Positions 1 through 60,744 of a stretch of DNA of 60,744 bases are shown here, piece by piece. This stretch comes from Salinivirgaceae bacterium. GTDB taxonomy: Bacteria > Bacteroidota > Bacteroidia > Bacteroidales > SZUA-534. The DNA lies in contig JAEINW010000004.1 of assembly GCA_016342715.1 (NCBI GenBank), forward strand, positions 1-60,744, in the 5' to 3' direction. The position numbers were made by a program, and so were the translations under genes. Numbering within the stretch: position 1 is the stretch's first letter; each line of letters begins with the position of its first letter. The notes beneath the pieces were generated by a model. That model ran no database searches. It was not told where the DNA came from and worked only from the letters and a program-made list of their open reading frames with translations.

Positions 1-190
1 AGGAAAATAAGTTGAGAGAAAAATAGGAAAAATATTCAAACGTCATTTTTTTCAAAACTACCTGAGTTGTTACAATTTATCAGTTCAATTTAAACTTATT
101 AAAAACAAGATTTGTCTTTTTTGTAACCTTTCGTAAATTCGTCGTCTAATTGAATGGTAAGAATTGAAAATATTTAAATACGACTAAAAA

Positions 191-1120
191 ATGAGCATAT
201 TTCAAGCGAAACAGGTTGATAAGATGTTTGCTAATCATCAGGCATTAAAGCAAGTAAGCATTGATGTTGACGAAGGCGAAATATTTGGATTATTGGGTCC
301 CAATGGAGCTGGTAAAACAACCTTAATAAGAATAATAAATCAAATTACAGCGCCCGATAATGGGGAGCTAGTTTTTAAAGGACGCCCCCTGCATAAAAAT
401 GATGTATATAATATTGGGTATTTGCCCGAGGAGCGAGGTTTATATAAAAAAATGAAAGTGGGCGAACAGGCAATATATTTAGCCCGTTTAAAAGGCTTAT
501 CGCGTTCTGAGGCTATTAAAAAACTAAAGTTTTGGTTCGACAAATTCGAAATAATCCCCTGGTGGGACAGAAAAGTTGAGGAACTTTCAAAAGGAATGCA
601 GCAAAAAATTCAATTTATAGTTACGATTCTTCACGATCCTACTCTTCTGATTTTTGATGAGCCATTCAGTGGCTTCGATCCAATTAATGCCAATTTATTA
701 AAGCAAGAGATTTTAACGCTCAAAAAAAACGGAGCTACCATTATTTTCTCCACTCATAATATGGGTTCGGTTGAAGAAATTTGCGACAGCATTGCTTTAA
801 TTAATAAGGCTGAAAAGATTTTAGATGGCAAGGTTGAAGACGTAAAGCAGCAATTCAAAACAAATATGTTTGAATGTAATTATGAGGGAGATTATGAAAA
901 AGTATCAAGCTTAGTTGAAAATAAACTTCAAATAATAGAGCACAAGCAGAATCATTCAATGCATTACTTGAAAGCAGAGTTTTCAGGAGATGAAACAAAT
1001 AACGATTTCCTAAACTTGTTAATTCCAAATGTGAAAATAGTCTCATTCAACGAGGTTGTTCCAACAATGGACGACATTTTCATTAAAGTAGTTGAGAAAA
1101 ATAATCTTGATGTAAACTAA
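191..1120 (+). CDS. ABC-2 type transporter ATP-binding subunit (NatA/YhaQ-like)
   Basis: Walker A GPNGAGKTT, signature LSKGMQQ, Walker B LIFDEP; upstream of an ABC permease. Confidence 0.92.
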   Translation: MSIFQAKQVDKMFANHQALKQVSIDVDEGEIFGLLGPNGAGKTTLIRIINQITAPDNGELVFKGRPLHKNDVYNIGYLPEERGLYKKMKVGEQAIYLARLKGLSRSEAIKKLKFWFDKFEIIPWWDRKVEELSKGMQQKIQFIVTILHDPTLLIFDEPFSGFDPINANLLKQEILTLKKNGATIIFSTHNMGSVEEICDSIALINKAEKILDGKVEDVKQQFKTNMFECNYEGDYEKVSSLVENKLQIIEHKQNHSMHYLKAEFSGDETNNDFLNLLIPNVKIVSFNEVVPTMDDIFIKVVEKNNLDVN

Positions 1121-1138
1121 GCTTTAAACTAAACAAAA

Positions 1139-2479
1139 ATGAATAAGATACTTATAATAATAGCAAGAGAATACAATACTCGTGTACGGAAAAAGTCCTT
1201 TTTAATAATGAGTATTATTGGACCCATTTTATTTGCTGCATTAATGATTTTGCCAGCATATTTTGCCCAAATGGAAGATACCGAAGTGAAATTAATTGCG
1301 GTAGCCGATAGTTCGCATTTATTTATAAACCAATTTCCTGAAACCGACTACATTAAATTTAAGTACTTACCCGATGCCGATATTGATAAACATAAAAGCG
1401 AGTTCTTTCAAAATGATTACTATGCGCTTTTGTATGTAAGTCAGGTAGTGGCCAATTCGGAGAATGCGGTGCATTTATTTTCCGACAAATCAACAAGTTT
1501 GGGAGTGCAAATGCACATATCAAATGCTATTGAAAAGCGCCTTGAAAGAGACAAATTGCATACCTATGGAATTGACGAAGGAGTTCTTGAGGCCGTAAAA
1601 ACCAATATTAATGTTCGATCGGTTAAGTTGTCGAAATCTGGTGAAGAAAAAGAAAGCAATTTTAAAATTGCCATGATAATTGGTTATGTGGTTGGCTTTA
1701 TGATTTATTTCACCATTTTCTTTTCAGGTTCTCAAGTAATGCGCGGTGTTATTGAGGAAAAAACCAGTCGTATTATTGAGGTCATCATTTCATCGGTAAA
1801 ACCTTTTGAATTAATGATGGGTAAAATTCTGGGAGTGGGTGCAGTTGCTTTAACACAATTTGCCCTCTGGATAATTTTAACCATTGGTATTTATGTGGCT
1901 GCTGCGCCTTTATTAATGCCCAATGTGGCTGATATGTCAAAGGATGTTAAAATTGAAAACTTTATGGATGCTGGCAGTACTTTATCTGCCCAACAACCAA
2001 TTGAAGATGAATTAACATCGGAGCTAATGACTATGATGGGAGCCATAGACGATATAAATTTCCCATTAATTATTATATGCTTTATATTTTTCTTTTTTGG
2101 GGGATTTTTTCTTTACGGAAGTATGTTTGCTGCTATAGGATCGGCAGTTGATAATGAAGCAGACACACAGCAATTTATGATACCGGTTTCATTACCAATG
2201 ATTTTAGGAATGCTGGTTATGGTTAATATTGTACAAAATCCGGAAAGTCCTTTGGCATTTTGGTTTTCAATGATTCCATTTACTTCACCAATTGTTATGA
2301 TGGCTCGAATTCCTTTTGGGGTTCCATACACAGAACTCATTGCATCGGCAGTAATTTTAATAGCTACATTTATTTTATTTACATGGTTAGCCGGAAAAAT
2401 ATACCGCACGGGTATTTTAATGTATGGCAAAAAAACCAGTTGGAAAGAAATGTGGAAATGGATCCGTTACAGTAATTAG
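1139..2479 (+). CDS. ABC-2 type transporter permease (NatB/YhaP-like)
   Basis: N-terminal TM, large extracytoplasmic loop, EEKTSRIIEVIISSV motif, C-terminal TM helices. Confidence 0.9.
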   Translation: MNKILIIIAREYNTRVRKKSFLIMSIIGPILFAALMILPAYFAQMEDTEVKLIAVADSSHLFINQFPETDYIKFKYLPDADIDKHKSEFFQNDYYALLYVSQVVANSENAVHLFSDKSTSLGVQMHISNAIEKRLERDKLHTYGIDEGVLEAVKTNINVRSVKLSKSGEEKESNFKIAMIIGYVVGFMIYFTIFFSGSQVMRGVIEEKTSRIIEVIISSVKPFELMMGKILGVGAVALTQFALWIILTIGIYVAAAPLLMPNVADMSKDVKIENFMDAGSTLSAQQPIEDELTSELMTMMGAIDDINFPLIIICFIFFFFGGFFLYGSMFAAIGSAVDNEADTQQFMIPVSLPMILGMLVMVNIVQNPESPLAFWFSMIPFTSPIVMMARIPFGVPYTELIASAVILIATFILFTWLAGKIYRTGILMYGKKTSWKEMWKWIRYSN

Positions 2480-2506
2480 GGTTTGTTTTTTTTTATATAG
2501 ATATTT

Positions 2507-2534
2507 AACCACGAGTTTTGCTCGTGGTTTTTTT
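2507..2534 (+). terminator. Intrinsic terminator after the ABC operon
   Basis: AACCACGAG-ttttg-CTCGTGGTT followed by a T tract. Confidence 0.85.
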
Positions 2535-2638
2535 ATTAGTGAGTATAATAAGCTTGAAATGATTAATTTTGAATCCATCATACAATCGGCATACTCTTTG
2601 AAGAAGGGTGTGGCATCACAAATTTAATAAGGTATAGC

Positions 2639-3817
2639 ATGGCTAAAATATTAGTAATTGACGACGAAAGAAGCATTAGAAATACATTAAAAGAAATATT
2701 AGAATACGAAAAGCACGAAGTTGAAATTGCCAGCGATGGCATGGAAGGTTTGGAGTTGCTTAAAAAAAATACATACGATGTCGCACTTTTAGATATAAAA
2801 ATGCCCGAAATGGACGGTATGGAAGTGCTTGAAATAGTAACAAAAGACTATCCCGATTTGCAAGTGATAATGATTTCGGGTCATGGAAATGTGGATACTG
2901 CGGTTAAAGCTGTAAAAATGGGAGCCTACGATTTTATTGAAAAGCCATTGGATTTAAATCGCTTGTTGGTTACTATACGTAATGCAATGGATCGTTCAGA
3001 ATTAATAACTGAAACAAAATCGCTTCGCAGAAAAATTAGCAAATCGTATGATATGGTTGGAGAATCGGCTCCAATAAAACAAATTCTTGACATGATTGAC
3101 CTAGTAGCTCCTACCGAAGCACGGGTTTTAATTACTGGTGAAAACGGAACTGGAAAAGAGGTTGCCGCTCGTTGGATTCACGATAAAAGCCACAGGGCTG
3201 ATTCTCCATTTATTGAGGTTAACTGCGCAGCCATTCCATCAGAATTAATAGAAAGTGAGTTGTTTGGACATGAAAAGGGAGCGTTTACATCGGCAAATAA
3301 ACAACGCAAGGGAAAATTTGAACAAGCAAATAAAGGGACTATTTTTTTGGATGAAATTGGCGACATGAGTTTGTCGGCTCAGGCAAAGGTTTTGCGTGCA
3401 TTGCAAGAAAATAAAATTACCCGCGTTGGTGCCGATAAAGATATTAGTATTGATGTTCGTGTAATTGCAGCCACTAATAAAAACATTGAAGTTGAAATAA
3501 AAGAAAATCGCTTTCGTGAAGATCTATATCATCGCTTAAGTGTTATATTAATTCATGTTCCCTCATTAAATGATAGGTTGGATGATATTCCATTGTTAGC
3601 AGATCATTTTATTACGAAAATTTGTGAAGAATATGGCTCGCCAAAAGTTGAGATAACAAAAGACGCTATTAAAGAATTACAAAAAATTAATTGGACTGGC
3701 AATATTCGTGAGTTCAGGAACGTAATTGAACGTTTACTAATTCTTTGTGGAGATAAAATTGAAAAAGAAGATGTAGATAAGTATGCTCGTCCAATTGGTG
3801 GTCATAATGGAAAATAA
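2639..3817 (+). CDS. NtrC/NtrX-like response regulator (receiver + sigma54-type AAA+), no evident C-terminal HTH
   Basis: Receiver ILVIDDE...LLDIKMP; GENGTGKE, ESELFGHEKGAFTSA, FLDEIG, WTGNIRE. Confidence 0.88.
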   Translation: MAKILVIDDERSIRNTLKEILEYEKHEVEIASDGMEGLELLKKNTYDVALLDIKMPEMDGMEVLEIVTKDYPDLQVIMISGHGNVDTAVKAVKMGAYDFIEKPLDLNRLLVTIRNAMDRSELITETKSLRRKISKSYDMVGESAPIKQILDMIDLVAPTEARVLITGENGTGKEVAARWIHDKSHRADSPFIEVNCAAIPSELIESELFGHEKGAFTSANKQRKGKFEQANKGTIFLDEIGDMSLSAQAKVLRALQENKITRVGADKDISIDVRVIAATNKNIEVEIKENRFREDLYHRLSVILIHVPSLNDRLDDIPLLADHFITKICEEYGSPKVEITKDAIKELQKINWTGNIREFRNVIERLLILCGDKIEKEDVDKYARPIGGHNGK

Positions 3818-4154
3818 TTGATTATTTATATCAAACAAATAAATGTCAAGCTATATTATTGTTTGGCATTTTTCTTTCAAACTTTTTGTGCCAAAATATT
3901 CATGATTTTAGAAGAAACATCAGCAGAAATGAAAGTTGCTAATTGTACCGCTGGAAATATTGCCGGAATTTAAACGCCTAGAAGGCGGTGGCACAAAACT
4001 AATTCGGATCACATCAAATTATTGGGGGACTCATTTATGGCATTTCCAATTTTAGTAATTCAATACCTGAAAAAATGACTACTTTTCGTTGCATGAGCCA
4101 CATCACAAAAAACAAAAATAATTACTTGCAACGTTATGCTTTCTGCTACATAAA

Positions 4155-4200
4155 CCTTGGGCGATTGCCCAAGGCTGAATTAATAAAGCCCTTCAGGCTT
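4155..4200 (-). repeat. REP-like palindromic element; related copy at 60316-60350
   Basis: CCTTGGGC-gatt-GCCCAAGG hairpin; minus strand GCCTGAAGGGCTTTATTAATTCAGCCTTGGGCAA resembles 60316 GCCTGAAAGGAATGTATTAATTCATCCTTGGGCAA. Confidence 0.65.
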
Positions 4201-4505
4201 TTCCTTTTGAAAAAATAGATTCTTTTTATAATAATTACACATACATTATAATGATTAAGTGCTATTAATAAATAATTTGAATGCCAATTTACTGTGGGCT
4301 GGGGTCCACAAAGAGCGGGATTTTACTTCCGCCGAAAATGAATATCAATCCATTATTTACAAAATTTAAAACAACCATGAGTTGGAACTATAAATGCTAA
4401 CTGCAGCAACGGAAGTGAAATTCGGTTTTGTGGTGGGTTTTCTTTTACTCACAAAACTATAATTATTAGGGGCGTTCGTGAGCTCGCAAACTCCCTTAGG
4501 TTGGA

Positions 4506-4536
4506 ACTTTTCTTTGTGCGGCAGACAAAGAAAAGT
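4506..4536. repeat. Perfect 12-bp inverted repeat (REP-like hairpin)
   Basis: ACTTTTCTTTGT-gcggcag-ACAAAGAAAAGT. Confidence 0.6.
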
Positions 4537-4707
4537 GGGAAAAATATTATCATTTACGGCTGAATATATCAGCCGGATCATTATTAGGAATACGAATACG
4601 TTAATCTTTCAATAAACTTGAATTTGGTGTTAATAAAAACATAAGATGGTAATTTCCCCAACTTTTCAACATGATCCACTAATTCATATATATATTAGAG
4701 TCTTTCT

Positions 4708-4749
4708 AAAAAAAAGCCCTACGGTTTGGCGATTCCGAAAGGCTTTTTT
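4708..4749 (-). terminator. Probable bidirectional terminator downstream of saccharopine dehydrogenase
   Basis: A-tract/AGCC..CGG...CCG..GGCT/T-tract imperfect hairpin. Confidence 0.55.
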
Positions 4750-4844
4750 ATTTGGCAAGAGATATTTAAAAATTTAATTTTAAAATGCTAAGTCAATAAT
4801 AATTATTTTATTTTAAATACAAAAATAAAATATTGTGTTTTTTT

Positions 4845-6188
4845 TTAGTCAATATTTTCGCTAAGTGGCAAGCCGTATTCTTCAATCATTTCAATGCCCA
4901 TATTTTCAAGCTCATCCATAATTGGATTATAAATCTCGGGCAATACAGGAATGTGAACGCCTTTAATTTGAATTTCATGCTGAAGAATCATATTTACAGC
5001 ACAAGCTGCCGGTAAGGCAACTGTTCGTGCAATCGAAGTATCTTTTCCAGGAATTCCATAATCAAGTAAACGAGACTTAATTACCTCTTTTCTTCCGTCG
5101 GGGTACTCGGCCAAGAATATATGTTGCATTACACTCATGTCACGTTCCTTTTTATCATCCATCATCATCTTTTCGATCATTAAATCGGAAACAATCTCAT
5201 AGGTAGATTCTTTTTTACGGTTCATCAAATTTTCATCAAATAAGCCTAAGAATTCCATCGATTTAATGGCATCAGCATCAATGGCAATATTTAAATAATC
5301 AGCCACTTGTTTTTTTATGTTTTTGCTATCCTTTGCACCAATCATTTGAGCCATCATTTGCGCATAGGTCATTCCGGTAAAATCATGCGTATCCTGAATG
5401 GTTAATTTTAAGGTTTTTAATGCATCTAATGATTCACACCAACCTTTGAAACGGAAGGTTCCACGGAATATGGTATCTGTTTCTGGAATATCATATAAAT
5501 CGATATAAGGCAATGAGTCTCTGTTTGGATAAACATCTAATTCTTCAACGCCAGAAACTTTTAATCTAAAAGTATCTTTGAATAGATTTTCAGTTTTTAC
5601 TTCAACTTTATTTTTATGTTTCAGGTAACTGGCACTATTATTTCCGGCCAATACCACTCCTTTTGGACTCCATGAAAATTTATATCTAAAGGGGTTATCT
5701 TTAGAGCTTTCAGGAGCTGGCAAAGCGCCACAAATACTGTAGAATTCTTTAATTTTTCCACCAAAACCATGAACCGTATCAATAATTCGTTTGGCCGACA
5801 TATGATCAATGCCTGGATCTAATCCGCACTCATTTAATATAATAATGTTTGCATCTTTTGCTTTTTGATCAAGCGCATACATTTCTGGTTTTACATATGA
5901 GGTGGTAACCATGTTCTTTTTGTGCTCAATACATTTTTCAGCCACCATTACATGAAATGCGTAGGGAAGTAAACTTACTGTTAAGTCGTGTTCTATTATG
6001 AATTCATCAAGTTTGTCAGCTTCATTGGCATCCCAAAAAACAACTTTTCCTTTAGGGTTATTAGCAAGTAGCTTTTCGGCTCTTTCCACTGTGTTTGATG
6101 CAATAGTTACATAAATTCCTTTATTAAGTAAGTATTGAATGATTGGTCCGGCAACCATACCTGATCCTAATATAAGTACCTTGTTCAT
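4845..6188 (-). CDS. Saccharopine dehydrogenase (L-glutamate-forming; Lys9/AASS SDH-like)
   Basis: Rossmann VLILGSGMV, NECGLDPGIDHM, YKFSWSP, RGTFRF, ARTVALPAA; start moved to the ATG of MNKVLIL. Confidence 0.88.
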   Translation of the reverse strand: MNKVLILGSGMVAGPIIQYLLNKGIYVTIASNTVERAEKLLANNPKGKVVFWDANEADKLDEFIIEHDLTVSLLPYAFHVMVAEKCIEHKKNMVTTSYVKPEMYALDQKAKDANIIILNECGLDPGIDHMSAKRIIDTVHGFGGKIKEFYSICGALPAPESSKDNPFRYKFSWSPKGVVLAGNNSASYLKHKNKVEVKTENLFKDTFRLKVSGVEELDVYPNRDSLPYIDLYDIPETDTIFRGTFRFKGWCESLDALKTLKLTIQDTHDFTGMTYAQMMAQMIGAKDSKNIKKQVADYLNIAIDADAIKSMEFLGLFDENLMNRKKESTYEIVSDLMIEKMMMDDKKERDMSVMQHIFLAEYPDGRKEVIKSRLLDYGIPGKDTSIARTVALPAACAVNMILQHEIQIKGVHIPVLPEIYNPIMDELENMGIEMIEEYGLPLSENID

Positions 6189-6461
6189 AGCATTCGTATT
6201 TAAGGTTATGTTTTGTATAAAATAGTAGTTAAAAAGTTTAGCTAAATTATAAATCTCATATAATTGACAAATTAATCGGCCTTTCATTTATTATGTTGTT
6301 GAACACTGCTAAATATCTGTGTTTTATAATGTTTAAAACGCTTGATTTTCTTAAAAAAATAGACATATAAAAAGGAAAATAATTATTTTAACTGCATTTT
6401 TGCAAAAATTGGTATTGCTTTTGTTAATTTCGCCAAATATTATCATTCAATTTTTAAACTA

Positions 6462-7640
6462 TTGGAAACAAATAACGAAACGTACAGGTTGGTTGCTAAA
6501 ACCATGGCAGGCTTAGAAGAGGTTTTAGCTGAAGAGCTGGAGCAAATAGGGGCGAAAAATATTGAAAAACAGGTGAGAGCTGTTATTTTCGATGGGGATA
6601 AGGCAATGATGTATCGAGCCAATTATCATCTTAGAACTTCAATAAGTGTATTAAAACCAATTTATGAATTTATTGCTAATAACGAAGATGAGCTTTACAA
6701 GCATGTAGGGAAAGTAAATTGGAGTAAATATATGACTGTTGACGAAACACTTGCTATATCTGCAGCAACTTCAGGAGAAATATTTACACATTCAAAATAC
6801 ATCTCCCAAAAAGTTAAGGATGCGATAGTTGATCAATTTAGAAGAAGGCAAGATAAAAGACCTGATGTAAATACATTAAGCCCCGATTTAAAAATTAACA
6901 TTCACATACATAATAATAAGTGTTCTTTATTATTAGATAGTTCGGGGGATCCTTTGTTTAAAAGAGGCTATCGTATTAAAGCCACAAAAGCACCAGTAAA
7001 TGAGGTTTTAGCCGCAGGAATGATAAAGCTTTCGGGGTGGAATATGGATTGTGATTTTTACGATCCCATGTGTGGTTCAGGAACCCTTTTAATTGAAGCC
7101 GCTTTAATGGCTTATGGAATTGCTCCTGGAACTTATCGCAAAAAATTTGGCTTTGAATCGTGGAATGATTTTGATGCGGATTTATTCGAAGAAATAACAG
7201 AAGAAACCTACGGAAATACAGAATTTGCACATAATATATATGGGAGCGATTTGTCACCTTTAGCAGTTAAAATTGCTGAAGAAAACATTGGACAAGCTTT
7301 TTTAAGAAAAAAAATATCAGTAACACCAGCCAATTTTTTCGATATTCAACCCAAAGGTAAAGGTGGATTTATGGTAACAAACCCACCGTATGGGGAGCGT
7401 TTACAACCCGATGATTTGAAAATGTTCTATCAAAAAATTGGCGATAAATTAAAAATTGATTTTACAGGTTTTACCTCATGGATAATTGGTAGTAATGCCG
7501 AGGTGATGAAATTTATTGGCTTGAAACCTGAGCGTAAAATCAAACTTTACAATGGTTCTTTAGAATGTACCTTCAGAAAGTTTTCAGTATATGAAGGGAG
7601 CAAAAGAAATGGCGAAGAACCTAATGACGAGAACTTATAA
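6462..7640 (+). CDS. rlmL: THUMP-domain rRNA methyltransferase, RlmL-like (23S m2G2445)
   Basis: THUMP region, LFKRGYR, DPMCGSGT, TNPPYGER; TTG start. Confidence 0.8.
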   Translation: METNNETYRLVAKTMAGLEEVLAEELEQIGAKNIEKQVRAVIFDGDKAMMYRANYHLRTSISVLKPIYEFIANNEDELYKHVGKVNWSKYMTVDETLAISAATSGEIFTHSKYISQKVKDAIVDQFRRRQDKRPDVNTLSPDLKINIHIHNNKCSLLLDSSGDPLFKRGYRIKATKAPVNEVLAAGMIKLSGWNMDCDFYDPMCGSGTLLIEAALMAYGIAPGTYRKKFGFESWNDFDADLFEEITEETYGNTEFAHNIYGSDLSPLAVKIAEENIGQAFLRKKISVTPANFFDIQPKGKGGFMVTNPPYGERLQPDDLKMFYQKIGDKLKIDFTGFTSWIIGSNAEVMKFIGLKPERKIKLYNGSLECTFRKFSVYEGSKRNGEEPNDENL

Positions 7641-7845
7641 ACAACATAATATTAAGAGATAGAACACAATGGTAAATTTGATTACTCATTTTTTTTTAGC
7701 ATATTCACGGGCTATTATTTTAATGTAATATTTTTCATTAAATTGCAGATCAATAATAATTCTATCTAAAGTTTTATCAATACTGATAACTAGATAGATA
7801 CAAAGATAAAAAGGGTTTTTAATAACAAATAAAACGAAATTTCAC

Positions 7846-8646
7846 ATGGCAAAAGTTATTGCATTAGCAAACCAAAAAGGAGGAGTTGGTAAAACCACAT
7901 CTGCTATTAATCTTGCTGCCAGTTTGGCTGTTCTTGAATATAAAGTTCTTCTTGTTGACGCCGATCCACAGGGGAATGCCTCATCGGGTTTTGGGTTTGA
8001 TGTTAATAGCATAAAAGTTGGTCTGTACGAATGTTTGGTTGATGATGCCGATCCGATAAATAATTTGTTACATACTGAAATTGACGGATTAGATGTATTG
8101 CCATCGAATATTAATTTGGTTGGTGCTGAAATTGAAATGCTCGATATGCCCAATCGGGAAAAAATGATGAAATCGGTACTTGCAAAAATGGATGATAAGT
8201 ATGATTTTATACTTATTGATTGTTCTCCATCGTTAGGTTTAATAACTGTTAATGCCTTAAGTGCCGCCGATTCAGTAATTATTCCTGTGCAATGTGAATA
8301 TTTTGCCCTTGAAGGATTGGGTAAATTATTAAATACCATTAAAATTATTCAAACTCGTTTAAATCCTGAACTTGAAATTGAAGGCTTCTTATGTACCATG
8401 TACGATTCGCGCTTGCGTTTATCAAATCAGGTGGTAGAAGAGGTTCGCCGTCATTTTGAGGACATGGTATTTAAAACTTTAGTACAGCGAAATGTTAAAC
8501 TTTCTGAAGCACCAAGTTATGGTAAGCCAATTGTATTATATGATGCAACATCAAATGGTTCAACAAACTATTTGAATCTGGCTCGCGAAGTGCTACAAAA
8601 AAATAACATGACAAAAATTGAATCGGATAGTAAAACCATCGAATAA
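7846..8646 (+). CDS. parA: Chromosome partitioning ATPase ParA/Soj
   Basis: Deviant Walker [30 protein letters not shown]. Confidence 0.95.
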
Positions 8647-8656
8647 ATTATCGTAA

Positions 8657-9541
8657 ATGTCAGTAGTGAAACGGAATGCTTTAGGTAAAGGGCTTGGAGC
8701 CCTTATTGAGGATGCAGGAAATAGCAACAGAGTTAATGTTGGAAATTCTGTTTTTGACGAAATTGATGTCAAAAAAATTGAGGCAAATCCATTTCAGCCT
8801 CGAACCGAATTTGATGAGGAAGCAATGGAAGAATTAGCTGCTTCCATAAAATTAATTGGAATTATTCAACCAATTACCGTTCGAAAAATTGGGGATAATA
8901 AATTCCAATTAATATCTGGTGAACGTCGTTTCAGAGCTTCACAACTAGCTGGCTTAACTGCAATTCCAGCTTATGTTCGTACAGCCGACGATCAAGGAAT
9001 GCTTGAGATGGCTTTGGTTGAAAATATTCAGCGTGAAGATTTAGACGCCATTGAAGTAGCCATTAGTTACCAACGATTAATTGATGAGTGTAAACTTACT
9101 CAGGAGAGCATGAGTGAGCGTGTTGGAAAAAAACGTTCGACCATAGCAAATTATTTACGCTTATTAAAACTTCCAGCTGAAATTCAATTGGGCATTCGTA
9201 AAAAAATGCTTTCAATGGGGCATGCCCGGGCATTAATTAGTGTTGAAGACAGCAATGATCAACTTTACATTTTTGAACAAATTTTAAACGAAGGTCTTTC
9301 TGTTAGAAAAGTTGAAGAAATGGTTCGCAAAATAAAAGATGAACCGCAAGAGGACATTAAATTAGAAACTGCAAAAGAAGAAATCGTCAATAACTATAAA
9401 GAATTAGAAAATCATTTAACTAATTTCTTCAGTTCAAAAATTGAATTTAAAAGAGGAGCAAAGGGCAATGGAAAAATAGTTATTCCGTTTAAGTCTGATG
9501 TAGATCTGGAAAGAATAATTGCTATTCTTGATAAAAAGTAA
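8657..9541 (+). CDS. parB: Chromosome partitioning protein ParB/Spo0J
   Basis: NPFQPR, GERRFRA, ENIQREDL, HTH region; follows parA. Confidence 0.95.
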   Translation: MSVVKRNALGKGLGALIEDAGNSNRVNVGNSVFDEIDVKKIEANPFQPRTEFDEEAMEELAASIKLIGIIQPITVRKIGDNKFQLISGERRFRASQLAGLTAIPAYVRTADDQGMLEMALVENIQREDLDAIEVAISYQRLIDECKLTQESMSERVGKKRSTIANYLRLLKLPAEIQLGIRKKMLSMGHARALISVEDSNDQLYIFEQILNEGLSVRKVEEMVRKIKDEPQEDIKLETAKEEIVNNYKELENHLTNFFSSKIEFKRGAKGNGKIVIPFKSDVDLERIIAILDKK

Positions 9542-10172
9542 ATCGAAAAATTTGACAATCAGAATATATTTTAAATTCAAATTACAAGACGTCTTGTTAT
9601 TAAGTTGTCTTGGAATTTTTATGTGTTGTTTTAGTTTTTCTTCAAATGCACAGGTCGGATCTGAGTATAAAACAACACCCGATAGTACCTTTCTTTTATC
9701 ACACTCTCCGCATAAAGCAACATTTCTATCGGCATGTGTCCCCGGCTTAGGTCAAATATATAATGAAAAATACTGGAAAGTTCCGATTATTTATGCTGGT
9801 TTTACCGGGCTTATTTATTATGCAAATTATACCAACTTTACATACAATAAATATAAAGATGCTTACGATATAAGGTTGAAAATAGATGCTGGTAATACAG
9901 AACTTGTGGATGAATATGATTTACCTGCTGCAAATTTAAAAAGACTTAAAGATAATTGGCGTCGATATCGAGATCTAAATTTAATAAGCATTGGTTTATT
10001 ATATGTAATGCAAATGTTAGATGCCAATGTTGATGCTCACTTATTTGATTACGATATAAGTGAAGATTTAAGCATGCGCTTTGAACCCTCATTTTTGCAA
10101 ACACCAAACTTTTCAAATCAAAAATATTATCAGAGTGCATCTTTGGGTGTGCGTTGTTCCATACGATTTTAA
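9519..10172 (+). CDS. DUF5683-like membrane protein (true start probably further downstream)
   Basis: SACVPGLGQIYNEKYWK and DANVDAHLFDYDIS motifs; usual position after parB in Bacteroidota. Confidence 0.75.
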   Translation: MLFLIKSKSKNLTIRIYFKFKLQDVLLLSCLGIFMCCFSFSSNAQVGSEYKTTPDSTFLLSHSPHKATFLSACVPGLGQIYNEKYWKVPIIYAGFTGLIYYANYTNFTYNKYKDAYDIRLKIDAGNTELVDEYDLPAANLKRLKDNWRRYRDLNLISIGLLYVMQMLDANVDAHLFDYDISEDLSMRFEPSFLQTPNFSNQKYYQSASLGVRCSIRF

Positions 10173-10181
10173 TTTTAATTT

Positions 10182-11729
10182 ATGATAAAAACTCTCTCAC
10201 TAATATTTTTTTCAATCATAGTATCTATTTCATTTGCTGGTAGTTTGCCTAATGATTCCGTTTTATTCACCAGTACAAAGCAATCAAACATTGATAGCTT
10301 GGTGAATCGTTGGTACAACAAACAAATGTCACCAGGAAATGACACCTCATTTGTTGTTGAGGAATTTTCAGATACTTCTTTTATTCCAGCTTTTTCTGAT
10401 TCTGTTTACAAAGAAAGACTTGCAAATTTACCTTTGGTAATACCCATGTCGTACAATAAAATTGTACGTAACTATATTCACATGTACACTCAAAAACGCC
10501 GCGATTTGGTTGAAAATATGTTGGGATTATCGGAATATTATTTTCCAATTTTTGAGCAAATTCTAGATGCCGAGGGAATGCCCCATGAGTTAAAATATTT
10601 GCCGGTAATTGAATCTGCGCTGAATCCAAATGCTGTTTCACGAGCTGGAGCTACGGGTATGTGGCAATTTATGTACTATACCGGGAAAATGTATAAACTT
10701 GAAATAAATAGTTTTGTTGATGAACGTCGCGATCCTATTAAAGCTTCTTATGCTGCGGTTGAGTTTCTGAAAGATTTATATAATATTTATGATGATTGGA
10801 TTTTAGCAATTGCCGCTTATAATTGTGGACCAGGGAATGTAAACAAAGCTATACGTCGCAGTGGTGGAAAAAGAAACTATTGGGATATATATTATTATTT
10901 ACCACGCGAAACTCGTGGTTATGTTCCAGCTTTCATTGCTGCTACTTATACAATGAATTTTTACAAAGAACATAATTTGTCTGCAAAAAAGGCCGATTTA
11001 CCCATATTATGCGATACAATAAATGTAAAAGACAAAATTCATTTAGAGCAAATTAGTCAGGTTATGGGAATGTCTTTAGCTGAAGTTAGAAGTTTAAATC
11101 CTCAATTTCGTCGCGATATCATACCTGGTAATAATAAAGAATACAGTATTCGTTTGCCCTTTGACAGAACCACCCAATTTATTGATTTAAAAGATTCAAT
11201 TATTCATTATAAAGATTCTATTTATTTCAATCCAGAAGCAATTTCGAATACACCAGAGTACACAACATATACTCCAGGTCCTCCAACAAAAAACCATTCA
11301 AAACTTACTTATCAAGTAAAGTCGGGAGATAACTTAGGCTATATTGCTAGTTGGTATGGTGTTAGAGTTTCTGATGTGCGCCATTGGAATAATGTGAGGC
11401 ATAATATGATTAGAGTTGGGCAAAAATTGCTTATTTATGTTCCCAAGAGCAAGCTTTCAAAATATGATGGAATTAATGCAATGACTTATACACAAAAGCA
11501 AGCTTCTGTTGGGAAAACAGTTTCTAAATCTGAAAATAAAACAGTCGCCGTTGAAAATCTAAAGGAAGGCGATTATGAATTCTATACTGTTCGAAGAGGC
11601 GATACTCTTTGGGATATTGCTAAATTATATAGTGACGTTACCGAAGGCGATATCATGCGTTGGAATGGAATATCAAATGCGAATAAAATAGCTATTGGGC
11701 AGAAACTGAAAATAAAATCAAATTCCTAG
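10182..11729 (+). CDS. mltD: MltD-like lytic transglycosylase with LysM domains
   Basis: IESALNP, GATGMWQFM, AAYNCGPG, ETRGYVP; two LysM repeats (YQVKSGDNL, YTVRRGDTL). Confidence 0.88.
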   Translation: MIKTLSLIFFSIIVSISFAGSLPNDSVLFTSTKQSNIDSLVNRWYNKQMSPGNDTSFVVEEFSDTSFIPAFSDSVYKERLANLPLVIPMSYNKIVRNYIHMYTQKRRDLVENMLGLSEYYFPIFEQILDAEGMPHELKYLPVIESALNPNAVSRAGATGMWQFMYYTGKMYKLEINSFVDERRDPIKASYAAVEFLKDLYNIYDDWILAIAAYNCGPGNVNKAIRRSGGKRNYWDIYYYLPRETRGYVPAFIAATYTMNFYKEHNLSAKKADLPILCDTINVKDKIHLEQISQVMGMSLAEVRSLNPQFRRDIIPGNNKEYSIRLPFDRTTQFIDLKDSIIHYKDSIYFNPEAISNTPEYTTYTPGPPTKNHSKLTYQVKSGDNLGYIASWYGVRVSDVRHWNNVRHNMIRVGQKLLIYVPKSKLSKYDGINAMTYTQKQASVGKTVSKSENKTVAVENLKEGDYEFYTVRRGDTLWDIAKLYSDVTEGDIMRWNGISNANKIAIGQKLKIKSNS

Positions 11730-11789
11730 CATAAATTCTTCATGATTCTTTAATTCGGAAATTCTTTACAAATCATTATCTTGTGGTTT

Positions 11790-13271
11790 ATGAAACCAGT
11801 TAAGATTCTATTATTTTTATTTTCAATTTTATTTTCAGCTCTTTGTATTGCCTATGTCTTTCCAGAGGAAGGAATTGTTATAGGTTCTAATTATACCTTG
11901 AAGTTTCATTGGGATTTTTCGAAAATAAATGCTTCGGAAGTTAGTTATGTTGATATTTCGCAAATTATTAAAAATACCGAATCAACCATTATATTAGACT
12001 CCATAGCCGATGATCAAACGGATATGATTGACACCATACGTGCCGTTGCTACTCAGTTAAATAAAAAAATTCAGAAAATAGAGTTTCCTGCTGGCGATTC
12101 TTCGATATTACAAGCTTTTTTTGTAAAGCTTAACAATAGTAAAAATAAACGGGTAAGAATTTTGCATTTTGGCGATAGTCAAATAGAAGGCGATAGAATT
12201 ACCGGATATATGAGAAATAAATTTCAGCGAAGGTTTGGAGGCAGTGGACCGGGCTTAATGCCTGTAGTTCCCGGTCATGCTGAATCAGCTTCAATTATTC
12301 ATAGTGCTTCAAAAAACTGGATAAAACATGCCGTTTATTTTAAAAGCGATACTATTTTACCCCATCGAAAATTTGGTATTATTGGCAGTTACGCCCGTTT
12401 TACTACTTACCAAAACGATACTTTATGCACTGATACAACCACTTCAAAGGCCTGGATTGAATTCAGTGAATCAGGAATGGCATTTAAATCGGTACTTAAT
12501 TTTACCGAAGTGAATGTTTATTATGGACACAGTAATGAATTATTTACAGCCAAAGGCTACGTAAACGATAGTTTAATTTGGTTTGAAATGCTAGACTCCA
12601 TTCAAAATACGACTTCGTTTAAATGGAATTTAGAGTATGCCCCCTCTACATTTAAAATTGAATTTGAAGGCACTAAAAGCCCCGATGTTTATGGTATTTC
12701 ATTGGATGCACCTACGGGCGTATCTGTTGATAATCTTCCTTTCAGAGGAAGTTCTGGTACAGAGTTTACCAAGATTGATTATACGCAGCTTTGTGAAATG
12801 ACCAAAGACATGAATTCAGGATTAGTTATTATACAATTTGGGGTTAATGTTGTGCCTTATAAAGTTAAAAATTTTGTCTTTTACGAAAGAGCTATGGCTC
12901 GTCAACTTAAATATTTAAAGGCTATTCTAAAAAATACTCCGATTTTAGTTGTTGGAGTTTCTGATATGTCAGAAAAGAAAGGTAATTATTTTGAAAGTTA
13001 TCAAAATGTTGAGGAAATAATACAAGCTCAAAGAAATGCAGCCCTAAGTGCTAATTGTGCTTATTGGGACTTATATACGGCAATGGGGGGTAAAAATTCA
13101 ATGCCTAGTTGGGTTTTTGCCGAACCGCCTTTAGCAAATAAAGATTTTATTCATTTTAACCGAAGGGGTGGACATATTGTTTCTCAAATGATTTATAATG
13201 CCCTAATGAGGGAATACGAAAAATACAATGCTTCTATCGCTAATAAAAAACAAATTAAATTAGCGAGTTAA
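11790..13271 (+). CDS. Membrane-anchored SGNH/GDSL hydrolase-family protein (PatB/AlgJ-like acetyltransferase or esterase)
   Basis: HFGDSQ nucleophile block, FGVN block, DFIH (DxxH) block; N-terminal TM. Confidence 0.7.
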   Translation: MKPVKILLFLFSILFSALCIAYVFPEEGIVIGSNYTLKFHWDFSKINASEVSYVDISQIIKNTESTIILDSIADDQTDMIDTIRAVATQLNKKIQKIEFPAGDSSILQAFFVKLNNSKNKRVRILHFGDSQIEGDRITGYMRNKFQRRFGGSGPGLMPVVPGHAESASIIHSASKNWIKHAVYFKSDTILPHRKFGIIGSYARFTTYQNDTLCTDTTTSKAWIEFSESGMAFKSVLNFTEVNVYYGHSNELFTAKGYVNDSLIWFEMLDSIQNTTSFKWNLEYAPSTFKIEFEGTKSPDVYGISLDAPTGVSVDNLPFRGSSGTEFTKIDYTQLCEMTKDMNSGLVIIQFGVNVVPYKVKNFVFYERAMARQLKYLKAILKNTPILVVGVSDMSEKKGNYFESYQNVEEIIQAQRNAALSANCAYWDLYTAMGGKNSMPSWVFAEPPLANKDFIHFNRRGGHIVSQMIYNALMREYEKYNASIANKKQIKLAS

Positions 13272-13327
13272 TTTGTGAAAGTTGAAATCATCTTTTAAGT
13301 TTGTTTTTACATGTAAATATAAAGGAA

Positions 13328-14698
13328 ATGCATTATCATTTTATAGCCATTGGTGGAAGCGCTATGCATAATTTAGCTATAGCACTGCACAAAAAAGGAG
13401 AAAAAATTACGGGTAGCGACGATGAAATATTTGAGCCATCGCGTTCCCGATTGTTGAAATACGGAATACTTCCAGAGAAGGAGGGGTGGAGCCCTGAAAA
13501 AATTAGTACAGGAATTGATGCAATTGTACTTGGAATGCATGCCAAATCGGATAATCCTGAATTGCTAAAAGCAAAAGAATTAGGTCTTACTATATATTCC
13601 TATCCTGAGTTTTTATACAATCAAACAAAAAATAAAACACGTGTTGTTATTGGTGGAAGTCATGGTAAAACATCAACCACAGCAATGATAATGCATGTTT
13701 TAAATAAGCTGTCAATGGATTTTGATTATATGGTGGGTGCTCAATTAGAGGGTTTCGATACCATGGTAAATTTTTCGGATACTTCAAAAATTGCAGTATT
13801 TGAAGGAGATGAATATTTAACCTCGCCCATCGATCTCAGACCAAAATTTCATCTGTACCAACCTCATATTGCCTTAATTACTGGCATTGCATGGGATCAT
13901 ATAAATGTTTTTCCAACTTTTGAAAACTATGTTTCTCAGTTTGCTCAATTTGTTGAATTAATCGAAGATGGAGGAAGCTTAGTTTATTTTGAGGGAGACG
14001 AAATTCTTAGAAAAATTGTATCGGAAAGTAAGCGCAAAATTAAATTTATCCCCTACAATACCCATTCAAATAAAGTTGAGAAGGGAATCACTACTTTGAT
14101 TCATGGCAATGAAGAAATTCCTTTAAAGATTTTTGGTAATCACAATCTACAAAATTTATCGGGAGCCTTATTTGTTTGCAAGGAACTTGGGATTACTGAA
14201 AATGAATTTTATAATGCAATTTCAAGTTTTGAAGGAGCTTCGAAAAGATTACAATTACTTGGTGAAAATTCGGAGCTTGCAATTTACCAAGACTTTGCGC
14301 ATTCGCCATCAAAATTAACAGCAACCATTAATTCAGTTAAAGAGCAATTTCCTGAAAAGCAAATTATAGCTTGTATGGAGTTACACACCTATAGCAGCTT
14401 AAGTAAATCTTTTTTAAAAGAGTATAAAGGGAGTATGCAAATGGCCGATAAAGCCATTGTTTTTTTTAGTAATCATGCCTTGGAGTTAAAAAGATTACAA
14501 AAGATAGAAAAAAGTGAAATTTTTATTTCTTTTGATAAACAAGGACTTAAGGTAATAAATGATACTGAAGAATTAAAAAAGGAATTAAATTTTATGGAAT
14601 TTAATAATTCGATACTCTTATTCCTGAGTTCTGGTAATTTTGGAGGGGTAGATATTAAACAATTTGCTTGCGAATTGATGAAAAAAACAGGCAATTAA
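13328..14698 (+). CDS. mpl: Murein tripeptide ligase Mpl (MurC-like)
   Basis: HFIAIGGSAMH, GSHGKTSTT, FEGDEY, DFAHSP. Confidence 0.8.
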   Translation: MHYHFIAIGGSAMHNLAIALHKKGEKITGSDDEIFEPSRSRLLKYGILPEKEGWSPEKISTGIDAIVLGMHAKSDNPELLKAKELGLTIYSYPEFLYNQTKNKTRVVIGGSHGKTSTTAMIMHVLNKLSMDFDYMVGAQLEGFDTMVNFSDTSKIAVFEGDEYLTSPIDLRPKFHLYQPHIALITGIAWDHINVFPTFENYVSQFAQFVELIEDGGSLVYFEGDEILRKIVSESKRKIKFIPYNTHSNKVEKGITTLIHGNEEIPLKIFGNHNLQNLSGALFVCKELGITENEFYNAISSFEGASKRLQLLGENSELAIYQDFAHSPSKLTATINSVKEQFPEKQIIACMELHTYSSLSKSFLKEYKGSMQMADKAIVFFSNHALELKRLQKIEKSEIFISFDKQGLKVINDTEELKKELNFMEFNNSILLFLSSGNFGGVDIKQFACELMKKTGN

Positions 14699-14890
14699 AA
14701 CCTGTATTTTGTCATGTTTGAAAGTAAAATAGTTGAATTAAACCATTGAATATTAGAGAGTAATAGTAATGTTAGTATTAATTTGATCGTTAGCAAAAGT
14801 TATTTTTTATCGAAATAGCACTTTTTATTTTGAAAATATATCCAATTATCAGTACTTTTAGCGATCGAAAAAACGTAATAAATAGATATT

Positions 14891-15571
14891 ATGGAACTGA
14901 AAAAGAATCCTAAAGTAGATTTAAGAGAATACAGTGGAATCTTCATGCAAGTGGGTTTCGTGTTATCTCTTGGAATAATGTTATTAGCTTTTAACATTAC
15001 TCAACATGAGAAATCAGTAAACCCCCTTGGAGAACTTGACAATGTAGTTGTTGAAGAAGAAATTGTTCCAATTACTCGTCAGCAAGAAATTAAGCCACCG
15101 CCACCGCCAGAACCACCAAAAGTAACCGATGTTATAAACATTGTGGAAGATGATGTGGAAATTGAAGACGAACTTGAGATTCAAGATACTGAAGCAGATC
15201 AAGACACAGAGGTTGAGGTTGTTGAGATGGTAGAAGAAGAAGAAGAAGAAGAAGCACAAGTTTTCTTTATTGTTGAAAACATGCCAGAATTCCCTGGGGG
15301 CGATGTGGAATTAAGAAATTACATAAATAAAAATGTCGTTTATCCTGAAATTGCAAAAGAAAACGGTATTCAAGGTAGAGTATTTATTCAATTTGTGGTA
15401 AATAGAAATGGAGAAGTTGAAGGAGTGAAAGTGGTTCGTGGGGTTGACCCTTCATTAGATAAAGAGGCTGTACGTGTTATAAAAACTCTTCCCAAATGGG
15501 CACCAGGTTCACAAAGAGGAAAGCCAGTAAAAGTATCATTTACTGTTCCCATAAATTTCCAATTGAATTAG
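14891..15571 (+). CDS. tonB: TonB energy transducer
   Basis: N-terminal TM, Pro-rich and acidic linker, TonB-C domain MPEFPGG...YPEIAKENGIQGRV. Confidence 0.9.
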   Translation: MELKKNPKVDLREYSGIFMQVGFVLSLGIMLLAFNITQHEKSVNPLGELDNVVVEEEIVPITRQQEIKPPPPPEPPKVTDVINIVEDDVEIEDELEIQDTEADQDTEVEVVEMVEEEEEEEAQVFFIVENMPEFPGGDVELRNYINKNVVYPEIAKENGIQGRVFIQFVVNRNGEVEGVKVVRGVDPSLDKEAVRVIKTLPKWAPGSQRGKPVKVSFTVPINFQLN

Positions 15572-15585
15572 AAGGAATTATATAT

Positions 15586-15622
15586 AAAAAAAACCGCTTC
15601 AGTTAATGAGGCGGTTTTTTTT
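15586..15622 (+). terminator. Intrinsic terminator after tonB
   Basis: AAAAAAAACCGCTTC...GAGGCGGTTTTTTTT. Confidence 0.85.
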
Positions 15623-15776
15623 ATGCCATTATATTAAAATGCTATTATTTTTTTGAATATTTGCATTCCTGAATAGGATATGATAAAACTTTCGTAATCA
15701 TTTAATTGTCTAATTAAGGATTGCATGCATAGCGTTTATAAATAAAGACTAAAACAATAAGAAATAAAGCAACTTA

Positions 15777-17003
15777 ATGGGACAAGCATATTACGATTTA
15801 GAAAAGCAAATTGAGGAAGCTGTTTTGATAGGAGTTATTAATCAAAATCAGGATGAAAGTCAGGTAGAGGAGTATTTGGATGAATTGGCTTTTTTAACTG
15901 AAACAGCAGGTGCCAGACCTATAAAAAGATTTGTTCAGAAATTGGACAAACCAAATCCAAAAACCTTTATTGGCTCTGGGAAAATTCAGGAGGTGGCTGC
16001 TTATGTTGAGGAACGAGAAGTGGCCTTGGTTATATTCGATGATGAATTATCTCCTTCTCAACTTCGAAATATTGAAAAGATATTTAAGGCACGGGTTCTT
16101 GACCGAACAAATCTGATATTAGATATTTTTGCTCAACGAGCTCAAACAGCACATGCTAAAGTTCAGGTTGAATTGGCTCAGTATCAGTATTTACTTCCAC
16201 GCTTAACTCGCATGTGGACGCATTTGGAACGGCAGCAAGGTGGAATTGGTATGAGAGGTCCAGGTGAAACTGAAATTGAAACTGACCGTAGAATAATCCG
16301 TGATAAAATTACTCGCTTAAAGGAACAGTTGAAAACCATCGATAAGCAGATGGCTACTCAGCGAAAGAATCGTGGACAAATGATTCGGGTGGCTTTGGTG
16401 GGCTATACGAATGTTGGTAAGTCGACCATTATGAATATGCTTAGCAAATCGGAAGTGTTTGCTGAGAACAAGCTTTTTGCAACAGTGGATACTACGGTTC
16501 GAAAAGTAGTGGTTGAGAATCTTCCGTTTTTATTATCAGATACTGTTGGATTCATTCGAAAACTACCCCATGATTTAATTGAATCATTTAAATCAACACT
16601 AGATGAAGTTCGCGAGGCCGATGTGTTATTACATGTGGTAGATATTTCGCATGCAAATTTTGAGGAGCAAATAAATATTGTGAAGCAAACATTGCATGAA
16701 ATCGATCCCAATGAAAAGCCGACATTTATTATTTTCAATAAAATTGATGCCTATTCGTATATAAAAAAGGATGAGGATGATTTAACGACAAAAACAAAGG
16801 TGAACTATTCCTTAGAGGAGTTGAAAAATTCATGGATGTCAAAAAACAATTTACCTTGTATATTTATTTCAGCAAAGCATAAAGAAAATATTGAAGAATT
16901 TAAAAAATTAATTTATGATAAAGTACGAGAGATTCATGCAGTACGATATCCTTACAATAATTTTTTATATGACGATTCATGGAAAAACGAACCTGAGGCA
17001 TAG
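15777..17003 (+). CDS. hflX: Ribosome-splitting GTPase HflX
   Basis: GPGETEIETDRR, GYTNVGKS, LFATVD, DTVGFI, NKID. Confidence 0.95.
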   Translation: MGQAYYDLEKQIEEAVLIGVINQNQDESQVEEYLDELAFLTETAGARPIKRFVQKLDKPNPKTFIGSGKIQEVAAYVEEREVALVIFDDELSPSQLRNIEKIFKARVLDRTNLILDIFAQRAQTAHAKVQVELAQYQYLLPRLTRMWTHLERQQGGIGMRGPGETEIETDRRIIRDKITRLKEQLKTIDKQMATQRKNRGQMIRVALVGYTNVGKSTIMNMLSKSEVFAENKLFATVDTTVRKVVVENLPFLLSDTVGFIRKLPHDLIESFKSTLDEVREADVLLHVVDISHANFEEQINIVKQTLHEIDPNEKPTFIIFNKIDAYSYIKKDEDDLTTKTKVNYSLEELKNSWMSKNNLPCIFISAKHKENIEEFKKLIYDKVREIHAVRYPYNNFLYDDSWKNEPEA

Positions 17004-17011
17004 ACTTGTAA

Positions 17012-18130
17012 ATGCAATACTTAACTAACATAGTAGTCATTTTATTTGCTTTAGTATTCGGTAAATTAACTATGGGACAGAATCTTATTCCGAATAATAG
17101 TTTTGAGGAATACCACACTTGTCCTGAGGCATATTCTGCAAATTCATATAAATCGAATGTAGAGTTCTGGGATTCTCCTAATATTGGAACTCCCGATTAT
17201 TTTAATGTTTGTTCAAAAGTTTCAGGAGTTCCAAGAAATTGGATGGGTTATGCTGATGCTTTTACTGGCAGTGCCTACATGGGTATTATTGCATGCATGG
17301 AACAGTTGGATGCGAGACAAATTCCGTATAGAGAATATATTCGTATAGAAGTAGAAGATTCCTTGCAAAAAGGGGTGAAGTATTTGGCATCTATGCAAGT
17401 GCAATTAGGTTTGAGTGCAATAGCTGCTTGTAATGGATTGGGAATGTATTTCTCAAATTCACCAAGTACATCAAAGGAATCTTTTAATTACCCGGTAAAA
17501 CCTCAAGTTTTTTATGAGGATGCAATTGTTAACAAGCAAGATTGGACTAACATATGTGGAGTTTTTGTTGCAAAAGGAGATGAGAAGTATGTGATTATAG
17601 GTAATTTTTTATCGAACCAGGAGATGAAATATACAGCCTTTGATGAAAATTTGCTTCAGACTCAATATACAAGCCCAATGGCATATTATTACATTGATGA
17701 TGTGCAATTGGTAGTATTTGATTCATTACTTCATGCTGATTGTGATCTTATTCCAGAAAAACCCATAGTTTACAATGGTGTTTTGCAGCTTGATAAAAAA
17801 ATGATACTAAATAATTTGTATTTTGAACACGATAAAGCGGTTATTTTAGAAGAATCGTATCATGAATTGGATCAATTGGCCTACCAGCTAAGCATAAATC
17901 AAAAACTTTCGATTTCGATTTATGGCCATACCGATAATAGTGGAACTGACACTTACAACAAACAACTATCGGACGAAAGAGCTAATGCAGTTAAACATTA
18001 TCTTTTGCGAAAAGGCGTTTCAAAATTTAGAATGATTAGCAAGGGCTTTGGAAGTTCTCAGCCCATTGGTGATAACACTACGGAACAGGGACAACAGCTT
18101 AATAGGCGTGTTGAAATTGAAGTAAAGTAG
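17012..18130 (+). CDS. OmpA-family protein (secreted N-terminal domain + OmpA C-terminal peptidoglycan-binding domain)
   Basis: Signal peptide then QNLIPNNSFE; GHTDNSG...LSDERA...NRRVE. Confidence 0.85.
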   Translation: MQYLTNIVVILFALVFGKLTMGQNLIPNNSFEEYHTCPEAYSANSYKSNVEFWDSPNIGTPDYFNVCSKVSGVPRNWMGYADAFTGSAYMGIIACMEQLDARQIPYREYIRIEVEDSLQKGVKYLASMQVQLGLSAIAACNGLGMYFSNSPSTSKESFNYPVKPQVFYEDAIVNKQDWTNICGVFVAKGDEKYVIIGNFLSNQEMKYTAFDENLLQTQYTSPMAYYYIDDVQLVVFDSLLHADCDLIPEKPIVYNGVLQLDKKMILNNLYFEHDKAVILEESYHELDQLAYQLSINQKLSISIYGHTDNSGTDTYNKQLSDERANAVKHYLLRKGVSKFRMISKGFGSSQPIGDNTTEQGQQLNRRVEIEVK

Positions 18131-18133
18131 CCA

Positions 18134-18847
18134 TTAGAATTTTAGATAAAAATCTTTGGTCAGTGCTTTGTATTCTTCAGAATAAATATGTCTGCCTCCG
18201 CTTTCAACAATCAATTCTTTTTCAATTAATTTGCAATTATTTTTTGAAAATTCGGCAATTACTCTTTTTGGTGCTTTTTCTGGTGTAGGTTTAACCCATA
18301 AAATATTATTGCAAAAGAAATCAAAAAGGGAAGCCTCATTTTTGTATTCTTCAAAACTTAAAGTGGGTATAATTATCCAAAAACTTCCATTTTCAGATAG
18401 CAATTTTTTTACTCCTTTAAAAAGATCGTTTGCTGTTAATGAATCATTATGTCGGGCTAGAGTTCTTGATTCTTTGGGCGTATTAAGCGAATTTGAGAAA
18501 AATGGAGGATTGGAAATAATCAAATCGTATCTGGGCTTAGTTTTTTTTGCAAATTCTTGAAACGATGAATGATGAATTGAGATTCGATCGGTCCATTTAC
18601 AATTAGAAACATTTAACAGCGCTTCGGTATAAGCTTCGGTATCAATTTCAATGGCGTCAATGTTGGCATTGCAACGTTGGGCAAGCATTATGGCAATTAA
18701 GCCAGTTCCGGTTCCAATATCTAAAATATTAAAAGTTTTTGTGCAATTAACTGCAGCTCCAAGTAAAACTCCATCGGTACCTACTTTCATAGCTGAATTT
18801 TCTTGTGTTATGCTAAACTGTTTAAATTTAAAATAGGAATTTGCCAT
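18134..18847 (-). CDS. tRNA1(Val) A37 N6-methyltransferase (YfiC/TrmN6-like)
   Basis: FKFKQF, MKVGTDGVLLG, LDIGTGTG, SNPPFF. Confidence 0.88.
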   Translation of the reverse strand: MANSYFKFKQFSITQENSAMKVGTDGVLLGAAVNCTKTFNILDIGTGTGLIAIMLAQRCNANIDAIEIDTEAYTEALLNVSNCKWTDRISIHHSSFQEFAKKTKPRYDLIISNPPFFSNSLNTPKESRTLARHNDSLTANDLFKGVKKLLSENGSFWIIIPTLSFEEYKNEASLFDFFCNNILWVKPTPEKAPKRVIAEFSKNNCKLIEKELIVESGGRHIYSEEYKALTKDFYLKF

Positions 18848-18848
18848 T

Positions 18849-19610
18849 TTAATAATCTTTGTTTACACCTACTCCGAATAGCGCAAAATCATATTTTATA
18901 GGGTCATGGGCATCAAACTCTTTTAACACATTAGTTAATTCTTCCACAGCTTTCCAATCGTTTTGTTTTCTGTTTAAAAGTCCCAGATTTCTAGCTATTG
19001 TTCCTGAATGTACATCTAAAGGAATCATTAACTTATTGCTTGGTATATTTTTCCATAGCCCAAAATCAACACCATTTTTATCGTCACGAACCATCCACCG
19101 TAGAAACATATTTATTCGCTTAGCGGCTGAACCAATGTTTGGATTAGATAGATGTTTTGTTGTTCTTTCAGGATGATTTATTGAGAAGAATATATTTTTC
19201 GCACTTACAATTGTATTTTTAATGGTTTGCGATTTTTTAAAACCATTGGTAAAAACGGTTTCTAATCCATCGTGAGTTTTATAAATATTTTGTAGCGATT
19301 TAATAAAAAATTTGCAATCTGTGCCATTAAAGGTTCGGTATTTAAATTCGTTTAAATGTTCAAGTTCCTTATCAATTGAGTTTATTACAAAATCGTAGGG
19401 AGCGTTATCCATAAAAATCATTAATTGATTTAGCGATTTTAAAATGGATTTTCTGTTCCCCCAAGCTAGTGTTGCTGCAAGAAAGCCCGCAATTTCAATA
19501 TCTTCTTTTCGTGAAAATTTATGAGGTATCGAAATAGGATCTAACTCAATAAAATCGGGTTGATTATACTTGTTTGCTTTATTATCGAGAAAATCTTTTA
19601 GGTACTGCAT
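18849..19610 (-). CDS. TIGR02757/DUF2400-family protein
   Basis: DPISIPH, SAAKRINMFLRWMVR, PLDVH, DPIKYDFALFG. Confidence 0.85.
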   Translation of the reverse strand: MQYLKDFLDNKANKYNQPDFIELDPISIPHKFSRKEDIEIAGFLAATLAWGNRKSILKSLNQLMIFMDNAPYDFVINSIDKELEHLNEFKYRTFNGTDCKFFIKSLQNIYKTHDGLETVFTNGFKKSQTIKNTIVSAKNIFFSINHPERTTKHLSNPNIGSAAKRINMFLRWMVRDDKNGVDFGLWKNIPSNKLMIPLDVHSGTIARNLGLLNRKQNDWKAVEELTNVLKEFDAHDPIKYDFALFGVGVNKDY

Positions 19611-19646
19611 GTAAAAATAATGTTAACAAATAAAAAAAATAACAGG

Positions 19647-19704
19647 CAAATATATAATACTTTTGATTGGGAGGCTTTGAATTAACTAAAAATTTATACT
19701 TTTG
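19647..19704. promoter_or_regulatory. Divergent Bacteroidota sigmaA -7 boxes
   Basis: TATATTTG on minus (19647-19654); TACTTTTG on plus (19658-19665 and 19697-19704). Confidence 0.5.
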
Positions 19705-19739
19705 AGCAAGTAAATAAAAATGTTATTTCGCAACTTGAA

Positions 19740-20378
19740 ATGTATAGTTTAGAGTTTTTCCTTAAAGGTTTGTTAATAGGGCTTATTGTTTCGGCACCCA
19801 TGGGACCCATTGGAGTTTTATGTGTGCAAAAAACTGTAAATAAAGGACATGCTATAGGTTTTTTGTCTGGTTTAGGCGCTGCTACAGCTGATGCCTTATA
19901 TGCTTTTTTAGCTGCGTTTGGAGTAACTTTTATTACAAATTTCTTATCGAAAAACCAAACGGCATTTCAAATATTTGGTATTGCTGTGTTGTTGTTTTTA
20001 GGATTTAAAATGATTTTTAATAATCCGATTAAGCAATACCGGTATCATAGAACCAGCAGTAAAAAGAAAAGTGCTTTAACAGATTATATTTCTGTATTCT
20101 TTTTGACTATTTCAAATCCATTAACCATTATATTTTTTGGTGCAGCCTTTACTATGCTGGGCTTATTAACTCATGTTGAAGGTGATAATAATAAATATCT
20201 GTTGATAGCTGGGGTTTTTTCGGGAGCTTCTTTTTGGTGGTTTATTCTAACCTATTTTGTAAATATTTTTCGAAAAAAATTCAGATTGCGCAGTATTTTT
20301 TTGTTAAATAGGGTAAGTGGAGTAATAATTATTATTCTTTCCATTGCTGCGATTATAAAATTCTTTGTTCTCTCTTAA
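19740..20378 (+). CDS. LysE-family translocator
   Basis: APMGPIGVLC, GLGAATAD, TISNPLTI; about six TM segments. Confidence 0.88.
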   Translation: MYSLEFFLKGLLIGLIVSAPMGPIGVLCVQKTVNKGHAIGFLSGLGAATADALYAFLAAFGVTFITNFLSKNQTAFQIFGIAVLLFLGFKMIFNNPIKQYRYHRTSSKKKSALTDYISVFFLTISNPLTIIFFGAAFTMLGLLTHVEGDNNKYLLIAGVFSGASFWWFILTYFVNIFRKKFRLRSIFLLNRVSGVIIIILSIAAIIKFFVLS

Positions 20379-20594
20379 TTAAGTCTCGAATTCGTGATTA
20401 CTTAATAATTCACTATTCTTTCTAACATAATATTGAACCATCTTCATACTTTCTTGTTAATACTTATTGGCATTATATAAGCTAAGTTATTATTTGCAAA
20501 ATTTATAGAGTAATAAAAAAATCTATTAATAATGTAATAATATTAGGTTTACTATTGTAAACGTCATATGCCATTAAATTTAAATAATTTTACA

Positions 20595-22133
20595 ATGAAA
20601 GTTGGAATTCCAAAGGAACTATTAATAAGCGAATTGCGAGTGGCTGCTACACCGAAAACAGTAGCTCGTTTGCAGAAACAAGGTTTTGAGGTTTTTATAG
20701 AAAACGGAGCAGGTGAGCGGTCAAACTATTCCGATAAAGCGTTTGAACAAGCAGGTGCTAAAATCGTAAAATCAGCCGCAGTGCTTTATGAATTGGCAAA
20801 TATTGTATTAAAAGTGCAAGCATTTACGCTTGAGGAGATTGATCTGTTAAAAGCAGAAACGGTTACTTTAAGTTATTTATGGCCAGCTCAAAACCAAGAT
20901 TTACTGAAAAAGCTTGCAGAGAAAAAAATTAATGCCATTGCCATGGATGCAGTGCCTAGAATTTCAAGGGCGCAAAAATTAGATGTATTATCGTCTATGG
21001 CAAATATTGCGGGTTACCGGGCAGTTATTGAGGCTGCTAATTATTTTGGGCGTTTCTTGAATGGGCAAATAACCGCTGCAGGTAAAGTGGAGCCGGCAAA
21101 AATACTGGTAATTGGAGCTGGAGTTGCTGGTTTGGCATCTATTGGAACCGCAAATTCATTGGGAGGCATTGTTCGTGCTTTTGATACCCGTAAAGAAGTT
21201 GAAGAGCAAATAACCAGCATGGGAGCTCAATTTTTAACGGTTGAAATTGAAGAAGATGGGGCAACAGATTCTGGGTATTCAAAAGTAATGAGTCAGGCAT
21301 ATATTGATGCCGAAATGTTGTTGTTTAAAGAGCAAGCAAAAGAGGTTGACATTATAATAACAACGGCTCAAATTCCAGGTCGTGAAGCCCCAAAATTAAT
21401 TTTAGATTATCATGTGGCTGAAATGAAACCCGGTTCAGTAATAGTTGATTTGGCAGCATCAACAGGTGGAAATTGTGTGCTTACAAAACCCGATGAAATT
21501 TACACTACAGAAAATGGGGTAACCATTGTCGGCAAAATAAGTCAATTACCCGAACAAGCCAGTCAATTATACGGCAATAACTTGTGTCATTTATTAGATG
21601 ATATGGGAAAAGCCGAAGGCTTTAAAATTGACATGAATGATGATGTGGTGAAACGTGCCATGGTAGTTTATAATGGTGCTATCAATTGGCCACCTGAACC
21701 GCTTCCTGTAAGTCCAGCAAAACCAAAAGTTGAAAAGGAAGTTGTGGTATTCGATAAAGTTGCTCAAGCGAAAGAAAAAGCAAAAAAGAAAGCTCGTTCG
21801 TCGGCGATTGGCTTAGGAGTGGTTGGTTTATTAATTTTTGGAATGGGACAAGTGGCGCCTCCCGATTTTTTGAAACATTTTACGGTATTTGTTTTAGCCG
21901 TATTTGTTGGCTGGCAGTTAATTTGGAATGTTACCCATGCGCTACATACACCATTAATGGCTGTAACCAATGCTATAAGTGGAATTATAATTGTTGGAGG
22001 TTTGTTGCAAATGCAGGCTGAATATAATCATATCATGTCAATACTTGCTTTTGTGGCAGTATTTGTAGCGGGAATAAATATTGTTGGGGGCTTTTTTGTT
22101 ACCCACAGAATGTTAAAAATGTTTAGAAAATAA
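20595..22133 (+). CDS. pntA: NAD(P) transhydrogenase subunit alpha (single chain)
   Basis: [36 protein letters not shown]-terminal TMs with [14 protein letters not shown]. Confidence 0.95.
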
Positions 22134-22138
22134 GAACT

Positions 22139-23527
22139 ATGATATCTTCAGGAATACAAACAGCAGCATATATATTTGCAAGTATATTATTTATTTTAAG
22201 TCTTGGCGGATTGTCTTCGCAAGAGTCGGCTAAGCGTGGGGTTATTTATGGAATTGTTGGAATGGCCATAGCTATTTTGTCAACAGTTTTGGGTGCGGGT
22301 GTAAAAGGACATGTGTATATCATTATTGCTCTGTCTCTGGCATCGGTAATTGGATTAATTGTGGCGCGAAAAGTTGAAATGACATCGATGCCTCAATTGG
22401 TAGCAATTCTTCACAGTTTTGTGGGCTTGGCTGCTGTATTGGTTGGCTTTGGTTCCTATCTCGATCCGCACACCCTAACTTTACAAGGATCGGAACATAG
22501 CATTCATTTGGTTGAAGTTTTTGTTGGTGTATTTATTGGTGCTATAACTTTTACAGGATCAATTATTGCCTGGGGAAAGCTCGAGGGAAAGATTATGAGT
22601 AAGGCCTTGGCATACAAAGGCCGGCATTTAGTCAATATTGTTTTAATGCTTATCATTATCGTATTGGGAGTTCGTTTTACTATGGCTCCAAATACCACAG
22701 GCTTAATTGATTTAATGATTATGACAGGAATTGCATCGTTTATTGGTGTGATGTTGGTGATGGCCATTGGTGGTGCCGATATGCCTGTAGTGGTTTCTAT
22801 GTTAAACTCCTATTCTGGTTGGGCAGCTGCAGCTGCAGGCTTTATGTTAGGAAACGATTTGTTGATTATTACAGGTGCTTTGGTGGGTAGTTCTGGTGCT
22901 ATACTTTCAATAATTATGTGTGAGGCCATGAATCGATCTTTTTTGTCGGTGATATTTGGTGGATTTGGAAACGCAAGCGTTGCAAGTTCAATGGAGATGG
23001 AAGGGGAGGTTACCTCAACCAGTCATTTGCAAGTGGCAGAATTGTTAAAGGAAGCAAAATCGGTTATTATTGTGCCAGGATATGGAATGGCAGTGGCAAA
23101 AGCGCAATATCCCGTATTTGAATTGGTACAAAAATTAAAAGCGGGAGGAAAACAAGTCCGTTTTGGAATTCATCCGGTAGCAGGACGATTGCCAGGCCAT
23201 ATGAATGTATTGTTAGCTGAAGCAAACGTACCTTACGACATTGTGATGGAAATGGATGAAATTAACGATGATTTGCCAAAAACCGATGTGGTAATGGTAA
23301 TTGGAGCCAATGATATTGTGAACCCGGCCGCATTGGAAGATGAAGGAAGTCCAATTTATGGGATGCCCGTTATTGAGGTTTGGAATGCAAAAAAGGTTAT
23401 TGTAATGAAACGTTCCATGGCAGTAGGTTATGCAGGCATTGAAAACCCATTATTCTACAAAGAAAATACCGATATGCTTTATGGTGATGCCAAGTATAGT
23501 GTTGATGAATTGAATAAAGAATTGTAA
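22139..23527 (+). CDS. pntB: NAD(P) transhydrogenase subunit beta
   Basis: [46 protein letters not shown]. Confidence 0.95.
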
Positions 23528-23547
23528 AAGTATTTTTAAAGTATATT

Positions 23548-23577
23548 AAAGCCCGTCATTTTTTGCGGGCTTTTTTT
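23548..23577 (+). terminator. Intrinsic terminator after pntB
   Basis: AAAGCCCG...CGGGCTTTTTTT. Confidence 0.85.
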
Positions 23578-23756
23578 GTGCCGTTTTTATCCATGTTCGT
23601 TAATGGTTTAAATACAATAAATTTCATCTAGTGGAAATGTTTAATAATTATAAAGTTAATTGATAATATTTTATTAACCTTGCCGTTAGTTATTGTAATT
23701 GGTTTAAAGAATTTTATACAATAATTGGGAATAAACATATCACTGGAGAGAAATTA

Positions 23757-24260
23757 ATGAACAGAGAGGCTACCTACGGAATAGTAAAGACAAAACCGGG
23801 ACTATCACCATTATTTTTATTGATACTTACTGCGAATCTGTTTTTTTGGATTCATGCAATTTACGCACTTGGGGTAATATTTTCAATATTTACCATTGTT
23901 GCTTTTTTTAAGACTTCGGGATTTATTCTTGATAAAGAAAACAATAGGGTAAAAAGAATTTCGGGATATTCGGGAATACAATACGGGAAGTGGTATCGAG
24001 TACCAGATATTAAATATGTTTCGTTACTGAGAGTTAAGCAAGCGAGCAACTCTAATAATGGCGCTACAAGCGTTCAAAATTCACCAAGAAGCTCATGTTA
24101 TCAAATAAACCTAATTGTACAGCAACATAGGGAAAAAAGAGTTTTTGGACTTATGACAACCAACGTTGAAACGGCAAGATCAGAAGGCGTTAAACTTGGT
24201 GCGTTTTTAGATCTTAAAGTGTTGGATTCAACCACATATAACAGACATTGGATAACGTAG
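23757..24260 (+). CDS. Hypothetical membrane protein (two N-terminal TMs + soluble domain)
   Basis: 167-codon ORF with a hydrophobic hairpin near the N-terminus. Confidence 0.6.
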   Translation: MNREATYGIVKTKPGLSPLFLLILTANLFFWIHAIYALGVIFSIFTIVAFFKTSGFILDKENNRVKRISGYSGIQYGKWYRVPDIKYVSLLRVKQASNSNNGATSVQNSPRSSCYQINLIVQQHREKRVFGLMTTNVETARSEGVKLGAFLDLKVLDSTTYNRHWIT

Positions 24261-24668
24261 TAAGGAAGCTTTTGTAATTCTTTATTTTTACAAGTAACCC
24301 AATACCTATTAATTAAATAGATTTACTATAATAACATGAAGTTGATTGAATTATTTCTTTCAATGGATACTGGAATAAATAATAGATTATTAATACAAAT
24401 CAAGGGTTGAAATTATTTGTTTTTCAGGCTGTAAGCCTAATTAAGTTCAGCCCACATTATTAATTAAATAGTATATATAACGTTTAGCAAGAATATTATT
24501 AAAATGGGTACATGCGTATTAAAATTGTGCTACATTTGTATCCATTAAAAAACCTAAAAATGTTCGATTTAAAACGATTATTGATCTGCTTATATATTTT
24601 CTCTGAGCTATAAGAATATTTTGATATTTATTTATTATCAAAGTATTAATCAATAGTTATTTTATTCA

Positions 24669-25268
24669 ATGTTCGAAAAAATCTGTAAGGTTCAGGCTTT
24701 ATATAATGAGCTTGAAATTCAAATTAAAGCATTCCAGAAACAAATTAATTTACCATGTTTGAGTAATTGTAATAAGTGTTGTTTGAAACCAAATATTGAA
24801 GCATCAGTATTGGAATTTTTACCCTTAGCATATCACATTTATATCAACAATCAAATAGATGAGTTTTTAGATAAATTAAATTCAAGTATTACTATGTGTG
24901 TTCTGTTGAACTCTATAAGAATAATTGATTCACCTACAAATAGTGGATGTAAAAATTATGCACATCGGGGATTAATTTGTAGGTTATTTAGTTCGTCAGC
25001 AATTAGAGTGAAAGATAATTCATATGCAGTTTATACTTGTAAGGATATTAAAATCCAAGATCCAGAAAAATTCAGTTTGGCGATTCGCAATTTAAATGAA
25101 AACATAAATGCTCCTATAGCTGAAGAATGGGTTAGTAAATTATTAGAAATTGATGATACTATGGGAGGTGATTACAATCCCATTAATAAGAGTATCGAAA
25201 AAGCAATTATGAAAGTGGCTTATTGTTTTGACAACCAACCTCAAAATTTCAAATATCATGCAGTTTAA
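24669..25268 (+). CDS. YkgJ-family cysteine-cluster protein
   Basis: CLSNCNKCC, C..L, CKNYAHRGLICRLF. Confidence 0.8.
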   Translation: MFEKICKVQALYNELEIQIKAFQKQINLPCLSNCNKCCLKPNIEASVLEFLPLAYHIYINNQIDEFLDKLNSSITMCVLLNSIRIIDSPTNSGCKNYAHRGLICRLFSSSAIRVKDNSYAVYTCKDIKIQDPEKFSLAIRNLNENINAPIAEEWVSKLLEIDDTMGGDYNPINKSIEKAIMKVAYCFDNQPQNFKYHAV

Positions 25269-25363
25269 TTCTAATGTTATATTAAAATACGTTATAATTA
25301 CTATTAAACATTTTCTCCAAGCTAATTTTATTTGAAAAAAAATATGCAAAATAAATAATATGT

Positions 25364-25371
25364 TACCTTTG
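25364..25371 (+). promoter_or_regulatory. -7 promoter box of the bio operon leader
   Basis: TACCTTTG matches the TAnnTTTG consensus and ends 8 nt before ATG 25380. Confidence 0.65.
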
Positions 25372-25379
25372 CAATCTTA

Positions 25380-25739
25380 ATGCAGCAAAAAAATTACATA
25401 TCAAAAAAATCATTGACTTTCTCCAAATGGAGTAGGAAAGGCTATGCTGTATTTGCTTCTTTGGGAAAAGTGGTGAAAATAGGGCAGCTTAATGTTGAAA
25501 TTTGCAAACAAGCCATTAAGAAAAACACCAATTTATTAATTGAGTTTGTTTTATTAGAAAAAGATAAATTGAATCAAAAAACCGATGAATCCATCGAATT
25601 TTTATTGTCTGAATACTTATTTCAAAACGTAATTTCTATTAAGGCCATCGATTCAAAATTGAATCCACAAGAAAACAAGAAAATAAAAGTATATAATCAA
25701 AATCCATTCCGAACATTCGGGATGGATTTTTTAATTTAA
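25380..25739 (+). CDS. Putative leader/regulatory peptide of the biotin operon (KWSRKGYAVFASLGK motif)
   Basis: 119-codon ORF between the promoter box and bioB; ordered N-terminal motif, low-complexity C-terminal part. Confidence 0.7.
   Translation: MQQKNYISKKSLTFSKWSRKGYAVFASLGKVVKIGQLNVEICKQAIKKNTNLLIEFVLLEKDKLNQKTDESIEFLLSEYLFQNVISIKAIDSKLNPQENKKIKVYNQNPFRTFGMDFLI
25699..25732 (+). terminator. Intrinsic terminator/attenuator inside the 3' end of the leader ORF
   Basis: AAAATCCATTCCGAA-ca-TTCGGGATGGATTTT (one G-U pair) ending in six T. Confidence 0.75.
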
Positions 25740-25843
25740 TACATCATGATAAACAGACAATGTCTGAGATAATTATTGAGAGACAGCATTAACATTTATT
25801 AAAAATGCGTACCATATCAAAGACGGTCAAAAAATTTAAAAAG

Positions 25844-26818
25844 ATGGAGAAAATAACTGATTTTAAGAACAAAGTGCTGAATGGATATCAGTTAACTTAC
25901 GATGAAGGCGTGGAACTTACAAAAGTTGAAAACAAAGAAGACTTATATATAGCTGCTAACGAAATTCGTGCACATTTTTGTGGTGATAAAATAGATCTTT
26001 GTTCCATTACAAATGCAAAGTCGGGTAAATGTTCTGAAAATTGCAAATGGTGTAGCCAATCGGTTTATCATAAAACCAATATAGAAGAATACGAAGTGGT
26101 TGACCGTGAATCGACGATTAAAGAAGCGGTTGAAAACTATAAAAAAGGAGTGAGTCGTCATTCATTGGTTACCAGCGGGCGTGGTGTAAATGATAAAACT
26201 CTGGATCAGTTGATTCCAATTTATAAAGAGATTAAAGAAAAGAGTGATATAAGTTTATGTGCTTCGATGGGACTGATTGATAAGGCTCAGTTAAAAAGAT
26301 TGCGGGATGAAGTAGGAATTGAACATTACCATTGCAATCTGGAAACAGCTCCATCATTTTTCCCTCAATTAGTTACAACACATACTCAGGAAGAGAAAAT
26401 GATTACCATAAAGGCTGCAAAAGAATTGGGAATTAAAATTTGTTCGGGAGGAATCATTGGAATGGGCGAGGAAATGCATCATAGAGTGGAACTGGCTTGC
26501 TCTTTACGTGATTTAGAAGTGCTATCAATTCCAATTAATATTTTAACTCCAATAGAAGGAACTCCTTTGGAAAATGCGAAACCGCTTTCTGAAGAAGAAA
26601 TTTTAACATCTATTGCTGTGTTTAGGTTTATCAATCCAAAAGCTAATTTGCGTTTTGCAGGTGGACGATTAAAAATTAAACACTTTCAAGATAAAGCTTT
26701 ACATGCTGGAATTAGTGCCGCACTAACCGGTGATTATTTAACAACAACAGGTTCAAATATTGAGGAAGATATTCGTGGTTTTAAAAATGCGGGTTTCAAG
26801 ATTACTACTGAATTATGA
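25844..26818 (+). CDS. bioB: Biotin synthase (alternative in-frame start at 25805)
   Basis: Radical SAM CSENCKWCSQS, YHCNLET, CSGGIIGMGE, GDYLTT. Confidence 0.95.
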   Translation: MEKITDFKNKVLNGYQLTYDEGVELTKVENKEDLYIAANEIRAHFCGDKIDLCSITNAKSGKCSENCKWCSQSVYHKTNIEEYEVVDRESTIKEAVENYKKGVSRHSLVTSGRGVNDKTLDQLIPIYKEIKEKSDISLCASMGLIDKAQLKRLRDEVGIEHYHCNLETAPSFFPQLVTTHTQEEKMITIKAAKELGIKICSGGIIGMGEEMHHRVELACSLRDLEVLSIPINILTPIEGTPLENAKPLSEEEILTSIAVFRFINPKANLRFAGGRLKIKHFQDKALHAGISAALTGDYLTTTGSNIEEDIRGFKNAGFKITTEL

Positions 26819-26823
26819 TAAAC

Positions 26824-26874
26824 AGTCTTCAGTCGGCATAATAACTGCAAACTGTTGACCGAGAACTGCCTACT
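26824..26874. repeat. Degenerate inverted heptamer repeats (AGTCTTC family) between bioB and bioA
   Basis: AGTCTTC AGTCGGC...ACTGCAAACTG...ACTGCCTACT; the last 10-mer is the exact reverse complement of 28191-28200. Confidence 0.55.
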
Positions 26875-26911
26875 TAATTATCAAATATGAAAAAACTAAG
26901 TTTAAAAAGAA

Positions 26912-28195
26912 ATGACGACCGATGAACTCATAGCATACGACAAGAAACACATCTGGCATCCGTATACATCAGCTACGAAACCCTTACCATGTTACCCGGT
27001 TAAGAAAGCCAATGGTGTTTATTTGGAGTTTGAAGATGGCACCAAAGTTATTGATGGAATGTCAAGCTGGTGGGCTGTAATTCACGGCTACAATCATCCA
27101 GTGTTGAATAAAGCCATGAAAGGCCAGATTGATAACATGTCGCATGTGATGTTTGGCGGATTAACCCATCGTCCCGCAGTTGAATTGGCTCAAAACTTAT
27201 TGAGAATTGTGCCCAAAGGTTTGGAACATATTTTTTATTCCGATTCGGGGTCGGTAGCTGTTGAAGTAGCCATGAAAATGGCGGTTCAATATTGGCATTC
27301 AAAAGGGTTAGCCGATAAATCAGGTTTTTTAACTATACGAAATGGTTATCATGGCGATACATGGAATGCCATGTCGGTTTGCGATCCGCTAACCGGAATG
27401 CATCAAATATTTGAAAAGAATTTACCCAAACAGTATTTTGTTCCAACACCAAGTTCTGATTTTTATGGGGAATTTGATGCATTGGATATTGAACCAATAA
27501 TTAATTTGCTTGAAAAGGAGCATAAAAATATTGCAGCATTTATCTTGGAACCCATAGTTCAGGGAGCGGGAGGAATGCGATTTTATCATCCTCAATTTTT
27601 AAAGGAGCTTCGCGAAATTTGTAATAAATTTGATGTGGTGTTTATTGCCGACGAAATAGCAACGGGGTTTGGACGTACTGGAAAACTTTTTGCTTGTGAA
27701 TATGCGGGAATATTACCAGATATAATGTGTTTAGGCAAAGCGATAACAGGAGGCTATATGAGTTTTGCAGCTACATTAGCAACAAAGGATGTGGCTGAAG
27801 GAATCTGCAATGGAAATCAGGGAGTGTTTATGCACGGTCCAACATTTATGGGAAATCCATTGGCTTGTGCCGTTGCAAATGCTAGTATTAAATTATTATT
27901 GGAAAGTAATTGGCAGGAAAATATTCAGCGCATTGAAGACCACCTAAAAAAAGAATTGCAAGAACTTAAAAATCATAAATCGGTAAAAGATATTAGAGTT
28001 TTAGGAGCTATTGGCGTGGTTGAAATGAAAGAAGCGGTTCAAATGGAGAAAATTCAAAAAGCATTTATCAATGAAGGTATTTGGTTACGTCCATTTGGAA
28101 AATTGGTTTACACCATGCCGCCATTTACCATTAGTAATGAGGAATTGCGAAAGTTAACCGATGGAATGAAGAAAGTTTTATTGAGTATTCAGTAG
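26912..28195 (+). CDS. bioA: DAPA aminotransferase
   Basis: [55 protein letters not shown]. Confidence 0.96.
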
Positions 28196-28304
28196 GCAGT
28201 CTTCAGTCCACAGTTATTTTTACTGAATACAGAATACTGAATACAGAATACTGAATACAGAATACTGAATACAGAATACTGAATACAGAATACTGAAGAC
28301 TGAA
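28184..28304. repeat. Heptamer tandem array (TACTGAA/TACAGAA x11 + GACTGAA) preceded by inverted heptamers
   Basis: 12 heptamers at 28221-28304; AGTATTC AGTAGGC AGTCTTC AGTCCAC at 28184-28211 in inverse orientation. Confidence 0.95.
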
Positions 28305-28305
28305 C

Positions 28306-29427
28306 ATGAAACATAAAAAATACACAAGAGAGTTAATTCTACTTGAGGAATCTGGAAACTTTCGTAAATTCCCAGAACAAGCTTCTGATTCGATGATTGA
28401 TTTGTCGAGCAACGATTATTTGGGCTTAATGCAGAATGCTTCTTTGCAGAATGAATTTATGCAAAGTGTGGATTTATCAAAGCTAAAATTCACTGCCTCA
28501 TCCTCACGTTTGCTTTCTGGAAATTCTAATGAATACACTCAATTGGAGAACTTGATTGCCTCGCAATATCAAAGAGACGCTTGCTTAGTATTTAATAGTG
28601 GTTATCATGCAAATACCGGAATAATTCCGGCTCTGGCTCAAAAGAATGATTTAATTATTGCGGATAAATTGGTTCATGCAAGTATTATTGATGGCATGCA
28701 ATTGAGCAAAGCTGATTTTTTGCGCTACAATCATTTGGATTACGATCATTTAGAATTGCTTCTTGAAAAAAAATCGAAACACTATGAGCATGTTTTTATC
28801 ATTAGCGAAAGTGTTTTTAGCATGGATGGCGACAAAGCAAATATTCAAAAGTTAGTTGAATTAAAAAATAAGTTTGGAGCATTTCTTTACATCGATGAAG
28901 CACATGCCGTAGGAGCTCTCGGAAAAAATGGTTTAGGATGTGTTGAGGAAGAAAACCTAATTCGGGAAGTTGATTTTATTATGGGAACATTTGGTAAAGC
29001 ATTGGCATCGGTTGGCGCTTATCTAGTATGTGATTCTATTTTTAAGCACTACCTAATTAATAAAGCACGAACCTTGATTTTTACAAGCGCATTGCCACCT
29101 ATTAATTTGGCATGGTCGCATTTTATTATGCAAAAACTTCCTGATTTTCATGAAAACCGAATTCAATTAAAAAAGTTGGGGCAGCAGTTTGCAGAACTAC
29201 TAAATGTTAAATCTGATAGTCATATTGTTCCATATATTATTGGAGAGAATAAGAATGCCATTCAAGCTTCGCAACTTTTAAAAGAAAATGGCTTTAACGT
29301 TTTGCCGATTCGTTACCCAACGGTTCCACAAGGAAGGGCAAGATTGCGATTTTCGTTAAATGCCTCTATGAAAATAGGACAGCTAGAGTTGATTGGAAAA
29401 GTATTAACAAGTAATTTAGCAATCTGA
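28306..29427 (+). CDS. bioF: 8-amino-7-oxononanoate synthase
   Basis: SSNDYLGL, SRLLSGN, HASIIDG, FSMDGD, DEAHAVG, GTFGKAL, IRYPTVP. Confidence 0.95.
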   Translation: MKHKKYTRELILLEESGNFRKFPEQASDSMIDLSSNDYLGLMQNASLQNEFMQSVDLSKLKFTASSSRLLSGNSNEYTQLENLIASQYQRDACLVFNSGYHANTGIIPALAQKNDLIIADKLVHASIIDGMQLSKADFLRYNHLDYDHLELLLEKKSKHYEHVFIISESVFSMDGDKANIQKLVELKNKFGAFLYIDEAHAVGALGKNGLGCVEEENLIREVDFIMGTFGKALASVGAYLVCDSIFKHYLINKARTLIFTSALPPINLAWSHFIMQKLPDFHENRIQLKKLGQQFAELLNVKSDSHIVPYIIGENKNAIQASQLLKENGFNVLPIRYPTVPQGRARLRFSLNASMKIGQLELIGKVLTSNLAI

Positions 29428-29524
29428 AAATGGAGAACGAAGAACGAAGGATTGAGAACGAAAAAAAATATATGAAAATCTGCCTGTTGAAAGATCAGTG
29501 TAATCGGCGAGTAAATATAATATC

Positions 29525-30181
29525 ATGAAAAAACTCTGGATAAATAAGGCAAATAACACAAAATGCATACTATTCTTTAATGGCTGGGGAATGGACGAAA
29601 AGGCTGTTTCTCATATGGAATTTTCTGATTTTGATATTTGTGTGTTTTTCGACTATTCAAACTTTGAATTAGAAATAAACGAATTCGATTCATATCAATC
29701 AGTATATATTGTCGCATGGTCGTTGGGAGTTTGGGTTGCAAGTCAGGTAATGAATAGTGCTAATTTGAATATTGAAAAAGCTATTGCTATTAATGGAACT
29801 GAATTAGCCATTAGTGATGAATATGGAATCCCGCCTAAGGTTCTTATAGGAACGTTGGATTGTTGGGATGAAATAAACCGCGATAAGTTTAATCAGCGGT
29901 TATTTGGTGGAATGATAAAGCTTGGAGAAGCATTTGATAGATTGTCAAACAGAACCATCGAAAACCAAAAGAAAGAACTTGCATATTTAATGAGTGAAAT
30001 TGAAGAAATTTCAGAAACAGACATCAAATGGGATATTGCTTTGATTGGAACCTTGGATTTAATTTTTAGTGCCAAAAATCAGAGTTCTTATTGGGGAATG
30101 AAAACAAAAATAATTGAAAAACCCATGCCACATTATCCCTTTGCCTATTTTACCAATTGGCAACAAATAATTGATTTGTAA
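29525..30181 (+). CDS. bioG: Pimeloyl-ACP methyl ester esterase BioG (DUF452)
   Basis: LFFNGWGMD, nucleophile AWSLG, INGT, PHYPF; lies between bioF and bioC. Confidence 0.85.
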   Translation: MKKLWINKANNTKCILFFNGWGMDEKAVSHMEFSDFDICVFFDYSNFELEINEFDSYQSVYIVAWSLGVWVASQVMNSANLNIEKAIAINGTELAISDEYGIPPKVLIGTLDCWDEINRDKFNQRLFGGMIKLGEAFDRLSNRTIENQKKELAYLMSEIEEISETDIKWDIALIGTLDLIFSAKNQSSYWGMKTKIIEKPMPHYPFAYFTNWQQIIDL

Positions 30182-30949
30182 ATGATAATAGCTGATAAAA
30201 AAATTATAAAAGAAAGGTTTAACCGAAATTTTGCATCCTATCAGTGTGGAGCAATTGTGCAAAAAAAAGTGGTTGAACGTTTTTGCCAGATTCTGCACGA
30301 GCTAAAACTTTCTAATTTTTCAAAAGTGCTAGAAATTGGATGTGGAACTGGATTTTTAAGCAAGGAGTTTTTAAAAAAAGAAAACCCACATCAATATTTT
30401 TTAAACGATTTGAATACTGAAATATTTCAAGGAATTAAGAACACCCTTAATTCAAAGCTCCTTCTAAATTATCAGTATTTATCGGGTGATGCTGAATTAA
30501 TTGATTTTCCTGACGATTTAGATGCTCTAATTTCAACATCTACCATTCAATGGTTTCATAAGCTCGAAAATTTTATTCGTAAAGTTAATTATCATTTAGT
30601 TGAAAACGGAATATTTGCATTTAGTACATTCGGCCAACAAAATTTTATTGAAATTAAAGAAACATTAAAATTGGGCTTAGATTATTATTCAAAAACAGAA
30701 CTTGTGGAAATGTTAAGCGAGAAATTTGACATATTACATTTTGAAGAATGGAAAGAAGCCATGCTTTTTGAAAACCCAAGAGAAGTATTACGTCATATTA
30801 AAACCACAGGAGTTAATGGAATTTCGAATTATTATTGGAGCAAAACAAAATTATTGCAATTTGAGGAGTCTTACATCAATCAGTTTAAAGCGGAAGATAA
30901 AGTGAGGCTTACTTATCATCCGATAATTATTATTGCAAGGAAAAAGTAA
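30182..30949 (+). CDS. bioC: Malonyl-ACP O-methyltransferase
   Basis: LEIGCGTG, GDAE, QWF, FSTFG, TGVN, LTYHP. Confidence 0.92.
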   Translation: MIIADKKIIKERFNRNFASYQCGAIVQKKVVERFCQILHELKLSNFSKVLEIGCGTGFLSKEFLKKENPHQYFLNDLNTEIFQGIKNTLNSKLLLNYQYLSGDAELIDFPDDLDALISTSTIQWFHKLENFIRKVNYHLVENGIFAFSTFGQQNFIEIKETLKLGLDYYSKTELVEMLSEKFDILHFEEWKEAMLFENPREVLRHIKTTGVNGISNYYWSKTKLLQFEESYINQFKAEDKVRLTYHPIIIIARKK

Positions 30950-31272
30950 ATGATAACAAGATGCTTAGCGATTATTTTAACAATACGAATCAAATCGGGA
31001 TTATTTCAGAGTGTTTTGTTTTGAAATCGCTTAGCATCTATTCTAAACTATTATGAATAATATAATCATGGCATAGTTCGCAAAAGAGAAAAATGCAAAA
31101 GGCGCAAAGAACAAAATTCAAGGATTAAAATCTTTGCGTCTTTTTCGGTTCCCTTAGCGCTTTTTGCGTGGTGTTTTTTTTAATGTTAACGAGATGCTTT
31201 GCGAATGTATTTGTAAAAAGATTTCGTAATTATGCTAATTAGCTATTCGTTTAGCATCTATTTTAAATATCT
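30950..31272. repeat. Two related hairpin units flanking a CGCAAAG-type inverted repeat
   Basis: AGATGCTTAGCGATT/AATCGCTTAGCATCT (30959-31039) and AGATGCTTTGCGAAT/ATTCGTTTAGCATCT (31192-31259); CGCAAAAG..CGCAAAGA / TCTTTGCG..TTTTGCG between them. Confidence 0.75.
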
Positions 31273-31926
31273 ATGAAAAACAAAACATACTTTATAAGCG
31301 GAATTGATACCGATTGTGGTAAAACTTATATCACTGGGAATTTAGCAAAGCTTTTGCAAAGTCATGGCAAAAAAGTGATTACACACAAATTAATTCAAAC
31401 AGGCTGCGCAGGAATCTCTGAAGATGTTTTGGAACATAGAAGGATTATGGGTGTCGATTTATTCCCTGAAGACAAAAGTGGAATTACCTGTCCGTATGTG
31501 TTGTCTTTTCCAGCTTCTCCGCATTTAGCTTGCGAAATTGATAAGCTTGAATTAGATTTTGATAGTATTAAATCATCAATCTCAGCGCTAGCTTCAAAAT
31601 ACGAAATTGTACTTTGCGAAGGTGCCGGAGGTTTAATGGTTCCGCTAAAAAAAGATTATTTAACTATTGATTTTATTAAAGAAAACAACTATCCAGTTAT
31701 ATTAGTTAGCTCTTCAAAATTGGGAAGTATCAATCACACAATTTTAAGTTTGCAAGCATGTAAAAGTTATGGAATTGATTTAAAATATGTTATTTATAAT
31801 GAGTTCCCAGACCAGAATAAATTAATTTCAGAGGATTCATATAAATATTTAAAATCGTATGTGCAAAGCAATTTTACAAATGTAGAATTCTTTAGAAATG
31901 AAAATTTAGATCAAATAAAACTATGA
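31273..31926 (+). CDS. bioD: Dethiobiotin synthase
   Basis: SGIDTDCGKT, KLIQTG, ASPHLA, EGAGGLMVP, LGSINHT. Confidence 0.95.
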   Translation: MKNKTYFISGIDTDCGKTYITGNLAKLLQSHGKKVITHKLIQTGCAGISEDVLEHRRIMGVDLFPEDKSGITCPYVLSFPASPHLACEIDKLELDFDSIKSSISALASKYEIVLCEGAGGLMVPLKKDYLTIDFIKENNYPVILVSSSKLGSINHTILSLQACKSYGIDLKYVIYNEFPDQNKLISEDSYKYLKSYVQSNFTNVEFFRNENLDQIKL

Positions 31927-31968
31927 TTTGCTTTGAATAATTGCAATCTTGTTTTAAAATAAAAAGGC

Positions 31969-32649
31969 ATGCAAGAAATTCTGGAACAAATAAAGGAATC
32001 TTTTAATGATGAAATTTTATCTCGATCGGAGAAACGAAATTTAAAAGAAATAATTAGTAGCAATAAACTTTCAAAGAGTGATTTAGATTGGTTGCGGAAT
32101 GGAGTGTTTTTATTTGCAAGAGAGAAATCAACAAGTGTTGAAGGTGAAAAAATTATTAATTGGCTAGAGAAAGCAAACAAACTGCTTCTGCCAAAAATAG
32201 ATGATCATCCAGAAAAAAGAGTTTTTTTTAGTCCTGGTGATGAATGTTTGCTGGCAATTATCGATCATTTAAACAAAGCTGTTTCAAACATTGATATTTG
32301 TGTTTTTACCATTAGCGATAATCGGCTTTCCGATAAAATAATTGAAGCTCACCGCAGAGGAGTTAGAATAAGAATAATTACTGATGACGATAAATCAAAT
32401 GATAGGGGCTCTGATATCCACAAAATGGCTGAATTAGGAATTGATATAAAAATGGACAATTCATCCTATCATATGCATCATAAATTTGCCATTTTTGACA
32501 AGGTAGATGTAATTACCGGTAGTTTTAATTGGACTCGCAGTGCTGCAGAATATAACCAAGAGAATATATTAGTTAGTTCAGATAAACATGTAATTTCCGC
32601 TTATGTAAATAAGTTTGAATCACTTTGGCAATTAATGAAAATCTATTAA
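31969..32649 (+). CDS. Single-HKD phospholipase D-family nuclease (Nuc/Zucchini-like)
   Basis: FFSPG, HHKFAIFD (HxKxxxxD), TGSFNWT...NQEN. Confidence 0.85.
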   Translation: MQEILEQIKESFNDEILSRSEKRNLKEIISSNKLSKSDLDWLRNGVFLFAREKSTSVEGEKIINWLEKANKLLLPKIDDHPEKRVFFSPGDECLLAIIDHLNKAVSNIDICVFTISDNRLSDKIIEAHRRGVRIRIITDDDKSNDRGSDIHKMAELGIDIKMDNSSYHMHHKFAIFDKVDVITGSFNWTRSAAEYNQENILVSSDKHVISAYVNKFESLWQLMKIY

Positions 32650-32707
32650 TCGGGATTTCCTCTATTTATCAGTAGAATAATCGAGGAAAGGTGTCCCTTT
32701 GGTACTC

Positions 32708-32859
32708 CTGCGTCGTGAAATCGGATTGTTATTCGCAATTGCACGTGAGCATGCAAGCAAGGTTCGCTAAGTTGAGGTAGTGCCTGTTCCGAATACTTTC
32801 GGAATGAACGAAGTTCAGAGGATTAATTTCGAGCAAATTCATTTAATCCTTGATTTGCG
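32708..32859. repeat. Long-hairpin dispersed element; related copy at 60110-60227
   Basis: CTGCGTCGTGAAATCGGA vs CTGCGTCGCCTAATCGGA (15/18 identical); termini partly complementary. Confidence 0.5.
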
Positions 32860-33069
32860 TGATTAATCAATATCACTGCTTGCATTAATTCTATATGTGA
32901 ATTGTTTTTAATGGGCGAATGCCGATGGTTAATCAGCCCTTCTTCAGAAAGCTTTGACAACGAATCAAAGCCAGTTAAACGTTAAATATCAACTTTTGGA
33001 GCTGTATAACGACTGGAGTTTTTCATGTTCGACTATTTAGAATATGCTACACTTTACGGTAAATACCAT

Positions 33070-33103
33070 AAAAAACCATCGAACAATAGAACGATGGTTT
33101 TTT
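33070..33103 (-). terminator. Bidirectional terminator downstream of EF-G2
   Basis: AAAAAACCATCG...CGATGGTTTTTT. Confidence 0.85.
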
Positions 33104-33125
33104 AATATATAAGTTAAATATTTAC

Positions 33126-35282
33126 TTATTCTGCCTCTTCTAACTCTTTTTCGTAAGCTTTTAGAAGTTTAGTTTGTTCTTCAGCTGGAACTGGAGCATA
33201 CTCGTCAAATTCCATAGTATATGTTGCACTACCTGATGAAATAGAACTTAAAGTAGTTGAATATTTATTAAGTTCAGCTAAGGGTACTTTTGCAGATAAT
33301 TTTTCATATCCCGATTCACTACTCATACCAGCAATCATTGCCCTACGACCTTGCAAATCACTCATGACATCACCCATATATTCTGCAGGAACAAGTACTT
33401 CAATGTTGTAAATAGGTTCCATGATTTTTGGGCCAGCTTTTTTAAACGCTTCACTAAATGCATAACGGCCAGCAAGCTTAAATGATATTTCATTTGAATC
33501 TACGGCGTGCATTTTACCATCGTAAATACATACTCTGATATCGCGGGCGTAAGAACCAGTTAAAGGACCTTCTTCCATTTTTTCCATAATTCCTTTCATA
33601 ATAGCAGGATGGAAACGGGCATCAATAGCACCACCAACAATACAGTTAACAAATACGAGTTTTCCGCCCCACGGTAAGGTGTGCTCGTCAGTACCTCTAA
33701 CATTCATGGTATAATCTTTACCATTTATCTTGTAGGTTGATGGAGCAGGCATACCTTCATGGAAAGGCTCAACAATCATATGTACTTCACCAAACTGTCC
33801 TGAGCCACCCGATTGTTTTTTATGTTTATAGTCGGCTTGATATGCTTTAGTTATGGTTTCGCGATATGGAATCTTTGGATTAAGAAATTCAGTTTCAATT
33901 TTAAAAATGTTGCTTAATCTCCATTTCATTGAATTTAAATGAAATTCACCATTGCCGTGCACAATAATTTGTTTAAGCTCTTTAGAATATTCAATTATTA
34001 TTGTAGGATCTTCTTCATGCATCCTATTTAATAATTCACCTAATTTTTCTTCTTCTGCTTCGTTTTCAGCTTTAATTGCAGCTCTATATTTTGGTGCAGG
34101 AAATTTTACTATAGGGAAAGGTTCAACGTCCTTTTCAGTAAGTGAATGGTTAGTTCGGGTTTCTTTAAGTTTAACTAAAGCGCCTATATCACCGGCTACC
34201 ATTTCTGATAGTTTTACGCGGTTTTTTCCTGCTACAGCAAACATTTGAGAAATGCGTTCTTTTCCACCTCTTTTGCTGTTAATAAGATCTACTCCTTCTT
34301 TAATAGTACCAGAAACAAGTTTAAAGTATAGAACTTCACCTAAATGCTCTTCAACAGAAGTTTTAAAAACGAATAATGCAATTTTTCCTGAAGGATCGCA
34401 AACAACGGCTTCACCTTTTATATTAACCATTCCTGGCACTTCGGTTGGGCCTGGGGCTACGTTTCCAACAAATTCAAGCATGCGATTAATGCCCATGTTT
34501 TTCTTTCCACTAACACAGAAAATTGGAAACAAACTTCTAGCAATAATACCTTTGCGAATACCTTCGCGCATTTGGTCTTCGTTAAGAGAGCCTTCTTCAA
34601 AGAACAGCTCCATTAAGTTCTCGTCATTTTCAGCAGCTGATTCCACCAATATATTATGTAATTCATCAGCTTGATCTTTTTGATCGGCAGGAATGTCAAC
34701 AATTTGTGGTTTTCCACCTTCGGCACCCCATTGGTACATTTTCATTTTTAACACGTCAACAACGGCATTAAAACCAGTACCAGCATTTACAGGATATTGA
34801 ATAATAACAGCTTTTCCACGATAAAGACTTTTTAAATCATCTAAGGTTTTTTCAAAGTTGGCTTTATCCTGATCAAGTTGATTCACAGCAATAAGCATAG
34901 GCTTATTCATACTGCTCATATGTCGATTCAGAATTTGAGTCCCAACTTCAACCCCTTTAGTTGAGTTTATTGTCATAATAGCAGACTCAGTAACTGCTAA
35001 CGAAGAGATTACTCCCCCAACAAAATCATCCAATCCAGGAGTATCAATTAAATTAATTTTTTTATTATTGAATTCGCAATGAAGAACTGTAGAAAAAACA
35101 GAACGCTCTTGTTCTTGTTCAATTGGGAAGTAATCTGAAACTGTGTTTTTGCTTTCAACTTCACCACGTCTGCTTATCACCCCGGCCTCGAACATAATCG
35201 ATTCAGCAAGGGTGGTTTTCCCAGAGCCAGCACTACCAATTAAAGTAACGTTTTTTAGCTCATTTGGCTGATATACTTTCAT
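33126..35282 (-). CDS. fusA2: Elongation factor G paralog EF-G2
   Basis: Full EF-G architecture with degenerate G motifs (GSAGSGKT, DTPGLDDF, NQLD) and a domain IV insertion. Confidence 0.9.
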   Translation of the reverse strand: MKVYQPNELKNVTLIGSAGSGKTTLAESIMFEAGVISRRGEVESKNTVSDYFPIEQEQERSVFSTVLHCEFNNKKINLIDTPGLDDFVGGVISSLAVTESAIMTINSTKGVEVGTQILNRHMSSMNKPMLIAVNQLDQDKANFEKTLDDLKSLYRGKAVIIQYPVNAGTGFNAVVDVLKMKMYQWGAEGGKPQIVDIPADQKDQADELHNILVESAAENDENLMELFFEEGSLNEDQMREGIRKGIIARSLFPIFCVSGKKNMGINRMLEFVGNVAPGPTEVPGMVNIKGEAVVCDPSGKIALFVFKTSVEEHLGEVLYFKLVSGTIKEGVDLINSKRGGKERISQMFAVAGKNRVKLSEMVAGDIGALVKLKETRTNHSLTEKDVEPFPIVKFPAPKYRAAIKAENEAEEEKLGELLNRMHEEDPTIIIEYSKELKQIIVHGNGEFHLNSMKWRLSNIFKIETEFLNPKIPYRETITKAYQADYKHKKQSGGSGQFGEVHMIVEPFHEGMPAPSTYKINGKDYTMNVRGTDEHTLPWGGKLVFVNCIVGGAIDARFHPAIMKGIMEKMEEGPLTGSYARDIRVCIYDGKMHAVDSNEISFKLAGRYAFSEAFKKAGPKIMEPIYNIEVLVPAEYMGDVMSDLQGRRAMIAGMSSESGYEKLSAKVPLAELNKYSTTLSSISSGSATYTMEFDEYAPVPAEEQTKLLKAYEKELEEAE

Positions 35283-35329
35283 TATTTCTTTATATTAAAT
35301 TAAACAATCGTTTGCGTTTTATGTGCTTT

Positions 35330-35395
35330 GTTGTATCCAACTTTTGCTATAGTATATAAATAAATAGGCTCGTTTTTCGGTTGTATGCAACTTTT
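35330..35395. promoter_or_regulatory. Tandem 16-bp palindromic motifs upstream of fusA2
   Basis: GTTGTATCCAACTTTT (35330-35345) and GTTGTATGCAACTTTT (35380-35395). Confidence 0.5.
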
Positions 35396-35446
35396 CATTA
35401 TAAAATTAAATGACTTGAAAATTTAGCAATTAATAATCAAAGACTT

Positions 35447-35454
35447 CAAAATTA
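35447..35454 (-). promoter_or_regulatory. Candidate -7 box for fusA2
   Basis: TAATTTTG on the minus strand. Confidence 0.45.
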
Positions 35455-35728
35455 ATAATATTTTCATAACTCACAACAACAATGTTGATTTCATAAAATA
35501 TTATGCTTTTTAGATTCTTCAATTATACTAATATTTATAATAAAAAGTTAAGGGGTAAAAATGATGATTTAAATAGTGTAAATATAAAAAAACACTTAAA
35601 TTATGTTTAACAGGATGCTTGTAATATAAAAAAAAATATTTGGGAGAGGGTTAGAAGCCACCGCAAAGCCTTGATTTAAGGCAAAAAATAGCTTTTTTAT
35701 CTAAAAAACAAAATATTTACAACAACAT

Positions 35729-35759
35729 ATTGAAATAAAAAAAAGTTTTTTTACCTTTG
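35729..35759 (+). promoter_or_regulatory. Bacteroidota sigmaA promoter of the str/S10 operon
   Basis: aTTG (-33-like), 19-nt spacer, TACCTTTG (-7). Confidence 0.75.
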
Positions 35760-35801
35760 CGAACCGATTTTGTGGAGTAAAATGTAATATAAATTAGTAA
35801 T

Positions 35802-36179
35802 ATGCCAACTATATCACAATTAGTTAGAAAGGGAAGAACCCAACTAAAGAAGAAAAGTAAAGCTCCTGCTTTGGACTCATGTCCTCAACGACGCGGAGTT
35901 TGTACACGTGTGTACACAACTACACCAAAGAAGCCTAACTCGGCTATGAGGAAAGTAGCAAGGGTTCGTTTGACGAACGGAAAAGAAGTTAACTCTTACA
36001 TTCCTGGCGAAGGTCATAATTTGCAGGAACACTCAATCGTGTTAATTCGCGGTGGTAGAGTGAAAGATCTTCCAGGTGTGCGTTATCACACTGTGAGAGG
36101 TGCATTAGATACATCGGGCGTTGAAGGTCGTACCCAACGTCGTTCGAAGTATGGTACAAAAAAACCAAAGAAAAAATAA
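35802..36179 (+). CDS. rpsL: 30S ribosomal protein S12
   Basis: [22 protein letters not shown]. Confidence 0.98.
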
Positions 36180-36200
36180 TAGAAATTATACTGAATAGAA

Positions 36201-36677
36201 ATGAGAAAATCAAAACCTAAAAAGCGGATATTATTGCCAGATCCAAAATTTAAAGATGTTATGGTGACCCGTTTTGTGAACGATTTAATGGTGGATGGAA
36301 AAAAGAATCTATCCTATCAGATATTTTACGATGCTTTAGAAATTATCGGTAATAAGATGAAAGAAAATGAGCTTTCACCGCTAGATATTTGGAAAAAAGC
36401 AGTTGTAAATGTTACTCCACAGGTTGAAGTTAGAAGCCGTCGTGTTGGAGGTGCAACTTTTCAAATTCCTCAAGAAATCCGTGATTCACGTAAGCTTTCA
36501 ATGAGTATTAAAGCTATGATTAGTTTTTCTCGTAAGCGTAGCGGTCGTTCAATGGCTGAGAAATTGGCTGCTGAAATTATGGCTGGTTACAATGAAGAGG
36601 GTGGAGCATTCAAGAGGAAAGAAGATACACACCGTATGGCAGAAGCTAACAAAGCATTTTCACATTTCAGATTCTAA
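36201..36677 (+). CDS. rpsG: 30S ribosomal protein S7
   Basis: [22 protein letters not shown]. Confidence 0.98.
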
Positions 36678-36713
36678 TTTCATTCTTGATTAAGCGATAT
36701 ATTTAATAATAAA

Positions 36714-38822
36714 ATGGCAAGAGATTTAAAATTAACCAGAAATATAGGAATTATGGCTCATATTGATGCGGGTAAAACCACAACAACTGAGCGTATCTTA
36801 TTTTATACTGGATTAACTCATCGTATTGGCGAAGTACACGATGGGGCTGCAACAATGGACTGGATGGTTCAGGAGCAAGAAAGAGGTATCACAATTACCT
36901 CTGCCGCAACAACCTGCTTTTGGAAATATCAGGATATTGAACACAAAATTAATATTATTGATACTCCAGGACACGTTGACTTTACCGTTGAGGTTGAGCG
37001 TTCGTTACGTGTGTTAGATGGCGCTGTGGCTGTTTATTGTGCAGTAGGCGGTGTTGAACCACAATCAGAAACTGTTTGGCGACAAGCTGATAAATATAAG
37101 GTTCCTCGTATTGCATTTGTTAATAAAATGGATCGTACGGGTGCCGATTTCTTTTCTGTTGTATCTCAAATTAAAGATAGATTAAAAGCTAACCCAATGC
37201 CTATTCAGATTCCAATTGGAGCTGAAGCTGACTTTAAAGGGGTAGTTGATTTAATAGAAAATAAAGCTATAGTTTGGTTTGATGACGAAGAATTGGGAGC
37301 ACGTTACGAATATGTGCCAATCCCAGAAGATATGTTAGAAACTGTAGCAGAATGGAGAGCTAAATTAATCGAATCAGTAGCAGAATTAGATGATTCTCTA
37401 TTGGAAAGATTTTTTGAAGATCCGGATTCAATTACTGCAGAAGAAATGAGAGGCGTAATTCGCAAGGCTACAGTTGAACAAGTGATTGTTCCTGTTATGT
37501 GTGGATCAGCCTTTAAAAATAAAGGTGTTCAGCGTTTATTAGATGCAGTGGTTGCATACCTTCCTAGTCCAATGGATGTTGAAGCTGTAAAAGGCATCAA
37601 CCCAAAAACTGAATTAGAAGAAGAACGTAAGCCAGATGCGACAGAACCATTAGCAGCTTTAGCATTTAAAATAGCAACAGATCCTTTCGTAGGACGATTG
37701 GCATTTATCAGGGTTTATAGTGGTACTCTTAATGCTGGTTCTGCTGTTTATAACGTAAGAACTGGAAAAAAAGAACGTATTTCACGTTTATATCAAATGC
37801 ATGCTAACAAACAAAACCCAATTGAATCAATTGAAGCGGGCGATATTTGTGCATGTGTAGGTTTTAAAGATATCCGTACTGGTGATACTTTAACTGTTGA
37901 CGGTAAGCCTCTTGCATTAGAAAGCATGGATTTCCCAGACCCAGTAATCAGTGTAGCTGTTGAACCTAAAACTCAAGCCGATGTTGAGAAACTTGATAAT
38001 GCTTTATTAAAATTAGCTGAAGAAGATCCAACATTTACCTTAAAAACTGATGAGAATTCAGGTCAGACTATAATTAGTGGTATGGGTGAACTTCACTTAG
38101 AAATTTTAGTTGATAGACTAAAAAGAGAATTCAAAGTGGAAGTTAATCAAGGAAAACCTCAAGTTGCATATAAAGAGGCAATTACAGCTACTATTGAACA
38201 CCGTGAAACATTTAAGAAACAAACTGGTGGTCGAGGTAAATTTGCTGACATTCAAGTTAGAATTTCGCCTGCTGATGAAGGAGTTGTAGGATTACAATTT
38301 ATTGATTCAGTTAAAGGTGGAAGAATACCAAAAGAATATATTCCTTCTGTTGAAAAAGGTTTCAAAGAAGCTATGAAAAATGGTCCATTGGCTGGATTTG
38401 GTGTTGATAGTTTAAAAGTTGAACTTTTGGACGGATCCTTTCACCCAGTTGATTCAGATCAATTATCTTTTGAAATAGCTGGGCGTCAAGCTTTCAAAGT
38501 TGCTGCACAAAAAGCTAAGCCAATACTTCTAGAGCCAATTATGTCTGCTGAAGTTGTTACTCCAGAAGAGTACATGGGAGATGTAATAGGTGACTTTAAC
38601 AAACGTCGTGGACAAGTTGAAGGCATGGAAGCTAAACATGGTGCCAGAGTAATTAAAGCTAAGGTTCCATTGGCAGAAAAATTTGGATACGTTACCGTAT
38701 TAAGAACAATAACTTCAGGTAGAGCAACATCATCAATGGAATTTTCGCATTATGCTCCAGTTCCAAAGAATGTAGCATTAGAAGTTCTTGCAGAAGTAAA
38801 AGGTCGAGTAGAATTATTATAA
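36714..38822 (+). CDS. fusA: Elongation factor G
   Basis: [26 protein letters not shown]. Confidence 0.98.
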
Positions 38823-38838
38823 AGAGAGAATTTAAAAA

Positions 38839-39144
38839 ATGAGCCAAAAGATCAGAATTAAATTAAAATCTTACGATCATAACTTAGTTGATAAATCAGC
38901 TGAAAAGATTGTAAAGACTGTAAAAACTACTGGCGCAGTTGTAAGTGGACCTATTCCACTTCCAACACATCGTAGAGTTTTTACTGTATTGCGTTCAACT
39001 TTTGTAAACAAAAAATCGAGAGAACAATTCGAATTATGTTCGTACAAAAGATTATTAGACATCTATAGTTCAACAGCTAAGACAATAGATGCGTTAATGA
39101 AGCTTGAATTACCCTCAGGTGTTGAAGTTGAAATTAAAGTTTGA
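38839..39144 (+). CDS. rpsJ: 30S ribosomal protein S10
   Basis: [16 protein letters not shown]. Confidence 0.98.
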
Positions 39145-39163
39145 TAGAAATTAAATTAAAAAA

Positions 39164-39781
39164 ATGGCTGGATTAATTGGAAAAAAAGTCGGAATGACAT
39201 CGATTTTTAGTGCCGAGGGGAAAAATATCCCATGCACTGTTATCGAAGTAGGACCTTGTGTTGTTACACAAGTGAAAACCATTGAAAAAGATGGTTACGA
39301 AGCGGTTCAAATTGGCTACGAAGACAAAAAAGAAAAAAGGTCTAACAAAGCACAAATTGGACATACAAAGAAAGCTGGTACCTTACCTAAACGTAAAGTA
39401 GCTGAGTTTTCAGGATTTAAAGATGATCACCAATTGGGTGATACTCTTACAGTAGAGTTATTTAACGATGACACTTGGTTAGATATTACCGGTGTATCGA
39501 AGGGTAAAGGTTTTCAGGGCGTTGTAAAACGACATGGATTTGCCGGAGTAAATGATGCAACTCACGGTCAGCATAATCGTATGAGAGCTCCAGGATCATT
39601 AGGTGCTTCATCATACCCAGCAAGAGTATTTAAAGGCATGCGTATGGCAGGCCGTATGGGTGGTGATAGAGTGAAAGTGCAAAGCTTACGAGTAATGAAG
39701 ATTATTGCCGAAAGTAATTTGTTAGTAGTTAAAGGATCAGTTCCTGGTCCAAGAGGTGGATACTTAATAATAGAAAAGTAA
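39164..39781 (+). CDS. rplC: 50S ribosomal protein L3
   Basis: [20 protein letters not shown]. Confidence 0.98.
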
Positions 39782-40407
39782 TGGAATTAAAAGTATTAAA
39801 TCAAGCAGGCGAGGATACCGGAAAGAAGGTAGAATTAAATGATTCCATCTACTCAGTTGAGCCAAGCGATCATGCAATTTATCTTGATGTTAAGCAATAT
39901 TTAGCTAACAATCGTCAAGGTACACATAAGTCAAAAGAACGTGCCGAGATAGCTGGTAGTACCCGCAAAATTAAAAAGCAAAAAGGCACTGGAACTGCCC
40001 GTGCCGGTAGCATAAAATCGCCTATATTTAAAGGTGGAGGTCGTGTATTCGGACCAAGAGTAAGAAATTATTATTTTAAGGTAAACATTAAAGCGAAGCA
40101 AGTAGCACGTAAATCGGCGTTAACTTATAAAGCTAAAGGAAACAATATTTTGGTTATTGAAGACTTCAATTATGAAGCTCCAAAAACTAAAGAATATTTG
40201 GAAATGCTTGAAAAGTTGAAAATCAACGATAAAAAATCGCTGTTAGTACTAGCAGATACAAATAAAAACATATATTTGTCATCGCGAAATTTGAAGGGAG
40301 CTGAGGTTGTTACTGCTGATTCATTAAATACGTATCAGATAATGAAAGCTTCATCTCTTGTAATTACCGAGAAATCAGTAGGTTTAATTGAATCTATTTT
40401 AGGATAA
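39781..40407 (+). CDS. rplD: 50S ribosomal protein L4
   Basis: [20 protein letters not shown]. Confidence 0.98.
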
Positions 40408-40420
40408 CAGGAGGAGTTTT

Positions 40421-40711
40421 ATGGATATTATTATAAAGCCAATTATAACAGAGAAGATGACAGCTCAAGCTGAAAAGATGAATCGCTATGGTTTCATTGT
40501 TGATCGTAGAGCAGATAAAATTCAAATTCGCAAGGCTGTTGAAACTCTTTATGGAGTAAAAATTGACGCTATTAATACAATGAATTATGGCGGAAAATTA
40601 AAATCGAAATATACAAAGGCTGGATTCGTCCAAGGCAAAACAAATGCTTTTAAGAAAGCAATTATTACCTTAGCCAAAGGAGAAGCCATTGACTTTTATA
40701 GCAATATATAG
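40421..40711 (+). CDS. rplW: 50S ribosomal protein L23
   Basis: PIITEK, KKAIITL; S10 operon order. Confidence 0.97.
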   Translation: MDIIIKPIITEKMTAQAEKMNRYGFIVDRRADKIQIRKAVETLYGVKIDAINTMNYGGKLKSKYTKAGFVQGKTNAFKKAIITLAKGEAIDFYSNI

Positions 40712-40726
40712 AGACAGGAATAGAAG

Positions 40727-41551
40727 ATGACTGCAAAAAAAATCAACCCGGTAACCCCGGGACAAAGACACAAAGTGGTAAGCAATTTTGACGCAGTTAC
40801 CGCTAGCACACCTGAGAAATCATTGTTACGTCCTCTAAAAAAGTCCGGGGGTAGAAATAACTCCGGAAAGATGACAATGAGATATATAGGTGGTGGACAC
40901 AAAAAACGCTATCGCGTTGTTGACTTCAAAAGGGATAAAGATGGTATTCAAGGGACTGTAAAAACCATTGAGTATGATCCTAACCGTAGTGCCCGTATCG
41001 CACTTATAAGTTACATTGATGGTGAAAAAAGGTATATTTTAGCCCCCAATGGGCTAGAGGTAGGACAAGCTATTAATTCAGGTACAGGAGTTGCACCTGA
41101 GGTTGGTAACTCATTGTTCTTATCAGATATACCTTTGGGAACTATTATTCACAACATTGAACTTCGTCCAAATGGAGGAGGAGTATTGGCACGCAGCGCC
41201 GGAACGTATGCGCAACTTACTTCTCGTGAAGGTAAATATGCTACCGTTAAGCTACCTTCTGGTGAAGTGAGAATGGTATTAATTACGTGTAAGGCAACTA
41301 TTGGAACAGTTGGAAACTCAGATAAAGGCTTAGAAAGATCTGGTAAAGCTGGTAGATCACGTTGGCAAGGACGTCGTCCTAGAGTTCGTGGTGTAGCAAT
41401 GAATCCAGTGGATCACCCAATGGGTGGTGGTGAAGGTCGTTCATCTGGTGGACATCCGAGATCACGTAAGGGATTACCTGCTAAAGGGTACAGAACACGT
41501 ACTCCTAAGAAGGCCTCGAATAAGTTTATTGTTGAAAGAAGAAAGAAATAA
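40727..41551 (+). CDS. rplB: 50S ribosomal protein L2
   Basis: [25 protein letters not shown]. Confidence 0.98.
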
Positions 41552-41562
41552 AATAAGAAGAT

Positions 41563-41829
41563 ATGAGTCGTTCATTAAAAAAAGGCCCATTTATACATTA
41601 CAAGCTTGAACAGCGTGTTAATGAGTTAAACGAATCAGGTAAAAAAACTGTAGTTAAAACCTGGTCAAGGGCATCGATGATATCTCCAGATTTTGTTGGG
41701 CATACTGTCGCTGTACATAACGGGAACCGTTTTATACCAGTATATGTTACCGAAAATATGGTTGGTCATAAACTTGGCGAATTTGCCCCAACCCGTCAAT
41801 TCAGGGGTCATGGAGGAAAGAAAAAATAA
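41563..41829 (+). CDS. rpsS: 30S ribosomal protein S19
   Basis: [21 protein letters not shown]. Confidence 0.98.
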
Positions 41830-41848
41830 TCATTTAATCTGACGTAAA

Positions 41849-42262
41849 ATGGGTGCAAGAAAAAGAATAAAAGCCAATCAAAATAAAGAAGATAGGAAGA
41901 GCAGAAGCTTCGCTATGTTGCGAAACTGTCCAACTTCGCCTAGAAAGATGCGCCTTGTTGCAGACTTAGTTCGTGGTGAAGATGTAAACAAAGCATTGAA
42001 TATTCTTCATTACAGTCCTAAAGAGGCAGCTGGCAGGTTAGAAAAGCTATTGCTTTCGGCAATTGCAAACTGGCAGCAAAAAAACGAGGGCGTTCGTATT
42101 GAAGAATCGAACCTTGTTGTGAAAGAGATTTTTGTTGATTCTGGTAGAATGTTAAAACGTTTACGTCCGGCTCCGCAAGGAAGAGGACATAGAATCAGAA
42201 AAAGATCAAATCACGTTACATTAGTTGTTGATGGCCGCAATAGTGAAAATAACGAAAATTAA
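41849..42262 (+). CDS. rplV: 50S ribosomal protein L22
   Basis: [21 protein letters not shown]. Confidence 0.97.
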
Positions 42263-42268
42263 GTATCA

Positions 42269-42970
42269 ATGGGACAGAAATGTAATCCAATAGGAAATAG
42301 ATTAGGTATCATTAATGGTTGGGATTCTAACTGGTTTGGTGGTAGCAACTATGCGGAAAAAATTGTTGAAGACAATAAAATAAGAAAATATCTGTATGCT
42401 CGTTTAGCTAAAGCTAGCATTTCAAAGATTGTTATTGAACGCACCTTAAAGTTAATCACTATTACAGTGAATACGGCTCGTCCAGGTATCATTATTGGTA
42501 AAGGTGGACAAGAAGTAGACAAGCTAAAAGAAGAGCTTAAAAAAATTACTAAAAAGGAAGTTCAAATAAATATATTTGAAATAAAAAGGCCAGAACTAGA
42601 TGCTTACCTTGTTGGTACTAATATTGCTCGTCAGCTTGAAGGACGTATTTCATTCCGTAGAGCTGTTAAAATGGCAATAGCTTCAACCATGAGAATGGGT
42701 GCTGAAGGAATCAAAGTACAAGTATCAGGGAGATTAGGTGGAGCTGAAATGGCTCGTTCTGAACATTACAAAGAGGGCAGAACTCCGTTACACACCTTAA
42801 GAGCTGATATCGATTATGCAGCAGTAGAGGCTTTAACCAAAGTTGGTTTGATTGGCATTAAGGTTTGGATTTGTAAAGGTGAAGTTTACGGTAAACGTGA
42901 CTTAACTCCGAACTTAGGTGTAGCATCAAATCAGAAAAAGGGATTTAAGAAACAACAACGTAGAAAATAA
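42269..42970 (+). CDS. rpsC: 30S ribosomal protein S3
   Basis: [30 protein letters not shown]. Confidence 0.98.
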
Positions 42971-42989
42971 CCGTTAAAAGAGATTTAGG

Positions 42990-43418
42990 ATGTTACAGCC
43001 AAAGAAAACTAAATTCCGTCGTATGCAAAAAGGACGGATGAAAGGCAATGCTCAGCGCGGTAACCAATTAGCATTTGGTTCATTCGGAATAAAAGCGTTG
43101 GAAGAAACATGGATTACCGGAAGGCAGATCGAGGCAGCACGTCAAGCTGTGACGCGTTATATGAAACGTGAAGGACAAATTTGGATTCGTATTTTCCCTG
43201 ACAAACCTATTACAAAGAAACCAGCAGAGGTTCGTATGGGTAAAGGGAAAGGTGCTCCAGAAGGATTTGTTGCTCCTGTATCGCCTGGTCGTATTATTAT
43301 TGAAGCAGAAGGTGTATCGTATGAAGTAGCTAAAGAAGCACTTCGTTTAGCCGCACAAAAACTTCCAATTAAGACCAAGCTTGTTGTGAGAAGAGACTAT
43401 GTGGAAACTCAAATATAA
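42990..43418 (+). CDS. rplP: 50S ribosomal protein L16
   Basis: [22 protein letters not shown]. Confidence 0.98.
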
Positions 43419-43424
43419 TGAGGA

Positions 43425-43625
43425 ATGAAAGCACTAGAAATTAAAGAGTTAACAACTCAAGAAATTATAGAAAGAATCGACGATTTTAAAAATGTGTTGA
43501 TTCGTATGCGTTTAAATCATGCGGTATCTCCATTGGATAATCCAAATAAAATTGGATCAACCAAAAAAGATATTGCCCGGTTGAAAACCGAGCTCAAAGT
43601 GAGACAGATTAACGAGAACAAATAA
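43425..43625 (+). CDS. rpmC: 50S ribosomal protein L29
   Basis: KKDIARLKT; lies between rplP and rpsQ. Confidence 0.95.
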
Positions 43626-43633
43626 TTTTGACG

Positions 43634-43894
43634 ATGGAAAATAAGAGAAATTTAAGAAAGGAACGTGTCGGGGTTGTTGTTAGCAATAAAATGGATAAAT
43701 CTATTATTATTGCTGTAAAACGTAAAGTTAAACACCCGATTTACGGAAAATTCGTCAATAAGACTAGCAAATTACATGCTCATGATGAGGAAAACACATG
43801 TAGTATTGGTGATACTGTAAGAGTTATGGAAACAAGACCTCTCAGTAAAACAAAGAGTTGGAGATTAGTTGAAATTATTGAAAGAGTTAAGTAG
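43634..43894 (+). CDS. rpsQ: 30S ribosomal protein S17
   Basis: [25 protein letters not shown]. Confidence 0.97.
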
Positions 43895-43896
43895 CC

Positions 43897-44262
43897 ATGA
43901 TACAAACGGAATCAAGATTAAATGTAGCTGATAATAGTGGTGCAAAATCTGTATTGTGTATCAGCATATTAGGAGGCACGAATAGAAAGTATGCCTCAAT
44001 AGGTGATAAAATAGTTATTTCAGTAAAATCTGCAATGCCAAGTAGCGAAGTTAAAAAAGGTACCGTAAGTAGAGCAGTTGTTGTTCGTACCAGAAAAGAA
44101 ATTCGCAGAGCTGATGGTTCATATATTCGTTTTGACGACAATGCCTGTGTTTTATTAAACCAAGCAGGTGAAATTCGTGGAACTCGTATTTTTGGACCCG
44201 TTGCTAGAGAACTACGTGAAAACTATATGAAAATTGTTTCATTGGCACCTGAAGTATTATAA
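43897..44262 (+). CDS. rplN: 50S ribosomal protein L14
   Basis: [25 protein letters not shown]. Confidence 0.98.
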
Positions 44263-44282
44263 TCTGTAAACACTATCAGAAA

Positions 44283-44606
44283 ATGCGTAAAAAATTGCAT
44301 ATTAAGAAAGGTGATACCGTAACGGTTATTTCAGGAGAATCGAAAGGACAAAAAGGAAAAGTTCTTGAGATTTTTGCTGAGAAACAACGCGCTATCATAG
44401 AGGGAGCTAATTTGGTTTCAAAACACACAAAACCAAATGCTGATAATCCACAAGGTGGAATTGTAAAACAGGAAGCTCCAATTCATATTTCTAATTTAAT
44501 GGTTATTGATCCTTCAACAGGAAAAGCAACTAGAATTGGAAGGAAAGAAAATGATAAAGGGAAATTAGTTAGATATTCAAAAAAATCTGGAGAGGAGATT
44601 AAGTAA
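44283..44606 (+). CDS. rplX: 50S ribosomal protein L24
   Basis: [19 protein letters not shown]. Confidence 0.97.
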
Positions 44607-45163
44607 TGGATTATAAGCCGACACTTAGGACAAAGTATGAGGAAGAAATTATTCCTGCTTTAACTAAGGAGTTTAATTACAAAACTCCCATGCAAGTTCC
44701 AAAATTGGAAAAAATTGTATTGAATCAGGGAGTTGGAAAAGCTGTAGCAGATAAAAAAATTATCGATGTTGCCGCTAATGAACTTTCAAACATTGCCGGA
44801 CAAATGGCAATCAAAACAATGTCTAAAAAAGATATCTCTAACTTTAAGCTTAGAAAAAAGATGCCAATTGGTGTTAAAGTAACTTTGCGTAGAGAGAAAA
44901 TGTATGAGTTCCTTGAGAAATTAATTTCTGTTACTTTGCCACGTATTCGTGACTTCAGAGGTATCAACAGTAAATTAGACGGTAAAGGAAATTATACTAT
45001 GGGTATAACAGAACAAATAATTTTCCCAGAAATTGACATTGACAAAATAAATTCTATTTTAGGAATGGACATTTCTTTTGTTACAAGTGCCAATACTGAT
45101 GAAGAAGGTTATGCTTTACTCAGAGAATTTGGTTTACCTTTTAAAAATCTTAAAAAGAACTAA
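44606..45163 (+). CDS. rplE: 50S ribosomal protein L5
   Basis: [19 protein letters not shown]. Confidence 0.98.
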
Positions 45164-45166
45164 ATT

Positions 45167-45436
45167 ATGGCTAAAGAATCAATGAAAGCTCGTGAAGTTA
45201 AGCGTAAAAGAACAGTTGAAAAATATGCCGCTAAGCGAGAAAGATTAAAAGCAGAAGGCGATTTTGAAGGTCTTCAAAAATTACCCAGAAACGCCTCACC
45301 AGTGCGTATGCATAACAGATGTAGCTTAACTGGAAGACCAAAAGGTTACATGAGACAATTTGGGTTAAGTAGAATTACGTTTAGGGAAATGGCTCTTAAT
45401 GGTTTAATCTCTGGAGTAAAAAAAGCAAGTTGGTAA
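45167..45436 (+). CDS. rpsN: 30S ribosomal protein S14 (89 aa, zinc-free type)
   Basis: [11 protein letters not shown]...FGLSR; no CxxC pairs. Confidence 0.97.
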
Positions 45437-45454
45437 AATTTAAAGCTTAGAAAA

Positions 45455-45850
45455 ATGACAGATCCAATTGCAGATTTTCTGACAAGAATTCGCAATGCCC
45501 AAATGGCAAAACATAAGGTTGTTGAGATACCTGCTTCAAATATTAAAAAAAATATGACTAAAATTCTTTTCGAACAAGGTTATATTTTGAACTATAAGTT
45601 TGAAGAGAATTCAGTTCAAGGAACAATAAAAATTGCCTTGAAATACAATGCTGAAACAAAACAACCAGTAATTAAAAAATTACAACGAGTTAGTTCTCCA
45701 GGGTTACGTTTGTACAAAAGCGCAACTGATATTCCTCGCGTTTTAAATGGATTAGGAGTAGCTATTATTTCAACTTCACAAGGCTTACTTACAGGAAAAG
45801 AAGCGAAAATAAAAAATGTAGGTGGTGAAGTATTGTGTTACGTTTATTAA
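45455..45850 (+). CDS. rpsH: 30S ribosomal protein S8
   Basis: [24 protein letters not shown]. Confidence 0.98.
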
Positions 45851-45862
45851 AAAATATAAGAA

Positions 45863-46417
45863 ATGTCACGAATTGGAAAATTACCTGTAGCTATACCAAA
45901 AGGTGTTACCATTACTGTTGGGAACGACAATTTGGTAGTAGTAAAAGGGCCTAAAGGAGAACTTCAACAAAAAGTTCATGAAGACTTGAAAGTTCTGATT
46001 GAAGAAGAACAAGTTGTTGTTGAGCGTCCATCAGAATCAATCCAACATAAATCTATGCATGGATTGTATCGTTCTTTGATTAACAATATGGTTATTGGTG
46101 TCTCTGAAGGGTACAAAATCAATATGGAATTTGTTGGTGTGGGTTACCGTGCAGAAGCAAATGGACAAATGCTTGAGATGAGTTTAGGTTATTCTCATAA
46201 CATTGTTTTTCAAATGCCAAATGAGGTTAAGATTGAAGCTGTAACAGAACGTCGTAGTAATCCTCGTTTAACTTTAGAAAGTTGCGATAAGCAATTGGTT
46301 GGACAAATAGCCGCAAAAATTAGAGCATTTAGAAAACCTGAGCCATATAAAGGTAAAGGTATTAAGTTTGCGGGTGAGGTAATACGTAGAAAAGCTGGTA
46401 AATCGGCTGGTAAATAA
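45863..46417 (+). CDS. rplF: 50S ribosomal protein L6
   Basis: [16 protein letters not shown]. Confidence 0.98.
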
Positions 46418-46433
46418 TTTAAAGGAATTAATT

Positions 46434-46790
46434 ATGGCTTTTAGCAAACAAATAAGAAGGCAAAAAATTAAGGTGAGTATTCGTTCTGCTGTTAGTGGAA
46501 CGGCTGATATTCCTCGAATGAGTGTTTTCCGTAGCAACAAGCAAATTTATGTTCAAGTAATCGATGATGTTGCTGGAACAACCTTAGCTGCCGCATCTTC
46601 GAAAATTAAAGAGGTGGCAGACCTTAAAGGAAATAAAATTGAAAAAGCAACTAAAGTTGGTGAAACAATTGCCAAAGTAGCTAGCGAAAAAGGAATTTCA
46701 CAGGTTGTATTTGACCGTAATGGATTTTTATATCATGGTAGAATTAAAGCATTAGCTGAAGCTGCCAGAAATGGAGGACTTAAATTTTAG
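46434..46790 (+). CDS. rplR: 50S ribosomal protein L18
   Basis: [22 protein letters not shown]. Confidence 0.98.
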
Positions 46791-46796
46791 TAGTAT

Positions 46797-47309
46797 ATGT
46801 CAAGTATCAGAAAAATAAAAACAACCGACTTAGAGTTAAAGGACCGTTTGGTAGCTATTAACCGGGTTACAAAAGTAACTAAAGGGGGTCGTACTTTCAG
46901 TTTCTCTGCTATTGTTGTGGTAGGAAATGAAAATGGAATCGTAGGATACGGATTAGGTAAAGCTAACGAGGTAACTACTGCAATTAGCAAAGGTATTGAA
47001 GATGCTAAGAAAAGTCTTATTAAAGTTCCTGTAATTAATGGTACTATTCCTCACGAACAATTAGCTCGTTATGGTGGAGCCAGCGTATTTATTTCGCCGG
47101 CATCTAGTGGTACCGGTGTAAAAGCGGGTGGTGCTATGCGTGCTGTACTTGAAAGTGTTGGAGTAAAAGATTGTTTGGCAAAATCAAAAGGATCATCAAA
47201 CCCTCATAACGTTGTAAAAGCAACAATTGCTGCATTATTAAAAATGCGCGATGCTTATACAGTAGCTAACGAGCGTGGTGTTTCATTGGAAAAAGTTTTT
47301 AAAGGATAG
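46797..47309 (+). CDS. rpsE: 30S ribosomal protein S5
   Basis: [17 protein letters not shown]. Confidence 0.98.
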
Positions 47310-47323
47310 TTAAAATTAAGAAC

Positions 47324-47506
47324 ATGGCTAAATATCGTATTACACAGACTAGAAGTAAGATAGGAAGTACAAAGCGTCAGAAAGCGACGCTTGATGCACT
47401 AGGGTTACGTAAGATTCGTCACACTATTGAGCAGGAAGGTACTCCTGAGATTATGGGAATGATAAATAAAGTTAAACACTTAGTTTCTGTAGAGGAGATT
47501 AAATAA
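47324..47506 (+). CDS. rpmD: 50S ribosomal protein L30
   Basis: RSKIG...[17 protein letters not shown]. Confidence 0.96.
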
Positions 47507-47517
47507 TATTTTCAGAA

Positions 47518-47964
47518 ATGGATTTAAGTATATTGAAACCAGCTGAAGGCTCAACAAAGAATCGCAAGAGAATCGGTAGAGGTCAGGGATCTGGCCGAGG
47601 CGGTACCTCAACACGTGGACATAAAGGAGCTAAATCACGATCTGGATATTCTAAAAAAGTTGGATTCGAAGGTGGACAAATGCCTTTGCAAAGGAGAGTT
47701 CCTAAATTTGGATTCAAAAACATCAATAGAAAAGAATATAAAGCAATTAATATTGGTGATTTGCAAAAATTAGCAGAAACCAAAAATTTAACGGCTATCG
47801 ATGTTCAAATCATTCTTGATAATGGTTTGGCTTCAAGTAAAGATAGAATTAAAATTCTTGGTAACGGAAAATTAACCTTAAAGCTGGAAATTACAGCACA
47901 TGCTTTTTCAAAAACGGCTGTTGAAGCTATTGAAAAGCTTGAAGGTACAGTAGTAACTTTGTAA
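47518..47964 (+). CDS. rplO: 50S ribosomal protein L15
   Basis: GRGQGSG, GFEGGQMPL. Confidence 0.98.
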   Translation: MDLSILKPAEGSTKNRKRIGRGQGSGRGGTSTRGHKGAKSRSGYSKKVGFEGGQMPLQRRVPKFGFKNINRKEYKAINIGDLQKLAETKNLTAIDVQIILDNGLASSKDRIKILGNGKLTLKLEITAHAFSKTAVEAIEKLEGTVVTL

Positions 47965-47974
47965 ATATAGATTA

Positions 47975-49306
47975 ATGAAGAGATTTATAGATACCTTAAA
48001 GAATATCTGGAAGATTGAAGACTTAAAAGCTCGTATTTTAACAACTTTAGGGCTAATTTTAATTTATCGTCTGGGAACAAGGGTTGTGCTACCAGGTATC
48101 GATCCTTCTCAATTAGCCGCACTAAAAGATCAAACGTCAACAGGTGTATTGGGATTGTTAGATATGTTTTCTGGAGGTGCTTTTTCTAATGCTTCAATTT
48201 TTGCATTGGGAATTATGCCTTACATTTCAGCTTCGATTGTAATTCAACTTCTTGGTATGGCGGTACCTTATTTTCAGAAATTGCAGCGTGAAGGTGAAAG
48301 TGGAACTCGTAAAATAAATCAAATAACCAGGTACTTAACGGTAATTATTTTATTATTGCAAGGTCCTAGTTATCTTGCTAATTTACATGCACAATTACCA
48401 GCATCCGCATTTGTGATGAGTGGAGCATTATTCACCATTTCATCCATAGTAATATTAACTGCTGGAACTATGTTTGTAATGTGGTTAGGGGAACGCATAA
48501 CTGACAAAGGAATAGGTAATGGTATCTCTTTAATAATTATGATAGGAATTATTGCTCGTCTCCCATCTTCATTATGGGTTGAACTTGTTTCTCGTATTAA
48601 CGAGCAAGGTGGTGGTTTAGTAATGTTCTTAATTGAAATGATTGCTTTAGCTATTGTTGTAGCGCTAACTATTCTGTTAATTCAGGGAACAAGACGCATT
48701 CCTGTGCAATATGCCAAAAGAATAGTTGGAAATAAACAATATGGTGGTGTTCGCCAATACATTCCATTAAAAGTGAATGCATCGGGTGTAATGCCTATCA
48801 TTTTTGCTCAAGCTATTATGTTTTTACCAATTGTACTTGTTGGGTTTGCTGAAAGCGATGCAGCCACAGGAATTGCAGCTGCTCTTTCTGACAATACAGG
48901 AGTTTGGTATAATTTATTAACAGCAATTTTAATCATTCTCTTTACATACTTTTACACTGCTATTATTATTAATCCAACACAAATGGCAGAGGATATGAAA
49001 AAGAATGGCGGTTTTATTCCAGGGGTTAAACCAGGAAGAAAAACTATTGAATATCTTGATATGATTATGTCAAGAATTACATTACCAGGTTCAATTTTCC
49101 TTGCTTTAGTTGCTATAATGCCCGCTTTTGCTATGATAGCAGGTGTTGATACTAACTTTGCATATTTTTATGGTGGTACTTCGCTTTTAATTATGGTTGG
49201 AGTTGTGTTAGATACACTACAACAAATTGAAAGTCATTTATTAATGAGACATTACGATGGATTAATGAAGAGTGGTCGAATTAAAGGTGGCCGTTCTGTA
49301 ATTTAA
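47975..49306 (+). CDS. secY: Preprotein translocase SecY
   Basis: SIFALGIMPYISASI, GIGNGISL, GGTSLLIMVGV. Confidence 0.98.
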   Translation: MKRFIDTLKNIWKIEDLKARILTTLGLILIYRLGTRVVLPGIDPSQLAALKDQTSTGVLGLLDMFSGGAFSNASIFALGIMPYISASIVIQLLGMAVPYFQKLQREGESGTRKINQITRYLTVIILLLQGPSYLANLHAQLPASAFVMSGALFTISSIVILTAGTMFVMWLGERITDKGIGNGISLIIMIGIIARLPSSLWVELVSRINEQGGGLVMFLIEMIALAIVVALTILLIQGTRRIPVQYAKRIVGNKQYGGVRQYIPLKVNASGVMPIIFAQAIMFLPIVLVGFAESDAATGIAAALSDNTGVWYNLLTAILIILFTYFYTAIIINPTQMAEDMKKNGGFIPGVKPGRKTIEYLDMIMSRITLPGSIFLALVAIMPAFAMIAGVDTNFAYFYGGTSLLIMVGVVLDTLQQIESHLLMRHYDGLMKSGRIKGGRSVI

Positions 49307-49327
49307 TATATCCGCTAAAGTTCTTTG

Positions 49328-50092
49328 ATGTTATTTTATAAGACAGCCGAAGAGATTAATTTAATTAAGAAAAGCTGTCAACTCGTTTCGCAAACACATG
49401 CCATGCTTAGTAAATTTATTAAGCCTGGTATGAGTACTTTGAAACTTGATAGCTTAGCTTTTGATTTTATAAAAGATCATCATGCTCAACCAGCTTTTCT
49501 TAATTATAATGGTTTCCCAAATTCTTTATGCATATCGGTTAATGATACAATTGTTCATGGCATACCTTCAAAATATGAGTTGCACGAGGGTGATATTGTT
49601 TCTATTGACTGTGGTGTAATAAAGGATACTTTTTACGGCGATTCCTGTTATACGTTTAACTTAGGAGCAAATGATAATGTGGTGTATGATTTTGTTAATA
49701 TTGTTAAGCAATCGTTATATAAGGGAATTGAAGCGGCAAAAGAGGGAAAACGAGTTGGTGATATTGGATTTGCTATTCAAAAATTTATTTCAGAAAATGG
49801 ATTTTCTATTGTTAAGGAAATGGTGGGTCATGGAATTGGAAAAAAACTACATGAAGAACCTGATGTTCCAAACTACGGAAAACCAAAATCTGGAATAAAA
49901 TTAAAAAAAGGGATGGTATTAGCTATTGAACCGATAGTTAATTTTGGGAGTCGCCAATGTAAGTTGGAAGACGATGGCTGGACTTTAAAAACAAAAGATG
50001 GAAAATGGTCCGCTCATTTTGAACATACCATTGCAATTGATGGTAATGAGCCTGAGATTCTTTCCGATTTTGAAATAATAGAACAACAATAA
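49328..50092 (+). CDS. map: Type I methionine aminopeptidase
   Basis: HGIP, metal ligands in SIDCG, GDSC, GHGIG, AIEP, HFEHT. Confidence 0.93.
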
Positions 50093-50109
50093 ATATTAGA
50101 AAACGAATT

Positions 50110-50328
50110 ATGGCTAAACAGTCGTCTATTGAACAAGATGGTACCATTACCGAAGCATTGAGTAATGCAATGTTTCGTGTTGAACTTGAAAACGGGCATA
50201 TTATTACAGCCCATATCTCCGGTAAAATGCGTATGCATTATATAAAAATTTTACCTGGTGATAAAGTAAAAGTTGAAATGTCACCTTATGATTTAACTAA
50301 GGGACGTATAACATTTAGATACAAATAA
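50110..50328 (+). CDS. infA: Translation initiation factor IF-1
   Basis: [18 protein letters not shown]. Confidence 0.98.
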
Positions 50329-50340
50329 AATATCTTAAAG

Positions 50341-50457
50341 ATGAAAGTAAGAGCATCAGTTAAAAAACGTAGTGCCGATTGTAAAATCGTACGTAGAAAA
50401 GGACGTTTATATGTGATTAACAAAAAAAATCCAAAATTTAAGCAACGTCAAGGATAA
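50341..50457 (+). CDS. rpmJ: 50S ribosomal protein L36 (absent from the ORF track)
   Basis: Translated by hand: [38 protein letters not shown]. Confidence 0.97.
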
Positions 50458-50463
50458 TTTATT

Positions 50464-50471
50464 TAACTTTG
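50464..50471 (+). promoter_or_regulatory. Internal -7 box ahead of the alpha operon
   Basis: TAACTTTG(C) between rpmJ and rpsM. Confidence 0.6.
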
Positions 50472-50497
50472 CAAACCGAATTTTTAAATTGTAATTT

Positions 50498-50875
50498 ATG
50501 GCACGACTAGTAGGTGTTGATTTACCAAAGAATAAAAGAGGTGTAGTAGGCCTTACTTATATATTTGGCGTTGGAAATAGTACAGCGTGTACTATTCTTG
50601 ATGAGGCTAAAATTAGCTATGACACGAAAGTTAAAGATTGGACGGATGCTGAGATTGCTGCATTGCGTAAGATCCTTAATGAAAAATATAAACTTGAAGG
50701 AGAACTTCGCTCAGAAGTACAAATAAACATTAAGAGATTAATGGACATTGGTTGTTACCGTGGAATCCGTCATCGTATCGGATTGCCAGTTCGTGGACAA
50801 GGCACACAAAATAATGCCCGTACACGTAAAGGTAGAAAGAAAACTGTTGCGAATAAAAAGAAAGCTACTAAATAA
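50498..50875 (+). CDS. rpsM: 30S ribosomal protein S13
   Basis: [13 protein letters not shown]...NARTRKG. Confidence 0.98.
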
Positions 50876-50888
50876 TAGATAAGTTATT

Positions 50889-51278
50889 ATGGCACAGAAG
50901 TCTAAAACTGCAAGAAAAAAAGTTGTAAAAGTAGAAGCAACTGGACAGGTGCACATTCATTCGTCTTTTAATAATATTATTATTTCAATGACGAATAATG
51001 ATGGACAAGTAATATCATGGTCATCATCAGGAAAGAACGGTTTTAGGGGTTCTAAAAAGAACACCCCGTATGCCGCTCAAGTAGCTGCTGAAGATTGTGC
51101 AAAAGTAGCCTATGATATGGGTATGAGAAAAGCTAAGGTATATGTAAAAGGTCCTGGAACTGGCAGAGAATCTGCTATCAGAACAGTACATAACCAAGGC
51201 ATTGAAGTTGTTGAGATTGTTGATGTTACTCCACTTCCTCACAATGGTTGTAGACCGCCAAAAAGGCGACGTGTTTAA
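50889..51278 (+). CDS. rpsK: 30S ribosomal protein S11
   Basis: [24 protein letters not shown]. Confidence 0.98.
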
Positions 51279-51307
51279 TTTTATTCAATTGATTAAATTT
51301 TTAGCAG

Positions 51308-51916
51308 ATGGCTAGATATATTGGACCAAAAACAAAGATCGCCAGAAAATTTGGTGAACCTATTTATGGACCTGATAAATATTTCGAAAGAAAAAATTTT
51401 CCTCCTGGACAGCATGGATTAAGTAAAAAAAGAAGAAAATCTTCTGAATACGGTATCCAGTTGAAAGAGAAGCAAAAAGCGAAATATACTTACGGTTTAT
51501 TAGAAAAACAATTCGCTAATCTTTTCGACAAAGCGCAGCGCAGTAAAGGGGTTACAGGTGAAGTATTGTTACAACTTTTAGAATCACGTTTAGATAACGT
51601 GGTATATCGTTTAGGTATTGCTCCAACACGTGCTGCTGCACGTCAGTTAGTTGGACACAAGCACATTACAGTAGACGGTAGTATTGTAAATATTTCTTCT
51701 TACCTGTTGAAATCAGGTCAAGTAATTGGCGTAAGAGAGAAATCAAAATCATTATTGGTTATTGATGAAGCATTAAAGGCTTCGAACCATAACAAGTACC
51801 CATGGATTGAATGGGACAAAGACACCAAAACTGGTAAATATCTGAACGTTCCTGAAAGAACAGAAATACCTGAAAATATTAAGGAACAATTAATCGTAGA
51901 ATTATACTCTAAGTAA
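51308..51916 (+). CDS. rpsD: 30S ribosomal protein S4
   Basis: [25 protein letters not shown]. Confidence 0.98.
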
Positions 51917-51926
51917 TTTTTATATT

Positions 51927-52919
51927 ATGGCAATTTTAGCTTTTCAGAAGCCCGATAAAGTTATAATGCTGGATGCGGATGACCATTTAGGGCAATTCGA
52001 ATTCAGACCTTTAGAACCAGGATACGGCAACACTGTTGGTAATGCTTTAAGGAGAATATTACTTTCTTCTCTTGAAGGATTTGCTATTACAACTGTAAAA
52101 GTGGAGGGAGTTGAACATGAATTCTCTACAATACCAGGAGTAATCGAAGACGTTACTGAAATTGTGTTAAGCCTGAAACAGGTGAGATTTAAACAGCAAA
52201 TTGAAGACATTGATCATGAAAAAGTATCTGTTACTATTACCGATCAAGAAGTTTTCACTGCTGGAGATATATCTCGTTTTATCACTGGTTTTGAAGTACT
52301 AAATCCCGATTTGGTTATATGTAACTTAGAATCATCAGTAAAACTTCAAATGGAAATCACTATCAATAAAGGTAGAGGTTATGTTCCTTCAGAGGAAAAC
52401 ATGCCTGTTGATTCTGAATTTGGCGTTATTGCACTGGACTCTATTCACACACCTATTAAAAACGTTAAATTTAACGTTGAAAATTACCGGGTCGAGCAAA
52501 AAACAGACTACGAAAAGCTTGTTTTAGAGATAAAAACTGATGGTTCAATCCATCCGAAAGACGCATTGAAAGAAGCAGCAAAAATACTTATTTATCATTT
52601 CATGTTATTCTCTGATGAGAAAATTATATTGGATTCTGATGAAAAATATCAAGCTGAAGAGTTTGACGAAGAAGTATTACACATGCGCCAATTGCTTAAA
52701 ACAAAATTGGTTGATATGGATCTTTCAGTTAGAGCATTAAATTGCTTGAAGGCTGCCGATGTTGACACTTTAGGAGACTTATGTACTTATAATAAGAACG
52801 ATCTTCTTAAGTTCAGAAACTTTGGTAAAAAGTCGCTAACTGAATTAGATGACCTATTAGAATCAATGAACTTGACTTTTGGAATGGACATCAGTAAGTA
52901 TAAACTTGAGAAAGAATAA
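51927..52919 (+). CDS. rpoA: RNA polymerase alpha subunit
   Basis: [37 protein letters not shown]. Confidence 0.98.
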
Positions 52920-52924
52920 TTGAG

Positions 52925-53479
52925 ATGAGACACAATAAGAGTTTTAATCATTTAGGAAGGAATGCCTCACATCGTAGTGCGATGTTATCAAATATGGCAA
53001 CTTCACTGATTCTCCATAAAAGAATTAACACTACTGTTGCAAAAGCGAAAGCTTTAAAGAGTTACGTTGAACCTTTAATTACAAAATCGAAGGTAGATTC
53101 AACACACTCAAGAAGAGTTGTTTTCAGTTTCCTTCAAAATAAAGAAGGTGTATCTGAGCTATTTAGAGATATTGCAATTAAGGTTGCAAATCGTCCTGGA
53201 GGATATACACGTATCTTAAAAACAGGCAATAGACAAGGTGATAATGCTGAAATGTGTATTATAGAATTGGTTGATTACAATGAAAACTACACACAAGAAA
53301 GCAAATCGGCTAAAAAGACAACTACTCGCAAAAGAAGAGGTGGTAAAAAAACAACAAGTGCTGAGACGGAAGCAAAAGTTGTAGAAGAAACTGTTAAAAC
53401 AGTTGAAGCTGTAGCTAAAGAAGCTCCTGTTGCTGAAGTAAAAGAAACTGAAGCAAAAGAAGAAGATAAAAAAGAATAA
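52925..53479 (+). CDS. rplQ: 50S ribosomal protein L17 with Lys/Glu/Ala-rich tail
   Basis: [19 protein letters not shown]. Confidence 0.97.
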
Positions 53480-53503
53480 TAAAATACTATTCTAAAACAT
53501 ATT

Positions 53504-53539
53504 AAGAGGGATAAATTTTTTATATTTATCCCTCTTTTT
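53504..53539 (+). terminator. Terminator of the alpha operon
   Basis: AAGAGGGATAAAT...ATTTATCCCTCTTTTT. Confidence 0.88.
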
Positions 53540-53579
53540 GTGATTAACAAAATTCGTTTGTTATTCAATACAAATTTGA

Positions 53580-54887
<1,308 letters not shown>

Positions 54888-54907
54888 TATTGATAAATAA
54901 TATATAT

Positions 54908-54938
54908 AAAAAAGGCTTGCAATTTGCAAGCCTTTTTT
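54908..54938. terminator. Bidirectional terminator between eno and the Dam-like gene
   Basis: AAAAAAGGCTTGCAA-t-TTGCAAGCCTTTTTT. Confidence 0.9.
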
Positions 54939-54939
54939 A

Positions 54940-56022
54940 TTAGTAATTTTTTGCTGTAAAAAATGTTTTTTCTTTGTGTTCTGTGCACTCAATGTTTATT
55001 GATGCATTATTTCTCATTAAATCGATATATTTTGAAGAACTAAAAATCAATAACCATTTTGATTTTGATTGTATTAATTTTTCAATGGCTTTTTCTAAAT
55101 CATTTTTAACAAAAACATCTTTTGAACTTGCCGAAAAATAATTCGAACTTCTGAAATCTCCACAAATAAAGTCAGTTTCAACTGGGGATAGTGAATCTAA
55201 TAATTCTGAATAGGAGCAAGAAGAAAAATTACATGTGCTTAAAATTGCATTAAATGCTTCGGATTTGAATTTTTTTACAATTTCAGATAAATCCAGGTTG
55301 TTGTTTTCTTCACCTCCATATTTGTTATTGTGCGATTCTTTAACAACGTAATTAAATCGACCTTTGCAGGTTTGACTTAAAAAATACCAAAGAGAAAAAC
55401 ATTTGTTTTGGTCAATAATATTTATAAACTCAGTATTCTGAAGATTTAATATGTTCTGGAAATGATTAAAAAAACCATATTTAAAGGCAGTTTCTATCAT
55501 TTTTCTGAATTCTTCATTAATAACAACATTTTCGATATGAGCAAATGCCAATTTGATTTTTTTGAATTCAGAAATTATACTTTTTATTATTGAACTAGTA
55601 AAAAGATCAAGATTCACTAAAACGCTACGATTAAACAATGAATTGAATTTATCATTATCCATATTCATTAATGTAATTGCACGAATAATATATTCTGAAT
55701 CTTCTAAAGTGATAATTTCTTTAAGTAAATCCTGAAAGGTTATAAATATTTCATCTGACGAGAAATAACTAAAATCTTTAAGTAAATTCCATGCATTAGC
55801 CAGTTTATCAAGCTCATTCAATAATTCTTGATTCGATAAATTTTTATAAAAATCAATTAGAATGTTGTTTGTGTCGTTGATGAAACAAGGAGTTTTGGGA
55901 TTTATGCTAAGTAATAAATCACCATTGCCAACATTGAGATCAATATATCGTTCAAATTTTGGAAAATCCAGAAATTCTCTTTTTTTATTATTTTCCGATA
56001 CCAATGATGGTTTTATTCGCAT
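54940..56022 (-). CDS. Dam/D12-family DNA adenine methyltransferase-like protein with degenerate catalytic motifs
   Basis: RYIDLNVGNG...FINDTN...IDFY aligns by eye with motifs I-II; DFICGDFRS sits where DFxxxDPPY is expected; KWLLI follows. Confidence 0.6.
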   Translation of the reverse strand: MRIKPSLVSENNKKREFLDFPKFERYIDLNVGNGDLLLSINPKTPCFINDTNNILIDFYKNLSNQELLNELDKLANAWNLLKDFSYFSSDEIFITFQDLLKEIITLEDSEYIIRAITLMNMDNDKFNSLFNRSVLVNLDLFTSSIIKSIISEFKKIKLAFAHIENVVINEEFRKMIETAFKYGFFNHFQNILNLQNTEFINIIDQNKCFSLWYFLSQTCKGRFNYVVKESHNNKYGGEENNNLDLSEIVKKFKSEAFNAILSTCNFSSCSYSELLDSLSPVETDFICGDFRSSNYFSASSKDVFVKNDLEKAIEKLIQSKSKWLLIFSSSKYIDLMRNNASINIECTEHKEKTFFTAKNY

Positions 56023-56130
56023 TCCCAACGTGGTTTATTATTACATAAGTAGTGTCCCGAATTTAATTCAGATTTATCAGAAATTCAAATAAATCGTCAT
56101 ATTACGATAGCTTTTTTTGATATATAATTT

Positions 56131-56168
56131 AAAAAACGCCAATTAAATTAATTTAATTGGCGTTTTTT
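56131..56168 (-). terminator. Perfect 38-bp palindrome, probable terminator of the lipoprotein gene
   Basis: AAAAAACGCCAATTAAATT/AATTTAATTGGCGTTTTTT. Confidence 0.8.
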
Positions 56169-56184
56169 CTTGCTTAATGCCTTA

Positions 56185-57036
56185 TTAGTCAACTACTACC
56201 ACAAGATATTTTGAAATACTCCAAAAATCATCTTGGTTTTTAATTGTTATGCCTTCGGCAGGTTTTTCACCAATTATTTCATAGGAGTTGGAAGGATGCT
56301 TGCTTATAACTCGTATTTTTTTTGCATTAATAGAAAACTCCTTTGTTTCTTGAATATCAATAGCAGTAAATAACTTTTTATCAAAATCCTCATTGAGTAT
56401 TTTCCCACTACCAATTCCTATAAAAAGGCCTTTTTTATCAAGAATAGCCATTTCTTTTAACTCTTTTTCACTACCTATTATATAATAAGCAGTATTCAAG
56501 CTTTCTTCCTGAGCTTCTATAATTGCAGTTTTAACCTTGTTATCGAATGATAAAGTATCTAATGCATAATTTAATTCATCAATTTGCAGATTTTGGTCGA
56601 GTAAGTGCTGACGGAGTTGAATAATTTCAGCATTTTTTTCAGCTAATTTGGCTTGCAGATTTTGTATGGTTTTTCGAAGATCGTTGTTTGTAATATAAGC
56701 TTGTTTTAATTGCTGTTCTAGTTTAGCAACTTTCTCTTTATTCTCAAGCATCAATTCATAAATTAAATTAATATCGCTATTAATTCTTTCTTCTCGTGTT
56801 TTCTGGTTTTCAACACTTGATAAAGTAAGGCTAATGATCTTTTCTTTTGATTTTATGGTTTCCAAATTATTTTCTATGGCATTGAAAGTTCCAATAACAC
56901 TATAAATTGCAGAATCTTTTTTTATCATAAGCCTTTCTAAACTGTCGTTTTTAATTTGCAGTTCAGAATTTTTTGTTGGTGCTATGTTACACATGGTAAA
57001 AAGCAGTGCAGTAAAAATAAAAATTAGATTTTTCAT
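56185..57036 (-). CDS. Coiled-coil lipoprotein (Cbp1-like conserved Bacteroidota protein)
   Basis: Lipobox-like LLFTMC, long heptad region, C-terminal NTAYYIIGSEKEL...HPSNSY...FWSISKYLVV. Confidence 0.65.
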   Translation of the reverse strand: MKNLIFIFTALLFTMCNIAPTKNSELQIKNDSLERLMIKKDSAIYSVIGTFNAIENNLETIKSKEKIISLTLSSVENQKTREERINSDINLIYELMLENKEKVAKLEQQLKQAYITNNDLRKTIQNLQAKLAEKNAEIIQLRQHLLDQNLQIDELNYALDTLSFDNKVKTAIIEAQEESLNTAYYIIGSEKELKEMAILDKKGLFIGIGSGKILNEDFDKKLFTAIDIQETKEFSINAKKIRVISKHPSNSYEIIGEKPAEGITIKNQDDFWSISKYLVVVVD

Positions 57037-57207
57037 TTGTATTTAATTTTAGGTGTAGTTAATGAACGGCAATAAAGTGATTATATTTTATTTATAAAAT
57101 TTGTCTACTTAAAGCTATTAATTCTAAGCTTTTACATAAACTCATTTTAAATAATATTTTCGAGCAAATTAATTCATTTTTCTTAGCCATAATCAAGCAA
57201 AATATTT

Positions 57208-57215
57208 TAATTTTG
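57208..57215 (+). promoter_or_regulatory. -7 box upstream of ppdK
   Basis: TAATTTTG(C) about 80 nt before the ATG. Confidence 0.55.
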
Positions 57216-57294
57216 CGATGCTTTAAAACATTGTTTTTTGGCAAGGTATAATGAGTTGTAAAAATTAAATAATCAAACATAAATTCAAAACATT

Positions 57295-60012
57295 ATGACA
57301 CAAATGAAACGTGTATATACTTTTGGAAACGGTCAGGCAGAGGGAAAAGCTGACATGAAAAACCTTTTAGGTGGTAAGGGTGCAAACCTTGCAGAAATGA
57401 ACTTAATTGGTGTTCCAGTTCCTGCGGGATTTACTATTACTACTGAAGTTTGTACTGAGTACAACGAAAAAGGAAAAGATGCTGTTGTGGCATTAATGAA
57501 AGCTGAAGTTGAGCAGGCTGTTGCTGCTACTGAAAAAGCAATGGGTGCTAAATTTGGAACAACTGGAGACGCATTTCCATTATTGGTATCTGTACGTTCA
57601 GGAGCGCGTGCGTCAATGCCAGGTATGATGAATACAGTATTGAACTTAGGTATGAATGATGATGCAGTAAAAATAATTGCTGAAACATCAGGTAACGAAA
57701 AGTTTGCTTACGATTCGTACCGTCGTTTTATTCACATGTACGGTGACGTAGTAATGGGTGTTGAAGCCAAAGAAGGTGAGCATAATCCATTTGAGGTTGT
57801 TCTTGATAAATTGAAAGAAGCTAAGGGTTACAAAGTTGATACTGAATTAACTGTTGAAGACCTTAAAAACCTTGTTGAAGGATACAAAGCTGTTGTACGT
57901 GAACATGCTGGTGTTGATTTTCCAACAAATCCTTGGGATCAGTTATGGGGTGCTATATGTGCTGTATTCGATTCTTGGAATACTGAAAGAGCTATTTTAT
58001 ACCGAAGAATGGAAAATATACCTTCTGAATGGGGAACTGCTGTAAATGTACAAGCAATGGTTTATGGTAACATGGGTGAAACTTCAGCTACTGGTGTATG
58101 TTTCTCTCGTGATGCTGGCACAGGTGAAGATCAATTCAATGGAGAATATTTAATTAATGCTCAAGGTGAAGATGTAGTTGCTGGTGTTCGTACGCCTCTT
58201 GAAATTACAAAAATTGGTTCACTGCGTTGGGCTGAGCGTAATGGTACTTCTGAAGCCGATCGTAAAGCTAAATTCCTTTCAATGGAAGAAGCAATGCCTG
58301 AGCTTTACAATGAATTAAATACCATACAACAAAAATTAGAAGATCACTATAAAGATATGCAAGATATGGAGTTCACCGTTCAAGATGGTAAGCTTTGGAT
58401 GTTGCAAACTCGTAATGGAAAACGTACCGGTGCTGCTATGGTAAAAATGGCTGTAGATATGCTTGCACAAGGTTTGATTGACGAGAAAACTGCGATTCTT
58501 CGTATGGAGCCAAACAAATTGGATGAATTGCTTCACCCAGTATTTGAAGCGTCTGCGATTGCTGCTGCTAAAGAGCTTTCTAAAGGTCTTCCTGCTTCTC
58601 CAGGTGCTGCAACAGGACAAATTGTGTTCTCTGCAACTGCTGCTGAAGAATGGGCTGCTGCTGGTAAAAAAGTAATTTTAGTACGTCGCGAAACTTCTCC
58701 AGAAGATTTAAAAGGTATGTACGCTGCTGAAGGTATTCTTACTGAGCGTGGTGGTATGACTTCTCACGCTGCTGTTGTTGCTCGTGGTATGGGTAAATGT
58801 TGTATTTCTTCTGCTGCTAATACTGTTGTTACGGGTTCATCAATGACTATAAATGGTGTTGCCTACAAAGAAGGTGATTTTATTTCATTAAATGGCTCTA
58901 CTGGTATTGTTTATGAAGGTAAAGTTGCAACCATTACACCTTCGTTAGATGGTGATTTTGGTAAATTAATGGAATTGGCTGAGAACAACACTCGCATGTA
59001 TGTTCGTACAAATGCTGATACTCCTGCTGATGCAAAAGCTGCACGCGAATTTGGAGCAAAAGGTATTGGTCTTTGTCGTACAGAGCACATGTTCTTTGAA
59101 GGCGATCGTATCTGGAAAATGCGCGAAATGATTCTTGCAAAAGATACTGCTGGACGTGAAGATGCTTTAGCAAAATTATTACCTATTCAGCGCAAAGACT
59201 TCTACGGTATTCTTAAAGCTATGGACGGATTTGGAGTAACTATTCGTTTACTCGATCCACCATTGCATGAGTTTACTCCAAACGATTTAGAGTCTCAAAA
59301 AGAGATGGCTGAAAAATTGGGCATTGATGTAAAAGTTGTAACTGCAAAAGTAGAATCTTTACACGAATTTAACCCAATGTTAGGTCACCGTGGTTGTCGT
59401 TTAGGAAACACTTATCCTGAAATTACAATAATGCAGGCTCGTGCTATTATCGAAGCTGCTTGTGATCTTAAAAAAGAAGGATTAGATCCAAAACCAGAAA
59501 TTATGGTTCCATTAATTGGTACTGCAATAGAATTTAAGATGCAAGAAGAACTAATTCGTTCAACTGCTGCTAAAGTATTCGAAGAAAGAGGTATGAAAGT
59601 TGACTACATGGTAGGTACCATGATTGAAATTCCTCGTGCTGCACTAACTGCTAACGAAGTGGCTGAAACAGCTGAATTCTTCTCATTCGGTACAAACGAC
59701 TTAACTCAAATGACCTTTGGTTATTCTCGTGACGATGCGGGTAAATTTTTACCCATTTACATTGAGAAAGGTATTCTTAAGCACGATCCGTTCCAGTCGC
59801 TTGACCAAACCGGTGTTGGACAATTAGTTGAAATGGCTTGTGAAAAAGGTAAGTCAGTTCGTCCAAACATTAAATTGGGTATTTGTGGTGAACATGGTGG
59901 TGAACCATCATCAGTTGAGTTCTGTCACAGAACTGGTTTAGATTATGTTTCTTGTTCTCCTTTCCGTGTGCCAATTGCGCGTTTAGCTGCAGCACAAGCA
60001 AACCTTAGATAA
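57295..60012 (+). CDS. ppdK: Pyruvate, phosphate dikinase
   Basis: LLGGKGANL, SVRSGA, GGMTSHAAVVARG, GLCRTEHMF, GICGEHGG. Confidence 0.98.
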   Translation: MTQMKRVYTFGNGQAEGKADMKNLLGGKGANLAEMNLIGVPVPAGFTITTEVCTEYNEKGKDAVVALMKAEVEQAVAATEKAMGAKFGTTGDAFPLLVSVRSGARASMPGMMNTVLNLGMNDDAVKIIAETSGNEKFAYDSYRRFIHMYGDVVMGVEAKEGEHNPFEVVLDKLKEAKGYKVDTELTVEDLKNLVEGYKAVVREHAGVDFPTNPWDQLWGAICAVFDSWNTERAILYRRMENIPSEWGTAVNVQAMVYGNMGETSATGVCFSRDAGTGEDQFNGEYLINAQGEDVVAGVRTPLEITKIGSLRWAERNGTSEADRKAKFLSMEEAMPELYNELNTIQQKLEDHYKDMQDMEFTVQDGKLWMLQTRNGKRTGAAMVKMAVDMLAQGLIDEKTAILRMEPNKLDELLHPVFEASAIAAAKELSKGLPASPGAATGQIVFSATAAEEWAAAGKKVILVRRETSPEDLKGMYAAEGILTERGGMTSHAAVVARGMGKCCISSAANTVVTGSSMTINGVAYKEGDFISLNGSTGIVYEGKVATITPSLDGDFGKLMELAENNTRMYVRTNADTPADAKAAREFGAKGIGLCRTEHMFFEGDRIWKMREMILAKDTAGREDALAKLLPIQRKDFYGILKAMDGFGVTIRLLDPPLHEFTPNDLESQKEMAEKLGIDVKVVTAKVESLHEFNPMLGHRGCRLGNTYPEITIMQARAIIEAACDLKKEGLDPKPEIMVPLIGTAIEFKMQEELIRSTAAKVFEERGMKVDYMVGTMIEIPRAALTANEVAETAEFFSFGTNDLTQMTFGYSRDDAGKFLPIYIEKGILKHDPFQSLDQTGVGQLVEMACEKGKSVRPNIKLGICGEHGGEPSSVEFCHRTGLDYVSCSPFRVPIARLAAAQANLR

Positions 60013-60033
60013 AAAATAATTTTATCAGATGAT

Positions 60034-60067
60034 AAAAAAGCCTTCTCAATTTTGAGAAGGCTTTTTT
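60034..60067 (+). terminator. Terminator after ppdK
   Basis: AAAAAAGCCTTCTCAA-tt-TTGAGAAGGCTTTTTT. Confidence 0.9.
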
Positions 60068-60079
60068 GTTTGCCTTGCA

Positions 60080-60440
60080 GGCAAACCATTCCGACAGTTT
60101 GCAAGAAAACTGCGTCGCCTAATCGGAGGGAAGACAATGTGAATCCAAGTGCGCTGTTGGTAACGACAGGGTGTGAAGGAAGGCTTAGTAAGTTTGCTGA
60201 ACGTAGTGCAAGCAAACCGATTTTGGCATGTATTTGGGGCAAGCAAAAGCTTATTCAGCGAAAGTGCTCTCTTGGGAGAGCTGTCCGAAGGACTGAGAGG
60301 GAATAATGAGTAAATGCCTGAAAGGAATGTATTAATTCATCCTTGGGCAAGGGGTAAGAAAACTAAAGTTTTATGTAGTATTCTCATAGCAGGCGCTGTG
60401 AGTCTGTGAGTCCCTCTGGATAGCGAAGCGCCTGCTTCGC
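60080..60440. repeat. Cluster of REP-like/miniature palindromic elements after ppdK
   Basis: GC-richer than flanks, several hairpins, matches to 32708-32773 and 4155-4200. Confidence 0.55.
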
Positions 60441-60744
60441 TTTTAAAGTTACCAAACCATATACATTGCAAAACTTTCAGCGTTAGTTCAAAATAACACC
60501 ACTTCACTACAAAAAACGATACATGTCAGATCAATTATTTTTTTCTTTTGAAAACTACCTCCCATAAGAATTGTAGGTTGTTTTTAAAAGAAAAAATTTG
60601 TTAACCATTAATGCAAATGGTAATATTTATTCCCATATAGTGATATCATTCTACTCCGGCGCCTGAAATACCGAGATATTTTTCAAATTGATGAAATAAA
60701 ACCAACACATCAAAACCTTTGTGGGAACTCCATTATTTATTTTT

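Follow-up and report, generated by a model that had tools for sequence, protein, structure and literature searches.

A conserved peptide motif in leader ORFs and protein N-termini of the Bacteroidales biotin regulon, and its probable role in translation-dependent attenuation

We have asked how the biotin operon is controlled that lies in the stretch of DNA analysed here (the window: 60,744 nucleotides from a Salinivirgaceae bacterium). Our literature search turned up no biotin regulator for Bacteroidales, no transcription-factor gene adjoins the operon in the neighbourhood that we examined, and the only BirA-type ligase of this genome (245 residues, with its ligase domain beginning at residue 9-11) has no N-terminal winged helix-turn-helix domain (wHTH), in agreement with the group I enzyme assumed in a preliminary description of the locus. 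That description read the region ahead of bioB as a leader-peptide attenuator. Its coordinates for the promoter box, the ATG, the 119-codon ORF, the hairpin and the bioB-A-F-G-C-D genes behind them are all correct, and its reading as a whole is partly supported; our alignments indicate, in addition, that the element is far wider than this one locus and that its information sits in an N-terminal peptide motif. The features are as follows.

25364..25371, forward strand: promoter box TACCTTTG (Bacteroidota -7 type), with an 8 nt gap to the ATG at 25380
25380..25739, forward strand: leader ORF of 119 amino acids, from the ORF list
25419..25490, forward strand: conserved peptide motif F14-L37, from profile and alignments; one copy in the genome
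25521..25523, forward strand: Lys48, at the end of a predicted helix; kept in 40/47 leader-type members
25569..25598, forward strand: position of an acidic patch (40% D/E in the family, over 47 leaders; 3 of 10 residues here)
25699..25738, forward strand: intrinsic terminator-like hairpin (25699-25730) and U tract, within the last 13 codons of the leader
25844..26818, forward strand: bioB (Pfam/NCBIfam)
26912..28195, forward strand: bioA (Pfam/NCBIfam)
28306..29427, forward strand: bioF (best match TIGR00858, under its cut-off)
29525..30181, forward strand: bioG (Pfam/NCBIfam)
30182..30949, forward strand: bioC (Pfam/NCBIfam)
31273..31926, forward strand: bioD (Pfam/NCBIfam)

We take boxes of the TACCTTTG type to be promoters by analogy, because the published primary start site of the Bacteroides thetaiotaomicron homologue BT_1442, the only one that the start-site file gives for this gene, lies 28 nt upstream of it and 5 nt past TACATTTG (PMC7366714, supplement file 3). 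At the window leader the start of transcription is predicted near 25376, which would give a 5' UTR of ~4 nt. The box at 25364 is the only TAnnTTTG in 25201-25900, and box-to-start gaps of 9 nt or less are found in 22 of 36 box-bearing leaders, against 85 of 1089 cases in the genome background. Near-leaderless initiation is not general, because only 1 of 30 leaders in a Parabacteroides-like genus (L172-L201) has a TAnnTTTG box of its own, and because in the annotated relative L034 (4328-5983) the leader lies 17 nt behind the gene of a peptide MFS transporter, which could serve at the inner membrane as a partner in the uptake of biotin or biocytin. The window holds a second TAnnTTTG box at 24531, upstream of a CxxCxxCC-family gene (box and gene, 24531-25268). 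The transcript of that gene may also reach the attenuator, because there is no strong terminator ahead of the leader. Downstream, the preliminary description had seen no box between the hairpin and bioB, and neither the strict nor the relaxed pattern finds one in 25691-25850; the interval between terminator and next gene is free of a TAnnTTTG box in 38/38 loci. The bioB frame is open from 25805, and we take the ATG at 25844 as its start from the starts of its homologues. The leader ORF itself has no match in Pfam, NCBIfam or PDB, an Atlas search with it gave only uninformative matches (all below 0.9; leader model pLDDT 0.37), a related-locus search with the single leader protein as query found no relative, and database names of its relatives, where present, read 'hypothetical protein'.

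A trp- or his-style antiterminator would be the conventional way for such a leader to act, and the preliminary description proposed that a segment inside the ORF (AATCCATCGAA, 25588-25598, within the acidic patch position) pairs with the 3' arm of the terminator. This pairing is possible, as an 8-9 bp duplex at -12.1 kcal/mol, but 13 of 100 shuffles equal it, no more than chance; in the ensemble it has a probability of 3e-6, and blocking the 5' arm still leaves fewer than one of its pairs expected. Across homologues, an upstream duplex reaches p<=0.05 in only 3 of 38, with a median rank of 38.5 of 100. What dominates the fold is the terminator hairpin (14 pairs, -18 kcal/mol, T tract, mean pair probability 0.96 in the ensemble), which begins 38 nt ahead of the stop codon. 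A riboswitch or other structured RNA fares no better: codons vary freely, with no conserved nucleotides, and no Rfam family matches. Nor is a run of codons for one sensed amino acid conserved in the motif alignments. We therefore regard it as very improbable that the locus works by an alternative antiterminator, or by an RNA or DNA element (riboswitch, operator) inside the coding sequence, given these results and the nearly saturated third positions described below.

What is conserved is a peptide. The motif, residues 14-37 of the leader, has the 24-residue consensus F-x-x-W-S/T-R-K-x-Y-A-x-F-x-S-L-x-K-x-V-x-I-x-x-L; its F1 and I21 never vary among 98 distinct members, and W4, R6, K7, F12, S14 and L24 hardly do. 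Over these 98 members (three loci with no core match were dropped from the codon statistics) pS is 0.82-0.86 and pN 0.31-0.34, third codon positions are near saturation, and switches between TCN and AGY for Ser and between CGN and AGR for Arg are present. The motif is neither an operator nor an RNA motif, because codons vary freely while residues are kept. Within one genus dN/dS is 0.12 for the motif, 0.08 for the next 16 codons and 0.35 for the tail, and 18 of 20 leader indels are multiples of 3, in a set of 23 of 378 pairs that are not independent; the tail is under weaker selection than the motif, yet its frame is kept. The motif starts 12-14 codons from the leader start in 46 of 47 leaders, a near-fixed spacing that is partly by construction, since the start was taken as the ATG nearest to 13 codons. 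AlphaFold models a 55-residue motif peptide as two low-confidence helices (pLDDT 68, pTM 0.34).

The motif is widespread, although the genomes are related and counts across them are not independent. Its profile matches 192 of 401 genomes of the order Bacteroidales (about half); for a single genus the count is 57 of 61, for another family 122 of 151, and residues 14-37 match 28 of 33 genomes of the window organism's family; at 50% identity there are 1760 matching clusters. It is found in 8/401 genomes of a phylum-wide sample and 11/301 of a class-wide one, nearly all Bacteroidales, and one Persicobacter record also carries it. It is not universal in Bacteroidales: of 41 genomes negative for it, 8 carry a BioB gene whose upstream region, taken over up to 1.5 kb, has no motif, and the receptor described below is present in 8, with no motif nearby apart from one weak remnant (L278).

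The position of the terminator points to how the leader may work. We chose, for each of 98 distinct leaders, the strongest hairpin and U tract in the 520 nt past the motif, ignoring the position of the stop codon; five loci (short, open-ended or with no core match) and the fused forms were excluded. In 82 of the 98 the strongest terminator lies 272 to 374 nt from the motif's first residue (F+272..374), and in the other 16 no terminator was detected in that interval. Where it is in place, the stop codon comes at most 8 nt ahead of the hairpin in 82 of 82 loci and the frame overlaps the hairpin by more than 15 nt in 72; the two alternative frames are open to the hairpin in only 1 and 2 of the 82. 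At least 272 nt always separate the start of the motif from the U tract, ~60-85 poorly conserved codons intervene between motif and hairpin, 82 codons follow L37 in the window leader, and beyond the hairpin the length and sequence of the tail vary freely. Ordinary genes behave differently. A stricter detector finds a terminator behind 173 of the 2822 long ORFs in the window organism's genome, and none of the 173 begins more than 15 nt ahead of the end of the stop codon; 82 lie at the mode of +20 to +30, and 13% within 12 nt past the stop. The same detector puts the window leader's terminator at -36; it finds one in 19 of 47 leaders, and the overlap exceeds 15 nt in 15 of these. Stop-to-terminator spacing is a published proxy for coupled transcription and translation (PMC7858274, in the part available to us). 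Ordinary terminators avoid the ribosome footprint and the bio-leader terminator is kept under it. The translated leader overlapping an intrinsic terminator that the preliminary description saw at one locus is thus, on comparative evidence, kept before bio operons, and attenuation at these leaders very probably depends on translation.

Assembled RNA reads from a relative (L172, hairpin at ~1845-1887) give at most a weak hint on the same region; a repeat at ~1894-1944 fragments assemblies, and contig depth cannot rank genes. Of the contigs of study P1 (X1), one that stops at 1856 has a depth of 1095, against 3-9 for those on bioB. RNA contigs of study P8 (X20-22) end at 1757-1834 and none lies on bioB. 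Metatranscriptomes X2 and X8 break at the hairpin too, with equal depth on both sides, and X11 and X12 bridge it.

The motif occurs in four architectures. The first is the leader ORF. For it we drew on short-frame matches among the 150 matches listed (46 lie beyond these) together with extra loci from the family and phylum samples; among the loci so collected, 49 are short-ORF loci, 44 of which precede bio genes, 4 a receptor gene and 1 a contig end. In the second, the motif lies in the signal-peptide region of a BtuB-like TonB receptor of ~680 residues (50 loci). In the third it forms the N-terminus of BioB or of a BioB-BioA fusion, as in Bacteroides finegoldii and, as a BioB fusion, in BT_1442 of B. 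thetaiotaomicron, and in the fourth (L232-L243, L246, L247) it is joined with a signal peptide to an exported amidase of the Peptidase_C92 (YaeF/YiiX) family, encoded directly ahead of the receptor or fused to it. The amidase is possibly a biocytin or biotinyl-peptide hydrolase serving salvage. No intrinsic terminator is conserved in the fused forms at a leader-equivalent distance, so that control there would need translation arrest or Rho; their C>G skew is only mild.

Several loci combine or depart from these forms. In L110 a motif-bearing leader ORF (6787-7206) is followed by a motif-bearing receptor gene (4714-6762), with no terminator detected between them. One leader frame overruns its usual stop and reads in frame into BioB (L244:633-2042), and another is 464 codons long with the terminator within it (L199); these two long frames are either natural intermediates or assembly errors. 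Two leader-receptor loci of one family have a short-chain dehydrogenase gene behind the receptor (L144:4294-5052, L145:4380-5138).

One may ask whether the ORF could be a relic of a receptor signal peptide, or a small protein acting in trans, with a hairpin that merely dampens transcription constitutively. Leaders and receptor share the order of basic motif and acidic patch, and the annotation of P. distasonis lists the leader ORF as an ordinary hypothetical gene, both of which would suit such an origin. Against it stand the purifying selection, the frame-keeping indels, the free variation of the tail beyond the hairpin and the lack of a confident fold. In a weakly resolved tree, moreover, leader and receptor forms are largely separate (4 label changes versus 34 when shuffled), and repeated recent decay from the receptor is disfavoured because the two group largely apart. 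We consider this account improbable.

If the leaders are attenuators, to what do they respond? BioB scores above its cut-off in only 3 of 64 receptor-type genomes, and the receptor is likely to be the biotin importer of auxotrophs because BioB is so rarely present; import of biotin by a BtuB-like protein is likely on these gene-content grounds. Conversely, the receptor is present in only 9 of 46 bio-leader genomes (scoring the best 25 or fewer candidates per genome), and 6 of these 9 receptors lack the motif. In two loci (L142:8554-10623, L143:8329-10392) a motif-bearing receptor gene heads a complete bioBAFGCD operon. The geometry alone indicates just translation-dependent read-through, and since BioB and BioC consume SAM, one might suppose a genuine attenuator that reads not biotin but, for example, the general rate of translation or the status of SAM, Fe-S or fatty acids. 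The 61 of 64 receptor-type genomes without BioB have no SAM-costly pathway, and the need that these genomes share with the others is biotin; we think a different signal has little chance of being the right one.

It seems to us somewhat better than an even proposition that the leader acts in cis as an attenuator whose terminator would be freed when, in response to biotin, the ribosome is held up on the nascent motif; the biotin response, the stalling, the coupling and the sensor are those parts of this proposal to which we reason from comparative data. Under biotin shortage the first ribosome would keep up with RNA polymerase along the leader and mask the 5' arm of the hairpin, allowing transcription of the bio genes. 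With plenty of biotin it would fall behind polymerase, by stalling or by dropping off, and the hairpin would fold and transcription would end. Occlusion by a coupled ribosome would need no alternative RNA structure. In the fused forms (receptor, BioB and amidase), hold-up would block synthesis of the protein itself and be polar on downstream genes. Hold-up must accompany biotin plenty, because the reverse would close synthesis and uptake just when they are needed, and a single polarity in which hold-up means off would fit all four architectures. We note that biotin genes of B. thetaiotaomicron change expression in vivo, for which the part of the report available to us gives no mechanism (10.1101/2022.02.23.481734).

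A quite different way to read the same leaders is that the motif recruits a positive factor in cis under biotin shortage, of the antitermination or NusG type or as a helper of initiation or elongation. The terminator dominates the fold, and the default state would therefore be off, as this reading demands; Bacteroides antitermination is reported to use NusG paralogues (PMC11685472, in part). Such recruitment leaves unexplained that the frame is open up to the hairpin in 82/82 loci, and we saw no regulator gene beside motif genes in 20 receptor neighbourhoods read by eye. We judge it unlikely, and return to the biotin-responsive attenuator and to the nature of its sensor.

Free biotin is scarce in cells, and the genome holds what we take, by a biotin-acceptor pattern, to be three biotin-acceptor-like domains. 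A tentative possibility is that biotin-loaded group I BirA grips the motif once it has emerged from the exit tunnel and so arrests translation, which would terminate transcription of bio operons and silence the receptor and the C92 amidase. BCCP-like substrates of biotin ligases have an invariant acceptor Lys in an AMKM-type turn, and the lysines of the motif region (Lys20, and Lys48 in leaders) have no AMKM-type context and are not invariant: Lys20 is kept in 89 of 98 members and replaced in 9, and its biotinylation therefore cannot be required everywhere. How class I ligases sense biotin is described as an open question, and they have been proposed as sensors acting via a second component (PMC5640590, in part). 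The same attenuator could instead sense biotin, dethiobiotin or another intermediate directly, the nascent motif binding it in the exit tunnel with no protein factor. This differs from our preferred model in the sensor only, so that its share of probability is contained in that of the biotin-responsive attenuator, and we hold it to be doubtful, and rather less likely than BirA. It would suit a core of 24 residues, set at a nearly constant distance from the start, with invariant aromatic and aliphatic residues, a motif that works inside signal peptides and the helix predicted within it (pLDDT 68). It sits less well with the ~60-85 weakly conserved codons before the hairpin, given that TnaC and SpeFL arrest at the stop codon, and with the high ligand concentrations that sensors of this type require (10.1101/2021.03.31.437805, in part). 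The acidic patch lies 50-60 codons past the motif's F and would be passing through the peptidyl-transferase centre when the motif leaves the tunnel, which fits binding of a factor to the emerged motif. Thus a factor acting on the emerged motif is favoured because of the spacer of at least 272 nt, the place of the acidic patch and the high ligand need of TnaC and SpeFL, set against the scarcity of free biotin.

How does such an element compare with known systems? In E. coli pyrBI and pyrE, a leader ORF enters an intrinsic terminator and a coupled ribosome blocks the hairpin with no antiterminator; the signal is UTP-dependent pausing of polymerase, and the peptide sequence is irrelevant. The bio leader is alike in that its frame reaches or overlaps the 5' arm of the terminator wherever one is in place, but differs in that its peptide motif is under strong selection and portable to protein N-termini. 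The trp, his and Bacteroid-trp systems also have a translated leader and an intrinsic terminator ahead of a biosynthetic operon, as does the bio leader, whose translation is inferred from codon-level selection. Unlike trp and his, the bio leader has neither a regulatory codon run nor a conserved antiterminator, the product is not an amino acid, and stalling would terminate transcription rather than allow read-through. The MTO1 region of Arabidopsis CGS1 and the repressive uORFs of plants and fungi show end-product-dependent nascent-peptide arrest that is repressive, eukaryotic and involves no transcription terminator. CGS1 MTO1 acts within the N-terminus of its own enzyme, like the BioB and receptor fusions, and we found no sequence relation of the bio motif to it or to repressive uORFs. 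The Neurospora arginine attenuator peptide is a named arrest peptide, and TnaC and SpeFL, of 24-34 residues, arrest during termination, block Rho and switch on catabolic genes (10.1101/2021.03.31.437805, in the part available). Like these two, the bio leader is conserved at the level of peptide and not of nucleotide, and is tied to transcription of a metabolic operon. It differs from them in its length (~90-155 residues), its intrinsic terminator, the repression that it would exert and its vitamin cofactor; its conserved residues end far before the stop, and its fused frames run into the receptor or BioB. We infer that it works like an occlusion attenuator of the pyrBI type driven by a TnaC-like peptide, yet it departs from each in a defining feature, as it does from trp/his attenuators and riboswitches.

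Among biotin regulators, class II BirA, BioR, BioQ and BioL are DNA-binding proteins that repress at operators (PMC5640590, PMC12915131). They likewise place synthesis and uptake genes under common control, whereas here BirA lacks a wHTH and the signal that is conserved is a peptide encoded in cis. The available parts of both texts make no mention of attenuation, nor that of PMC5640590 of a riboswitch. In a literature search whose scope left out subscription journals and large supplementary lists of uORFs, we found no account of the bio leader, the motif or the receptor. We conclude that this is a real and widespread cis-regulatory peptide of the Bacteroidales biotin regulon, apparently undescribed so far. 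If the proposed mechanism is true, a peptide would here do what a vitamin riboswitch does in RNA, and a vitamin cofactor would join the amino acids as something sensed through nascent peptides. The motif also serves as a marker of the regulon, and by it we predict a biotin importer in the outer membrane and an amidase for biotin salvage; these predictions bear on vitamin cross-feeding, and an engineered biotin-responsive switch is conceivable. Bacteroidales includes Bacteroides and Parabacteroides, the motif offers a testable mechanism in genetically tractable commensals, and gut communities dominated by Bacteroides are reported to be enriched in biotin synthesis genes (PMC12702654, in part).

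Lastly, we note three features of the bio operon in the window apart from its leader. The spacer between bioA and bioF (28195-28306) contains about five tandem copies of a 14-nt unit with an inverted repeat on the flanks. That between bioC and bioD (30949-31273) is 324 nt long and holds a long imperfect palindrome, repeat-like in character (-77.8 kcal/mol for the region). Right after bioD, on the same strand, comes a gene for a PLD-like (NucT-related) protein (31969-32649).

Follow-up and report, generated by a model that had tools for sequence, protein, structure and literature searches.

The biotin operon of a Salinivirgaceae bacterium is headed by a leader open reading frame (ORF) whose copies in relatives carry the annotation "hypothetical protein". 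The questions addressed are what the leader does and whether its peptide, its RNA or its DNA is the acting part. The leader was analysed within a stretch of 60,744 nt, referred to as the window (Table 1). Its translation starts with MQQKNYISKKSLTFSKWSRKGYAVFASLGKVVKIGQL. Searches against Pfam, NCBIfam, Rfam (judged at the gathering score) and PDB sequences gave no match; the best Rfam score at the leader was that of the PyrG leader (27.7 of 65 bits) and lay on the hairpin at the ORF end.

TAnnTTTG is given as the Bacteroidota -7 promoter consensus in the accessible part of PMC7366714. Because this element lies so near to the ATG in the window, the leader mRNA is predicted to be almost leaderless. 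Among the 74 short-ORF loci compared below, TAnnTTTG occurs at most 80 nt from the start in 49 and at most 8 nt in 21, as a raw count without shuffle control.

Table 1. Features of the leader and the biotin operon in the window
Feature	Position	Strand	Remarks
Bacteroidota -7 promoter element TAnnTTTG, TACCTTTG	25364..25371	+	seen in sequence, 8 nt 5' of ATG
Leader ORF, 119 aa	25380..25739	+	directly 5' of bioB-A-F-G-C-D
Conserved core F14-L37, FSKWSRKGYAVFASLGKVVKIGQL, candidate sensing/arrest peptide	25419..25490	+	codons 14-37; profile, codon usage, dN/dS, structure model
Spacer, unconserved but open frame	25491..25698	+	D/E-rich in homologues
Intrinsic-terminator-like hairpin with U-run, 14 pairs, -18.6 kcal/mol	25699..25737	+	5' end 38 nt before leader stop codon
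bioB, biotin synthase	25805..26818	+	TIGR00433 381 bits, cut-off 225
bioA	26912..28195	+	TIGR00508 609 bits, cut-off 405
bioF	28306..29427	+	best match TIGR00858 391 bits, below cut-off 426; operon position
bioG	29525..30181	+	PF04301 151 bits
bioC	30182..30949	+	TIGR02072 198 bits, cut-off 185
bioD	31273..31926	+	TIGR00347 164 bits, cut-off 83

Several further observations concern the operon and its surroundings. For bioB, two candidate starts lie in 25805-25846, and translation may begin at the second ATG (25844), which homologues favour; this start is located 114 nt after the hairpin, compared to the usual 14-40 nt. The gap between bioA and bioF contains a tandem array of 12 copies of a 7-mer (28221-28304; 100% match when read as a 14-mer), and the 323-nt gap between bioC and bioD (30950-31272) contains imperfect repeats of a GCTTAGC/AGCATCT-like word, which resemble small palindromic repeat elements. 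A CxxCxxCC gene (PF03692, 24669-25268) is located immediately upstream of the leader, and homologues of it are found two genes 3' of a motif-bearing transporter gene in two same-family genomes (L046, L047). Directly 3' of bioD, on the same strand, a protein with a PLD-like domain is encoded (31969-32649); other bio loci have no such conserved neighbour.

Distribution of the motif and its gene neighbours

The core of the leader is described by the 24-residue motif F-x-R-W-S-R-K-x-Y-A-x-F-x-S-L-G-x-x-V-x-I-G-x-L. A search profile built from 20 homologous stretches scored 68.6 bits at the leader and nowhere above 11 bits elsewhere in the genome, showing that the motif is present in a single copy. 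The 20-row profile matched 190 of 401 Bacteroidales genomes (E<=0.001), almost always with one copy each, and the first 45 codons of the leader found matches in 41 of 61 genomes. A protein cluster search (50% identity, 1.84 billion representatives) yielded 1,544 matching clusters, and in the best 150 of these the match starts within the first 42 residues. The motif thus occurs far beyond chance expectation. Using the whole-length leader protein as query retrieved just three relatives, because the leader tail diverges.

In a phylum sample of 401 genomes, the matches at E<1e-8 were the window, six of seven same-order genomes and one same-class genome; 20 further matches, all with E>=0.002, were dismissed as noise. 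Named records with the motif come from Bacteroidales, except for two Flavobacteriales assemblies and one other label. The Flavobacteriales-labelled assemblies (L151/L234 and L237) contain a motif leader with a bio operon, which may have been acquired by transfer; the hairpin search was negative in L151.

Altogether, 181 loci were read, consisting of the window, 100 chosen regions and the best 80 of 158 loci from named records. The chosen regions comprise short-ORF matches plus a sample of long ones, and about six places are duplicated among the 181 loci; since the loci were selected, the proportions of the architectures do not reflect their prevalence. Four architectures, all linked to biotin genes or to a TonB-dependent transporter (TBDT), account for 177 of the 181 loci: a short ORF 5' of bio genes (87, including L233, which is actually a BioB-A fusion), a short ORF 5' of a TBDT gene (12, three of which are interrupted fusions), the motif fused to the TBDT (61) and the motif fused to BioB or BioB-BioA (17). 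Three of the remaining four loci are at contig ends, and in the fourth bioF is located slightly beyond. In none of the 181 loci does the motif head any other gene. Both the small ORFs before bio genes and the N-terminal extensions of TonB-dependent receptors, which the original prediction had named, were thus recovered, and in the loci read the motif marks biotin synthesis genes and one TBDT family only. Since it is found on both kinds of genes, the genomic evidence bears out the proposed regulon.

At one syntenic site the fused form is present in L203 and the split form in L205, L217 and L220, showing that the forms interconvert. In three loci (L113, L192, L194) a short motif ORF precedes a TBDT that itself carries a motif. 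In these tandem loci (L113/L190, L192, L194) the second, TBDT-borne motif is more diverged, and between the tandem motifs of L113 and L192 no strong hairpin was found. In L222 and L257 a motif leader precedes a BioB-BioA-BioF triple fusion with a length of about 1,130 residues.

Constraint on the core peptide

Codon usage of the core was analysed in 145 sequences that are less than 85% identical. About ten residues of the core are conserved order-wide; F0 was kept in 144 sequences, W3 in 141, K6 in 132, F11 in 133 and I20 in 143. At R5, S4, S13, L14 and L23 all six synonymous codons are in use, third codon positions are free to vary, and serine alternates between AGY and TCN. Comparison of 23 short-ORF pairs gave a dN/dS of about 0.07 for the core, 0.55 before it and 0.21 after it; for 15 TBDT pairs the core value was 0.14. 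RNA folding of the core showed no excess over synonymous recoding (mean z -0.43). The conserved unit is the amino acid sequence and not the nucleotide sequence. The original prediction had left the choice between a nascent peptide and the RNA beneath it; its first option is borne out by codon usage and dN/dS, while the second finds no excess folding to build on.

That a riboswitch-like fold or a DNA operator is conserved and the ORF is incidental would fit with the location of the motif just past the promoter and with the hairpin that the minimum-energy structure places in the motif region of the window. Such an element is nevertheless extremely improbable, given the free third positions, the switching of serine between AGY and TCN, z<=-2 in 4 of 60 cores against synonymous recoding, and no Rfam match at gathering score.

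Across 143 loci, a total of 131 in-frame ATGs are located 11-15 codons 5' of the F, giving the motif a fixed N-terminal position. The codon profile contains no conserved proline or stall codon, and residues past L37 vary by class. A RAPP-like arrest motif is absent from the conserved positions of a 58-codon profile and from the leader ORF of the window. The core ends at least 57 codons before the leader stop, and the leader has no conserved terminal residue. A model of residues 4-51 gave a strand-helix-strand-helix arrangement (pLDDT 78), for which Foldseek found no match at E<=0.001 with the 48-residue model. Two further candidates were rejected: profile comparison showed no likeness of the core to the BirA biotin loop, and a biotinylated lysine in the motif was set aside, K6 being replaced in 13 of 145 sequences and K16 often being arginine.

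The hairpin at the leader end and the proposed arrest

According to the original prediction only about 45 codons of the leader are ordered and the rest is low-complexity and spacer-like. This is correct for the sequence but incomplete, since the tail is kept open and ends in a terminator-like hairpin (25699-25730) that the original prediction does not mention. In all 74 short-ORF loci the leader frame is stop-free from F+24 to F+79, compared to 2 and 2 loci for the other two frames, and the leader extends 80-223 codons past the F.

Hairpins were scored with a strict rule (at most -12 kcal/mol, with a U-run at its end, near the ORF end). With this rule a hairpin was found in 61 of 74 short-ORF loci, in contrast to 1 of 58 TBDT fusions, 1 of 10 BioB fusions and 6 of 73 coding controls; 13 of the 74 short-ORF loci are thus negative. 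A looser rule detected 68 of 74 short-ORF loci but also 30 of 58 TBDT controls, and because of this loss of specificity the strict rule alone was used. Counted from the first base of the stop codon, the 5' arms of all 61 hairpins begin in a range from 146 nt upstream to 11 nt downstream, and in 60 of 61 loci the hairpin is located 233-332 nt 3' of the F codon. Their position is conserved while their sequences differ among the 61 loci. In the window's genome, 287 of 1,500 sampled genes have a hairpin of this kind; of 212 such ordinary hairpins starting from -13 onward, 170 start at +12 or later. The terminator-like hairpin of the biotin leader is therefore overlapped by the leader ORF or lies within a ribosome footprint of it, as in pyrBI-type attenuators. 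The 12-nt footprint rule is said to originate from work of Johnson and colleagues in 2020 on terminator spacing and transcription-translation coupling. For Bacteroidales, we infer such coupling solely from the hairpin spacing. Upstream pairing of the hairpin 5' arm was no better than in shuffled sequences (mean z -0.14), giving no indication of an antiterminator, and the codon profile showed no regulatory codon run in the leader. In one leader (L242:589-1128) part of the hairpin 3' arm seems to have been lost in comparison to L231 and L262; this leader continues into another, weaker hairpin.

We consider cis action of the core peptide likely: at high biotin the nascent chain would arrest the ribosome that is making it. 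At low biotin the ribosome would trail RNA polymerase through the leader and cover the 5' arm of the hairpin, and the operon would be transcribed. At high biotin the ribosome would halt in the region of codons 37-70, leaving about 200 nt to the hairpin; translation would then be uncoupled from transcription, the hairpin would form and transcription would terminate in the split loci. In fusions to BioB or to the TBDT signal peptide the arrest itself would be the off switch, and these fusions would need no terminator because arrest directly cuts synthesis. Arrest is assigned to high biotin, since with the reverse sign the fusions would be shut off just when the cell requires them; this single sign would account for all architectures. 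Biotin may bind the peptide-ribosome complex directly or may act via a factor, for instance biotin-loaded BirA. The length of the leader speaks against arrest, since known tunnel-sensing peptides are far shorter, and so does the lack of a conserved proline or stall codon.

The compact strand-helix-strand-helix model would also suit a folded docking tag that works outside the tunnel and recruits a trans factor, with readthrough at low biotin or action of Rho or an RNase at high biotin and no true arrest. The spacer of 233-332 nt would let such a module emerge before the hairpin is made. We give this a small but appreciable chance: no conserved regulator gene was found beside the motif in the loci read, an antiterminator would find no intrinsic terminator to act on in most TBDT and BioB fusions, and the core resembles neither BirA nor solved folds.

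Arrest might also respond to another signal, such as a precursor (dethiobiotin, DAPA, KAPA or a pimeloyl thioester), SAM, Fe-S or lipid-synthesis status. Plant CGS1, in which SAM is sensed by an N-terminal arrest peptide, is a precedent, and two kinds of loci point in this direction: in genome G046 (L043) the motif-TBDT is followed by bioB alone, which suggests dethiobiotin salvage, and in five loci (L121, L128, L302, L304, L307) the leader precedes bioA while bioB is elsewhere or missing. However, joint repression of synthesis and uptake fits best with the end product, and the 132 motif genomes with a TBDT and without bioA would lack the intermediates, making a signal other than biotin unlikely.

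RNA data were obtained from two raw-read runs of a single study on a relative of L264, with reads mostly 90-95% alike. At low counts, depth was 6.0 and 10.8 in the 5' part of the leader and 0.60 and 0.35 in bioB-A. The 5' part is thus covered 10-30-fold deeper than bioB-A; one leader bin is empty, and the drop is not assignable to the hairpin. RNA of bioF-D was near zero, and depth in a neighbouring gene fell less than 3-fold from 5' to 3'. Logan contigs of the RNA runs (X10, X13) were uninformative on RNA level or ends. After bioB-A, a multi-copy inverted-repeat element (L264:12620-12700) attracts numerous reads that stem from other parts of the genome.

The near-zero bio operon RNA in this single data set, and the fact that no sensor was identified in this analysis, would be expected if the peptide were a constitutive brake that slows ribosomes whatever the biotin concentration and keeps low-demand genes weak. 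A weak promoter would be the cheaper means to this end, and the strict confinement to biotin genes together with about ten conserved residues argues for specific sensing; a mere brake is decidedly unlikely.

The linked transporter and comparison with known systems

In four of four transporters examined, PF07715 and PF00593 scored above cut-off, showing the presence of plug and barrel domains. The linked protein has the features of a TonB-dependent transporter, namely a signal peptide, a plug and 22-strand barrel domains. It remains below every NCBIfam cut-off, with best scores of about 120-135 bits (32-135 bits on BtuB TIGR01779 versus 599.7 needed), and it has no close solved relative, the best being BtuB with 121 bits.

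Among the 401 order genomes bioA was found in 82, the TBDT in 197 and both in 10; P values for this co-occurrence are overstated because the genomes are related, and TBDT absences are soft because the search scored only three candidates in each genome and overlooked at least G470. Read by eye by family, 19 families have both traits and 14 of them contain no double genome. In 166 genomes of the phylum sample, mostly outside the range of the motif, bioA occurs in 3 of 42 TBDT genomes versus 86 of 124 others. The motif-TBDT is located 5' of bioB in L043 and 5' of the entire bio operon in L297 and L298. This near-exclusion with bioA and the position at the head of bio genes in three genomes support an importer, and we predict with good confidence from these gene patterns that the TBDT takes up biotin or a precursor. 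The outer-membrane biotin transporter anticipated by the original prediction thus has a candidate family. The window's genome has no member of it (best score 135 bits).

The motif is present in 53 of 82 bioA genomes, in 132 of 187 TBDT-only genomes and in 5 of 132 genomes with neither; it is absent from 29 and 55 genomes of the first two groups and is thus not indispensable. In the 29 bioA genomes without a match, no motif was detected near bioA in the regions examined, several of which end at a contig edge. In five loci (L109, L110, L311, L318, L323) the TBDT gene is followed by a short-chain dehydrogenase gene and an acyl-CoA-synthetase-like gene, neighbours that may hint at a fatty-acyl or pimelate-type substrate.

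In the TBDT fusions the n-region of a signal peptide about 50 residues long consists of the motif, comparable to the extended signal peptides of autotransporters. A post-translational role as a degron, a timer of signal-peptide export or a small trans-acting protein could be derived from this. Yet the motif also occurs without a hydrophobic region in short ORFs and BioB fusions, and family members are exported without it: it was absent from five TBDTs that are preceded by a short ORF, as well as from 19 of 20 other family members, the remaining one having a diverged copy. Since most of the TBDTs examined that have no fused match lack the motif, it is not an export signal. A post-translational role would also leave the terminator within the ORF end unexplained and is very unlikely.

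Cis-acting arrest by the core, the reading we favour, shares features with several known systems. In E. coli pyrBI and pyrE the leader ORF runs into an intrinsic terminator without an antiterminator helix, and a close ribosome blocks the hairpin; the signal is UTP-dependent pausing of the polymerase, and the peptide sequence is unimportant. The terminator layout of the biotin leader is alike, but here the conserved part is the peptide. Attenuators of the trpL/pheL type use a regulatory codon run and an antiterminator helix, both absent from the biotin leader, and the conserved nucleotides and structure of riboswitches were not found for it. In plant CGS1 (MTO1, SAM) and fungal AAP (arginine) arrest by the end product represses the own gene, and AAP occurs as a uORF or as a fusion; these systems differ in being eukaryotic, in their ligands and in lacking terminator coupling. 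We know of no biotin riboswitch. It is possible, though on balance doubtful, that the core is the peptide counterpart of one: a nascent chain that would bind biotin on the ribosome without a regulator protein, move among a separate leader with a coupling terminator, an enzyme N-terminus and a signal peptide, and mark what would be the first family of outer-membrane biotin transporters in Bacteroidota.

With TnaC (tryptophan) and SpeFL (ornithine) the biotin leader shares a conserved leader before a metabolic operon and, as predicted here, ligand stalling coupled to termination (accessible part of PMC12360218). According to the same source, stalling by TnaC and SpeFL takes place at the stop codon, a Rho site is masked and genes are turned on. 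In contrast, the conserved block of the biotin leader is N-terminal in an ORF of 95-190 codons, an intrinsic terminator overlaps the ORF end, stalling would turn genes off, and the peptide is also found in in-frame fusions. No homology to TnaC, SpeFL or another described arrest peptide was detected in the Pfam, NCBIfam and PDB sequence searches. The excerpts available of PMC12360218 and PMC9973294 describe BfrG of Bordetella, a TonB-dependent copper importer under control of the uORF CruR; in CruR-BfrG and CutF, as proposed here, a uORF nascent chain controls a gene by ligand supply, in the former case that of a TonB-dependent importer. As far as these excerpts show, CruR relies on CXXC and on a RAPP motif at its C-terminus, stalls when ligand is absent and acts via Rho, none of which applies to the biotin-leader motif, and CutF is exported, a feature the motif also lacks.

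BirA of the HTH type, BioQ, BioY and YigM have the same task, which is to adjust synthesis and uptake to the biotin supply, and the accessible text of PMC6593275 gives BirA and BioQ as the only biotin regulators and BioY and YigM as the only transporters. Unlike HTH-type BirA, BirA of the window's genome (245 aa) starts directly with the ligase domain and has no DNA-binding domain. A full-text literature search, subscription papers not covered, found neither the motif nor a biotin leader peptide described, nor a substrate given for the TBDT, and the portions at hand of PMC5317091, PMC10434189, PMC13753749 and bioRxiv 10.1101/2023.03.17.533168 contain nothing on the element. The motif leader is real and apparently undescribed.

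If the proposed arrest is correct, nascent peptides would be seen to sense a vitamin as well, here with the sign reversed in that stalling turns genes off. One module would serve in three gene architectures as a so far undescribed biotin switch. Bacteroidales dominate gut and sediment communities. The TBDT family, present in 197 of the 401 order genomes and mostly in those lacking bioA, obtains a candidate substrate, and makers and takers of biotin would thereby become predictable in microbiomes. In B. thetaiotaomicron, BT_1442 has 2,415 nt and its own start site 28 nt upstream (supplement of PMC7366714, as far as accessible). Its length equals that of the motif-BioB-BioA fusion class, and judged by length alone a genetic model is probably at hand.
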